Source of the DNA: Isurus oxyrinchus
Taxonomy: Eukaryota
DNA length: 64,000 nucleotides
Assembly (NCBI GenBank): GCA_026770705.1
Contig: JANJGN010000014.1
Coordinates: 77,252,001-77,316,000 of the forward strand
Direction: 5' to 3'
Shown piece after piece: positions 1 through 64,000 of this stretch (within the stretch, counting starts at the first letter, position 1; each line of letters starts with the position of its first letter). The notes below the pieces were generated by a model, which made no database searches, was not told where the DNA came from, and saw only the letters and a list, made by a program, of their open reading frames with translations. The translations under genes and the position numbers were made by a program.

Positions 1-977
1 AACGGGTATTGTTCTGACTGAAGGGAAGCATGCGCTGGGGTCCCCCAAAGGTCAGTACTGGGACCATTGCTTTTCTTGTTATATACAAGTGATTTGGACT
101 TGGGGGGAGGAAGTACAATTTCAAAGTTTGCAAATGATACAAAACGTGACAATATAGTAAGTAGCGACCAGCATAGTAGCATACTACAGGAGAACATAGA
201 CCAGTGAAATGGGCTGACTCGAAGCAGATGTAATTTATTGTAGATAAGTGTGAAGTGAAACATTTTGGGGGGAACAACATGGAGAGGCACTATATTCGCA
301 ATGGTACTATTTTGAGAGGGGTTGCAAGAACAGAGGAACCTGTGACTGCATATTCGTAAATCTTTGAAGGTGGCGAAACAAGTTGGTAAGGCAGTATGGA
401 GTATTTGGCTTTGTAAATAGATTAACAATAAAGTTATGCTAAACCATTAGGTCTCCAGATTGAGTATTGTGCATAGTTCTGGGCACCACACTTTAGGAAG
501 GATGTCAAGACCCAGAAAGTGATACGGAGAAGGCTTACCAGGATGATACCAAGGAGGAAGAAGTTCGGTGATTTGGAGAAGCTGGGATTGTTCTCCTTGG
601 AATGGAGAAGGTTAAGGGGAGACATAATAGAGACATCCAAAATTATGAAGAGCTTTGATAGAGCAAGTAGGATGAAACTGTTTCCTTTGACAATTGGATT
701 GGTAACCAAAGGTCATAGATTTAAAATAATTGGCAAAAGAACTTGAGGGCAAATGAGAAATTTCTTCACCCAGTGTTGTTGAGACCTGGTCTCCCTGAAT
801 GTGTGATGGAATCAGATCCTATAGACATTTTGAAATGGTAATTTGGCATATACTTGAAGACTAATTTGCAGGAAAAGTCTGGTTATAGGACTAAATTGGA
901 CAGTTCTTTCAAAGAACCAGCACAAAACCAGATGGGCCGAATGGCTTCCTTCTGGCCTCTAAGATTCTATGATTCTG
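1..977 (+). mobile_element. CR1-clade LINE, decayed RT and 3' end
   Basis: Decayed GVPQGSVLGPLLF motif near 37-80; LGLFSLEWRRLRGD; 3' tail gatgggccgaatggc...gattctatgattct. Confidence 0.9.
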
Positions 978-1339
978 ACTAGAGAGAGACCAGAGTTCAG
1001 AGCCAAAGTGGGAACAAGACTGAGCGGATATTGACTTAATGCAGCTAATCAGGTAGTCTCCATCTTGAAGACAACCTCATGAGTTTCTTGCCCTTGTTAG
1101 GGTGAAGGGAATAGAGGAACCGAGTTGAATGTGATGGTTGGTAATAAAACTAGGAGTCTGGAGTCATTTTTACATGACAGAATATTACTAGACTGGATAG
1201 CCATTTTACCAGAGGGGAAAAAGGTCTTTTAGCGCTTAATGTGGTCAGACCAGATTGTCAATGGCTGGCTAAGCTAGCTTTGCACCATGTACACTTGCAT
1301 TTGTACCCCTTGGATTTAACTGAATAAAGTCGAAGGCTG

Positions 1340-2253
1340 TGTCATGGAAATATAATAATTTCCCTAATATTATTGTGATTTATTGTAAAAATGGATTAAT
1401 AGTGAGGTTTGGATTAGTTTCTGTGTATGTGTCTGGGGGAGGGGGGAGGGGATTTAATTGAATTGGAGACAGCTGGTCTGGAGGTTTATCAACAAGAAAC
1501 TAGATTTGAAATGCTAAATACATAAACATGGCCAAAGTTTTAGAATGTAAGGTGTGAGGAAAATTTGCATTTATAGATATATTAGGATAGTTTGAATTTC
1601 AAAGAGATGGTGAAATGTTACACTTAGCCAGAAGAAGCTAAGCCAAAACAGTGTGTTTATTTTTCCCAAAGGTTACTGATAATATGGACATTATGAAAAG
1701 ATCTATATTATGAAAAAAGTAAAATTGCAAAAACATATGGAAACAATGGAATTTACAATAAAAAGGGAGAAACATGTATAAAGAAGATGAGGCTGTGTGT
1801 CAGAGGGGGAAGGCATTCTAAGATCTAACACGTGTGAAAAGCCTCCAGCTTCTGTGCATCAAGTTGTTGACTATAGGATCCGAAGCTGAAAAAACTCACT
1901 TTGAATTCAACTGTCCAGGGGCATTGTGTGGCTTTGCCTGTGTCTGTTTAAATCTATTTGATTTTACTGTAGCTTTAGTGGGGGTGTAACTGGAAACCAG
2001 ATTAATTAGGGGTTTTAGGAGTTATTATATTGGTAATATGTAGACCTAGGTATGTGCTTGAAACCTCTTTTGTTAATAAATGTTTAATTTAGTTTTGTAA
2101 AAAATCTCTAAGTGTTGGTGGATTTATTACTACTGAATTCAAAGTATGCATCTCAAAATAAAATACAAATTGAAAAATTGTTGTGACCGCATAATCAAGT
2201 TTTCCCTTGTAGATTTGATCCACCAGGCACATATCATCTGCCACGTCATAAAA
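1340..2253 (+). mobile_element. Solo-LTR-like element
   Basis: Starts TGTCATGG, ends gtcataaaa (cf. -cataaca); AATAAA and 3' layout similar to the LTR at 14910-16084; no TSD found. Confidence 0.5.
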
Positions 2254-2732
2254 AACAGAGATGAAAAGCAGTAATAGTTTTGCAGAGTTAATGTCTTCAA
2301 AAGTGGAGAAAAGGGTGTGATTAAGCAAAACATCAGCTGCAGAAATATCGTGGGAAGTGGAGGACTGAAACTTCAGCAGTACAGAGTTTGGAAGTGTTGT
2401 TGTAAGCCACTAGAGAGAGATTTTTCCCCAGGCGAGGTTTGCAGGAAACGGAGCTTAAGGAGGACAGGGAGATATGGGTAATGAAGGACACAAGGAAGTG
2501 TTCAGAAGTGTCATTGTTGTTACTTACACCGTGGGATTGGAGAAGTCACGTGAGAAAGTGAGGTGATGGTGATGGCAATGAACGTAGGCAGGTAAGTTTA
2601 TATGGAAGGAGAGATCTAGGAAGGACACGAGAGCATGAATTTAAAGAAGAGAGGATAAGGACATTGAAATTACCGAGGATGATTGCCTTTTGCAGATGCT
2701 GAGGGAAGTGAAGACCACAAGAAACATCATAT

Positions 2733-3460
2733 TCAACAGCAATCTTACCTTTAATTTAGTAAAATATCTCAAGCACTTCACATGTGCTTTATCAGATATA
2801 AGTTGACACCGAACCACATGGGGAGATATTAGGATAAGTAAGCAAAAACTTTGTCAAAGAGATAAGTTGGAAGAAGCACCTTAAGGTAGGAGAGAGAGCG
2901 AGACACAAATGTTTAGAGCATGAATTCCGGAGCTTAGAGCCAAGACAGCTGAATGCACAGCTGCCAACGGAAGGGCAAAAATAATTGGGGATGCACAAGC
3001 AGCCAGAATTAGAGGAGCACAGAGATCTAGGGGAGTTGCAGATCTAGAGGAGATTGCAGAGATAAGGAAGGGCAAGGCCAGAAAGGTATTTGAACACAAG
3101 GATGAGAACTTTAAAGTTGGGGTTTTGCTTGTCCAGCATCCAATGTAGGTCAGGGAGTGCAAGGTTAATACATGAATGGCACCATTTGAAATAGTATATG
3201 GCAGACCTTTGAATGAACTGAAGTTTATGCAGGGCGGAAGATGGATGGCCGACCAGGAGAGCAATGGAAAAGTCAAGTCTGGAGGTAACAAAATCATGGA
3301 TGCGAGTTTCAGCAGCAGAAGGGCTGAGGCAGGGGTGTTGATGGACGATCTGATGGTAGAAGTAGGGTCTTGGTGAGGGAGAGGATATGGTTGACTCAGC
3401 TCAGCTCAAGGTCATCCAGAATGCCAAAGTTGCATTCAGTTTAGTTCAGCCTGAGACAGA
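2733..3460 (-). mobile_element. L2-clade LINE 3' fragment
   Basis: Frameshifted L2 C-terminus (LHWLPV/FKILIL-like region) and the same tail as 7318-7900 and 30478-32305. Confidence 0.75.
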
Positions 3461-4165
3461 TTAAAAGCATGACAGCAGCTATTATAGTGGCAACTATCTT
3501 GCAAATCAATGGAAGGCAGATGTTAGCATGGATATGTACTTAATTCATGCCCAGCACTGTTGCATTGACCAGTCAGTAGCACTGATGGCACAAAGATGCA
3601 TGGAGTGGATGCCAGTTGCGCTCCAGCTGGTGGTCCCATCCAGCAATCCAGAATGTCACCCAAAGGCTGAGGCAGTCAGGATGAGGGTGCCACTCCTCCA
3701 TGGGCATCTATGACTAAGGGTGCATCTGTGCAGCTGAGCCTGGTGCAGCAGCCTCTGGAAGTGCCCCTGCTGACACCTCCATGGTAAGGATAACCGCCAT
3801 GTGCACCTCAGCTGCAAGCAGAGGCACATGAGCAGGCTGCCTCTACCTCATCCGAGACCATAAGGGAAGCACTGCATGAAGTGGCCAAGAGCAAAGGCAA
3901 TGATTATTGAGTCCCTCAGTGTTTCCTGATTAGCGTTTTGTCATTTTCAAGCTACTGAAATTTGTAATTTTACTTAATGCTCTCACCCTTATTACCCATA
4001 CCTTCATGCCTAAGCTCTTTCTGTACCAACAGCACACATCAAAAAATAACTTGTTCTTACTTATGATATTGTGTCTGGTATATTTTCCTAGAATAATGGT
4101 TAAATGTATTTATATATTGTACTATACTGACTATTTTCATCTCTTCTATTTTTAAACTGTGACAG

Positions 4166-4273
4166 ACCATGTGTAATTCAGATAAATCCTGGGAAGTATT
4201 ACTTAGCCACATAATCTGTGAACTGTCAAAAGGAAAGCTCTACCGTGCAAGTGACACAGATCAAGTATCGATG
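4166..4273 (+). CDS. UBR3: UBR3 internal coding exon (first in window)
   Basis: gacag| acceptor and |gtatgt donor; 108 nt, phase 0/0; encodes TMCNSDKSWEVLLSHIICELSKGKLYRASDTDQVSM, resembling the recalled vertebrate UBR3 segment (..SWEVLLSHIISEL.KGKLY..); not in the ORF track. Confidence 0.88.
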
Positions 4274-4721
4274 GTATGTACATAAAGATAAATATATTCT
4301 GTGAACTTGCTACATTTGACATCCTAAAGTAAATTTTGATGAAGACCCTTCAGTCTATTTCCTTCCAAAATATTAAATGCATTATCTTGCTATTATCTTT
4401 TCCTGTAAATGAAACAGAAGGTTGAGTTTTATCATGAAATCTGTGGAGCATAGCTTTGGACCACCATATTGAAGCTGCTTAGTGCACTCCTGGTCATGGG
4501 GACAAAGAAAACATTCAAACCTTAGAAGCAGTATAGATAAGAACCAAAAGACCGATCTCTAGTGTCAGATAACATGGCTATGAGGAAAACGTAAATAACC
4601 CCCATTACGCAGCCTTAGAAAGAGGTGAATGAGGCAGGACATTATCAAGGTTTTTAAATGGAATAGAAATGGTTAATCCTATGCATAGAAGTTAAACTGA
4701 CTGTCTCTTATATTACACAAA

Positions 4722-5371
4722 GGGCAGGATTTTTACCTTGTCAGGTAGGCCTGGGAGTTGCCGCAAAGCCGACTGCCACCCGCAGTTGTGCCCAGACATT
4801 GATTTCACGCTGGCTGGCCAATTAACGGCCAGCAAGCATGAAATAGGCGCTGCAACGCTGAGCGCTGCAGGGGTGGGGCGGGAGGAGGGCGAGTGCAGGT
4901 GCGCTTAAAGAAAGCTCCCTGAGGCACAGAGCTGCCTCAGGGAGCTGAAGATTTTTAAAATAAAAATAAAGGATTTACAAATGTTAAAAACATGTCCCCT
5001 CATGTGACTGTCACATGAGCAGGGACATGTTATAAATTATATTTCAAAATTTTTATTTTATTTTTAATTCCTGTTGGAAACTTCATCCCGCCCGTGGATG
5101 AGGTTTCATAAAAAATCCAAAGGCCGCTTGGCCTTTTCACCTGCCTGCCAATTGTAAGGTTGGACAGGCAGTGAAAAATTGCATTCAATTAATATTTTAA
5201 TGGCCTTAACAGGCCTGTCAATTGTCGGCGGTGTGCTACAGACTCCCGCACACGCCCACCAACCAAAATAGTGTGTGATAACTTCAGGGCACTAGCCTTG
5301 TGTCATCATGCATCATTTTACGCCCAAGCAGGTTGGACACATGCCTGCCTGCTCAGCGTAAAATTCAGCCC
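4722..5371. mobile_element. PIF/Harbinger-like MITE, copy 1
   Basis: TIRs GGGCAGGATTTT / AAAATTCAGCCC; internal hairpins; homologous to 5943, 20577 and 48430; sits within a decayed CR1 3' fragment (~4430-5520). Confidence 0.8.
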
Positions 5372-5942
5372 AAAAATACAATCAGTAAAGGGCAAGTTTA
5401 GGACTGATGTCAGGAAGTCTTCACTTTTATAAAGAATGACCAAAACCTGGAATAGTAATCCAACAAGGATAATAAAGGTGGCTAAATGCTGTGGTGGCAG
5501 ATTGAATGGAGGATATATTTCTGTGGAAAGATGAATGAAATGAATCATGGTTTCCACAGCTGTATGTAGCATTGTGATGCAAGTTCTGTATCTTGCCTCA
5601 ACAAACCTTTCTGGCATGCAGGTGCCACCATTCCACCTGTCAATCGCGCAAGCTCTGTAGAGAAAAAAATACTTTTTAGCATTTGTCTTTCATTGTTGTG
5701 AAACCATGCCCTCTTGCTGCCTTGATGTATCTTTTTCAGATTGACTTTACCCAGTGCCACTGTAAGGTCCCCTCTAAGGTGTTGCTTTACATACTTGAAG
5801 AATCCTAGCTATTCACGTTGTTCTTCTTAGGTTTCAGAAGGAAAACCTTTCTCCGCAATTTCAACTTTCTTTTTGATCACATTCCACCCAAAAAATGATA
5901 TACAGTTGCATTAAAAATTAGTGATTAAAAATTAGATATACA

Positions 5943-6511
5943 GGGCAGAATTTTGCCGTTGGCGAGCAGGGGACAGGGCCTGCCAGCCGACACGTAAAAT
6001 GACGCGGGATGACATCGGGCAGAACTCCAGATGTCATCCCGCCCTATTTAAATTTTCAGGAAGGAGAGGGTGCAGCAAAATCAGCTGCGGGCCCGCCGAA
6101 CTGTCAATGGCCAGTTGAGGTCATTGACATGATCATTTAACCAATTAAAGGACCTGCCCATCCAACCTTAAGGTTGGCCGGCAGGCCAGGAGCCCCGGTG
6201 GCAAATAGAGATAACATGAAATCTCGTCCAGTGGCGGGATGAGGTTTCATGCAGGGTTTTAAAAATTTTAATAAAGTTATTCTTTAAATTATGAACATGT
6301 CACATGAGGGGGACATGTTAGGGACTTTTTTTTTCTATTTTTAATATTTTTCAAAGTCCAGGCGATCTCCCTGAGGCTGCACTTAGCCTCAGGGAGATGT
6401 GAGCTCTTTCGTGCGCATGGCAGTGCAGCCCACTTCGCTGGCAGGGATCGGCTCCACGCTGGTCGGAGATTAGGTGGTGCCCACCCGCCCAACAGGCAGA
6501 AAATTCTGCCC
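5943..6511. mobile_element. PIF/Harbinger-like MITE, copy 2 (opposite orientation)
   Basis: TIRs GGGCAGAATTTT / AAAATTCTGCCC; reverse complement of 20577-21251. Confidence 0.85.
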
Positions 6512-7317
6512 ATAGTTGCTATGATAGTTTCTCACAGCATTATTAATATCTATTCGTAACAAAAAAAATTGTCACCTGATAACATGTATATTTGAAAACT
6601 ACCTCACCCATAAATTTAGCTGCAATAACTTCTCTCTTTTTCTCCCTCCCGCCAACCCTCCCCCCAATAAATGCGCACACCTTACGTGCACACACTCCGT
6701 GCACCCACACATGCAGACCTAGTCTCTAAACTTGCTACACTAAAGCTACATCCTCCAGTTGCATAATTTGATCTTCCTCAGATCAAATTTTGTATTAAAT
6801 TTATCCATCTGTGTCATCGTCTATTATTTTTCCACTAAGTTTCTCTTGCAATCATAAAACTGCGCCACAAACTAATGGACTGAAACTTTGGGGATGTATG
6901 ATGGGTGAAACAGTTTCACACCCAGCGCATCTCGGGTTCTGCCAAGAGCAAAATGGAGTGAACGTATTTTAGCTCAACATACGTGAAACATAAGACACCC
7001 TCAAACTCATAATGAACAAGCCCATAGCCATATTACATAACATTGCTCAACTGCACATAATGCTCCTGTATATTTTTATTATACCATTTATTATCTGTTA
7101 TTTACATTATGACTGTTGAATCTGTGCATTAATTTTCCTATTCCAGATTAGATAAGTCTGTTTTTTCTCCTTTGTAAAACTTGCTTTGAATATTTTCTAG
7201 CATAATAGGATCATTAAATGAAGATATTGCTTTCCAATTTCAATTTTTCCCCTAGTGTATTCTAACAAAAACTATCCACTCATATTGCAGCAAAATTTTT
7301 AACAGTGGTAGTTTTAA

Positions 7318-7900
7318 ATCAACAACCTTTTGCATTTATATAGCACCATTAATATAGTAAAACATCCCAAAAGTGCTTCGCAGGAGCATAATCAGATAAA
7401 ATTTGACACGGTGCCACATAAGGAGATATTAGGATAGGTGACCAAAAGCTTGGTTAAAGAGGTAGACTTTTTTAAAGATGGTTTTAAAAGAGGATAGAGA
7501 GGTAGGGAGAGAATTCCATTGCTTAGCACCTAGACAGCTGAAAGCATGGCCACCATTGGTGGGGCAGAAGAAATTGGTCAGAGTTGGAGGAATGTCAAGT
7601 TCTCTTCGGAGGGCTGGAGCCCATTACAGAGATGATGAAGTTAAAGGCCATGAAGGGATTTTGGATATGGATAAGAATGTTCAAACCAAGCATACCCAGA
7701 CAGTGAGCCAAAATAAGTCAGCAAGCACAAGAGTAATGGGTAAACAAGTGTGAGTTAGGATAGGTGCAGTAAAGCTTTGGATGAGTTCAAGTTTATGTAG
7801 GGTGGAGAATGGGAGGCCATCCAGGAAAGCATTGGAGTAGGTAATTCTGGAGGCCTTCAGCAGCATATGGGCTGAGGCAAGAATGAAGACAGAAGTTATG
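7318..7900 (-). mobile_element. L2-clade LINE 3' fragment
   Basis: SRITYSNAFLDGLPFSTLHKLELIQS motif in the minus-strand ORF, plus L2 tail. Confidence 0.8.
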
Positions 7901-8652
7901 GATGATATTTGCATTATTTTGTTGAATGAATTTATTAGAAAGAGTTAATGTACCTGCTGAAGAGAAATAAAAGTAAGGTGCAATACATTTGAGTCTGAGA
8001 GTAGCCAGTATTCGTGATTTAGTTCCTTTTGAGGGTTGCAATAAATACTTGTACAACATGTAGACTCTAAATACATCAACATTATCTCAGGTACAGGAAA
8101 CACAGCATCTTTTTCATGAAATAAGATAACATTAACCCAGTCACAATTTAAATTCAAGGTACCAACGGTTTCTAACAGCTGCACCCAGCAAGTAAGAATA
8201 ACAAATGACTCAACTGTATAATAAATTACAGCCTGCTGCACTAGTAAATGATTTGCAGGTGGCATAGAAAATAAATATAAAGCCATAAACTTAAAAGAAT
8301 TAAGCTTAGTACAAAGAGAGAGAATCTGATGAATATTTTTTGAGTATGTTAATTTTTTTGTTGGTAATAGTTGACAATTTGAATATGTTAGCCTGTGCTA
8401 TAAGTTGGGAACTCAAACAGAGTAGGACTTTTAAAATATCAAATAATATGGAGTACACGAATTATAGTTGAATACTTCGTCTTATGTTTCATACATGAAG
8501 GCTGCTATAAAATTTGTGTTGTCGAAATAGAAAACTAGTGTTCATTTTTTAAAAATCTTTAGCAAGCATAAAATTCTGTCAATTATTTTTTAAAATGACC
8601 TAAAAATTGCTTGCTTTCTTTAAGAGTTTGTGTTTTCTTTTTAACTCATCAG

Positions 8653-8778
8653 CTTAGTACCAGTGCCTGGTCTCCTCAGTCCATTGAATACAGTATCCAG
8701 CAGTTCTGTCTGCCTTTCCTCAGGACTACAAGCCTTCTTCAACACCACCTGTTTGGTGATGATCTTCCCAGTTGTCAG
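8653..8778 (+). CDS. UBR3: UBR3 coding exon
   Basis: catcag| and |gtatct; 126 nt, phase 0/0; LSTSAWSPQSIEYSIQQFCLPFLRTTSLLQHHLFGDDLPSCQ matches the UBR3 motif FCLPFLR.TSLLQHHLFG.DLPSCQ. Confidence 0.95.
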
Positions 8779-9153
8779 GTATCTCAGCCACACTTCTAAT
8801 TAGCATAAATGTGATATACTATTTCATTAACCAACCTTAACTTTAAAAAATAGACAAATGTATTGTGTTAAATACAATCTGGCAATAAGATTCTTTAAAA
8901 ATACCGTCTCATTGATTATTTGCCATATTCATTTATTTTTCATTTAATATTATGTTTCTACAAAGGAACGAATGGAATAAGTTTAATTCTATGCTTTCGG
9001 ATGGCTTTGTTGGTAAAAACAACCATTAATCAAGCAATGGAGTCGAGAAAGTTGTTAAGTCAGTTCCCATTCTGTGCCAAATTAGTTAGGCCTGGAATAT
9101 TTTCCATGGGCACAACCAGAACATAAGTCTACAAATGCATCTATTCCCATGTC

Positions 9154-12100
9154 TATCATGCCGGTAGAAAGTTACATTCAAATTTCTTGCAAATCTCATT
9201 ACACCACAGAAAAATTTAAAATGTGTGGGAACCAGCATAAACAATCAGGGTCAAGGCAAATGGAGAATGGGCAACCGTGATGGAATCTGTGGTTTCAAAG
9301 CTTATAATTTTTTGAGATAGACTCTAAATGAAAGGGAAACTGAGAAAGGAAATTGACCCTTGCAATTGCTAAGGAAACTAAGACTGAAACCGAGATCGGA
9401 AACCAATACTTATGGGGAGAGTGAAATTGTATAAAAAGGACACAGAGCCATCAGCGCTCAGATGTTGATCGCAGTGTGCTGTACAGGCAGACTGAAGAAG
9501 ACAGGCTGGATCCAGAAGTTGGGAATAAGCAAATATAAAGTTCCTACAGCTATTTCTGTTACATAAAGAAAACATTGATGGATCTATGCCATCTAGACTA
9601 TCCTAATCAGAGTTGAAGAGGTTTTGCAGACATGTGCCATTTTTATGAAGACCATGCCTATGGAACATGGGTTGGCTGTGCGCTGCTGTTGGCTGACAAT
9701 CAGGGTAAATCTTAGAAAAGGAGCTGAAATTCTTTGTGAGGAAGACAGAATTTTGAAGGACTTTTAAAACTGAGATTGATGATATATATGCTGAGTGGAC
9801 TGCCAAGCCAATTTGTAAGATCTGTCTGTCTTAGTTGTATCTGCCATTTAATGTGTAATCTATAGTTTAAAATTGACTGCAGTTAGCCTGTTAATTCATG
9901 TTTAACTTATGTTGATATTCTAATCACCTATACTCTACGTTAGAATATGGGTGGTTACTCAAGATGTAGTGTTTGCTTCGTTTGTCTCTTGTATAGTAAA
10001 ATTTCTTTTGTCTTACACCGTGAAATCACAGAATCTCACAGTGCGGAAGAGGCCCTTTGGCCCATGGAGTCTGTACCAACACGTGAGAAACACCTGACCT
10101 ACCAACCTAATCCCATTTACCAGCACTTGGCCCATAGCCTTGAATGTTATGACGTGCCAAGTGTTCACCCAGGTACTTCTTAAAGGATGTGAGGCACCCT
10201 GGCTCCACCACCCTCCCAGGCAGCGCATTCCAAACCGTCACCACCCTCTGGGTAAAAAAGTTTTTCCTCACATCCCCCTTAAACCTCGTGCCCCTCCTGC
10301 TCCTCACCTTGAACTTGTGTCCCCTCGTGACTGATCCTTCAACTAAAGGGAACAGCTGCTCCCTATCTATCCTGTCCATGCCCCTCATATTCTTTACCCC
10401 TCAATCAGGTCGCCCCCTCAGTCTTCTCTGCTCCAACGAAAACCACCCAAGTCTATCCAATCTCTCTTCATAACTTAAATGTTTCATCCCAGGCAACATC
10501 CTGGTGAATCTCCTCTGCATCCCCTCCAGTGCAATCACATCCTTCCTATAATGTGGTGACCAGAACTGCACACAGTCCTCCAGCTGTGGCCTCACCCAGG
10601 TTGTAGACAACTCCAACATGACCTCCGTACTTTTGTAATCTATGCCTCGATTGACATAGGCAAGTGTCCTATATGTCTTTTTCACCACCCCACTAACATG
10701 CCCCTCTGCCTTCACAGATCTATGGACACACACGCCAAGGTCCCGTTGTTCCTCAGAACTTCCTAGTGCCATGCCATTCATTGAATACTTCCTTGTCAAA
10801 TTACTCCTTCCAAAGTATATCACCTCACACTTTTCAGAGTTAAATTCCATCTGTCACTTATCTGCCCATTTACCATCCCATCTATATCTTCCTGTAGCCC
10901 AAGACACTCAACCTCACTGTTAACCACCCGGCCAATCTTTGTCATCCACAAACTTACTAATCCTATGCCCCACATAGTCATCTATGTTGTTTATATAAAT
11001 GACGAATAATAGGGGACCCAGCACAGATCCCTGTGGTACACCACTGGACATGGGCTTCCAATCACTAAAGCAGCCTTCTGTCATCACCCTCTGTCTCCTA
11101 CAACTAAGCCAATTTTGAATCCACCTTATCAAATTACCCTGTATCCCATGTGCATTTGCCTTCTTTATAAGTCTCCCATGTGGGACCTTGTCAAAGGCTT
11201 TGCTGAAATCCATATAATCTACATCAACTGCACTACCCTCATCTACACACCTGGTCACCTCCTCAAAAAATTCAAATTTATTAGGCATGACGTCCCTCTG
11301 ACAAAGCCATGCTGACTATCCCTGATCAAACCTTGCCTCTCCAAGTGGAGATAGATTCACTCCTTCAGAATTTTCTCCAGTAGTTTCCCTACCACTGACG
11401 TGAGACTCACTGGTCTGTAGTTCCCTGGCTTACCTCTACAACCCTTATTAAATAGTGGAACCACATTAGCTGTTCTCCAGTCCTCTGGCACCTCCCGTGG
11501 CCAGAGAGGAATTAAAAATTTGGGTCAGAGCCCCTGTGATCTCCTCTCTCACCTCCCTCAGCAGTCTGGGACACAAATCATCCGGACCTGGAGATTTGTC
11601 CACTTTTATGCCTGCCAACACCTCCAATCCTTGTCACTCCCTATATCAATTTGCTCAAGAGCCTTGCAGTCCCTCTCCCCAAGTTCCATACCTTCATCCT
11701 CATTCTCTTGGGTGAAGACGAATGCGAAGTATTCATTCAGCACTGTACCGATGTCCTCTGGCTCCACCCATAGATTGCCCCCTTGGTCCCTAATGGGCCG
11801 TACTCTTTCCCTGGTCATCCTCTTCCCATTGATATACTTATAGAATATCTTGGGATTTTTCCTACTTTTACCAGCCAGAGCTTTCTCATATCCCCTCTTT
11901 GCTCTCCTAATTGCTTTCTTAAGCTCCACCCTGCACTTTCTGTACTCCGCTAATGCCTCCGCTGATTTGCTCCCCTTGTACCTATTAAAAGCTTCTCTTT
12001 TCCTTCTCATTGTATCCTGAATATCTCTGGTCATCCATGGTTCTCTGGGCTTGTTATTCCTTCCTATCACCCTAGAGGGAACGTGTTGAGCCTGTACCCT

Positions 12101-14013
12101 CCCCATTTCCTTTTTGAATACCCCCCACTGCTCTTCTGTAGATTTCCCCACAAGTAGTTGTTCCCAGTCTACCTTGGCCAGATCCTGCCTTATTTTACTA
12201 AAATCCGCTCCCCCCCAATCCAAAACATTTTTTTGCAACTTGTCTTTTTCTTTGTCCATAACAAGCTTAAATTGTACCATGTTGCGGTCTCTATCACTAA
12301 AATGCTCCCCCACCACCACCTCAGCCACCTGTCCGGCTTCATTCCTCAGAATTAGGTCCAGCACTGCACCGTCCCTTGTTGGACCCTCTACATATTGACT
12401 TAAAATGTTCTCACGTACTCATTTCAAGAAATCCACTCCATCCAAGCCCTTAACACTATGTCTATCCCAATTAATGTTGGGAAAGTTGAAATCACCTAAT
12501 ATAATTACCCTATTGTTATTGTTTTTACACACCTCCACAAATTGTGCACATATTTGCTCCTCAATTTCCCGCTGACCATCTGGGGGTCTATAATAAACAC
12601 CTAACAATGTGGGTGCTCCTTTTTTATTCCTAAGCTCTATCCACAAAGCTTCATTCGATGCCCCCTCCAAGATATCATCTCTCCTTACTGACTCCTTAAC
12701 TAATAATGCAACGCCTCCTCCTCTTTTACCCCTTCCCCTGTCTCACCTAAGATTCTATATCCCGGAATGTGGAGCTGCTGATCCTGCTCCTCCCTCAACC
12801 ACGTCTCAGTGATGGCTACTATATCACATTTCCACTTGTCAATCCTCATCCTTAACTCATCCATTTTACCTGTAATACTGCTGGCATTAAAGTAGAGGCC
12901 ATCCAGCCTTGCTTTACTCTCTTGAAACTTAATGCAGCTGTACTTCCTCTGACTTGATTGTTTTACTGTATTATGATGTGTCCCTATTCTGCTAACATTC
13001 TGTGTCCCCTCCCCCTGCCGAATTAGTTTAAGCTCCTCCCAACAGCACTAGCAAACCCACCCGCAAGGATGTTAATCCCGCTCTGGTTCAGATGTAGACC
13101 ATCCCACTTGTACAGGTCCCACCTTCCCCAGAAACGGTCCCAGTGATCCAGGAATCTAAAACCCTCCTGCACCAACTCTTAAGCCACGTATTCATCTGCA
13201 CTATTCCCCTCTTTTTGCGCTCGCTAGCATGTGGCATTGGGAGTAATCCAGAGATTACAACCCGAGAGGTCCTGCTTTCTAGTTTATTGCCTAACTCCCT
13301 GAATTCTTGATGCAAGACCTCATCCTTCTTTCTACCTACATCATTGGTATCAACGTGTACCATGACCTCTGCCTTATCGCCCTCCCCCTTCAGGATGCCC
13401 TACAGCCGTTCAGTGACATCCCGGACCCTGGCACCAGGGAGGCAACACACCACCCTGGAGTCATGTTGACGGTCACAGTGGCGCCTATCTGTTACCCTGA
13501 CTATAGAATCCCCTATTAGTATTGTTTTTCCTCTCTTCCTCCCCTCATGTACAGACAGGCTGCTTGTGGTGCCAGAAGCTTGGCTCTGTCTGCACTCCCT
13601 GGAGGAACCAGCACCCTCTTCAGCCTGCAAAATGCAATACCAATTTGCAAGCGGGACCCCAGGGGACTCCCGAACTACCTGCCTGTTTCTTTTGGACTGC
13701 CTGGTCCAAGACCTTAAACTATAAGCAATAAAAGTAGTAAATACTTACCGACCTTACCCACTATTTACCAGTCATTTCTCTGCCTTGTAGCCTCTACTGC
13801 TGCAGCAGGGCAGGACCACTCTCAGTTCAATTCCCACTGTGCACCAAATTGCCAATACCCACACTCACACTGGCTGTGTCTCACTCAGGATGAGGTCTTT
13901 ACCCTGCTCGTGTGCAAGCACAGAATCTCGTGGCTTCACTCTTTCAGTAAATAACTGGGATTTCAGATTCCTTTTTTTAAAAAAAATTACCGGTTTTGAC
14001 AGAGATCATAATA
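9154..14013 (+). mobile_element. Solo LTR split by a CR1 insertion (parts 9154-10026 and 13919-14013)
   Basis: The rejoined halves (..cttacaccgtgaaatc|tcgtggcttcactc..gagatcataata) align with the reverse complement of the LTR starting at 41373. Confidence 0.6.
10027..13918 (-). mobile_element. Near full-length CR1 LINE (5'UTR, partial ORF1 esterase, APE-RT ORF2), frameshifted
   Basis: ORF1 ILIGDSIVR..CCLPGARVRDV..HVDTND (SGNH esterase); APE GVYYRPP and ILGDFNFP; RT DFSKAFDKVPH and GVPQGSVLGP; 11-bp flanking repeat CACAGAATCTC at 10027-10037 and 13919-13929. Confidence 0.95.
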
Positions 14014-14651
14014 CAACCCGCCTTCCGCCAACTATTGGGCATTAAGCTCCTTAAGGAGCTTGTTAAAGGGCATGTGTGATTGGGAATGCAATTTTCAGTC
14101 TTCAATTTGCTGAACCCGAAGTTAGTGCATGTTAGTGCCCAAATTGTCCAGTTCATTGCAGAGACATTTGAAATTTCACTTCTTTTTGTCAAAAGTGGAA
14201 GCATGATAGACCAACCAGCGCCAAGTCCAGCCCTATACCTTGGATTTGTTTGAATGGCCTGCCCTAATCAGCAAGGCAGCGACAGCGCCCATCATGGCTG
14301 CCGTCTGCCTTTGCCACTGGTGCTGTGCAGGCAGCTCCTCGTCTCAAAGTAGTAGGAGGTTCTCTCACAGTATTCATTTTTTATATATGTTTCGAGGTTT
14401 CCTCCACAGAACTCCATTTCTGGTGGACTGAAACTGACCTGTTTAATCATGTAGAAATTTCAAGACCTTGCAAATTATAAACTGGCTTTGCTGAAACTAT
14501 TTCCTTGTGTTGGTATGTCACATATCATAAGGTGAAACTAACTATTGTTGCTAGAATTTAATTTTTCCTGAGGAAACTAGATTAGTTCGTTTTTTTTGTC
14601 TGTACTTCATGAAACTGGCTTGGAGAATTGACAGGTTTTAGACTCGGAATG

Positions 14652-14845
14652 CTTGGAGTTTAGCATTTTTGTCAGTGGAGTAAATAAAGTTGCCATTTGT
14701 CAACTGGAGCTGGGAATTACTGAGAGCAACTCTGGCTAGCCATGTTTAAGAGTACATGTGAGACTCCAACAGTTGCTGGCAGTTTCACAGAGTAATGAAG
14801 GTGAATACTGACAGTTTCACCATTATTAAAATTGTAAACTCCAGG
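14652..14845. mobile_element. Small MITE-like element
   Basis: Imperfect TIRs cttggagtttagcattttt / aaaattgtaaactccagg; internal hairpin. Confidence 0.45.
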
Positions 14846-14909
14846 TGAATAGTTTCCATTTTTTTTCCCTCTTGTTCTACCTGAATTCCATTTGCACTTT
14901 ATTTTATAG

Positions 14910-16084
14910 TGTTAGGAACTAGAGGTTGCTTTAATTTAAATGTGTATTTGTGAGTGTTAGGAATAAGCTATAGCTTTAAGTTTAAGTTTATTGATAAATT
15001 TTTATTTGTGTGTTAAAAGGGTGAAACCTGGGTCTAGTTTCATTTAATGTTTTCTCTGTGAGATGGAGTCAGCAGATCTGGAGTTGTTTGTGTACATGGC
15101 ATTCCAATGAGGTTTTACAACCCTTGAAATTGGCCCATGGAAACCAGGTGCCAGGGAAGGCAGGAAGGGAGCTGCAGAGAGCAGGTCCCAAAGAAAAACA
15201 GTCCCAGAAATCAGAGAGTTGGGCAGAAGATGTTCCAAGGAAGACAGCTAAGTCAAGGAACAAGAACAGGAATCGGGAACAGGTCCTATTCCGTGGAATT
15301 GAAAGTAAGGAGCAGAGGAAAAGGCTCCGAATTAGAGAGAGAAAGCTGCAGGGAGCAGAATCAAGGCAAAGTGGACTTGCAAGAAGCCTGAGGATCGGTG
15401 GAAACAGCCAAAGGTGGGTGACTCCTAACTAGGGTCTGTGAGGCAGTGGTGTTCTGGTGGCACAGCTGAATATCTGAGAAAGCATGTGGAAGGCAAAGCT
15501 TGAATGGATATAGATATCCAGGAGAGGAGAACATTGGAAGGAGAGTTCAAACCATTGGAGGTGGATGCTTTTTGAAAACGTCCAAGTGAAAGCGTTGTTT
15601 GGGAGATGAGTACTTCGAGCATTGAGATCAAAAACCCTCAGGAGAAAGATGGAGTTCTATGAGACCTGTTGGCTCATGGTGTGACTTGTCTAGGGGGAGT
15701 TGATGAGAAATCTATCTGCTTTGGGTAGCACCTGTCATTTGGTTTCAGAGTGTGGTGTGGCCAACCGCAAGTCATCCATTGGTTTACCTGGACAATATAC
15801 TTACTGTGAATATTCGAATATAAGATAGATTTTGTAAATTATGTTATCCTTACAAATCTGTAAAGGTATGGTTGTGGGTGAAGGAGTAGTGTAATATAGT
15901 TAATCTTTTTCTTATTTAATAAATGTTTTATTCTTTTGTTAAAAGTTAATCAGCGGACTCTGTGACTCTGTTCAGTAGCCGCACTCCATATTTCTAAATA
16001 AAAAATAACAGTTGGGATCTATCAAGTCAAGTTCCACCCTGGGACCTGTCTTGTCCAGCAGTAACATCAGCTGGAATCATAACA
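14910..16084 (+). mobile_element. Solo LTR
   Basis: TGTTAGG...ATCATAACA termini; AATAAA near 15918; homologous to the reverse complement of 24632-25940; imperfect TSD (ATAG/ATAA). Confidence 0.75.
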
Positions 16085-17582
16085 ATAATCATCTCTTAAG
16101 TTTGGCTCTCTTTCTCATTCTTTTCCTTGGTATGACTTCTCTATGTCTGTTCATGTTTTTTGCTGTCACTCACTTTATCTTTATCTCTTTAATCTTTGCT
16201 TCTGTCTTACTTTGTCTCCCTTTTTAAAGATCTTTTGCCCTCCAATGTTTACTTTCCACCAACCGACAGACTTAGGTGAGAACAGTGAAGCTGGCTGCAG
16301 TCAGGGTTGATTTCGGTAGAGGTGGCTGCTGCACTCAGATCAGGCAAGGGGAGTGAAGCTGGAATACTTAAGTCAGTCATGGGAGAGGGCAGAACTGGAA
16401 CACAACTGTACCCAGAATTAGGACAAAACAAGGTCTGAAGTATTTGGGAGAACCTTGGTGGAAGGGAGCTGAACCGCATAGGGAGCACTCAGCGTGGGCC
16501 TGAGGGACATAAGCAGACCTTTAGTACAGCGGATGGCTCTGGAAGGAAGATAAGACTAGACGGAGTGGATAAAATACCTAGGAAGAAGACTAATGAAGGG
16601 GAAGGATGGAAGTTATTATGATTGAAGAAGGTTTGACCCTTTTATCTTCATGGTCCAATTGATCTGTACTGCCATGTGGCGAACATGGACAATGCTGGGA
16701 TCTGATTGGTGAGTTCAACACTACTTTCACATAGCAGAGATTAATGGTTACATTTAAAAACTGGTAGAAGTACAGATTTTTTACCTCAGAATCCAACATT
16801 ACTTTCTATTTAGGAAAATTGATGTTCTAAGTGGAAAGTATTACAGGACCTGCTGATATCAATTAGATAATCATAAGTGGTTAACTGTTGCTTTTTTGTT
16901 TCTTCGTTGCAATCATACTCCTGGTGTTGAATATGTTAGCAGGGGAAAATATAGTACCAACAGGAAACTATAAAGCATAGTTAGGGCAAGTTGTAATGTA
17001 ATTTTCTGTGGTTTGAATCTCATTTACAAGCCATTGTCCAGCATTGGTACACATCTCAAAGCAGTTTTTCATACCTTCATAAAATGTAAAGCAGGAAGAA
17101 TATCCTCTTTTTTAATGTTGCTGTGTGCCTTTGAAAAACTAGCAGAAACAATCTGCTTGACATATTGGTATGTTCTTGTAAATCCTGTGGATTCCTAGTA
17201 ATAAAAATTGCATTGAGTTCAAAATTATTTTCTGCCATCTTTTTGAGTATAACTGTGCCTGTCTGCAAATCTTAAATATTCAATTTTTTTTTTTGCATAG
17301 TCTCTCAAATTTGAAAGTTCAGATCCAGAGTTTTATTGTTAGGAAAATGTACTATCACCTGTGCACTGGAACAAGATTAGCAAGCACGTGGACACAGCTT
17401 TCCATTTAAAGAGAATTCTCTGTCAACTAATCTGTGATGAAATTGAGAATAATGGCTACCTGATAGTGAAAATATAACTTCTAATCAGATTCAGGTGATA
17501 TTGTTAGCAAAAACTAGTTTATAGCAAACATCTGAACACCTGAGATTTAATTACTACCATAGGAAAGTGCTTAGTGGTAACT

Positions 17583-17794
17583 AGAATAAAAACAAAAATA
17601 CCTGGAAAAATTTAGCAGGTCTGACAGCATCTGTCAGACTGCAGAGAGGGATGACCCTTCATCAGAACTCATACAGACTCGAAACGTCAACTGTATCCCT
17701 CTCCACAGATGCTGTCAGACCTGCTGAGTTTTGCCAGGTATTTTTGTTTTTGTTCTAGATTTCCAGCATCTGCAGTATTTTGCTTTTATCTTTT
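17583..17794. mobile_element. Miniature Penelope-like insertion (inverted pseudo-LTR pair)
   Basis: Perfect 15-bp TSD TGCTTAGTGGTAACT (17568-17582 and 17795-17809); inverted arms with a ~35-nt extra tail on the right; homologous to the ends of 35402-37990. Confidence 0.85.
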
Positions 17795-18290
17795 TGCTTA
17801 GTGGTAACTGTTTGGCAAGAAGAGTGTTTGACTTGCTTTTACTTTGTGTCACAGCTCTCTGTGGACACCAACTATTCATATACTACAAATTTTTGTAATT
17901 GTTTGCAGTTGATGACCAAGAAATTCTGTCATGAGTGAATATTCAGTGATTTATGTAAAGCAAATTATACTATCAAATAGATTAAACCTATTTCCAGCTC
18001 AAATAGTCATCTCAGGGTAAGTTCTTAAAATAGGTGTTTACTCCTTAATGCTTATCTACTTCTTTCCCTTTTGAGTGATCTTCAAAATATTTTCTCACTT
18101 ATACTATCTTCACTTTTCTAGCTATTCCATTACAAAAAAGTGACAAATAAAATATGCATAATTTATATTTGTTTAAAAGATTTTACTAACCTTTTGTGCA
18201 ATTATGGAACATGTGAAGCGTATCAAAATATTTTGTGAATGATTGGAGTGTCAATTGTCCTATCTGCCTAGTTATTTTCCATTAGCAGTG

Positions 18291-18314
18291 CATCATCATC
18301 ATCATCATCATCAT
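18291..18314. repeat. (CAT)8 microsatellite
   Basis: Read directly from the sequence. Confidence 0.95.
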
Positions 18315-18457
18315 GATGAAATCATGCTGCCAGGAAAGTGCCATGTCTGCATTTAATGACTGATGCCAGATTAATGTGTTTTATAGTTTATTGCCTCAGC
18401 AATTCATTACAACAGATGGTCTGTGTAAAAATGACTTTTTTTCTCCTCATTTATAAG

Positions 18458-18640
18458 CGAGCAGAAGAGGAATTTGGGATGCTTGCCAGCTACCTTGGGT
18501 TACTGCCGCCTTCTCTTCAGTCAAGTGATGAGGTCAATAGTTCCTCCTGCCTTGAATGGCCAATAGCAGCTCTAGATATTATATCTCAGTGGTGCTTGGA
18601 AGTAACGACTTCTGCAGAGAGTCACTCAGAACAAGTAATG
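18458..18640 (+). CDS. UBR3: UBR3 coding exon
   Basis: Pyrimidine tract then ttataag| (first AG, in frame); donor |gtaaga; 183 nt; RAEEEFGMLASYLGLLPP...SCLEWPIAALDIISQWCLEV...HSEQVM; the exact acceptor is slightly uncertain. Confidence 0.9.
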
Positions 18641-20334
18641 GTAAGATTAACTTGTGCTTTTCACAGCAAATCTACTTTGTAATATATTTCATAATTGCTT
18701 ATTTTCATTTTTTGATTTGTATGCCATTTACTTGACTCTAAATTCCAGTTGAAAATCAGCTGCTTTCCACTCAAGCTACCAGACTACAACCTTGTTAAAC
18801 TCTTATGTTGCTACTTAAGTGACTCAAGGGAGTTCAATTCCGAAAGGAACACCAAACATTATTGTAAATGATGACTTTTCCCAGAGAAGATGAGAGCAGC
18901 TGGTTAAGATAATTGCTGATCTCCATTTCTGAAGACCTTTGGTCTGACATAGCCCAGAGGAAGAAGAATGGGGGAGGGTGAAAAAGTGCACATACAGTGC
19001 TCATGAAGTATAATCATTGCTTACTGTTTCAGTTCTATAAAATGTAGGTAAGAAGCATTGTAAAGTGAAAGCTTAGCTGATTATTTGGTATATTTATATC
19101 CTAATAATTTTTGTAATATATAGCCCTCCTTCCCAGAGTCAGGGAATACAGGAATAGTAAATTATATTGCCTCTATCCCTCTAAATTGAGTATTTAAATA
19201 AAGGTCATCTCAACTTCGACCCATACATTCAAGTGCAAATGTTTGGACAGCTCTCCTCAATGAAGGTCTGGTTCTGAATTATTTGATCATTAATATGCAT
19301 ACAGTATCAAATGAATGAATTTGGCTATTCAGGCTCACCATTTTCAGTTGAGTTCAGATATCTAATTTTCCAGCTAAAATATATATTAATGTGAACCTTC
19401 CAGAGAGTTGCTTTTTTAAATGAGAAACTCCTGAAACATTGACCTTGTTGATCTATTAGATAAAGTTGCTTCAAAGCTAAGAAGTATATTGTCTTAGCAT
19501 TCACAAGGCAGTAAATCACTTGAGCATTGGTCACCCCAGTTTCAAAATCAATTGATGGAGGAGCTACAATAGGCAGTGAATAAAAGCAGTCTTGATTGAG
19601 CAGTCCAAGTGGATTAGCTTGGCTTTCACATGGTGTGATGGAGAATGTATGAAAAGACTAACACAGCTGACATTTAAGTAAATGAAAGATCTTAACAGCT
19701 GGAGCAGTAGCAGATGCTGTATCAACATGAAAAGTGATGGCTGTGGAAGAACATATATTATTAAAAAAAACAGGTAAAATGCTTCAATATGTGAAGAGAA
19801 TTGATATACTGCTTAAATATTAGAATGCATTATGCAGCCATTTTAAGGAGCAAATTTGCAAACCATCAGATGTAGCAAAGTTTTGAATTGTTCAAACAAA
19901 AATGGTGCACTGTTTCATTTTAAACAATTTATGTCACAGCTAATTTTTTTCTAAATGTACAAAACTTACGGAAAAAAGTAAAATTTGGGATTATCAATTT
20001 TCAAAAGACCAACCAGGTCATCAATTTCCTAAGTATTACCTCAACCATCTCTTTCTTTTCTTTCTTCCCAAAGGTAGCCCCCTCCAAGCTACCTGCCCCC
20101 TGTTCCTTGGAGATACTTTGAGCAGAATTCAATGCCTCCGAACACAGAGACGAAATCTGAGGCAGTGGGGTGGTGCCATTTGATCAGGCAGGGGGTGCAA
20201 GATGGGGACCCTGCCACCTCCCCACCAACCCCTGGCAGCTCATGGGGGCCAGGATTTGCACTTTACTGGGGCTAGTCCTGGAATTAAAGGTCACCCGTGG
20301 AGCCAGGAGTCCTAACAGCAGGGCTTCCACAGCC

Positions 20335-23110
20335 AAATAGTAAAAAGGTGTTCAGAAAAAGGGTAGGATTGATTATGAAGCAAAAAGATCTTGAAGAGGC
20401 AGAGGGCATGGTTGAGGTGCTAAATGAGTACTTTGCATCTGTCTTCATGGAGGAAGAGCATGCTGCCATTCTCTAAGTAGAAGAGGAGGTAGTAGAGATA
20501 TTGAATAGAGGTAACGCTTAAAATTGGCAGGACTCAAAGTAGAAAAGTCACCCCATCCAGATGGGATGCATCCCATGGGCAGAATTTTCCCCCGTTGGGG
20601 GCGAAGTTGAATGGCGGGCGTGCACAAGCGTGCCTCCGATCAGGGGCAGCACCTTTTTACGTGGCCCGCCCAGCACGATGTCCGCACGGAAGCGCTATGA
20701 GCTCCCTGTGCGGGGGTGGGGGGGCGAATCCCTATATCGAGTGTGTGCTCTTTCGCACATGCGCACAAAAGAGTGCATTCATCTCCCTGAGGCTAAGTGC
20801 AGCCTCAGGGAGATTGGCTCTACTCTCAAAAATATTAAAAATAGAAAAAAAAAATTCCCTGACAAGTCCCCTCCCCTCATGTGACACTGTCACCTAAGTT
20901 GGGAATGTCTATAATTTTTACAAAAACTTAAATAAAATTTTTTCAAACCTACATGAAACCTCATCCCGCCCGTGGATGAAGTTTCATGCTTTTTCTAATT
21001 CCCTCCGGGACTCCTGGCCTATCCGCCAACCTTAAGGTTGGACGGGCAGGTCCATTAATTAGCTAAATGACTGTCAATGGCCTCAATTGGCTATTGACAG
21101 GTCAGTGGGCGCACAGCTGATTTTGCTGCACCCCCGCCTACCGGAAAATTTAAATGGGGTGCAGTGACGTTGGGAGTTCCGCCCGACATCATCCAGCGTC
21201 ATTTTGTGCATCGGCGAGTGGGCCCCGCTCGCCAATGGGAAAGTCCTGCCCTACGTTGCTGAAGAAAGTAAAGGGGGAAATTGCAAAAGCTCTGTCTACT
21301 TACTTTTAATCTTCACCAGATTTGGGAGTGGTGCCAGAGGACTGGAAGATTTCAAACGTTACACCCCTATTCAAAGAAGGGGGAGAGAGCTAAACCCAGC
21401 AACTAAAGATAAGTCAGCGTAACATGAGTCATGGGGAATCTTTTAAAGTGAATAATCTGATTAGCACTTGAGAATATATTGGTTAATAAAATGAAAACCA
21501 GCATGGACTTGCTAAAGGTACATTGTATTTGGCTACCTTAAATTATATATTTGATGAAGAAACGAGGTTGATCAGGGTAATGCAGTTAAATGTCCATATG
21601 GACTTTGATAAAGTACCAGATTATAGATTTATGAGCAAAACTGAAGTCCATGTGATTAAAGCCGCTGTGAGAGTAGGGATACAAAATTAGCTAAGGGACA
21701 GAAAGCAGAGACTAGTGATGAACAGTGAGTTTTAGATTGTTTGGAAGTATACAGTAACATTCCCCAGGGGTCAGTGTTGAAATCACAGGTCTTTTTGATA
21801 AATGTTAATGACCTGGACTTGGGTATACATGACATAATTTGATAACTTGCGGATGTTATGCAACTCTGAATAAACAAAGAGAAGGGCATAAACTGGTGAA
21901 ATGGACAAATACATGGCAGATGAAATTTAATGCATATTAGTGTCAAATGCTATATTTTCGTAGGTAGAATTAAGAGGTGCAATTTAACCTAAATGGTACA
22001 ATTTTGAAGTTTGCACAGAACAGAGAAACCTGGGGGCATTTGTGCACAAATTTTTGAAGGTGGCAGGACAAGTTGAGAAGGTTGTTTTTTTTATTCATTC
22101 ATGGGATGTGGCTAGGCAAGCATTTAATGCCCATCCCTAATTGCCCTTGAGAAAGTGGTGGTGAGTTGCTGCCTTGATTTAAAAAAAAGCATGACTTTTG
22201 TCTTTATACATAGAGGCATAGAGTGCAAAAGCAAGCAAATACACTAATCTTTACAAAACACTGGCTATCTCCAGCTGGAGTATCGAGTTCAATTCTGGAT
22301 GTCACACTCTAGGAAGGATGTTAAGGCCTGTGACAGGATATAGAAGGATGAGGAACCTCAGTTATGTAGAAAGACTGGGGTTGTCTTCACAACAGAGTTT
22401 AGAAGAATGAGAAATGATCCCATTCGAACATACAAATTCCTTACAAGGCTCGAAAGGGTAGATACAGGAAGGATGTTTCCCCTAGTGTGGGAGTGGGGTG
22501 GTGTTGGTCAAGAACCAGGATACACAGTCTCAGAAAAAGGGGCAGGCCATTTAGGACTTAGATGAGGAGGAATCTCTTCATTCAGGGGGTGGTGAATCTT
22601 TAGAGGGCTATGGAGGTTCAGTTATTGACTCTGTTCAAGACTGAGATCAATAGATTTCCACATATTAAAATCATCAAGGGATACATACGGTGATAGTGCA
22701 AGAAAATCGTGTTGAAGTAGAACATAAGCCATGATCTTATTGAATGGTGGAGCAGGCTCGAAGGGTTGAATGGCCTACTCCTGCTCCTGTTTCTTATGTT
22801 CTTAACAGAGAAGGTTAAGAAGAAATTTGATAAAGGCGTTAAAACCATGAAGTATTGTGATAAATGATGAGATGCTTTTCAGTGGCAGAAGTGTTAATAA
22901 CCAGAGGACATAGGTTTAAGGAAATTGACAAAAAAAACAGAGGCAACATGATGCTGAGATGATCTGGAAAACACTGTCAGAAAGGGCCGTGGAAGCACAT
23001 TCAAAAGTAATCTGAGGGAATCAGATAAATACTTGAAGGGAAAATTTGCAGGGTTATGGTTAAAGAGTAAGGTGGAGTGAGACAAAATAAAGAGCCATTC
23101 CAAAGATTCT
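20335..23110 (+). mobile_element. Decayed CR1 ORF2 with a nested MITE and nested LINE tails
   Basis: LNEYFASVF, KSP.PDGMHP and PQGSVL remnants; a second CR1 3' end at ~22375-22805; a minus-strand tail fragment at ~22085-22180. Confidence 0.8.
20577..21251. mobile_element. PIF/Harbinger-like MITE, copy 3
   Basis: TIRs GGGCAGAATTTT / GAAAGTCCTGCCC; interrupts the CR1 at GATGCATCCC|..|GTTGCTG. Confidence 0.85.
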
Positions 23111-23978
23111 CTGATTCTTTGGACATTGTGTTGCTAAGAATCCAATGGTACCAACCACTCTTGGCCAAAAATTGTTGGCACTGAGACAACAACACTAAAT
23201 TCTGTATTAATCAGAGGCAGCTTATTCTATGTTCATCATGAGCAGAATATAACTGATCCCTATTGGAAGATATCTATTACTTTAGAAATATGAGATTTAC
23301 ATCAGAGAGGGTTTCCCCAGCTCATGGATCCCTGAACTGCAACACTGAAGCAACTGCAATGGCTGTTGGCACCAGGTACCCTCCAGACTGCACATTAGTA
23401 ATAGGCAAAACAAAGTGTAGATGTTCTCCTGAGGATGTTAACAGTACCCCTGCCTCCCACCATAACAACACCAAATCATAAGCCAAAAAAAATCTCTAAC
23501 CAAGCATCAGTTTGAATTCCAAACCCTCCACTTTCTTGTGGAGGATTAAGTAACCTATCTGGAAGGATTTTTTTTGATGAGAACTCCTTGGGGACTTTCT
23601 AGAAAGAAGAATTTGAGAAAGTCACAGAGAATTTGCCACCTTTGGACAGTAACCCAAAGATTCTCAGAGCACAGGAATAATTAGTTTCCCACTCTTAACA
23701 AGACTTAGTCAGCCATGATCAGCGGCAAGAATCCATTGTCCTGTGCACTCCATTGAGAGTTTCCAGAAGATACATGTCAGTGTATTGCCTCTGATAAAGA
23801 TAGTCAGGTCAACCATTTTAAGCCTTAACTTTCACGTCTCACTTAATGGAGATTGCAGGTAACTTTTAGTGATGTTTTCATCAGGAAAACATTGCAATAA
23901 AGGTTGTGATCTTCACATATTATTGTAAATAGTGTCAAAGCAAGTTTGAGACTCAAAACATTTTCTTTTCACTTACAG

Positions 23979-24188
23979 AATCTACTTGTTCAGGATCCAC
24001 AGTGGTCTTTACCATGTCTTCTTCAGCTACCGGAGAATTACAATACCATCTTTCAGTACTATCATCGTAAAGCCTGTGTTCACTGTTCAAAGGTGCCTAA
24101 GGATCCAGCTCTTTGTCTAGTGTGTGGTACATTTGTATGCCTCAAAGGTCAATGCTGTAAGCAGCAAAGCTATTGTGAATGTGTACTG
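23979..24188 (+). CDS. UBR3: UBR3 coding exon (Cys-rich C-terminal domain)
   Basis: ttacag| and |gtgagt; 210 nt; NLLVQDPQWSLPCLLQLPENYNTIFQYYHRKACVHCSKVPKDPALCLVCGTFVCLKGQCCKQQSYCECVL. Confidence 0.97.
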
Positions 24189-24631
24189 GTGAGTAAATGA
24201 AATAAATTTTAAAAGAATAAGAAAAAATACAATTTTTGGTTTAACTGTACAATACTTTGTGGTTTTTCACAATGGGAATCAAGTAGTCTTTCGTGAAGTG
24301 TTTAGAGGGTAGGTGATAATTAGATCTGGTCAGACAGATGTAATTCTGTCCCCAGTTTAAAACCATTTTAATAATCCTTCACCTTTTTATAAATCCTCCT
24401 TAAAACACACCTCTTTCCCAAGATTTTGGTCAACCCCTCCTAATATAATCTTCATTGGTTTGGCATCCATTTTTGTCACTTTTGTTCTGTATTAAAGGCA
24501 CTGTATAAATGCACATTGTTTTACACTTCCATTCTAAATTCTTTTGTCTGCATTTAAAATGGAAGCTGCTTAGGTAAATGTGCTGCACTATATTTCCAGC
24601 TTCAGCTGGCCATAGGATATGGTTACAGCAT

Positions 24632-25940
24632 TGTTGTGATCCCCAGCTGAGGTTACTCCTGGATAAGCCTGATCCGAGAGTGGGGCCCAGCTTGATAGAT
24701 CCTAACTTTTATTTGTTTGTGTAGATACATGGAGAGCAGCTACTGAACAGAGGCACAGGAGTCGGCTGATGAACTTTTAACAAAAGAATAAAATATTTAT
24801 TCAACAAGAAAAGATGAACTATATTACAATACTCCTTCACCCATAACTATACCTTTACTGATGTATACAGATTTGATTTGTAAGGATAACACAAGTTACA
24901 AAAGCTGTCTTATACTTCAATCTTCACAGTAAATACACAGTCCATGTAAACCAATGACACCCTATGGTCACATACACCACATTCTGATCTCAAGTGACAG
25001 ATGCCACCTCAACCAGATGCAATGGATCTTTCCTCAACTCCTCCCAGATGCTTGTCACACTGTGAGCCACCCAGTCTCACTGAATTCCTTCACACAAGGA
25101 TTTCCAATCTCCACACTACAACCGCACCTTGGAATCTTCTCCCAACCCAACACTTTCTCACTGACGCTTTGTGCAAGGGTTCACCTCCAGGGTTTTGAAC
25201 TCTCTTTCTGATGTTCCTCTTCCCTGGGTCGCTACAAGCATTCAAGCTGTCTTCCACGCACTCTCTCTCACTGTCTGAGCTGTCAACAGTATACCATTGC
25301 TTCACATGCCCTTAGAAAAGAATTACACACCTTCATTTGTCTCTTTGGACTTTCTTGCTTCTTACAAGCTGTTCTCACTTTAAATCTGCTTTCTGTAGCT
25401 TTTGCCTCTTTAAATCTGAAGCTTGGGGCCTTCCTGCCCCTCACTCTTAATTTCACTTAACAGGACCTTTTCCCAGGTTCCTGTTCTTCCTTTGACTGCA
25501 AGGTCTCCTTTGAACTTTCCCTTCTTCTACTCTCCTCGATTTTTGGCGTTTTTCTTTAGCTTGGGGCCTGTTTGTTATTTTGGGAAATCTGCAGTTTCCT
25601 CTCCCAGTACCCAATCTCTCTGGGGTCCTGGCTTCAACTGAATTTAAAACTGCTGTTTCTTTAGTTCAGTATGTGTGTCTGTGGGAGGAGCCTGCTTATC
25701 TGGTCCCCTGTTGCTAGCAACAGCACTATTTCTACTCTTGTGTGTTTATTTTTACTTTATAGGTGTCGTAAACTTCTCATTAGAAACGCAAGCAGCCTTT
25801 TAAAGCGAAACTAAAACTCCATTTGACTTTTCTTAACACACACAGAAATGGAAATCAAACTTAAACTCCAAAGCTAAAACTCATTTCTAACACCCACAAA
25901 TACAAATATAACATACTTAAACTATCTCTGTTTCCTAACA
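24632..25940 (-). mobile_element. Solo LTR with 5-bp TSD
   Basis: TGTTGTGATC...TTCCTAACA termini; exact TSD AGCAT at 24627-24631 and 25941-25945; same family as 14910-16084. Confidence 0.85.
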
Positions 25941-26098
25941 AGCATATGATGCACCTCAGTGTTAGATTTGGGAGATAAATTAACTCATTCTGACTGGCTT
26001 ACTGTCTGATTTTTCTTTCCCCACTCTTCCTGATTTTTCTGTGTAAAAGGTGCTGTATAAAGGCAAGTTGTTGCATCTTTGCTCACCATTATTTTTGT

Positions 26099-26399
26099 GT
26101 GTCAGCTGTGGCTCAGTTGATAGCACTCTTGCCTCTGAGTCAGCATTATCTCGAAGAAGAGCAGGAGATTTATTCCTAGTATCCTGTCCTGGCCAGCATT
26201 TCTTTCTCAATCAACATCTCAAAAACAGATTATCTGGTCATTATCTCATTATCATTTGTTGGGGTTTGCTATGTGCAAATTAGCTGCTGTGTTTCCGACA
26301 TTACAGCAGTGACTACACTTTAGAAGTATTTAATTGGTTATAAAGTATTTTGGGATGACCAGTACTCATGAAAGGTACGATATAAATGCAGGCCTTTTT
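26099..26399 (+). mobile_element. tRNA-derived SINE (SacSINE1/DeuSINE-like), internally deleted
   Basis: A-box-like TGGCTCAGTTGA head; central cagattatctggtcattatc..gtgcaaattagctgctg block; L2-type tail ..tataaatgca. Confidence 0.7.
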
Positions 26400-26794
26400 G
26401 ATTTGGGGAAAAATACAGCAATATGAAAATGTGGGTCTTCACATCTCACATAATTAAAGATTTCTCTGAATATACAAGATCATTTTCTGACCACTGGATG
26501 TTTTTTTAATATGGGCAACATTCAACAGTCCTTTCTTTAATGCTTTACTATACTCTCTGAATTTCTAAGTATCACCATTTTCAGGTCAAACATTCCATTT
26601 TTTTAATAGTTTACAGAGGCCTATTCATTTAGTCATTAACTTAAATATTGTTATTGTACTGTTGACTCTTTTTAGAGATTCTGTATTCTTAAACTGAACT
26701 GAACAATGAACTATATTAAAAAAAAAGGAAAGACTTGCATTTATATAGCACATTTCATGACCACTGGACATCTCAAAGCACTCTACAGTAATCA

Positions 26795-26923
26795 GACTCC
26801 GAAGAAGGGTCATACAGACATAAAACATTAACTCTGTTTCTCTCTCCACAGATGCTGTCAGACCTGCTGAGTTTTTCCAGCATTTTCCAGCAGATTTCCA
26901 GCATCCACAGTATTTTGCTTTTA
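26795..26923 (+). mobile_element. Penelope pseudo-LTR fragment
   Basis: 13-bp TSD TCTACAGTA(A/G)TCA (26782-26794 and 26924-26936); homologous to 17670-17794; decayed hammerhead core. Confidence 0.8.
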
Positions 26924-27484
26924 TCTACAGTAGTCACTGTTGTGCTCAATAAACTCCCATAAATAGCAATGTGATAATGATCAGATAATCTGTTTTTGTG
27001 GTGTTGATTTAGGGATAAATATTAGTCAGGGCACCAGGGATAACTCCCCTGTTCGTCTTCGAAATAGTGCCATGGGATCTTTTATATCCACCTGAGCAGA
27101 CAGATTGTTTAACGCAGGCTTATCCAACTTGTTCACTTGGGGGGCCACATTTTCATTTTCTTCTCACTCAAGGGGCCAATGAGCAAATTTGAGAAAAATA
27201 AAGTTTGTCACAACATTAAACGTGAATTTCAAAATTAAGTTGAGCTATGAAGAAAAGAAACAAACTGCCGAGCAAAAATAAAGCAATGTCAAAGCAATAA
27301 GTTGATATTTAAAAAGAGTAATTAATAAAGATCACCATTAGAATGTGAGAGGGACAGTGTCTGTTTGTGTGGCTCACTCCCAATCTCTTGATACTTGTTC
27401 ACTCACCCTCACCCACCATGTGAATGTTGTGATTGTGTGTGAGGGTGAATGGGAAACCTGAGACTGGAGTGAGCCAGACACACA

Positions 27485-28460
27485 CATACTTCCCACACTC
27501 ACTCACTCGCTCTCCCACACTCACCCACTCACTCACACTTACCCACTCACTCTCCCACACTCACCCACTCTCGCTCTCTCCCACACTCGCTCCCTCCCTC
27601 TCCCACACTCACTCACTTTCCCACACTTGTCCATATTCTCTCCCACACTCGCTCACTCTCTCTCCCACACTCACTCATTCTTTCCCCCACAATCTCATTC
27701 TTTCTCCCACTCTCACTCTCCCACACTCACTCACTCCTTCCCGTACTCACTCACTCTCTTCTCCCCCATACTCACTCTCTCCCCATACTCACTCACTCTC
27801 TTCTCCCCCATATTCACTTGCGCACTCTCCCACACTCACTCACTGCCTCCCCCATACTCACTCTCTTCTCCCCCATATTCACTCGCTCACTCTTCCACAC
27901 TTGTCCATATTCTCTCCCACACTCGCTCCCTCTCTCTCCCACACTCGCTCACTCTCCCACACTTGTCCATATTCTCTCCCACACTCACTCACTCTCCCAC
28001 ACTCGCTCACTCCCACACTCGCTCACTCTCCCACACTTGTTCATATTCTCTCCCACACTCTCGCTCTCTCTCCCATGCTCACACAGTCTTTCCCCCACAA
28101 CATTCTCTCTCCCACACTCACTCACTCTCTCCCACACTCACTTACTCTCTCCCATACTCACTCACTCTCTTCTCCCCCATACTCACTGACTCTCTCCCCA
28201 TACTCACTTACTCCCTCCCCCATACTCACTTGTGCACTCTCTCTCTCCCCTTACTCATTCACTCTCTTCTCCCCCATACTCACTCGCGCACTCTCCCACT
28301 CTCACTCCCTCTCCCACACTCATTCACTCTCTCCACATTTGCTCACTCACTCCCACGCTCACTCACTCTCTCCCACTCTCACTCACTCTCTCTCCCCCAT
28401 ACTCACTCTCTCCCCCATACTTGCTCTCTCCAACACTCATTCACTCCCTCTCCCACACCC
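27485..28460. repeat. C/A/T-rich degenerate minisatellite (CCCACACTCACTCACTCTCT-like units)
   Basis: Read directly; almost no G on the + strand; higher-order repeats such as cacacttgtccatattctctcccacactc. Confidence 0.95.
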
Positions 28461-28500
28461 CTAGGCAGTGAGCCTTTTCATCCTCAGCATGCAAACCCAA

Positions 28501-28682
28501 CTGGCCCAGCACAGGGCAGGTCTCTCCTGGCTCAGCGCAGAGCGCGTCTCTCCTGGCCCAGGATGGAGCGGGTCTCTCTCAGCCCAGCGGGGAGCGGGTC
28601 TCTCCCAGCCCAGCGCGGAACGGCGGTCTCCCGGCCCAGCACGGAGTGGGACTCTCCCGGCCCAGCACAGAGCGGGGGGCTC
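28501..28682. repeat. GC-rich tandem repeat, ~26-bp unit x7
   Basis: Units approximating CCGGCCCAGCACAGAGCGGGTCTCTC, followed by (CT)n at ~28712-28735. Confidence 0.9.
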
Positions 28683-28951
28683 CCTCCCCCCATCCGGCAC
28701 GGCAACCTGTTTCTCTCTCTCTCTCTCTCTCTCTCTTCTCCTCAATCCCCCCCTTCCCCAGAGTCCACTCAGTGTTGCCATTCCTCCAAACATGACTGCT
28801 TCTCTCCTACACAAACGCAGGAGAGAAACGGCTTATGATTGAAGAAGCAGTTTCTTTCAAAATTTTCCACTGCATTTAACGACATTTGAAAGCTAACTCC
28901 AGGGACCACATTGGGGGGCTCTGCAGGTCACATCCAGCACTCGTGGTTTGA

Positions 28952-29385
28952 TTTTTTTTTTTACATTCATTCATGGGATGTGGATGTCACTGGCAATGCC
29001 AGTATTTATTACCCATCACTAATTGGCCCTTGAAGTGGTGGTGAGCTGTCTTCTAGAATCCAACTGAGTATCTTGCTAAGCCATTTCAAAGGCCAATCAA
29101 GAGTCAACAACATTGCTGTGGTTCTGGAGCCCATGTATGCGAGACTGGTTACGGACAGCAGATTTCTTTGCCTAAAGGAAATTAGAGAACTAGATGAGTA
29201 CTTATGACAACTCAATAGTTTCACGGTCACCGTTACTGGACTGGCTTTTATTCCCGATTTATTTAATTAACTGAATTTAATTTCCCACAACTGCCATGGT
29301 AGGATTCAAACTCCTGTCTCGGGATAATAATCCGGGTCTCCAGATTACTAGCCCTGTAATGTAACAGCTATGCCACTGCACCACC
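28952..29385 (-). mobile_element. tRNA-headed short element sharing its 5' head and 3' tail with a CR1-group LINE
   Basis: B-box-like GAGTTTGAATCC (minus strand, 29302-29313); head matches 44335-44574; tail matches 34410-34505; ends in poly(A). Confidence 0.8.
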
Positions 29386-29649
29386 CTAGAGATGGCACCT
29401 CAGACAGTGCGGCACTTGCTCAGTGCAACACTAATGTCAGCCATGATTTTTACACTCAGTTTCTGGAATGGGACTTGAACCTTATGGTTAGAGGCAGGTG
29501 TGTTACCAACTGAGCCATAGCTGACACTAAAGAATATTTAGATAAAAAGAATGGTAAAACTGATTTATGACTTACAAAATTTATTTATGATAATGTTAAT
29601 TGTGCTTGAACAATTAACTAACTTCTGTAATAATACTGTCACAGGTCTT

Positions 29650-29796
29650 GGGGCTAACTTTCACTTTGGCATAGGCAGAAAGCTGCTGGTTAAGAATGGA
29701 TTAATACCAGTGAAAGGAAAATTAGATGGGCTATACAGAGGTAGCTGGCAAGCAACCTTCAGTTTTTCATGTGTGCCAAAAGTGAAAATTAAGCCT
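29650..29796. mobile_element. Small MITE with Harbinger-like TIRs
   Basis: gggctaactttcactttggcata pairs with tgtgccaaaagtgaaaattaagcct. Confidence 0.55.
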
Positions 29797-29879
29797 GTTT
29801 CCTTTGGCACTTGAGTTAATTTAGGAATTAATATTTGTCGGAATTATTTCATTCTAACTCTTTTTCAAATATATACCAG

Positions 29880-30019
29880 CATTCCCAGAACTGTGGTGCA
29901 GGAACCGGAATATTCCTTCTGATTAATGCCTCCGTAATCATCGTCATACGTGGGCATCGGTTTTGCCTGTGGGGATCTGTTTACCTTGATACTCATGGTG
30001 AAGAGGACAAAGATCTAAG
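29880..30019 (+). CDS. UBR3: UBR3 penultimate coding exon
   Basis: accag| and |gtaaaa; 140 nt, phase 0/2; [46 protein letters not shown](R), containing the UBR1/2/3 family motif YLD.HGEED. Confidence 0.97.
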
Positions 30020-30477
30020 GTAAAATGTTTCGGTAGTGTTTTTTGATTTAGGACCAGCATAGTAGTGTGTTATTGAGCTAGTAATCTGAGCCCTTGACTA
30101 ATAATTAAGGGGAATTAATTCAAATGTGAATTTCAGTGAGCATGGACCTCTTGAATTGTCCTAGAAATGCAACTGGTCATTAATGTTCATATATTTGCCT
30201 CGGAGGGGTATAGCACAGATTCACCAGATGCTACAGGGCCTTAAAGGGTTAAATTATGAGGATGGGCTGCATAAACTTGGCTATATTCCTTTGAACTTAA
30301 AGGTTGAGGGATTGCCTAGTGGAAGTGTTTAGAATAACAAAAAGATTTGCTGGCTTAGGTACATGAGAACTATTTCCCCTGCTCGAGGAATCTAGAACAA
30401 GGAGACATAATTTTAAAATTAGAGCCAGCCCAATAGTAGTGAAATCAGGAAGCACAACAAGGAGTAATGGGAGTAAT

Positions 30478-32305
30478 AACAACAACAACTTATATTTATA
30501 TAGTGCCTTTAAAGTAATGAAACATTTCAAAGCACTTCACAGGAGCATTATAAAACAAAATGTAACACAGAGTCACATATGGAGATATTAGGTCAGATGA
30601 CCAAAAGCTTGGTCAAAGAGGTAGGTTCTCAAGAAGTGACTTACAGGGGGAAAGTGAAGTAGAGAAGAGGAATGGTGTTGGGAAGATACTCCAGAGCTTA
30701 GAGCCTAGGCAACTGAAGGCACAGCCACCATTGGTAGAGCACTTATAATTGAGAATGTACAAGAGGCCAGAATTAGAGGAGCGCAGATATCTGAGGATTC
30801 TGGGGCAGAGGAGATTACAGAGCTGGGGGTGGGGGAGGCAAGGCCATGGAGGAAGTTGGAAACAAGGATGAGAATCTTAAAATCAAGATGTTGCTTCACT
30901 GGGAGCCAGTGTAGGTCAGCAAGCACAGAGGTGATAGGAGAACTGAACCTGCTGCAACTTAAGACACAAGTAGCAGGGTTTTGGATGACCTGAAATTCAC
31001 AGAGGGTAGAATGAAGGATACCTTCCAGGAGTGTGTTGGAATATTCGAGTCTAGAGGTAACTAAGGTTCGGATGAAGGTTTCAGTAACAGAATAGCTTAC
31101 AAAGGGCCAGTCAGGCGAGTTGTCAAGGTGGAATAGGGGCTCTTAGAGATGGCATGAATATGAGGTTGGAAGTTCATTTCAGGATCAAATGTTACACCAA
31201 GATTGTGAACTAACTGGTTTAATCTCAGTTGCCAGAGAAAGGGATGGAGCTGGAAGTAGGAAACAATGGAGTTCAGAGCGAGTACCAAAAACAATGGCTG
31301 CAGTCTTCCCAAGATTTAATTGGAGGAAATTTCTGCTCATCCAGTATTGATGTTGGATAAGCAATCTGATAAGTTAGCAACAGTGGAAGAATCGAGAGAG
31401 GTGGTGGTAAGGTAGAGCTGGGCGTGTGTCAGCATGCATGTGAAAACTAACACCATATCTTCAGATGATGCCACCAAGGTGCAGCAGGTTGATGAGAAAT
31501 AAGAGGGGGCCAAGGATTGATCCTCGAGGGACACTAGAGATAACAGGTATGGGAGCAGGAAGAGAAGCCAATGCAAGCAATTCTACAATTAAACACAAAA
31601 GAATGGAACCACATAAGTGCAGTCTCACCCAGCTGGGCAACAGTGGGGACATATTGGAAAAGGGTGCTGCGGTCGACCATGTCAAAGGCTGCAGACAAGT
31701 TGAGAAGGACGAGGAGGGAGAGTTTACCTTTGTCACAGTCATAGGATGTCATTTGTAACTTTGATAAGAACTGTTTTAGTAATGTGGCAATGTTTGAATC
31801 CCTCCTAATTGGAAGGATTCAAACATGGAGTTCCAAGAAGAATGGAAATAGATTTGGGAGATGACAGCATGTTCAAAAACCTAAGAGAGGAAGCGAGGTT
31901 GAGGATGGGACGGTAGTTTGCAAGGACAGTGGGATGAAGGGCTGATTTTTTGAGGAGAGGGGTGATGATGGCAGATTTAAAGGAGGGAAGGACAACACCT
32001 GAAGAAAGAGAACAGTTTACAATATTAGCTAATATAACGGACAGGAGGGGAAATTGGGTGATCAGCAGTTAGTGGGAATAGGATCAAGGCTACAGGATGT
32101 GGGTTTCATGGACAAGATGAGTTCAGAGAGGGCATGAGATAAGTTAGGAGAAAAACTAGAGAAAGATGCACGTTCAGAGCTAGGGCAAAGAGGACCATTA
32201 AAGGAAGTTTGGCCAGATGAGGTTGTGGAAGGGAGGGACATTTGGCACAGACAGCTGATACGATTGTCTCAAACTTTGTGACAAAGAAGTTCATGAGCTC
32301 CTCAA
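30478..32305 (-). mobile_element. L2-clade LINE (RT to 3' end), inserted in a CR1 tail
   Basis: LLVLLNLSAAFDMVD, VPRGSILGPLLF and LADLHWLPVKQHLDFKIL; (TTG)n tail; CR1 sequence at 30200-30460 resumes at ~32310. Confidence 0.9.
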
Positions 32306-32451
32306 ATAATGGAACTTTTCCTCAAAAATGTTGTGGATACTGAGTCAATTGAAATCTTCAAGGCTGAGATTGAAATATCTTTGTTCAATTATCAAGGGAT
32401 ACCAAAGATTATCAAAGGCAGTTAAAATGTAACTAAGTTACAGATTAGCCA

Positions 32452-34510
32452 GCCCTTCCACGTCGAGTCATGAGTGGTGGTGAACAGTTAAACAATTAAT
32501 AGGAGGAGGCTCCACAAACATCCCCGTCCTGAACGATGGTGGAGTGCAGCACATCAATGAAAAGACAATGTTGAATTGTTTGCAGTCATCTTCAACCAGA
32601 AGTGTCAATTCTCCTCCTGAGGTCACCAGTGTCACAGGTGCCAATCTTCACCTCACATGATATCAAAAAACAGCTGAGCGAACATGTTACAGCAGTGATA
32701 TGAGTCCCAAGAATATTTCAGTCATGGTGCTGAAGACTTGTGCTCCAGAACTAGTCATTCCCCTAGCCAAACTGTTCCAGTACAGGACAACACTGGTACC
32801 AATGATGTGGAAAATTGCCCAGGTATGTCCGGTCCACAAAGAGAAGGACACATCCAATCCAGCCAATTTACCATCTAATCAGCTTGCTCTCAATCATCAG
32901 CAGAATGATAGAAGGTGTTGTTGAGAGCGCTATCAGCAACGACCTGCTCACCATGCTCAGTCTGGGTTCCTCCAGAAGCACTCCACTCCAGACCTCATTA
33001 TCACCTTAGTCGAAACATAGACAAAAGGGCTGAACTCCAGTGCTGAGGTGAGAGCGACTGCCCTTGACACCAAGGCAGCATTTGACTATCATGTATGTAG
33101 CATCATGGAGCCCTATTAAAATTGAAATCAATTAGAATTCAGGAAGAACTCTCCACAGGCTGGAGTCATACCTAGAACAAAGGAATACGGTTGTATTTTT
33201 TGACGCTCAATTATCTCATCCCTAGGATGTTGCTGCAGAAATTCCTCAGGGCAGTGGCCTAGTCCCAAGCATCTTTAGCTGCTTCATCAGTGACATTCCA
33301 TCATAAGGTCAGAAATGAGGCTTTCACTGATGATTACACAGTGTTCATTATCATTCGTAACTCCTCACATACTGAAGCTGTCTTTGCCTGTGTGCAGCAA
33401 GATGTAGACAACTTTCAGGATTGGAATTTTAAATGACCTGAAACATAAGGATAACTACCAGGCAATGAACTTCTTCAGCAAGAGAGAATCTTAACCATCT
33501 CCCCATGATGTTCACAAATATTACCATCGCTCTGAATCCCCCACCATCAATATCCTGGGGGGGTTACCATTGACCAGAAACTTGAATGCATGAGCTATGT
33601 AAATATGGCTACAAGAGCAGGTAATAGGTTGGAAGTTCTATGGCAATTAGCTCACCTGACTCCCCAAACACTGTTCACCATCTACAAGGCACAAGTCAGA
33701 GGTGTGATGGAATACTCTGCACTTGCCCGGAAGAGTGCAGCTCAAACAACACTCAGGAAACATGATATCATCCAGGGTGAAACAGTCTGCTTGACTGACA
33801 TCTTATCCACCAACTTAAACATTAATTCCCCAGACACCACTGGTGCACAATGTCAATAGTGTGTACCATGCACAAGATGCGTTGTAGTAACTCACCAATG
33901 CTTCTTCGACAGCGCCTTGCAAACCCATGAAATTGGCCACCTAGAATAACAAAAAGAGCAGCAGGGTGCATCGGAACACCACTACCACAATTGCAGAGTG
34001 TTCCATCCCACCTCTGACTTGTGCCTTTTGGATGGTGAACAGTGTTTGGGGAGTCAGGTGAGTTAATTGCCATAGAACTTCCAACCTATTACCTGCTCTT
34101 GTAGCCATATTTACATAGCTCATGCGTTCAAGTTTCTGGTCAATGGTAACCCCGCAGGGTATTGATGGTGGGGAATTCAGCAGCGATGTTAATGTCTGTG
34201 AACGTCATGGGGAGATGGCAAGTTCCCCTCCAAGTTACACACCATCCTGATTCATGTTTAAAAAAAAATCACTGTTCCATCACTATCATTGTGTCAAAAT
34301 CCTGGAACTCCCACCCTAATAGCACTATGGGTGTACCCACACCACATGGTCTGTCATAGTTCAAGCATTTGGCTCACTGCCACCTCACAAGGGCAGTTAG
34401 GGTGGCAGTTCAAGCAGTCAGCTCACTGCCATCTTCTCAAGGGCCATAGGGATGGGCAGTAAATGCTGGCTTTGCCAGCAATGCCCCCCACCCCATGAGC
34501 AAATAAAAAC
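32452..34510 (+). mobile_element. CR1-group LINE (second family), 5'-truncated and decayed
   Basis: VLKTCAPEL..PLAKLFQY, WKIAQVCPVHK and IYKAQVR.VMEYS; same family as 42405-44574. Confidence 0.85.
33495..34218. repeat. Local inverted duplication (33495-33721 copied as 33992-34218)
   Basis: Near-identical reverse-complement arms; the ORF track shows MSYVNMATRAGNRLEVLWQL on both strands. Confidence 0.93.
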
Positions 34511-35462
34511 AAAATTGAATGGTGGAACTGGTTCAAGGAATTCAATGGCCTACTTCTGTTTCTATGTACGTGACTGTTGAATAAGTTAGTCATCTCTTGC
34601 TCCATATCAGAGTGCTTATTGTTCGTCTTGAAAATGTTTTGACCATTTCTAAATTTTGTCTCTGCCAAAAAAATACCAGTCTGAAACAAATTTCCTGAGA
34701 GGGTGATGGAGGCAGGTTCGATCGAGGTATTCACAAGGGAATTGGATTGCTACCTGAAAAGAGAGATGTGTAAGGTTGCAGTGATAAGGCAGGGGAGTGG
34801 GACTAGGTGGAATGCTCTTTCAGAGAGCCAGGTGCAGACTCGATGGGCTGAATGGCTTCCTTCTGCACTGTAAAGATACTGTGATACTGAGAGATTTACT
34901 AACACTGTTGGGTAGGGTTTAAACTAGATTGGCAGGGTGGTGGGAATCTGAGAGAGAGCTCAAATGAGAGGGAAGCAAAACTGGTAACAAAGTAGAAAAG
35001 TAATAAGCTAAATTAGAAGGCAAACGAAATGAAGGCAAGCATCAAATAGGATCAGAATGTGGAATAATGTTAAAAAGACAAAGTTAAGGGCACTCTATCT
35101 GAATGCATGCAGCATTCACAATAAGTTAGATGATTTGAAGGTGCAAATAGAAGTAAATGGTTGTGATTTAATTGCCCTAACAGAGAAGTGGTTATGGGGT
35201 GAACAGGACTTGGAACTAAATATTCTGGGATATTCACCACTTAGGAAGGATTGACAAAAATGAAAAGGAGGTGGGGTAACGCTGCTAATAAAGGACAAGA
35301 TCAGTATGTTAATGAGGGAAGACCTTAGATTGAAGGATCAAGATGTAGAATCAATATGGGTGGAGCTAAGAAACAGGAAGGGGCAACAAACATTAGTGGG
35401 AACAAAAACAGAATTACCTGGAAAATCTCAGCAGGTCTGGCAGCATCGGCGGAGTAGAACAA

Positions 35463-35501
35463 AGTTGACGTTTCGAGTCCTCGTGACCCTGCAACAGAAC
35501 T
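35463..35501 (-). ncRNA. Second hammerhead-like motif (left PLE arm)
   Basis: Minus strand reads AGTT-CTGTTGC-A-GGGTC acgag GACTC-GAAA-CGTC-AACT. Confidence 0.6.
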
Positions 35502-37853
35502 GAGTAAAAATAGGAGAGGGGTGAAATATAAGCTGGTTTAAGGTGGGGGGTTGGGGGGGGTGGTTGTAGGGACAAGCAAGCAGTGATAGGAGCAGATAAT
35601 CAAAAGATGTCACAGACAAAACAACAAAGAGGTGTTGAAGGTGGTGATATTATCTAAAAGAATGTGCTAATTAAGAATGGATGGCAGGTCACGCAAGAGA
35701 CAGCTCTGGTGCAGGTGGGGTGAAATAAGACTAACATGGCATAAAAGGTATAGATTTAAAAATAATGTAAATAGGTGGGAAAAGAAAAATCTATACAAAT
35801 TATTGGAAAAAACAAAAGGGAGGGGGAAGAAACAGAAAGGGGGTGGGGATGGAGGAGGGAGTTCAAGATCTAAAGTTGTTGAATTCAATATTCAGTCCGG
35901 AAGGCTGTAAAGTGCCTAGTCGGAATATGAGGTGCTGTTCCTCCAGTTTGCATTGAGCTTCACTAGAACAATGCAGCAAGCCAAGGACAGACATGTGGGC
36001 AAGAGAGCAGGGTGGAGTGTTAAAATGGCAAGCGACATGGAGGTTTGGGTCATTCTTGCGTACAGACCGAAGGTGTTCTGCAAAGCGGTCGCCCAGTTTG
36101 CATTTGGTCTCCCCAATGTACTGGAGACTGTATTGGGAGCAACGAATACAGTAGACTAAGTTGGGGGAAATGCAAGTGAAATGCTGCTTCACTTGAAAGG
36201 AGTGTTTGGGCCCTTGGACGATGAGGAGAGAGGAAGTGAAGGGGCAGGTGTTGCATCTTTTGCGTATGCATGGGGAGGTGCCATAGGTTGAGGAGTAGGG
36301 GGTGATGGAGGAGTGGACCAGGGTGTCCCAGAGGGAACGATCCCTATGGAATGCCGCCGGGGGGATGAAGGGAAGATGTGTTTGGTGGTGGCATCATGCT
36401 GGAGTTGGCGGAAATGGCGAAGGATGATCCTTTGAATGCGGAGGCTGGTGGGGTGATAAGTGAGAACAAGGGGGACTCTCATGTTCTGGGAGGGAGGAGA
36501 AGGCGTGAGGGCGGATGCGTGGGAGATGGGTCGGACACGGTTGAGGGCCCTGTCAACGACCTCTCTGTCTCAATTTCTGGTGATAGGCTGTCCACCAATA
36601 TCCATTACAAGCCTATCGACTCCCACAGCTACCTCAACTACAGCTCCTCACATGCCGCTTCCTGTAAGGACTCCATCCCATTCTCTCAGTTCCTTCGCCT
36701 CCGTTGCATCTGTTCTGATGATGCTACCTTCAAAAACAGTTCCTCTGACTAGTCCTCCTTCTTCCTTAACCGAGATTTTCCACCTATGGTCGTTGACAGG
36801 GCCCTCAACCGTGTCCGACCCATCTCCCACGCATCTGCCCTCACGCCTTCTCCTCCCTCCCAGAAACATGATAGGGTCCCCCTTGTTCTCACTTATCACC
36901 CCACCAGCATCCACATTCAAAGGATCATCCTCCGCCATTTCTGCCAACTCCAGCATAATGCCACCACCAAACACATCTTCTCTTCACCCCACCCACCCCC
37001 GGCGGCATTCCATAGGGATCGTTCCCTCTGGGACACCCTGGTCCACTCTTCCATCACCCCCTACTCCTCAACCCCCACCTACGGCACCTCCCCATGCATA
37101 TGCAAAAGATGCAATACCTGCCCCTTCACTTCCTCTCTCCTCACCGTCCAAGGGCCCAAACACTCCTTTCAAATGAAGCAGCATTTCATTTGAATTTCCC
37201 CCAACTTAGTCTACTGCATTCGTTGCTCCCTATGCGATCTCCTTTACATTGGAGAGACCAAACGCAAACTGGGCGACCACTTTGCAGAACACCTTCGGTC
37301 TGTCTGCAAGAATGACCCAAACCTCCCTGTCGCATGCCATTTTAACACTCCACCCTGCTCTCTTGCCCACATGTCTGTCCTTGGCTTGCTGCATTGTTCC
37401 AGTGAAGCTCAATGCAAACTCATCTTCCGACTAGGCACTTTACAGCCTTCCAGACTGAATATTGAGTTCAACAACTTTAGATCTTGAACTCCCTCCTCCA
37501 TCCACACCCCCTTTCCGTTTCTTCCCCCTCCCTTTTGTTTTTTCCAATAATTTATAAAGATTTTTCTTTTCCCACCTATTTACATTATTTTTAAATCTAT
37601 ACCTTTTATGCCCTATTAATCTTATTTCATCCCACCCCCACTAGAGCTGTACCTTGCGTGTCCTGCCATCCATTCTTAATTAGCACAATCTTTTGGATAA
37701 TATCACCACCTTCAACACCTCTTTGTTGTTTTGTCTGTGACATCTTTTGATTATCTGCTCCTATCACTGCTTGCTTGTCCCTACAACCACTTCTCTCCCC
37801 CCACTCCCCCACCTTAAATCAGCTTATATTTCACCCCTCTCCTATTTTTACTC

Positions 37854-37892
37854 AGTTCTGTTGAAGGGTTACAAGGACTCGAAACGTCAACT
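37854..37892 (+). ncRNA. Minimal type I hammerhead-ribozyme-like motif in the PLE pseudo-LTR (variant core)
   Basis: AGTT-CTGTTGA-A-GGGTT acaag GACTC-GAAA-CGTC-AACT: stem I, core, stem II, GAAA and GUC site; core has U at the conserved A6 position. Confidence 0.65.
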
Positions 37893-40384
37893 TTGTTCTT
37901 CTGCGCCGATGCTGCCAGACCTGCTGAGTTTTTCCAGGTAATTCTGTTTTTGTTTTGGATTTCCAGCATCCGCAGTTTTTTTTAATATCAAAACATTGGT
38001 GGGAGATGTTTACAGACCACCAAGCTATATTGGTAATGGGCAAACCTAATTAGCACTAATGTTGTGGAGGATGAATTCCTGGAGTTTGCATGTGACGGGT
38101 TTCTGGAGCAGTACCAGAACCAACTAGAGATTGGGCTATTTTTAATTTAGTATTATGTAATGAGAAAGGGCTGTTCAATAGCTTTGCTGTAAAGGAGCCT
38201 TTAGGAAATAGTTACTATAATATGATAGAGTTTTATATTAAGTTTCAAAGTTATATAGTTCATTCTGAAACTAGGGTTCTATACCTGAACAAGTAAAATT
38301 ATGAAGTTATGAGTGGCAAGTTGGCTATGGTGGATTGGGAAAATGTATTAAAAGATTTGATAGTTGACCAGCAATGGCCAGTATTTTTTAAAAGTATTAC
38401 ATGGTCTACAGCAGATATACATTCTTCTAAGACACAAAAACCCAACAGGTGAATCAACTGTGGCTAACAAAAGAAGTTAAAGATTACATTAGATCAAAGG
38501 AAGTGGCTTATCAAATTGCAAGAAAAAATGGTAAACCTGAGGATTGGGAGTAATTTAGAAACCAGCAAAGGAGGACCAAGAAACTGATTAAGGGAAACGG
38601 GAATATGAATGCAAGCTAGCAAGTAACGTAAAGGTGGACTGTGAAAGCTTCTTTAGGTATGTGAAAAGGAGAAGATTAGCAAGACCAAATGTGGATCCAT
38701 TACAGGAGACAGGAGAATTTAAAATGGAGAATAGGGAAATGGTGGAGAAACTAAACAATTATTTGTGCCTGTCTTCACAGAGGATGATCCAAAAAAATCT
38801 CCCAGAAATACTAGGGAACCAAGGGATTTGTGAAAATGAGGAACTGAAAGAAATTAGTATTAATAAAGAGTTAGCACTCTAAAAATTAATTGGATTGAAG
38901 GTTGGCAAATCCCTTGAACCTGCTGAGCTACATCCCAGAATATTTAAGGAGGTGGCTATGGAGATAGAGGATGCATTGGTAGTTATTTTTCAAAGTTCTA
39001 TAAATTCTGGAAAATTTCCTGCAGACTGGAAAGTAACTAGAAACAGAGAACCACAAATCTGTTAGTTTGACGTCAGTAATAGGGTAAATGTTAGAACCTA
39101 GTATAAAGGATGTGATAACTGGACACTTTGAAAATAATATGATTGGGCAGAGTCATCATGGATTTATGAAAGGGACATCATGATTGACAAACCTATTAGA
39201 GTTTTTTGAGAATGTTACTTGTAGCATACATAAAGGAGAACCTATAGTGTATTTGGATTTTCAAATGGCTTTCAATAAGGTCCAACACAGGAGATTAATA
39301 AACAAAATTAGAGCGTGTGGGATTGGGGTAATGAACTCTATGGATTAAGAATTGGTTAACGGATAGAAAACAGAGAGTAGGAAGAAATGGGTCATTATCA
39401 GGACGGCAGGCTGTTATTAGTGGGATACTGCAAAGATCAATTCTTGGGCCACAGCTATTCATGATCTATGTAAATGATTTGGATGCGGGGACCAAATGTA
39501 AAATTTGCTGATGACACACAACTAGGTGGGAATGTGAGTTGTGAGGAGGATGCAAGGAGGCTTCAAGGGGATTTGGACAGGCTAAGTGAGTAGACAAGAA
39601 CATGGCAGATGGAATGTACTGTGAATAAATGTGATGTTTGATAAAGCAGAAAGGCAGAGTATTTCTTAAATGGCGAGAGGTTGGGAAGTATTGATGTCCT
39701 TATTCATGAGTCACTAAAAGCTAGCAAGCAGGTGCAGCAAGCAATAAGGAAGGCAAATTATATGTTGGCCTTCATTGCAAGGGTATTGGAGTACAGGAGT
39801 AAAGATGCCTTGCTGCAATTGTATAGAGCCTTAGTGAGACCACACTTAGACCAATGTGTACAGCTTTGGTCTCCTTATCTAAGAAAGGATGTACTTGGCA
39901 TGGAGGGAATGCCATGGAGCTTCACCAGACTCCCCTATGGAATGCCGGGATTGTCTTATGAGGAGAGATTGAGGAACCTGGGCCTGTATTCCCTACTGTT
40001 TCGAAGATGAGAGATGATCTCATTGGAACTTACAGAATTATTATAGGGCATTTTCTCCTGGCTGGTGAGTCTAGAAGCAGAGGACAAAGTCTTAGGATAA
40101 GGGGTAAGCCACTTAAGACTCAGATGAGGAGGAATTTCTTCACTCAGATGGTGGTGAATCTTTGGAATTCTCTGCTGCAGAGGGCTATGGAAGTTCAATC
40201 ATTGAGCATTTTCAAGACAGAAATCGATAGATTTCTGGATACCAATGACATCAAGGGATATGGGGATAGTGGGGAAAAATGGCATAAAGGTAGATGATCA
40301 GCCATGATCTGTTTGAATGGCAGAGCAGGCTCGATGGGCCAAATGGCCTCCTCCTGCTCCTATTTATTATGTTCCAATGTATTT

Positions 40385-40700
40385 TGTCCCAGCGACAGTG
40401 AAGGAATAGCAATATATTTCCAAGTCAGGATGATGTATGCCTTGAAGGAAAAATTGTAGGTGGTGATGTTTCCACCTGCCTGCTGCCCTAGTTCCTCTGT
40501 GTGGTAGAGGTTGCAGGTTTGGAAGGTCCTGTCGAAGGAGGCTCGATGAGTTGCAACAGTACATCTTGTAGATAGTACACATTGTTGCCACTGTGCATTG
40601 GTGGTGGAGGAAGTGAATGTTTATGGTGGGGATGCAGTGTTAGTCAAGTGGGCTGTTTTGTCCTGAATATTGTCAAGCTTCTTTCGTGTTGTCTGAACTG
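40385..40700 (-). mobile_element. CR1-group LINE 3' fragment (family of 32452-34510)
   Basis: Reverse complement resembles 33830-33990 joined to 34219-34310. Confidence 0.75.
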
Positions 40701-41372
40701 TCTTGTATACCGCTAAGATAATCTTAGACATCTTGCTTCCTGGCTAAAAAGCATAGGTTTCTCCAACCTTCCCTCATTGCTCAGACCATTGACACTAAGA
40801 ATCAGCCTCATAGCCTTTGCATCTTAGCAACCAGAATGTGATGCAATACTCAGGTGATGTCTGACTAGAGCATTTACAATTTAGTCACAGCTTCGTCTGA
40901 CATATTCAATTGCTTTAGCCACGTAGCTCAATACTTTATTGGCTTTGTAGATTGCTGCTTTGTATTAGTGGAATGTGATGAATGTTGAGGTTATTAAGGG
41001 TTCCAGGTATCTTGCTTCATTTTCACTTTTTCAGTACTATTCTTGCATGTATACCATTCACTTATTTTCCATTAAATTTCATTTGGCAGTGTTTTCGCCA
41101 GCTACCCAATATGTCTAGCTCATGTGGATTTCTGAACTGCATCCATCTTTTTCACTGTATTGCCCCTATAAATACTTAAATGAAGTAATCATTCAAAATA
41201 ATTTGTTGTTTTTTCAGCTTCATTTTCATGATCATTTTTTCATCTTTTAGGGTTTTCATCTCTTTGACTGGACATTTTCTGTTGACAAATGGAAAAGATT
41301 TTTATCTTTACTGTTTAGCCTCTGCTATTCTGAAATTATTTTAATGCAATCACAGAACTTGCTTCTCTTTGT

Positions 41373-42400
41373 TGTTGTGATCTGATTAGGAATCAGTAAC
41401 TTTTTGTTTGAAGTAGGTGAGGTTTGAATTCGCAGTTACCCACTGGTAGAATAAAGCCACACAATTCCATGGTTTTAACAAACAAAATAAACTTTGTATA
41501 CAAAATTAGCGGAGTAAAATAATCTATAATATCTACCTTATACTCTAACATTCAGAATTGACATGACATAAATATGAATTAACAGGCAAACTGTGGTCAA
41601 CCACACTGCACATTAAATGGCAGATGCAGCCAACACAGATCTCATGGATTTCTCAGCAACCCACCCAGACGTCAGTATCCACTGTGAGTCATAAGATCTC
41701 ATTAAAACCCTGCCTCCTTCACGAGGGATTTCAACTCTTCCCTTTCGAAGATCTGAATTCCCACAAAAACTGCTCTGACTTGGATTGCCTCAATTACTGC
41801 TAACCTCCCAATGTCAGTCTCTTACCCTGAGATTGCGTTCCACGGGATTCACAAAGCTGCACTCCTGCCTCTAATTACTAGCACAATTTCAGCTCTTTTG
41901 CAGATTGCTAGCTTAACTTAGCTGGCACTGCCCTGGTTTTCTCTGAACTCCAGTCTCTGGCTGCACCAAGCTAGAAATGGTTCCCAGGGCTTCTCTGAGT
42001 CCTGTTTACAACATGTAAACAACGACCTTCCTCTGCCTTTTCAGATGCCCAGGACTTCTCCTGAAGTCTAACTGCAGGGAACAGCTCCCAAGGCTTCTCT
42101 GTGAGCTGCAACTAACACTGTACTGAACAGCCCCCCTGGTTTTTTAGAGCCTTAACTGCCTGGATCCTGTTAACAGCAGCATCCTTTCATAATCCAACTT
42201 CTTTCCCTGCTGCTTAACATTCAGATAATTTGAAACCAGAAAACCTGGTTAAGCTGCACCCATCTCCATGACACTGTGGCCTTTCAGGGTGCAGTGGATG
42301 CTTCTAAACTAATTTAGCTCTAACCTCCTAAACAAAACATCTCTCTGGACTGCACTTTCTTGCAAGCAGTGTAGTCATCATGTCTCCAATTCTCCAGCTA
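41373..42400 (-). mobile_element. Solo-LTR-like element, diverged
   Basis: Starts TGTTGTGATC like 24632; internal similarity to 24900-25110; right boundary uncertain. Confidence 0.6.
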
Positions 42401-42404
42401 AGTG

Positions 42405-44574
42405 GTGTTACTCACCACTTAGCAGCCTAAGCCTGAATGTTGTCCAAGTCTTGCATATGGGCACAGACTGCTTCAGTATCTGAGGAGTCATGAATGGAGC
42501 TGAACATTGTGCAATCATCAGCAAATATCCCCACTTCTGACCTTATGACGGACGGAAGGCGATTGATGAAGCAGTTGAAGATGTTTGGGCCTTGGGCACT
42601 ACCCTGAGGAACTCCTGCAATGGTGTTCTCGGACTGAGATGATTGACCTTCAACAGCCACAACCACCTTCCTTTGCAGTCGGTATGACTTCACCCAGTGT
42701 CAAGTGTTCCCCCTGATTCCTATTGAGTCCAGTTTTCATAGGGCACCTTAAAGTTACACGCGGTCAAATGCTGCCTTGATGTCAAGGACAGTCACTCTCA
42801 CCTCACCTTAAGTTCAGCTATTTTGCCCATGTTTGGACTAAGGCTATAATGAGGTCAGGACCTGAATGGCCCTGGTGGAATCCAAACTGAGCAGGAGTGA
42901 GTAGGTTGTTTCCACTTGATAGCACTGCGACCACCCCTTCCGTCATTTTACTGATGATCAAGAGTAGTTTGCTGGGGCAGTAATTGGCTGGGTTGGATTT
43001 GTCCTGCTTTTTGTGGACAGGACGTAGTAGGCAGTTCTCCACATTGCCAGGTAGATGCCAGTGTTGTAGCTGTACTGGAACAGCTTGGCTAAGAGCGCAG
43101 TTAGTTCTGGAGCACAAGTCTTCAGCACTATTGCTGGAATGTTGTCAGGACCCATAGCCTTTGCAGTATCTTCAGAATCACGTGGAGTGAATCGAATTGG
43201 CTGAAGACTGGCATCTGTGATGCTGGGAACCTCGGGAGAAGGCCGAAATGGATCATCCGCTCAACACTTCTGGCTGAAGATGGTTGCAAATGCTTTAGCC
43301 TTGTCTTTTGCACTGATGTTCTGGGCTTCCCCATCATTGAGGATGGGGATATTTGTGGAGCAGCCTCCTCCAGTTAGTTGTTTAATTGTCCACCATCATT
43401 CACGACTGGATGTCGCAGGACTGCAGAGCTTAGATCTGATCTGTTGGTTATGAGATCACTTAGCTCTGTCTAGCACATGCTTTCGCTGTTTGGCACGCTA
43501 GTGTTGCAGTATTGCCAAGTTGACACCTCATTTTAGGTATGCCTGGCTTGCCCTTCTGCACTCTTCATTGAACCAGGGTTGCTAGATCTATTCAAAATCA
43601 ATCCCATTTAGCACGGTGCTATTGCCACACAACACAATGGAGGATATCTTCCATGAGAAGACAGGACTTAGTTTTCACAAGGACTGTGCGGTGGTCACTC
43701 CTACCAATACTGCACTGGACAGTTACATCTGCAACAGGCAGATTGGTGAGGATGAGATCAAGTAAGTTTTTCCCTCTTGTTGGTTCCCTCACCACCTGCC
43801 ACAGGCCCAGTCTAGCAGCTATGTCCTTTAGGACAGCCAGCTTGGTCAATAGTGGTGCTACTGAGCCATTCTTGGTGACGGACAAAGTTGTTCCCCACCA
43901 GAGTATATTCTGTGCCCTAGCCATCCTCAGTGCTTCCTCCTAGCGGTGTTCAACATGGAGGAGAACTGATTCATCAGCTCTGGGGAGGCAGTACATGCTA
44001 ATCAATAGGAGATTTTCTTGCCCATGTTTGACCTGATGCCAGTAAACTTCATGGGGCCCAGAGTCAATATTGAGAACTCCCACCCAACTGTACACCACTA
44101 TGCCATCACCAGGGATGGTGACGCCTGGGACATTGTGAGGTATGATTCCATGAGTATGACAATGGCAGTCTGCTTGACCAGTTTGTGGGACAACTCTCCC
44201 AACTTTAGCACAAGCCCCCAGATGTTACTAAGGAGGACTTTGCAGGATCGACAGGGTTGTGTTTACCATTATCATTCCCAGTGCCTAGATCAATGCCGGG
44301 AGATTCTTTTTGTAGGCCTCGGAACGATTTCATACAACTGAGTGGCTTGCTAGGGCATTTCAGAATCAACCACATTGCTATAGATCTGGGGTCATGTGTA
44401 GGCCAGACCAGGTAAGGATGGCAGATTTCTTTCCCTAAAGGGCATTAGTGAAACAGATGGGTTTTTACGACAATTGACAATAGTTTCATGGCCACTATTA
44501 CCAAGATTACTTTCCCGTCTCCCCAGAGTATTGGTCTGGGCCTCTGGATTACTAATCTGGTAACATTACCACTA
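42405..44574 (-). mobile_element. CR1-group LINE with tRNA-like 5' head, APE and RT, no visible ORF1; 3' end missing
   Basis: EPTRGKNLLDLILTNL..SDH (APE); GPDNIPAIVLKTCAPEL; GVPQGS..FADD (RT); 5' 240 nt homologous to the SINE head at 29061-29385. Confidence 0.85.
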
Positions 44575-44861
44575 TCCTTGGTCTTCTCCTGGCAGCTGGA
44601 TCAGTGGAAATATCAACTGGAGACATCATTAAAATGAGGGATATAAAAGAGAAATTTTGAGCCCTCACAGATGAAATCGCCATTTCTTTCTTCTCTCACC
44701 CACCAAAAGTTATTAATTTATCTGCTTTCAATACTGAAGTAGAGTAAACTTCCTATCTGTTTTACATATGTACTACATATGTACTACAGAGCTACGATTA
44801 ATTAAAACATATATTTCATATTGTATTTCTCTATACTTGATGTTTTTTCTTTTATTTACAG

Positions 44862-44979
44862 ACGTGGCAAACCACTGTACCTGTGCAACGAACGCTATAA
44901 AGTTTTGGAGCATCAATGGGTGACACACACCTTTGATCACATCAATAAAAGATGGGGGCCACATTACAATGGATTATAG
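44862..44979 (+). CDS. UBR3: UBR3 last coding exon, with stop codon
   Basis: Strong tract ttttttcttttatttacag|; phase 2 completes AG|A; (R)RGKPLYLCNERYKVLEHQWVTHTFDHINKRWGPHYNGL-TAG. Confidence 0.97.
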
Positions 44980-47342
44980 CTGACTTACACATCTTTCCTG
45001 AAACATGGTCATCAAGAAGCTTTAGTTCATACAAATGTTATGGAGTTTATTTTTAAAAGTAGCCATTTTATTAAAAAACAATCCACAAAATCTTTATTCT
45101 GCATATGCAAAGGTGCTATTAATATCACTTTTATGGCAGTGTGAAAAATCCCAGCAAACCTAAAAGCCTGTGTCTAGAAGTGGGCTAAAATATCTTCTAT
45201 AAAGTAAAGAGCCTATTATTTATTAGTCATATTGAAGCAATTGTAGCAATGTATGAGTACAAAAAAGCACAATTTGAATTCATATGTGTCCCTCATTAAA
45301 ATAGATGTAATGTTTATAGTCTTTGGCCAAGACAGATGCAGTGTGTCATCTTTGAAGGGTTGGTTGCTGATTCTCTTTCCTTAGTAAGAGTACTCATCTG
45401 TAGGAGGGTAAAACCTGATCATATACACTTTATAACGGTACACTATTTAGAAAAATCTTTATTTGAAGCCTGTTGCATCTGTTATGACATTTTTTCTGAT
45501 AAGTCTGTGCTGAGTTTTTCCTTAGTTTTGAGAGGCTTTGATTTATAACTCTGGCCATAATAATTCTTACTAAGTTTACTGTAACTTGCCCAGTTTACTT
45601 AAAACAATTATACAAGAGAAGGCTTCAATTTGTAGAAACTTCTGAATTTAAAAAAAATTAGGCTGTAAAACGTTCAGTCTCAGGAAATTTTGTTTCTTAT
45701 TTTGTTAAAGGTAACTGAGCAAAATAAATATTTGGAACTGACAGCTGCTAATAACAGAACAAATACCTTTTTTAACCAATTGCTTATTTGGGAGCCTAGC
45801 TTTATGCTTTGCAAGTTTCTAAGCACCTTATGGAGATAGTGTGTTTACTAAGTTTGGTCACCATATCAAACTAAGAATATTCTAATTACAGATGTGCAAC
45901 CTTGACACTGTGGTATGTTATGCAATGATTAGACCTGAAGTACATAGGCCCTCCCTATCGCAAATTTCTGTTTCAGATAACCACTGTCAACTCTAGGTTT
46001 AATTGTATTGTAGTTGTGCAGTGTACCATTTCTATCTAATATACTAAACAGTAAAAATTCAGATCATTGTGGGAAATGAGCAGTCCTAAGGATCTGCACA
46101 GCTGAAGCGCAGGTGAGATTCTGAATTTAACTTCAAGATGGTGTGGACGCTTCTCATGTTGTCTTTTCATTATAGAAATATCAGTGATTTTGGTGATCTG
46201 AAATCTAGCTTTTTGTTTACTTTTTCCTTTTTTTAAATTCAGCAGACTTTAGCAAATAATATACAGCTTTTGACTTAAGTATAGCTGGTCTAGACATTTC
46301 TAAATGTCTAGTTACAAAGCTGTATGAAATAAGTTTGGTTCTGTTTTTGGTTTTCAGTCATATTTATACCTGATGTAAAGGCACACAGACCTGTTAACAA
46401 AAGTTTATGTACACTAAATCACAAAAAAAATCTATGACACAGAATTTAATAAAATTACATTTTCAGGGAAGTAATTCATTAAATGCTATAACTCATAAAT
46501 ACAGAAAAGAGAAGCATCACAAGATCAGTCCTATCAGAAGCATCATGGACTGGCTTGTGAGATTGTTTGCAATGATTGATCTTTGTAAAACATTGGGAGC
46601 TACTGAAAATTGATGTATAACAGCTAATCGGACATTTTGTTTCATTCAGATGCAATTTCTCACTTAAGTAATATTTTAAAATTCTATAAAAGTTTCATTA
46701 TTTAGTGGTTATACCATCATCTGACATGCAAAAATAATTGGCAGACTTAATAATGTCCAATGACAAATCTGTCAAGTGTCCTTTTTAGGAAAAAAAAGGA
46801 CCTGTAAGAGAGTGCGGTGCAGAATATAACTAATAAACAGCATTAAAGACTTAATCAGTTTAGCTACAGTATATGCTTATAAACCAGACAGCAGTGAGCA
46901 CAGGTGTATAATTGTACCTGCTAATGCTGTGAGTATGGTATGAATCATCCTAAGCTAATTTTAAACAGAGCATTCTTTATTGCTCTGACTCTTAAAGATG
47001 GTAATTGGCTTTTGTTTTATTTTTATTCCCATACTAGTGCAGTTTGATTGCCAGACATGCAGTTGATTTAAAAATGTACTTGAATTCGTGCATGCTGCTG
47101 AATTTTTATTTGTTTTCCTAAGTTTTCTAAGACCCACTATACAAATTAATATTTTCATGCAAAACAAGTGGTGTGTAATTTGAGATAGAAGTTGAGTGTT
47201 CACCAGTGTGTTACCCTGTATGAATGAATGTTAAATACAGTACATTACTGTAAAAGCTGAACATTTTCTGGCACATTGAAATTAAACTTTAGGATTAATC
47301 AAAATAAGACTGTAAAATATGTTAATAAAAATCTGTAAATCA
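44980..47342 (+). other. UBR3: UBR3 3'UTR (inferred extent)
   Basis: AT-rich stretch with no recognisable repeats, from the stop codon to the best poly(A) site; the end is inferred. Confidence 0.65.
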
Positions 47343-47356
47343 TGTGTGTCTTTTTT
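47324..47356 (+). terminator. Probable polyadenylation signal of UBR3
   Basis: AATAAA 47324-47329, CA at 47341-47342, downstream GU/U-rich tgtgtgtctttttt, upstream TGTA motifs. Confidence 0.65.
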
Positions 47357-48429
47357 AAAGCAAGATTTTCAGTAACGAACAACTTATTTGTCTGATATGG
47401 TAAAAATCGTAAGCAAAAGTTCATTTTTGGTACTGGATACTAATACAATGAATTTATTAACCCAAAAGTTTACTAATGGGCAACTTTTCTGTGTATTTGC
47501 TTCTGGCACTTGAAGCTGGAAACAAACAGATTTTAACTAGGAACACAATGGTCTTCTATAACTTAGGGACAAGTGTTCTCAAGTACTGCAACCTCTGAAA
47601 TTGCTCTGCGGAGTATTTCCTCAAACATTTATTTTTACATGCATTGGTTCAGGTTGAGAAATCCCTCTACTTCATTGACATCTGGAAACATTCAAATGCC
47701 CAAGCATAAAAATTTTAAAATCTTCATAACATCAATCCTTAAATGTGTACATTTCAATTCTTTACTTTCAGCTTTAAAAAAATGATCACCAAAGATGAGG
47801 TGTGTCAAAGCTGGCTGTTTAAATGTACATTAAATATGCACTGTTTTAGCAGATAATTGGGTGCCATCATACTCTTAAAGGAAAGTATACAGCTATGGCA
47901 CAGCAGATTGTAAATGCTGAGCTCAAATCCCAGAGGGAAACTTGAAACAACTGCATTAAGGCAACAGTAAAACAACATAGATTTCAACAGACCTAGGCAA
48001 AGCACACAATACCCTACCTGGACAGTAATATTTAAAATTAACTCTCTTAGCTTCGGTTCCTGGAAACAGCAGCTTGGTACATAGAGGCTGGAGGCTTTTC
48101 ACACTTGTTGGATCTTAGAATTCCTTCTCCCTTACACACAACCTCATCTCCTTTATACATGTTTCTCCCTTTTTAATGTAAATCCCATTGTTGCAATATG
48201 CCTTTACAACTTTACTTTTTCCAAAATATAAAACTTTCATAGTACTCATATTATCAGTAATCTTTGGGGAAAATAAACACATTGTTTGGCTCAGCCTCTG
48301 TTGGCTAGGTGTAACACCTTACCATCTCTTTGAAATTCACTACTCTGGTTTATGTAAAAGTACAAATGTTCTTCACACCTCCCATTCTAAAACTTCAACC
48401 ATGTTTATGTATTTAGCATTTCAAACTTA

Positions 48430-49008
48430 GGGGAGGATTTTTCCCTCGTCGGGTGGACTCGACTGGAGCAGCCGACCCACGATCGGGGCCAGACTGCAAT
48501 TTCACGCTGGCGGACCAATTAAGGCTCGCCCATCATGTGAGTGGGGCATGGAGGGCAAGTACAAACTTCAAATCCCCCTGAAGTACAGAGCTGCCTCAGG
48601 GAGATGAACAGTTTTCAAAATAAAAAATAAATGTTTATAAAATGTTATAAAACAAGTACCCTCATGTGACTCTCTCATGAGCAGGAACATGTTATTGATT
48701 AAATTTTAAAATTCTTATTTTTATTTGCAGTTGGAAATCTCATTCCATCCATGAAAGAGGTTCCCTAAAAAATGTAAAGGCCACTTGGCCTTTTTGCATG
48801 CCCGCAACCATAAGGTTGGACAGGCAGTGAAAATTTTCTTTTAATTACCGTTTTAATTGCCTTAATAGGCCTTTTAATTGTTGGTGGGTGTGCTGCCAAC
48901 TCCAGCGAGTGTGCGATAATGTCAGGACTCTCGCCCAACATCGCGCATCATTTTACGCTCAGTCAGTTCAGGCGCACACCCGCCCAACAAGCTAAAAATT
49001 CTCCCCCC
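48430..49008. mobile_element. PIF/Harbinger-like MITE, copy 4
   Basis: GGGGAGGATTTT / AAAATTCTCCCC; flanked by TTA and TAA; colinear with 4722-5371. Confidence 0.8.
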
Positions 49009-50239
49009 TAAGTTTCCCTTCTGATACATCTAAGCACCCAGACTAGTTGTCTGCAATTCAATGAAATCCCCCCACCCCCAACACACACACACACACCCCT
49101 ATACACAGAAACTAATTCAAGCCCCGCTATTAACTTACCTTTACAATAAATTATAACAATATGAAAACTATTACATTTTCATGACAGTACTGTTAATGTA
49201 TTGGTACACATATATTCAGTTCACTAAAAATTGCCATTGTGAACTTGAACTTCACAAAGGTGCAGTGTCATCTGGCTGCGAACATCCAAGCTTGAAATAC
49301 TAAGAACCTAGAAAAGAGCGGCAAGTAGAAGTCTTTTTTGTGGCATGTTATTGTGTTGTCACAAAGATTACAAAATACAGATGAGGTGGCCTATTCTGCT
49401 TATTGGTTATCTTTCCACAGAAATGTATTCCCTAGATCACATATTTAATTGCTTTGTGACTGATATCAGAGTTTTTGCTTCCACTACCCTACCCAGAAGG
49501 TCATTCTAGGAATCAGTCATCCTTTGAGCACTCCTGAACTTGTAGTTTTCCTTGTGTGATGTTGAAGCAGAGACAACTTATCTTTATTCTAATGTCTTAA
49601 AGATAAAAAAAAATCTTGAAATGCTTCACACAAACAGAATCAGACAAAGATGAACAGAGGGTAAAATGGAAAAACTGGGAGGGAGTCCAAAAGCCTGATT
49701 AAAGATAAGTTTTAAGTAAAGTCATAAAGGAGGTGGGGAGGCAGATGGGTCAAAATTTTAAGGGCCACTTAGAAAGGAGGAGAGGGGGGCCATAAAAGAT
49801 GAACGGAATACGTTGGGCCAGGAGTGTAACATCTTTAAGCCGCTTTTGGATTTTTCCGATGGCAGAAAACACGGAGGGTGGATTTCGCATATCAATGCAG
49901 CATTAAGATGTTTAAAATGTCAATTAACTGGAGTTTTATGGTGAATTTCAGATTTTACTGATGGCACACTGGGACCACAGAGCTTCAGAGCATTGCCCAA
50001 TTAAAGGAAGCAGTAAGCAGTTGTGAGCTCAGGGTTGGCTCTCACAACCAACCATAACAGAGCCAGCGTGCTGTGCAAGGGTGAGTGGCACACAGAGGGC
50101 TAGCCACACAGTAGCAGAAAAGGGTAAAGTGCTACCAGGGTGCCAGACTTGCCACTGAGGAATGAATTAAGGAAGTGGGGGGGGGGGTGGGGGGGGCATC
50201 TGGATAGCAGGTCTTGGATGCAGAGAGAAGCCACCTGCC

Positions 50240-51300
50240 ATGGACCTCATCCAGCCAGGCTTCGGGGCATCCCTTGAAGAGAAAGAACAGCAATTGAGAG
50301 GGAGGGAAGTCCAAGCACTGCAAATGGGACATCAGCAACGTTAGGATCAGCAAGTGGGCCAGCCTTGTGGTGGGCATACCAGAGAAGGGTGCAGAGGAGC
50401 AAACTAACAGCCTCATGTACAGAAGAGGCTACCATCCCAGGCTGAACCATATCCAGGTGTCCAAGTGGTCGTGTCAGCAAAAGCTGTGACTGTCCAGGGA
50501 GACAGTCACTGATCTCTGCACCATGTGGGTTGAGCTGAGACTCGTGGGGGTTGGCAAATGACAATGGCTCTGAACACCAGCGTAGTTTTAAACTTCTGTG
50601 CCTCCAGATATCTCCAAGGTTCGTCTTGGGACATGTGTGGGATCTGCCAGTCTGTGTCCCATCAGTACGTCAAGGAAATGACCAATGCCATGTTCAAGAG
50701 GGTGGTGACAATGTGTGTTACCAAACCATCCAGACAATCAAGCAGAGGTCCATTGGGTTTGGGGCTATCACTGTATTTCCCCAGGTAAAGGTGTCACTGA
50801 CTGAATGCATGTGGCCATCAAAATTTCCACTTACCAGCCAGTGGCCTTAATCAACAGAAAGGGTTTCCACTTGCTCATTGTTCAACTGGTCTGCGACCAC
50901 CAAAAGATTCTTCAGTTATGTACAGTTCTTGGAAAGCAGCCATGATGCATGCATACTTTGGCAGTCCCAGGTGCTGCAGCTTTTCCAGCTCTGACAGGCC
51001 TTGAGGGATGGATACTGGGAGACGAGGGCTAGCCACTGAGGACCTTTCCACTTATATCTGTGAGGAACCCATGCATAGATATAGACAAGTAGAACCTGAG
51101 CAACCAACAAGCAGGCTACTGGGCTTCTGAAGATGCAATTCAGCTGCCAAGACTGATCCGATGGAGCCCTTCAATATGCTGCAGCTAGGGTCTTAAGTAT
51201 TGTGGTGGTCTGCTGTGCTCTACAGAATCTGGGGCTGCAGATGGGGAGAAGGGTTGAACAATGAGGATCTTGCAGATCATGATACCTCCCCTGACCATGA
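50240..51300 (+). pseudogene. Harbinger (HARBI1-like, DDE_Tnp_4) transposase remnant
   Basis: Across frames: VLNFCASRYLQGSSWDMCGICQS, FPQVK, HVAIK, NRKGFH (50853-50870), VQLVCDH, SHDA.IL, WILGDEG*PL, GLLKMQF and VVVCCALQN; stops and frameshifts present. Confidence 0.88.
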
Positions 51301-51310
51301 GGATGTACGA

Positions 51311-53911
51311 GCAAACATCTGAACTAGGAGCAGAAGTAGCCATTCAGCCCCTCAAGCCGTTCCGCCATTCAATAAGAACATGGCTGATTTGTTTGTGTTT
51401 CGAATTCCACATTCCCATCTACCTCTGATAACTTATGATTCCCTTGCCTAACAGGAATCTATCTACCTTAAAAATACTCAATAACCCCGCCTCCACTACC
51501 TTCAGAGGCAGAGAGCTCCAAAGTCGCTCAATCTTCTGAGAGAAAAAAATTCTCCTCACCTCTGTCCCAAAAGGACAACTCCTAATTTTAAAACAGCGGC
51601 CCCTAGTTCTGGACTCACCCACAAGGGGAAACCCTTTCCACGTCCAACTGGTCAATACCGTTCAGGATTTTATATACTTAAATCAAATCACCCTTAACTC
51701 TTCTAAACTCGTGGAAAAAAACCCAGTCTGCCTAACCTTTCCTCATTAGACAACCTGCTCATTCCAGGTATCAATCTAGTAAACCTCCCCTGAACCACCT
51801 CCAACACATTTACATCCTTCCTTAAATAAGGAGACCAAAACTGCACACAATATTTGAGATATGGTCTCACCAATTTCCTGTATAACTGAAGAATAACATA
51901 CTTATTTTTATGTTCAATACCTCTTGTAATAAAGGATAGCATTCCATTTGCCTTTTTCATTACTTGCTGTACATACATACTAACTTTTTGTGACTCACGC
52001 ACTATAACACCTAGATCCCTTTGCAGCTCGGAATTCTGCAACCATTGTCCATTTATGTAATACTCTGCTTTTCTATTCTTCCTGTCAAAATGAATCACTT
52101 CACATTTTCCTACATTATACTCCATCTGCCAGATTTTTGCCCACTTGCTCAACCTATCTATATTCGTCTACAATCTCCTTATGTCCTCTTCACAAATTAC
52201 TTTCCTACCTATCTTTGTGTCATCTGCAAATTTAGCTATCATGTCTTCACTCCCCTTACCTAAATCATTGATATTAATTGTATGAAGTTGAGGCCCCTCC
52301 GGGACTCCAATCATCACGTCCTGCCAATCAGAAAAAGACCCATTTATGCATACTCTGTTTTCTGCCAGCCAGCCAATCTTCTATACATGCTAACATGTTA
52401 CCCCTACACCATGAGCTTTATTTTCCACCATAACCTTTGACATAGCACCTTATCAAATGCCTTCTGGAAATCCAAGTACTGTAAGTCTACAGACTCCCCG
52501 TTATCCACAGCATATGTTACTTCTTCAAAGAGCTCCAATAAATTGGTTAAGCATGATTTCCCTTTCACAAAACCATGTTGACGCTTCCCGATTACCTCGG
52601 GTTTCTCTAAGTGCCCGGCCATAACCTCCTTAATGATCGACTCTTTAACACCTTTCCCACGACAGACCTCAAGCCATCTGGCCTATAGTTTCCTGTTTTC
52701 TGCCTCCCTCCCTTCTTGAACACAGAGATTATATTTACTACTTTACAGTCTGATGGAACCTTTCCCGAATCTAGTAATGTTTGGAAAATTAACACCAACA
52801 CATCTACTACCTCATTAGCCACCTCTTTTAAGACATTTGGATGAAATCCATCAGGACCTGGAGACTTGTAATCCCACAGCTCCATCAGTTTGCTCAGTAA
52901 AACTTCCTTAGTAATTGTCATTTCACGAAGTTCCCCTCTCCCTTCCATCTCCTGATTTACAGCTATTACTGGAATGTTTTTTGTATCCTCTATAGTGAAG
53001 ACAGAATCAAAATATTTGTTCATTTCTTCTGCCACTTTCTTATTGTCTACTATTAACTCCCCACTGTCACTCTCTAGAGGACCAACACTCACTTTACTTG
53101 CTCTTTTCCTTTTCGAATATCTGTAAAATCTCTTGCCATCCATTTTTACATTTCTAGCTAGCTTCCTCTAATACCCTAATTTCTTTCTTCTGATTAACCT
53201 TTTAGTCATTCTCTGTCATTCTTTATTTTATGACCAATCATCTGACCAATATGACCAATCATCTTTGTTTTCCTTAATTTCTTTAGTTAACCACAGATGG
53301 AGGGTGGTCCCCTCAGAATTTTTCTTTATAGTAGAAATATACTTATTCAGAGAATTCTGAAATATCCTCTTAAATGTCTGCCACTGCTTCTCTATTGATT
53401 TATGCCCTAGCCTAGTATCACTTAGTTCACTTAGCTAGCCCAGATTTCCTGCCCAGATAGTTGTTCTTATTTAACTTTGAAATACTAGTCTTAGATCCAC
53501 TCTCCACTCTTTCAAATTGGATGTAAAATCCAATCATATTGTGGTTGCTGCTACCTAGGGGTACCTTCGCTCTGAGGTCAGTAATTAATACTGTCACTTT
53601 ACACAATGCCAAGTCTAATATAACCTGCTCTCTTGTTGGTTCCAGAATGTGATTCTCAAAAAAAACTATCTTGAAAGGACTCTATGAACTCTATCCAGGC
53701 TGCGACAGCCAATCTGATTTTTCCAGTTTATATGCAGATTAAAATCATCCATGATTATTGCTTTCCTCTACTATACCTCATCTCCACCCAAACCGATTCT
53801 ACATCCTGTTCTCCTGAACCAAAGTCATCTCTAGCTATTGCACCAGTGCCATCCTTGGACAACAGTGCTACCCCTCCACCTTTACCTCGCTTCTTATTCT
53901 TCTTGAATATC
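51311..53911 (-). mobile_element. CR1 LINE ORF2, 5'-truncated and decayed
   Basis: GKGGGVALL, KSPGPDGFHP, QHGFVKGKSCLTNLLE, LDFQKAFDKV, WQMEYNVGKCEV and 3' tail. Confidence 0.93.
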
Positions 53912-55174
53912 CCATTACCTGCCTCACTCATGGTCACATCTTCCTGTCCCTCACTGCTGACGAAAACATGGGAAGTGCTTATACGCTAATGTTTGTGACT
54001 CTAATGCCCTTTCAGAAATGTTCCAATAAAACCTTACATTTATGCAGTCCTGCTGTCGCCTCCTTCATTTTACACTTCACAGACCAGCGACGAGGTGCAC
54101 AGCACACAGAAACACAGTTGAGGCGCTGAATGGACACACCTCAGTCCATGCTTCAAGCCCATCGAGGAAGCCAGGCTGCAGAAAAGATCTCAAAGGCCTC
54201 ACGTTACATTGGGGGGAGGGGGTGGTGTTGCAGGGGGTATGTGCAGAATGCCACCTCTCTGCTACAAACAGAAGAAAGATGACTGCTAGTTTCCCCACAG
54301 AGACCAGCAGCAGAACTTATGTTGGTGGCAACCCAGCATTTCATGAAGAGGGCATACGAATGCCTTCCACATACTGCCACTCTCGAGGGACCATTCAGGG
54401 ATCAACATTTGCAGATGGGTACTTCTCAGTGCAATGCAGCTATGCCTCTGATAGGATAAGCTGCTTCCTGATCCCTTTGCCACTGACTGGATGGTCACTC
54501 AGTCTCCACCAAATGCAAGCCCCAAAGTTAAAAAGTTTCTGTACAGCTTCTTGTCTGCAGGCAACAGTGAATGCAGGACTGGCAGCCTTTAAATATGGCA
54601 CTAGGCAGTAGCTGTCGTATTATTTGATGCTGCCTTCGCTGCCTCGCTTCCTGCCTCTGCTGTTCAATTGGACGATCACACAGCTGGCCACTGATACCCC
54701 CAAACAGAAGCAGCAGTCCGATGCTGGGTCCTGCGGCCTTGTTGCAAAATTCAGCTGATAGATTTAGAATGGGAATTTAAGTTTGGGACCTATGGAATGC
54801 AGATTGACCGGAGTACTGGAGTGCAGCATCAATACCCTTAAACTTTTTTTATTTGACAGTACAGCTCAGCATTCTGTTCCCTTTGTTATTTACTGCTTGG
54901 TCATGGCAGGACATGGTAAATGTCATGCCTGCTGTGACCCCTAAATCTCTCTCAATTTCTGTCCTATGAATTTATCACTATTTATTATGTTTATAACCCA
55001 TTTTCTTTCAATGTGCAACACTTTACACTTCTCCTTAGTCTTGCTTGTCAATTTGACTAACACATTGGATTTCTGTTCTTGGCTCTACTACAATTCCATA
55101 ATAAGACTGGAATCTCTTATGAAATGAAACCAGCAGCTTTATTCATCATTTTGTATTGCTAGGACGGCAAGGCT

Positions 55175-55480
55175 TAACATAAGGAGTAGGAGTAGGCCAT
55201 TTGGCCCCTCATGCCTGCTCTGCCATCCAATAAAATCATGACTGATATAATCGTGGCCTCAACTCCACTTTCCTGTCTGCCCCATAACCCTTGACTCCCT
55301 TGTAGATCGAAGATCTGCCCTCTGGGGTAGAGATTAACAAATACACTGAGAGAAGAAATTGCTCCTTGTCTCTGCCTTAACTGGATGACTCCTTTTTCTG
55401 AAACTCTGCAAGATGATTCAGGATTTCCCCACAGGGGGAAAATAGCATTTACCCTGCCAAGCCCCTGGAATGAACCCCTA
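55175..55480 (-). mobile_element. CR1 3' tail fragment
   Basis: aacataaggagtaggagtaggccatttggcccctc tail signature. Confidence 0.75.
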
Positions 55481-56784
55481 CATGCAGTAGCTAACACATA
55501 AAACAAAATTACAATGCAGTAATGGTCTAGGGGATGAGTCTCTGATAGTTCTTGACATCTGATAAAATAAGAATTTCATTTTGCACCTAACTATTTATTG
55601 GAACAGTGATGCAAGTCTTTCCACTGATGTCAAAGAGAATTCTCTGATTACAAATCAGATAATACATATTTGCATTGCCATGACTGGACATCAAATTCTT
55701 GTACCAAAGAGACAGCCAAATTATGCCAATTTTAAAAAGAAAATTAGAATTACTCTAAGCTTATTGGAAATAAAGACAAATCTTGTTTTTTTCATTGGAC
55801 ACCTTTTCCCCAGCTGAATCCATTGCTGAGGCTGTAATTGATAATTTAGCAATGTAGTTCTGATCCTGTGTCTATTGCTTCTGCAGATGATGGAGTAGAA
55901 TTGAAAGATGATTTATTTGAATATTTTATGTTTATGTAACTATGACATTAGAGACAACTTAAAGTCAGATGCAAATATACGACTGTGTACCAGTCTGTAA
56001 ATGCATTGGAAACTTTAGTACCTGATCATCATATGCATGGTTTTGCACCAATTACAATACAGGGAAAATACATAGGGGTTTAGTCTGATGTAAAGTTTCC
56101 AAACATTTGGGATTCTGGATAAATGTTTTGTGTTCAGGCATAAAATTGAAGGTTTTTACAATTTTTTCCTCTTTCCAAATTCAACTTTATTCAGTGGAAT
56201 ATTGCAGCAATTATATCTTTTTGCCTTTGGATCATTTGTTTTTGTTTATGTACAAATTAACTATCTCCCGACAATTGTGTGCAATTCAGCTAAGCTTCGA
56301 TAATTCACCTATTATCACTAATATTTTCATGCCTTTGCATTTTCTTCTGGTGTAGATGGTGATGTGGTTATTCCTATTAAAGCAATTTGGTGATTAGCAA
56401 AATGTTGGGTAAACAAAAAAAATGAAGGGAATGTTGTCTCTTTCCGGGTTCTGTTTTGTGATATAGCCAGCTGCATCTGGTACCCCTTCATTTACTTCTA
56501 GTATTATGTGTAACAAGGTTTGTGACAGCAAGAAATTTGAATAATAATATTTATTGAATAATGAATTCCTGTTGTATTAAGGATTTATTATTGGCACTAA
56601 TTTCAGATTTGATTTGCGGGAATTGTCATTTTTACCTTCTAGTGACATGGTATTCCCAGGATTTATTTTTAGAGTTTCAACATCCACAACTCAATATTGC
56701 AGATCCTATAGCTTTACTTATTCAGTTTAGATCGTAGTTATAAGTTTGGATCTTCTACAAAAGAAGTCAAATGATGAAATAACA

Positions 56785-57225
56785 AACATACCTGGGATAA
56801 AGAACTTCAGTTATGAAGAGAGACAAGAGAAGCTGTGATTGTTTTATTTGTGTAGAGAAGGTTAAGGAGAAATTTAATAATGATGTTCAAATTTTTGAGG
56901 GATCTTGAGTGAATAGGAGAAATTGTTTCCAATAGCAGGAAGGACAGTAACTAGAAGACACAGATTTAAGAGAATTGTCAAAAGAACCAGAGGGACTGAA
57001 AAATTGTTCTAGGCACTGGGTTGTTACCTGGATGCACTGCCTGAAGGAATGTGGAAGTAGAATGTTTAGTAATGTTCCAAAAAGGAATTGAATAGACACT
57101 TGAAAAGGAAAAATTTGCAGGGATTTGTGGAAAGCAAGAGAGTGAAACTAATTGGATAGTCTTTCAAAATGTAAACAATGGACCAAATAGGCTCTTTCTG
57201 TGCTCTATTATTCTATGATTCTACC
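56785..57225 (+). mobile_element. CR1 3' fragment
   Basis: Decayed C-terminus, ending ttctatgattct. Confidence 0.75.
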
Positions 57226-57489
57226 TAGCCATACACATATATGTATCTCAGTTTAATAATCATGAAATGTGAAAAAGAAAAACATGAAAAGTATTTCAAA
57301 TATGATTTAATTTCAAAATATTTTTTGAATACACCCAAGATCATCTATGCTTCACTGTAAATTTTACTCCTAAGGAGTTTAAGTGTGTTAATTTTCTGGC
57401 TTTGTAGCTGTAACGTACAGCAGAGGCGAGGTATAATCACCAAATACTGATGCGACTGCAACTTGCAGGTACTCCTACTAGAAGGTCTG

Positions 57490-58010
57490 TAATCATGGTA
57501 TGTCATGCTCGTCTGTCTTGCAGCATCCTCACACATTCATTGTAGCTTGTCTGCAACCCCTCTGTGATGTCCATCATCCAGCTACGCCAAGGTCAACCCT
57601 TCTTTCCGTTGCCCTCCACATTTCCCTCCAGAAGAGAATTCTGTAGCTTTTCAGCTCTGATCAAATGGGTGAAATACTGACATTTTCTTCCTGGATGTCA
57701 CCTTTTAGAGTTCTTTTTGTACTTTCAATTTCAAGAACCTCTTCATTTGTCTTATGGTCTCTATATGGAATTTTTAGCATTTATCTTAGTATTCTCATTT
57801 CAAAACCCTCTATTTTCTTTCACAGATTTTTATTGTCCAGGTTTCTGAGGTTTATAGGAATAGCATCTTATGTGTTTTTCTCTTGTTACAAGCGTAAGTA
57901 TTCTTGTTATTATTGTATCCTTCATCTTCACAAAATTACTTTTGGCTATCTCTATCTTTCAACTCTGGCATCACACCAAATATAATCCCAAGAATATTGA
58001 TCCTTCCTCC
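57490..58010 (-). mobile_element. RTE-clade LINE C-terminal fragment
   Basis: Minus strand gives IEIAKSNFVKMK..SETWTI..GFEMRILR*MLKIPYRDHKTNEEVL..QYFTHLIR..LLEGNVEG..W..DI, typical of the RTE/BovB-like ORF end. Confidence 0.75.
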
Positions 58011-58044
58011 TAATGTTCAAAAATAAAGTTTTTAAATTGGTGAA

Positions 58045-58550
58045 GTAAAAGCAACTTATGAGGCAGTTCATTTGACTAATTCCTGGGATGAGGGGGTTAT
58101 CTTACGAGAAAAGGTTAGGCAGGTTGGGCTTGTGTCCACTGGAATTTAGAAGAATGAGAGGTGACCTTATTGAAACATATAAGATCCTGAGGGGGCTTGA
58201 CAGAATGCATGCTGAGAGGATATTTCCCTTTGTGGGATAGACTAGAACTAGGGGACACAGTTTAAAAATAGGTGGTCTCCCCTTTAAGACAGAGATGAGA
58301 AGAAACTTTTGCTCTCAGGGGGATGTATGTATGTGGAACTCTCCTCCCCAGAGAGTGGTAGAGGCTGGATCATTGAATATTTTTAAAGCAGAGGTACATA
58401 GATAAATTCTTGACTAAGAATGGAATCAAAGAGTATAGGGGATAGGCAAGAAAGTGGTGTTGGGTCCACAATCAGATCAGCCATGATCTTAGCAAAAGAC
58501 AGAGCAGGCTCAAGAGGCCAAATGGCCTACTGCTCCTAATTTGTATGTTA
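58045..58550 (+). mobile_element. CR1 3' fragment
   Basis: LIPGMRGLSYE..LEFRRMRGDLIETYKIL and tail. Confidence 0.85.
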
Positions 58551-59724
58551 ATGGGAGTCAGGCTGGGTATTAAAAATTAATGGCAAGTTGTAGTGAAGCA
58601 AAGATAAACTGAAGAGAGATGAAAAGAAATAATGCAGAATGCAGAAAGAGTGTGGTAACAGAATGAAATGTGATACAAATACTTTTAAAAATATAGGATT
58701 GGCAGTCAAATACAACTTGTACTTAAATCCACTGCACCAGTTGTAGAACCCAGCTTTACAACTATGATTCCTGTACAGTGAATTATAGATCTCAGTCATA
58801 CAGCAGAAAGTATCGCAGAATGGAAATTAATTATGCATTGAGTCTCCTTGGTTTACTTTCCCCTCATCCTTGCGTCACTAGTTCAAAAACAACATTGACT
58901 AAGTTCTAAGAACAAGCTACCAGCTCATTGGTTCACAGAGGCAATGGCGTATATTGGTTTGGGACCAGATGGATATAAAGTGGAGTAGGTTACAAAATTG
59001 TCAGAATTTAAAATTAAGTCTAAGAAAACATCCACTGAGATCCACGTGGTTAAGCCTCTTGAGTTATGCAGCTATAAGTTAGCTTGTACTTGCGCTGACC
59101 AAATGCTGCCACTGTGAAATTCGTAAGAATGATTCCAAAGTTCTATACTATCTCAATGGAAATCTTTAAGTTAACGAAATATGTATGAAAAAAACAAATA
59201 ATTGACAGATAAAGCTTAACAGATTTATGACTAGGAGATTTTCTAGCTGTTTTATATTAATAAAGCTTTTTCATGGAATGTTCAGCTATGATAAGCACAG
59301 AAACATAAAACTCTGAACAGATAATTAATCTACCTATGCACTTAAATTATAAAGTCATGGTTAAATGGTCTGAAATTATTTACTTTACGCAGTTTCAAGG
59401 CAATTACTCATTTCGAAAAAATGATACTAATATATTCACATAATTTATTAAGGATACATGTACTCAGCAATGAATATAATCGTGCAAAGACATTTTAATA
59501 TATATAGAGGATTCCCTTTGTTCTAGTGCAAATTAGAAGTTGAATGAGTTTAGATGGAAATCAGTAATAACTATGGAGCTAACCTTTAAATAAAGGCATT
59601 ACAGTAAAATACATAGTTCTTAGATAGTATTTACTTGGTATTTACCGCATAGCAACAGGCCATTCAGCCTGATAGGTCCACACCAGTGTTTATGCTTGAC
59701 CCACCCTTCTTCATCCAACTCTGT

Positions 59725-61570
59725 TAACATATGGAATAAAAGGGACAGTAGCAATGTGGATACAAAATTGGCTGAGTAGTAGGAAACAGCAAGTAATGTT
59801 TAATGGATAGTTTTCAGGCTGGAAGAAGATTTGTAGTAGAGTTCCCCAGGGGTCGGTATTAGGACCCTTGCTTTTCCTGATATATATTAATAATCTAGAT
59901 CTTGGTGTGCAGGAGACTATTTCAGAGTTTGTAGATGATATAAAACTTGGAAGCATCGAGGGGTGTTTTTGTGATTGGATGCCTGTGTCCAGTGGGGTTC
60001 CACAGGGATCAGTGTTGGGTTCCTTGCTGTTTGTGATATATATAAACAATTTAGACTTCAATGTAGGAGGGTTGATCATAAGTTCGCAGATGACATGAAA
60101 ATTGGTGGGGTGGTAAATAGTGAGGAGGATAGCCTTAGATTACAGGAGAATATAGACTGGCTGGTCAGATGGGCTGATCAGTGGCAAATGGAATTTAATC
60201 CAGATAAGTGTGAGGTGTTGCACTTGGGCAGGACAAACAAGGCATGGGAATACACGATGAATGGTAGGAATCTGGGAAGTACCGAGGATCGAGGGACCTT
60301 GGTGTACATGTCCACTGGTGCCTTAAGGTAGTGGGACAGGTAGATAAGGTGGTTAAGAAGGCATATGGGATACTTGCCTTTATTAGCCAAAACATAGAAT
60401 TTAAGAGCAGGAAGGTTATGCTGGAACTGTATAAAACGTTGGTTAGGCCACAGCTAGAGTATTGCATGCAGTTCTGGAGTCCGCATTATAGGAAGGATGT
60501 GATTGCACTAGAAAGAGTGCAGAGGAGATTTACCAGGGTGTTGCCAGGGCTGGAGAGTTTTAGTTATGTCGAGAGATTGGATAGGCTAGGGTTATTTTCC
60601 CTGGAGCAGAGGAGACTGAGGGAGGACATGATTGAGGTGTATGAAATTATGAGGGGCATAGATAGGGTAGACAGGAAGGAACTTTTCCCCTTGGTGGAGG
60701 GATCAATAACCAGGAGGCATAGATTTAAGGTAAGTGGCAGGAGGTTAGAGGAGATGTGAGGAAGAATTTTTTCACCCAGAGGGTGGTGCGAATCTGGAAC
60801 TCACTGCCTGAAAGGGTCGTAGAGGCAGAAACACTCATAACATTTAAGAAGTATTTGGATGCCATACATGGCTATGGGCCTAGTGCTGGAAAATGAGGTT
60901 AGAATAGTTTGGTACTTGTTTGACTGGTGCAGACTCGATGGGCTGAAGTGCCTTTTTCTGTGCTGTAGACCGCTATGACTCTATGACCCTATGACTCTAA
61001 GACTAGGTTATGCTGAACTTGTATAGGACACTAGTTCGACATCATCTGGAGTATAGTGTACAGTTCTGGGCACCACACTTTAGGGAGGAGTGAACACGTT
61101 GGAGAGAGTGCAAAAGAGATTTTAAAAATGGTTCCAGGGATGAGAAACTTCCGTTATGAAGATAGATTGGGGAAGTTGGGACTGTTCTCCTCGGAGAGGA
61201 GAAGGCTAAGAGGTGTTCAAAATCATGAGCAGGTTGATAGGGTGAAACTGTTCCCGCTCAGAAAAGGATTGAGAACGAGAGGGTACAGATTTAAAGTGAT
61301 TTGCAAAAGAAGCAAATGCGATGTGAGAAAAAACTTTTTCATACAGCGAGTGATTCAGGTTTGGAATGCACTGAAAGTGTGATGGAGGCAGGGTCAATCG
61401 AGGCATTCAAGAGGACATTAGATGGTTATTTAAATAGAAACAATGTGCAGGGTTACGAGGAAACGGCAGGAGAATGGCACTGAGCCATAATGCTTATTTG
61501 AAGAGCTAGCCCATACAAGATGGGCCAATTAGCCTCCTTCTGCACCATAACAATTCTCTGATTCTGTGAT
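59725..61570 (+). mobile_element. Two nested CR1 3' halves (59956-61000 inside 59725-61570)
   Basis: The VPQGSVLG motif occurs twice in tandem; inner copy ends (ctatga)n at ~61000, after which the outer copy resumes. Confidence 0.85.
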
Positions 61571-61574
61571 ATTC

Positions 61575-64000
61575 TTTTATTCCTTTCTCCCTCTTGTGCA
61601 TATCTAGCTTCCCCTTGAATGCATCTGCACTATTCGCCTCCACTACTCCCTGTGATAGTGAGTTTCATGTATTAATCACCTGATAATTCGCCTGAATTAT
61701 CTATTGGCTTTATTAATGACTATCATGTGTTTATGGCCCACTTCTGGTCTTGCCCGCAAGTGGAAACATCTTCTCTATAGGAACAGGAGTAGGCTATTTA
61801 GCCCGTTGAGCCAGCACCGCCATTCAATTACATCATGGCTGATCATCTACCTCAATGCCACTTTCCCACGCTATCTCCATATCCTTTGATGTCATTGGTC
61901 TCCAGAAATCTATCGATTTCCATCTTGAACATACACAATGATTGAGCTTCCAGAGTCCTCTGGGGTAGAGAATTCCAAAGGTTCATCACCCTCTGAATGA
62001 AGAAATTCCTCCTCATCTCAGTCTTAAATGGCCTACCCCCTGTTCTGAGACTGTGTCCCTGGATTCTAGGCTCACCAGCTAGGAGAAACATCCTATCTAC
62101 ATCCATCCTGTCATGCCCTGTAAGAATTTTGTAAGTCTCAATGAGATCACCTCTCATTCCTTGAAACTCTAGAGAATACAGGCCTAATTTCCGCAATTTC
62201 CCCATATAAGACAATCCTGCCATCCCAGGGATTAATTTGGTAAACCTTTGTTGCACTCTTTCTATGGCAAGTATATCCTTCCTTAGTTAAGGAGATTAAG
62301 ACTGTACACAATATTCCAGGTGCTGTCTCATAAAGGCTCTATACTATTGCAGCAAGACATCTTTACTTCTGTACTCAAATCCCCTTGCAATTAATGCCAA
62401 TACACCATTTGTCTTCCTTATTGCACCTGCACGCTAACTTCTAGTGACTCATGAACAAGGACACCCAGGTCCCTTTGGACAACAACACTTCCCAACCTCT
62501 CACCATTTAATAAATATTCTGTCTTCCTGTTTTTTTTCTACCAAAGTGGGAAAAAGTCTATATATAAAAGTCTACACTATTAAACCCTTTCATAATTTGA
62601 AGACCTCGATCAGGATTTTTTTCTAAAGAAAAGAGCCCTTGTCTATTCAATCTTTCCCGATATATATTACCTCTTAGCTTTGGTATTATTCTAGTAAATC
62701 TGTTTGCACCTTCTCCAGTGCACTGTATCCTTTTTATAAGATAGAGACCATAATTGATTGCAGTAACAAGTGTGGTCTAATCAAGGTTCCATACAAGTTT
62801 AACATAACCTATCTATTTTTCAATTCTATCCCTCTAGAAATGAACTATAGTGCTTTGTTTGCTTTCTTAAAAGGCCTTGTTAACCTGTGTCAATATGTTT
62901 AGTGATTCGTGTACCTGTGACCCTAGATTCCTCTGCTTCTCTACCTCGCTTGGACACTTATTTTCCAAGGAGTATGTGTCTTCTTTATTCTCCCCACTAA
63001 AGTGTATCACCTCAATGGCAATCATCCTCTGAATTAACTACACCTACACTATATGGTGTCTACACAAATTTTGAAATTGTACACCTGAGTCTACTTTGTT
63101 TATATAAATGGTGAATGACAGTGGGCCCTTATTACATTATCTCTTTCTAGACTACAGTAATGCAAACAAAGCTGAAGTCAGGCATAGAGGTTGAACACAG
63201 ATCTTTAACGGAGGCTTCTTACTGATGCTCAATGCTGTCAGCTCACTACTGCTGCCACCGTGTTATATTATCTCTTTCTAGATTAATACAAACAAGCTGT
63301 AGACAGGCATAGAGGCTGAACACAGATCTTTAATGGAGGCTTCTTCTTACTGCTGCTATATGTGCTGCTTACTGTGTAGACTAACTAAAATGGTTGCTGT
63401 ATCATGTACCATTGCATGATTTCCTGTGATGACATAACAATTACATAATCATATTTAAATTAGCATATTTTACATCTTAACAGGCAACAATATCACAACA
63501 GGCCAAGCAGAGATCCTTGTGGAACACCATTTCCTACCTTTTGCAAGTCCAAGTAACTAGCTTTAACACCTACTTACTGTTTTCTGTTTTATAGCCAGTT
63601 AGCTATTCATTCCACTGCTTTTCCCTGATTCCACATGCTCTAATCTTTGACATGAGTCTAGTATGTGATACCTTATTGAAGGCCCTTTGAAAATCTAAGT
63701 ATATTTTGTCAACTACATTACCCTTATCTACTCTTTGTATTGCTTCAAAAAATTCAAGATGCTTAGTGAAGTATGACCTTCCGTTTTGAAATCCATGCTA
63801 AGTTCTCTTAATTATGTTTTAAGTTTCTAGATGTTTTTCTCTCACATCTTTGAGTAAGGATTATATTATTTTTCCTACTCCTGACATTAAGATAATTGTT
63901 ATATAGTTCACTGGTCTTGTTCTTTCTTCCAGTTAAAATTTAGGAATCATCTTGGCTGCTGGCCACCTAATTTTCTAGCACTATTGCCTTTTCTAATGAA
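61575..64000 (-). mobile_element. Nested, decayed CR1 elements (inner copy ~61778-62545)
   Basis: QRFTKLIPGMAGLSY..GDLIETYKIL; RT remnants (LDFQRAFNKV) near 63660-63710. Confidence 0.8.
63131..63482. repeat. Tandem ~100-bp duplication, possibly a short LTR-like insertion
   Basis: attatctctttctaga..caggcatagagg.tgaacacagatcttta..ggaggcttctt occurs twice; second copy bounded by TGTTA (63261) and TAACA (63482); no TSD. Confidence 0.55.

Follow-up and report, generated by a model that had tools for sequence, protein, structure and literature searches.

The element on the minus strand at 42406–44574 of the window, the 64-kb stretch of DNA analyzed here, is a dead, decayed copy of the ORF1-less Zenon family of long interspersed elements (LINEs) of elasmobranchs, and the tRNA-like head of ~320 nt that opens it, in the family equipped with A and B boxes, is confirmed by sequence comparison to be the family's own 5′ end, not a chance insertion. 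In the explanation to which we give somewhat better than even chances, RNA of the Zenon LINE would be made by Pol III from this tRNA-like head, would need neither cap nor AUG for its translation, and would give rise to short interspersed elements (SINEs) by internal deletion. In the textbook view, LINEs are coding elements transcribed by Pol II, and SINEs are non-coding elements transcribed by Pol III. Were the explanation true, this division would no longer hold, since an abundant LINE of vertebrates would combine a tRNA-type promoter and a coding strand poor in terminators with the absence of an AUG. Such an element would be a naturally occurring messenger made by Pol III, and new SINEs could arise from it in a single step. 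Since head-bearing and head-less Zenons are found side by side in vertebrates, together with three dated short families, the question is a testable one.

The complete LINE, in which positions are counted from the first G of the column majority of 26 full copies, is about 3.29 kb long (3287–3299 nt) and consists of the tRNA-like head (to about 95), a conserved body (to 318), a leader, a frame for the APE endonuclease and reverse transcriptase (RT), and a short tail that closes with a run of A. Both enzymes are encoded in the single long frame of the majority (309–3233; 975 codons, one internal stop). ORF1 is absent, about 440 nt preceding the endonuclease, within which the longest other frame measures 86 codons from stop to stop. 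LINE and short copies alike end with GAATGAAT plus a short A run, that is, a poly(A) tail. Pfam searches with four pieces left two without a match, and gave RVT_1 above the cut-off on one sister copy (L130; E 2.5e-18) and Exo_endo_phos_2 on another (L116; E 2e-5, 24.9 bits, below the cut-off of 27.4).

The window copy starts at 44574 with TAGTGG and spans family positions 16–76, 118–1155, and 1280–2515. The tRNA-like head's 5′ half (family 16–76), comprising an A-box remnant, an anticodon-like arm, and part of a long variable arm, occupies 44514–44574; at 44513/44514 a deletion of 41 nt relative to the family majority (family 77–117), private to this copy, has removed the B box located at 75–85, as the sequence-only reading had recognized, and family 1156–1279 is missing as well. 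There follow the conserved non-coding body (44333–44513, family 118–318), which is common to the short elements described below and present as the same block in 7/7 elasmobranch consensuses; the leader (44227–44332), which in the family is rich in Arg and open in the frame of the ORF but contains no ATG in that frame; the decayed APE endonuclease domain (43680–44226, from N-I-W-G to S-D-H); and the decayed RT domain (42406–43161), with D-I-K-A-A-F-D-R-V at 42783 and F-A-D-D at 42525. N-I-W-G at 44226 lies about 108 nt past the CAGTTG near 44335 that is shared with the short element, and no ORF1-sized frame is found between them, so that the LINE does enter APE sequence shortly after the head without ORF1, as had been claimed. 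Since the window copy stops at family 2515 (42406), lacking its 3′ third and a tail of its own, the tail of this LINE is assigned from other copies. The window also contains an older, 5′-truncated copy on the plus strand (32450–34513), in which 34410–34513 matches the tail of the Zenon family, bearing out the earlier assignment of 34410–34505; this copy contains an inverted internal piece at 33988–34218 and a short tail duplication (34220–34513). Two minus-strand fragments of the same LINE are found at 40371–40700 (family 2814–3136) and at 22085–22177 (tail only, family 3189–3291).

The association of head and LINE recurs throughout the genome. A first query, composed of the join and the endonuclease start with few head bases, gave 4484 candidates, of which 40 were scored and 30 loci taken; among the 29 non-self loci, the head is entered by 25, of which 19 reach its 5′ end, and the other 4 stop at 328–359. 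A second query, a mid-ORF piece of another copy, is free of the bias of the first toward the head: 13 of its 29 non-self loci are truncated or rearranged inside the ORF, and 15 of the 16 passing the endonuclease start continue into the head, the remaining one stopping at 344. The consistent presence of the head upstream of APE-start matches, proposed earlier as a check of the model, was thus observed with both queries. Sequence flanking the head is unrelated between copies, 15/20 loci extended to 4.5 kb reach the tail, and the 22-nt head-to-LINE join (four variants) has 1807 exact matches in the genome against 0 for the reversed control. Furthermore, 7/7 published elasmobranch Zenon consensuses, from five sharks and rays, open with the head and body in the first 400 nt compared; over the same length, two hagfish and one coelacanth Zenon consensuses (0/3 with the head) have unrelated starts, two of them carrying T4 runs. 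Accordingly, the 5′-complete copies and the seven elasmobranch consensuses share one head and lack ORF1, and copies of this kind with another 5′UTR or an ORF1, regarded beforehand as the sign of a chance insertion, were not encountered. Insertion of a SINE by chance before a 5′-truncated LINE at the window locus only, which the decay of the window copy and its lack of a target-site duplication (TSD) might favor, is vanishingly unlikely in view of the number of exact joins, the copies recovered with the unbiased query, and the occurrence in five species. The expectation of TSDs outside the head was not borne out in the 26 full LINE copies, the mean best flank match being 6.6 nt versus 6.5 nt for swapped flanks, and these copies are old; no young or intact copy was found among those compared, the best pairwise identity being 88% and the identity to the majority 87–95%. 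Copies at five loci (L192, L204, L206, L005, and L011) stand directly behind 3′ pieces of a same-family copy in the same orientation, and insertion near their own kind or tandem integration is possible.

The element had rightly been placed in the CR1 group, but its lineage is Zenon, not canonical CR1. It is devoid of the ORF1 of canonical CR1 (HER1 type), its RT motif is ALDIKAAFDRVWH versus YLDFQKAFDKVPH in the CR1 families used as controls below, and it is about 24% identical to the CR1 copies of the window. In a tree of 157 RT pieces rooted with the CR1 of the genome, the element falls among unnamed relatives, several nodes with a support of at least 0.9 away from CR1, and the named RT relatives include a calcareous sponge. 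Zenon elements of five elasmobranchs have been described under the names CarCar_Zenon-1, ScyCan, RhiTyp, HypSab, and SquAca 1–3; every one of them lacks ORF1 and ends in a poly(A) tail (Stuart et al. 2026, PMC13343379, accessible part). In Table S3, intact frames number 3 of 612 in the stingray and 1 of 1419 in the whale shark. These elements belong to the same family as the window copy, with which they share the lack of ORF1 and the poly(A) tail; CarCar_Zenon-1 agrees in length (3288 versus 3287–3299 nt), and its first 400 nt match the majority almost base for base, including the head, when compared by eye. Thus, the lack of ORF1 is a normal, published trait of Zenon, and both the family and this trait were already known. 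The tRNA nature of the head is not described in the accessible portion of that paper, the text of which does not mention tRNA, polymerase III, or a promoter, and the supplement neither tRNA nor Pol III; nor does this portion describe a short partner, a T-run bias, or a missing AUG. For the invertebrate relatives, the DNA consists of one 5′-truncated contig that is probably chimeric and unusable as a control. A truncated Zenon-like RT lies between bacterial-looking gene pieces in a metagenome contig (L221), probably a chimeric assembly, and pieces of Zenon RT occur inside predicted proteins of catshark and manta ray (P0005, P0007), probably as gene-model artefacts or exonised copies.

At the default threshold, ARAGORN recognizes in the majority head an 89-nt tRNA whose variable arm is long, the A box being at 11 and the B box at 75. 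The acceptor stem and D arm of the majority head are poorly paired, and the boxes match the consensus. Over 88 natural loci, the default threshold of ARAGORN yielded 2 calls and a relaxed one 30, some few of which fall outside heads, and it found no tRNA in the 64-kb window itself; Rfam gave no tRNA or other family near threshold on five loci. No clear parent tRNA was recognized among the fetched loci, which covered Lys, Cys, Val, Ile, Tyr, and Thr tRNAs only, none with a long arm, and the match with phage tRNAs is confined to the B-box region. A long arm is typical of Ser-type tRNAs, and the head may be of such an origin. The genome-wide tRNA search also revealed a large tRNA gene cluster (C35 of G000, 13.3–17.1 Mb), the loci fetched being mostly Lys(TTT). 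A different function of the tRNA-like fold would be that of a cut signal for RNase P in read-through Pol II transcripts, analogous to the R2 ribozyme, so that the RNA would have a defined 5′ end and no cap; this is improbable, as stem and D arm are poorly paired while the boxes agree with the consensus, and avoidance of T runs is not predicted by it.

Such avoidance is a marked property of the sense strand. Vertebrate Pol III stops at runs of at least four T and also at degenerate T5-like signals (PMC3141230, accessible part). The majority of the 26 full copies contains 0 T4 on the sense strand versus 14 A4, 11 C4, and 9 G4. With synonymous codons of the ORF permuted, runs of T3 or longer number 4 against 13.1 expected, none of 1000 shuffles being as low, and T4 runs number 0 against 2.2 (P 0.08), which is weak alone; A runs are as expected under the same permutation, so the shortage is strand-specific. 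The strong signal is therefore that of T3, which alone is not a canonical Pol III terminator. The first 1900 nt of an older subfamily contain 0 T4 and 3 T3 against 2.9 and 13.9 expected by base shuffling, although the two subfamilies, being 91% alike, are not independent tests. The controls were only two families of canonical CR1 from this genome, both richer in T, represented in the window at 10146–12670 (minus strand; its copies, 94–95% identical to the window piece, look younger) and 38883–40373 (plus strand); T4 runs number 4 in the 1338 nt of one and 5 in the 2061 nt of the other, with T3 not depleted. In individual copies, T4 occurs at 0.49 per kb in Zenon versus 2.66 and 2.89 in the CR1 controls, and the sole shared T4 site of Zenon (9/26 copies; at 43597 in the window copy) results from CpG decay of TTTCG. 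The hagfish element CR1-7_EBu, which is 5′-incomplete and Zenon-like by its RT motif and A tail, has 8 runs of T4 or longer in about 2.4 kb as counted by eye. The Phe content of the Zenon protein, 1.8%, is below that of 44 of the 45 best relatives listed.

These data bear on another explanation, namely that a captured SINE head serves as the 5′UTR of a Pol II transcript, with boxes that are vestigial or bind TFIIIC only, and that T runs are scarce owing to base composition, RNA stability, or avoided pairing with the poly(A) tail. The strand-specific shortage of T3, which persists with codon use fixed, and the T4 runs kept by the poly(A)-tailed hagfish relative speak against it; that the lack of T4 alone is not significant under codon permutation speaks for it. 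In its favor also, transcription of LINEs is generally ascribed to Pol II (accessible parts of PMC10886601 and PMC5786205), the stingray consensus, as far as available, has an imperfect B box and a shortened arm, and an AATAAA about 45 nt before the tail would suit Pol II and counts against transcription by Pol III. Also counting against Pol III is the limited length of its products, SINEs measuring 100–700 bp (PMC10886601, accessible part), compared with 3.3 kb here. The RNA records found are assembled contigs, from which neither the start nor the polymerase can be read. The earlier suggestion to look for T4+ terminators was followed on 94 LINE and short-copy ends of old copies, which revealed no fixed 3′ terminator, T4+ opening the A tail in only 17/94. 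At these 17 ends, the T run forms T/A palindromes with the A tail. Because T elongation at short A tails is described as arising in copies (PMC8466645, accessible part), such T runs opening the tail are not counted as support for Pol III. Overall, the use of the head as a Pol II 5′UTR seems to us rather unlikely, also for the reasons of translation and shared use given below.

The ORF has no obvious start codon. Its first in-frame Met is codon 291 (codon 287 in the older subfamily), and the majority contains 12 ATGs upstream of the endonuclease, which a capped, scanned mRNA of Pol II would meet without finding an in-frame AUG. An ATG situated 86 nt upstream of the endonuclease does not share the ORF frame in the 45/59 copies that have the modal spacing, and reads ATA in 23/25 copies of the older subfamily; a start at this codon followed by a frameshift is thus doubtful. 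The TTG with which the body closes was also rejected as a start codon, since among 49 listed copies 14 have an in-frame TAA after it. The two closest protein relatives (40% and 38% identity) begin with a Met and a basic leader aligning with the Arg-rich leader of the Zenon element, and tests of the reading frame of the leader gave mixed results. The body folds no better than shuffled sequences (z −0.2 to −0.8), and hence an IRES structure is unsupported; a helix guessed near the leader was discarded, its pair probability being 0.24 at most. The simplest fit to these observations is a putative cap-independent start at a non-AUG codon, which would agree with an uncapped RNA.

The predicted life cycle of the Zenon LINE under the Pol III explanation would then be as follows. 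TFIIIC and Pol III would use the A and B boxes of the head, Pol III would transcribe the whole 3.3-kb element, and selection would have purged T runs since they halt Pol III. Ribosomes would be recruited by the body of 230 nt or by the leader, and the resulting protein would copy its own RNA through the tail, in cis and in trans. With a promoter and a tail at its two ends, one internal deletion would yield a ready-made SINE, which has likely happened more than once. The more far-reaching version, in which a coding LINE was transcribed by Pol III over 3.3 kb throughout shark and ray history, with terminators recoded away, AUG-less and uncapped translation, and SINEs born by single deletions, falls in our judgment slightly short of an even chance.

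The short element at 28952–29385 (minus strand) has all the parts ascribed to it by the sequence-only reading, that is, the same head with a B box, the CAGTTG, and the direct switch to the LINE tail, and it matches family 11–319 and then 3188–3292. Its head and body, in an older version of the head, lie at 29059–29385 (A box 29365–29375, B box 29302–29313), and the last ~100 nt of the LINE with the A tail lie at 28952–29058, joined at family 318|3186. It represents a real family, designated type A, because this one fixed join is common to 29/30 loci found with the window element; the 22-nt join has 75 exact genome matches (reversed control, 0), and thirty more loci picked by the join alone gave a type A majority of 426 nt without T4. 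The short-element majority is called a tRNA by ARAGORN at the relaxed threshold, with A and B boxes present. Scanning of all loci disclosed two further types, B (join 315|3216; 3148 exact matches) and C (join about 292|3217; 254 exact matches), the exact counts for A, B, and C depending on age and not being copy numbers. In the three types, head and body are linked to the final 75–100 nt of the LINE. With its tRNA-type head, partner-LINE tail, and short, fixed, multi-copy structure, the short element has the build of a SINE2. It contains nothing besides the two ends of the LINE, 5′ and 3′, as in SIDEs or bipartite elements, but the A and B boxes set it apart from SIDEs devoid of tRNA homology and a Pol III promoter, such as Persaeus. 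That one and the same head serves these non-coding elements of SINE build is a further point against its being a mere Pol II 5′UTR. In a check of the body for the conserved domains of the HCD SINE superfamilies (CORE, V, Deu, Meta), five short motifs gave one unrelated match in hagfish SINE supplements.

Comparison of head versions shows that each short family carries that of a different LINE generation. The type A head is 95.4% identical to the majority of the older subfamily (over 328 nt) and 84.8% to the younger, and its tail is 92.7% identical to LINE 3188–3283. Among near-complete heads, the older version is present in 17/19 of type A (2 ties) and in 14/16 of type B, the majority of which is intermediate (92% old, 88% young), and the younger version in 21/21 of type C, for which the head classification is the only figure used. 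Two histories had been offered for the shared ends, internal deletion of the LINE and capture by the LINE of the head of its own SINE; as three short families carry heads of different LINE generations, the former is favored and the latter disfavored, and independent deletions, each in the LINE current at the time, probably explain the head versions most simply. The opposite direction, in which a SINE lineage came first and was shortened stepwise from A to B to C while the LINE repeatedly took the current SINE head, has in its favor that loss of 30 nt between two TCAAG words would turn join A into B, that C can likewise be derived from B, and that the first head had to derive from a tRNA or SINE in any case. 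It would nevertheless need repeated capture ending at the same place (318–319), and the tails of A, B, and C also seem by eye, in small numbers, to track LINE age; we consider it unlikely.

The internal-deletion origin of the short families is worth comparing with known systems. Persaeus, derived from a lepidopteran Zenon (PMC6740152), likewise combines 5′ and 3′ Zenon ends by internal deletion and arose several times, but is stated to have no tRNA homology or Pol III promoter, whereas the shark deletion product has the SINE build from birth. Bov-tA and AfroSINE, bipartite SINEs of RTE and Vingi, similarly combine a tRNA head with the two ends of a LINE, which follow it or lie inside it (PMC5786205, accessible part); there the head was acquired later by a LINE already deleted, and its autonomous counterpart is headless, whereas the autonomous shark LINE has the head. 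The same portion of that paper mentions RTE-1_DAn and relatives, of the RTE clade, as LINEs containing a tRNA-like sequence that matches many SINE2s and dismisses the match as accidental; known by this description only, they are a possible precedent. ZenoSINE, the bivalve HCD-SINEs, and hagfish EptSINE1B/C (PMC6685494, PMC11481361, PMC7245038) have a Zenon or Zenon-like tail and share the tail only. Cassandra, Helenus, and Ajax (TRIMp3; PMC10886601, accessible part) are also non-SINE retroelements with a small-RNA-derived Pol III promoter, but unlike the shark LINE they are short, non-coding, and of LTR type. In the full-text literature, including few subscription papers, we found no tRNA-headed Zenon, no such SINE, and no Pol III-transcribed coding LINE; this judgment of novelty covers sources other than Repbase, Dfam, SINEBase, Ogiwara 1999, and the whale shark genome paper, which may bear on it.

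Several other features of the window were observed. Directly upstream of the short element and on the same strand lies a second tRNA-type head (29390–29540, minus strand) with A- and B-box-like words, which presumably resembles the Deu-type SacSINE1 and into which the short element seems to have inserted. At 27474–28458 there is a degenerate tandem array whose period is close to 40 nt. Finally, 35401–36561 and 36788–37954 form an inverted pair of about 1.18 kb with 91.8% identity, short related ends of which occur elsewhere in the window, and may constitute a DNA transposon with long inverted repeats.
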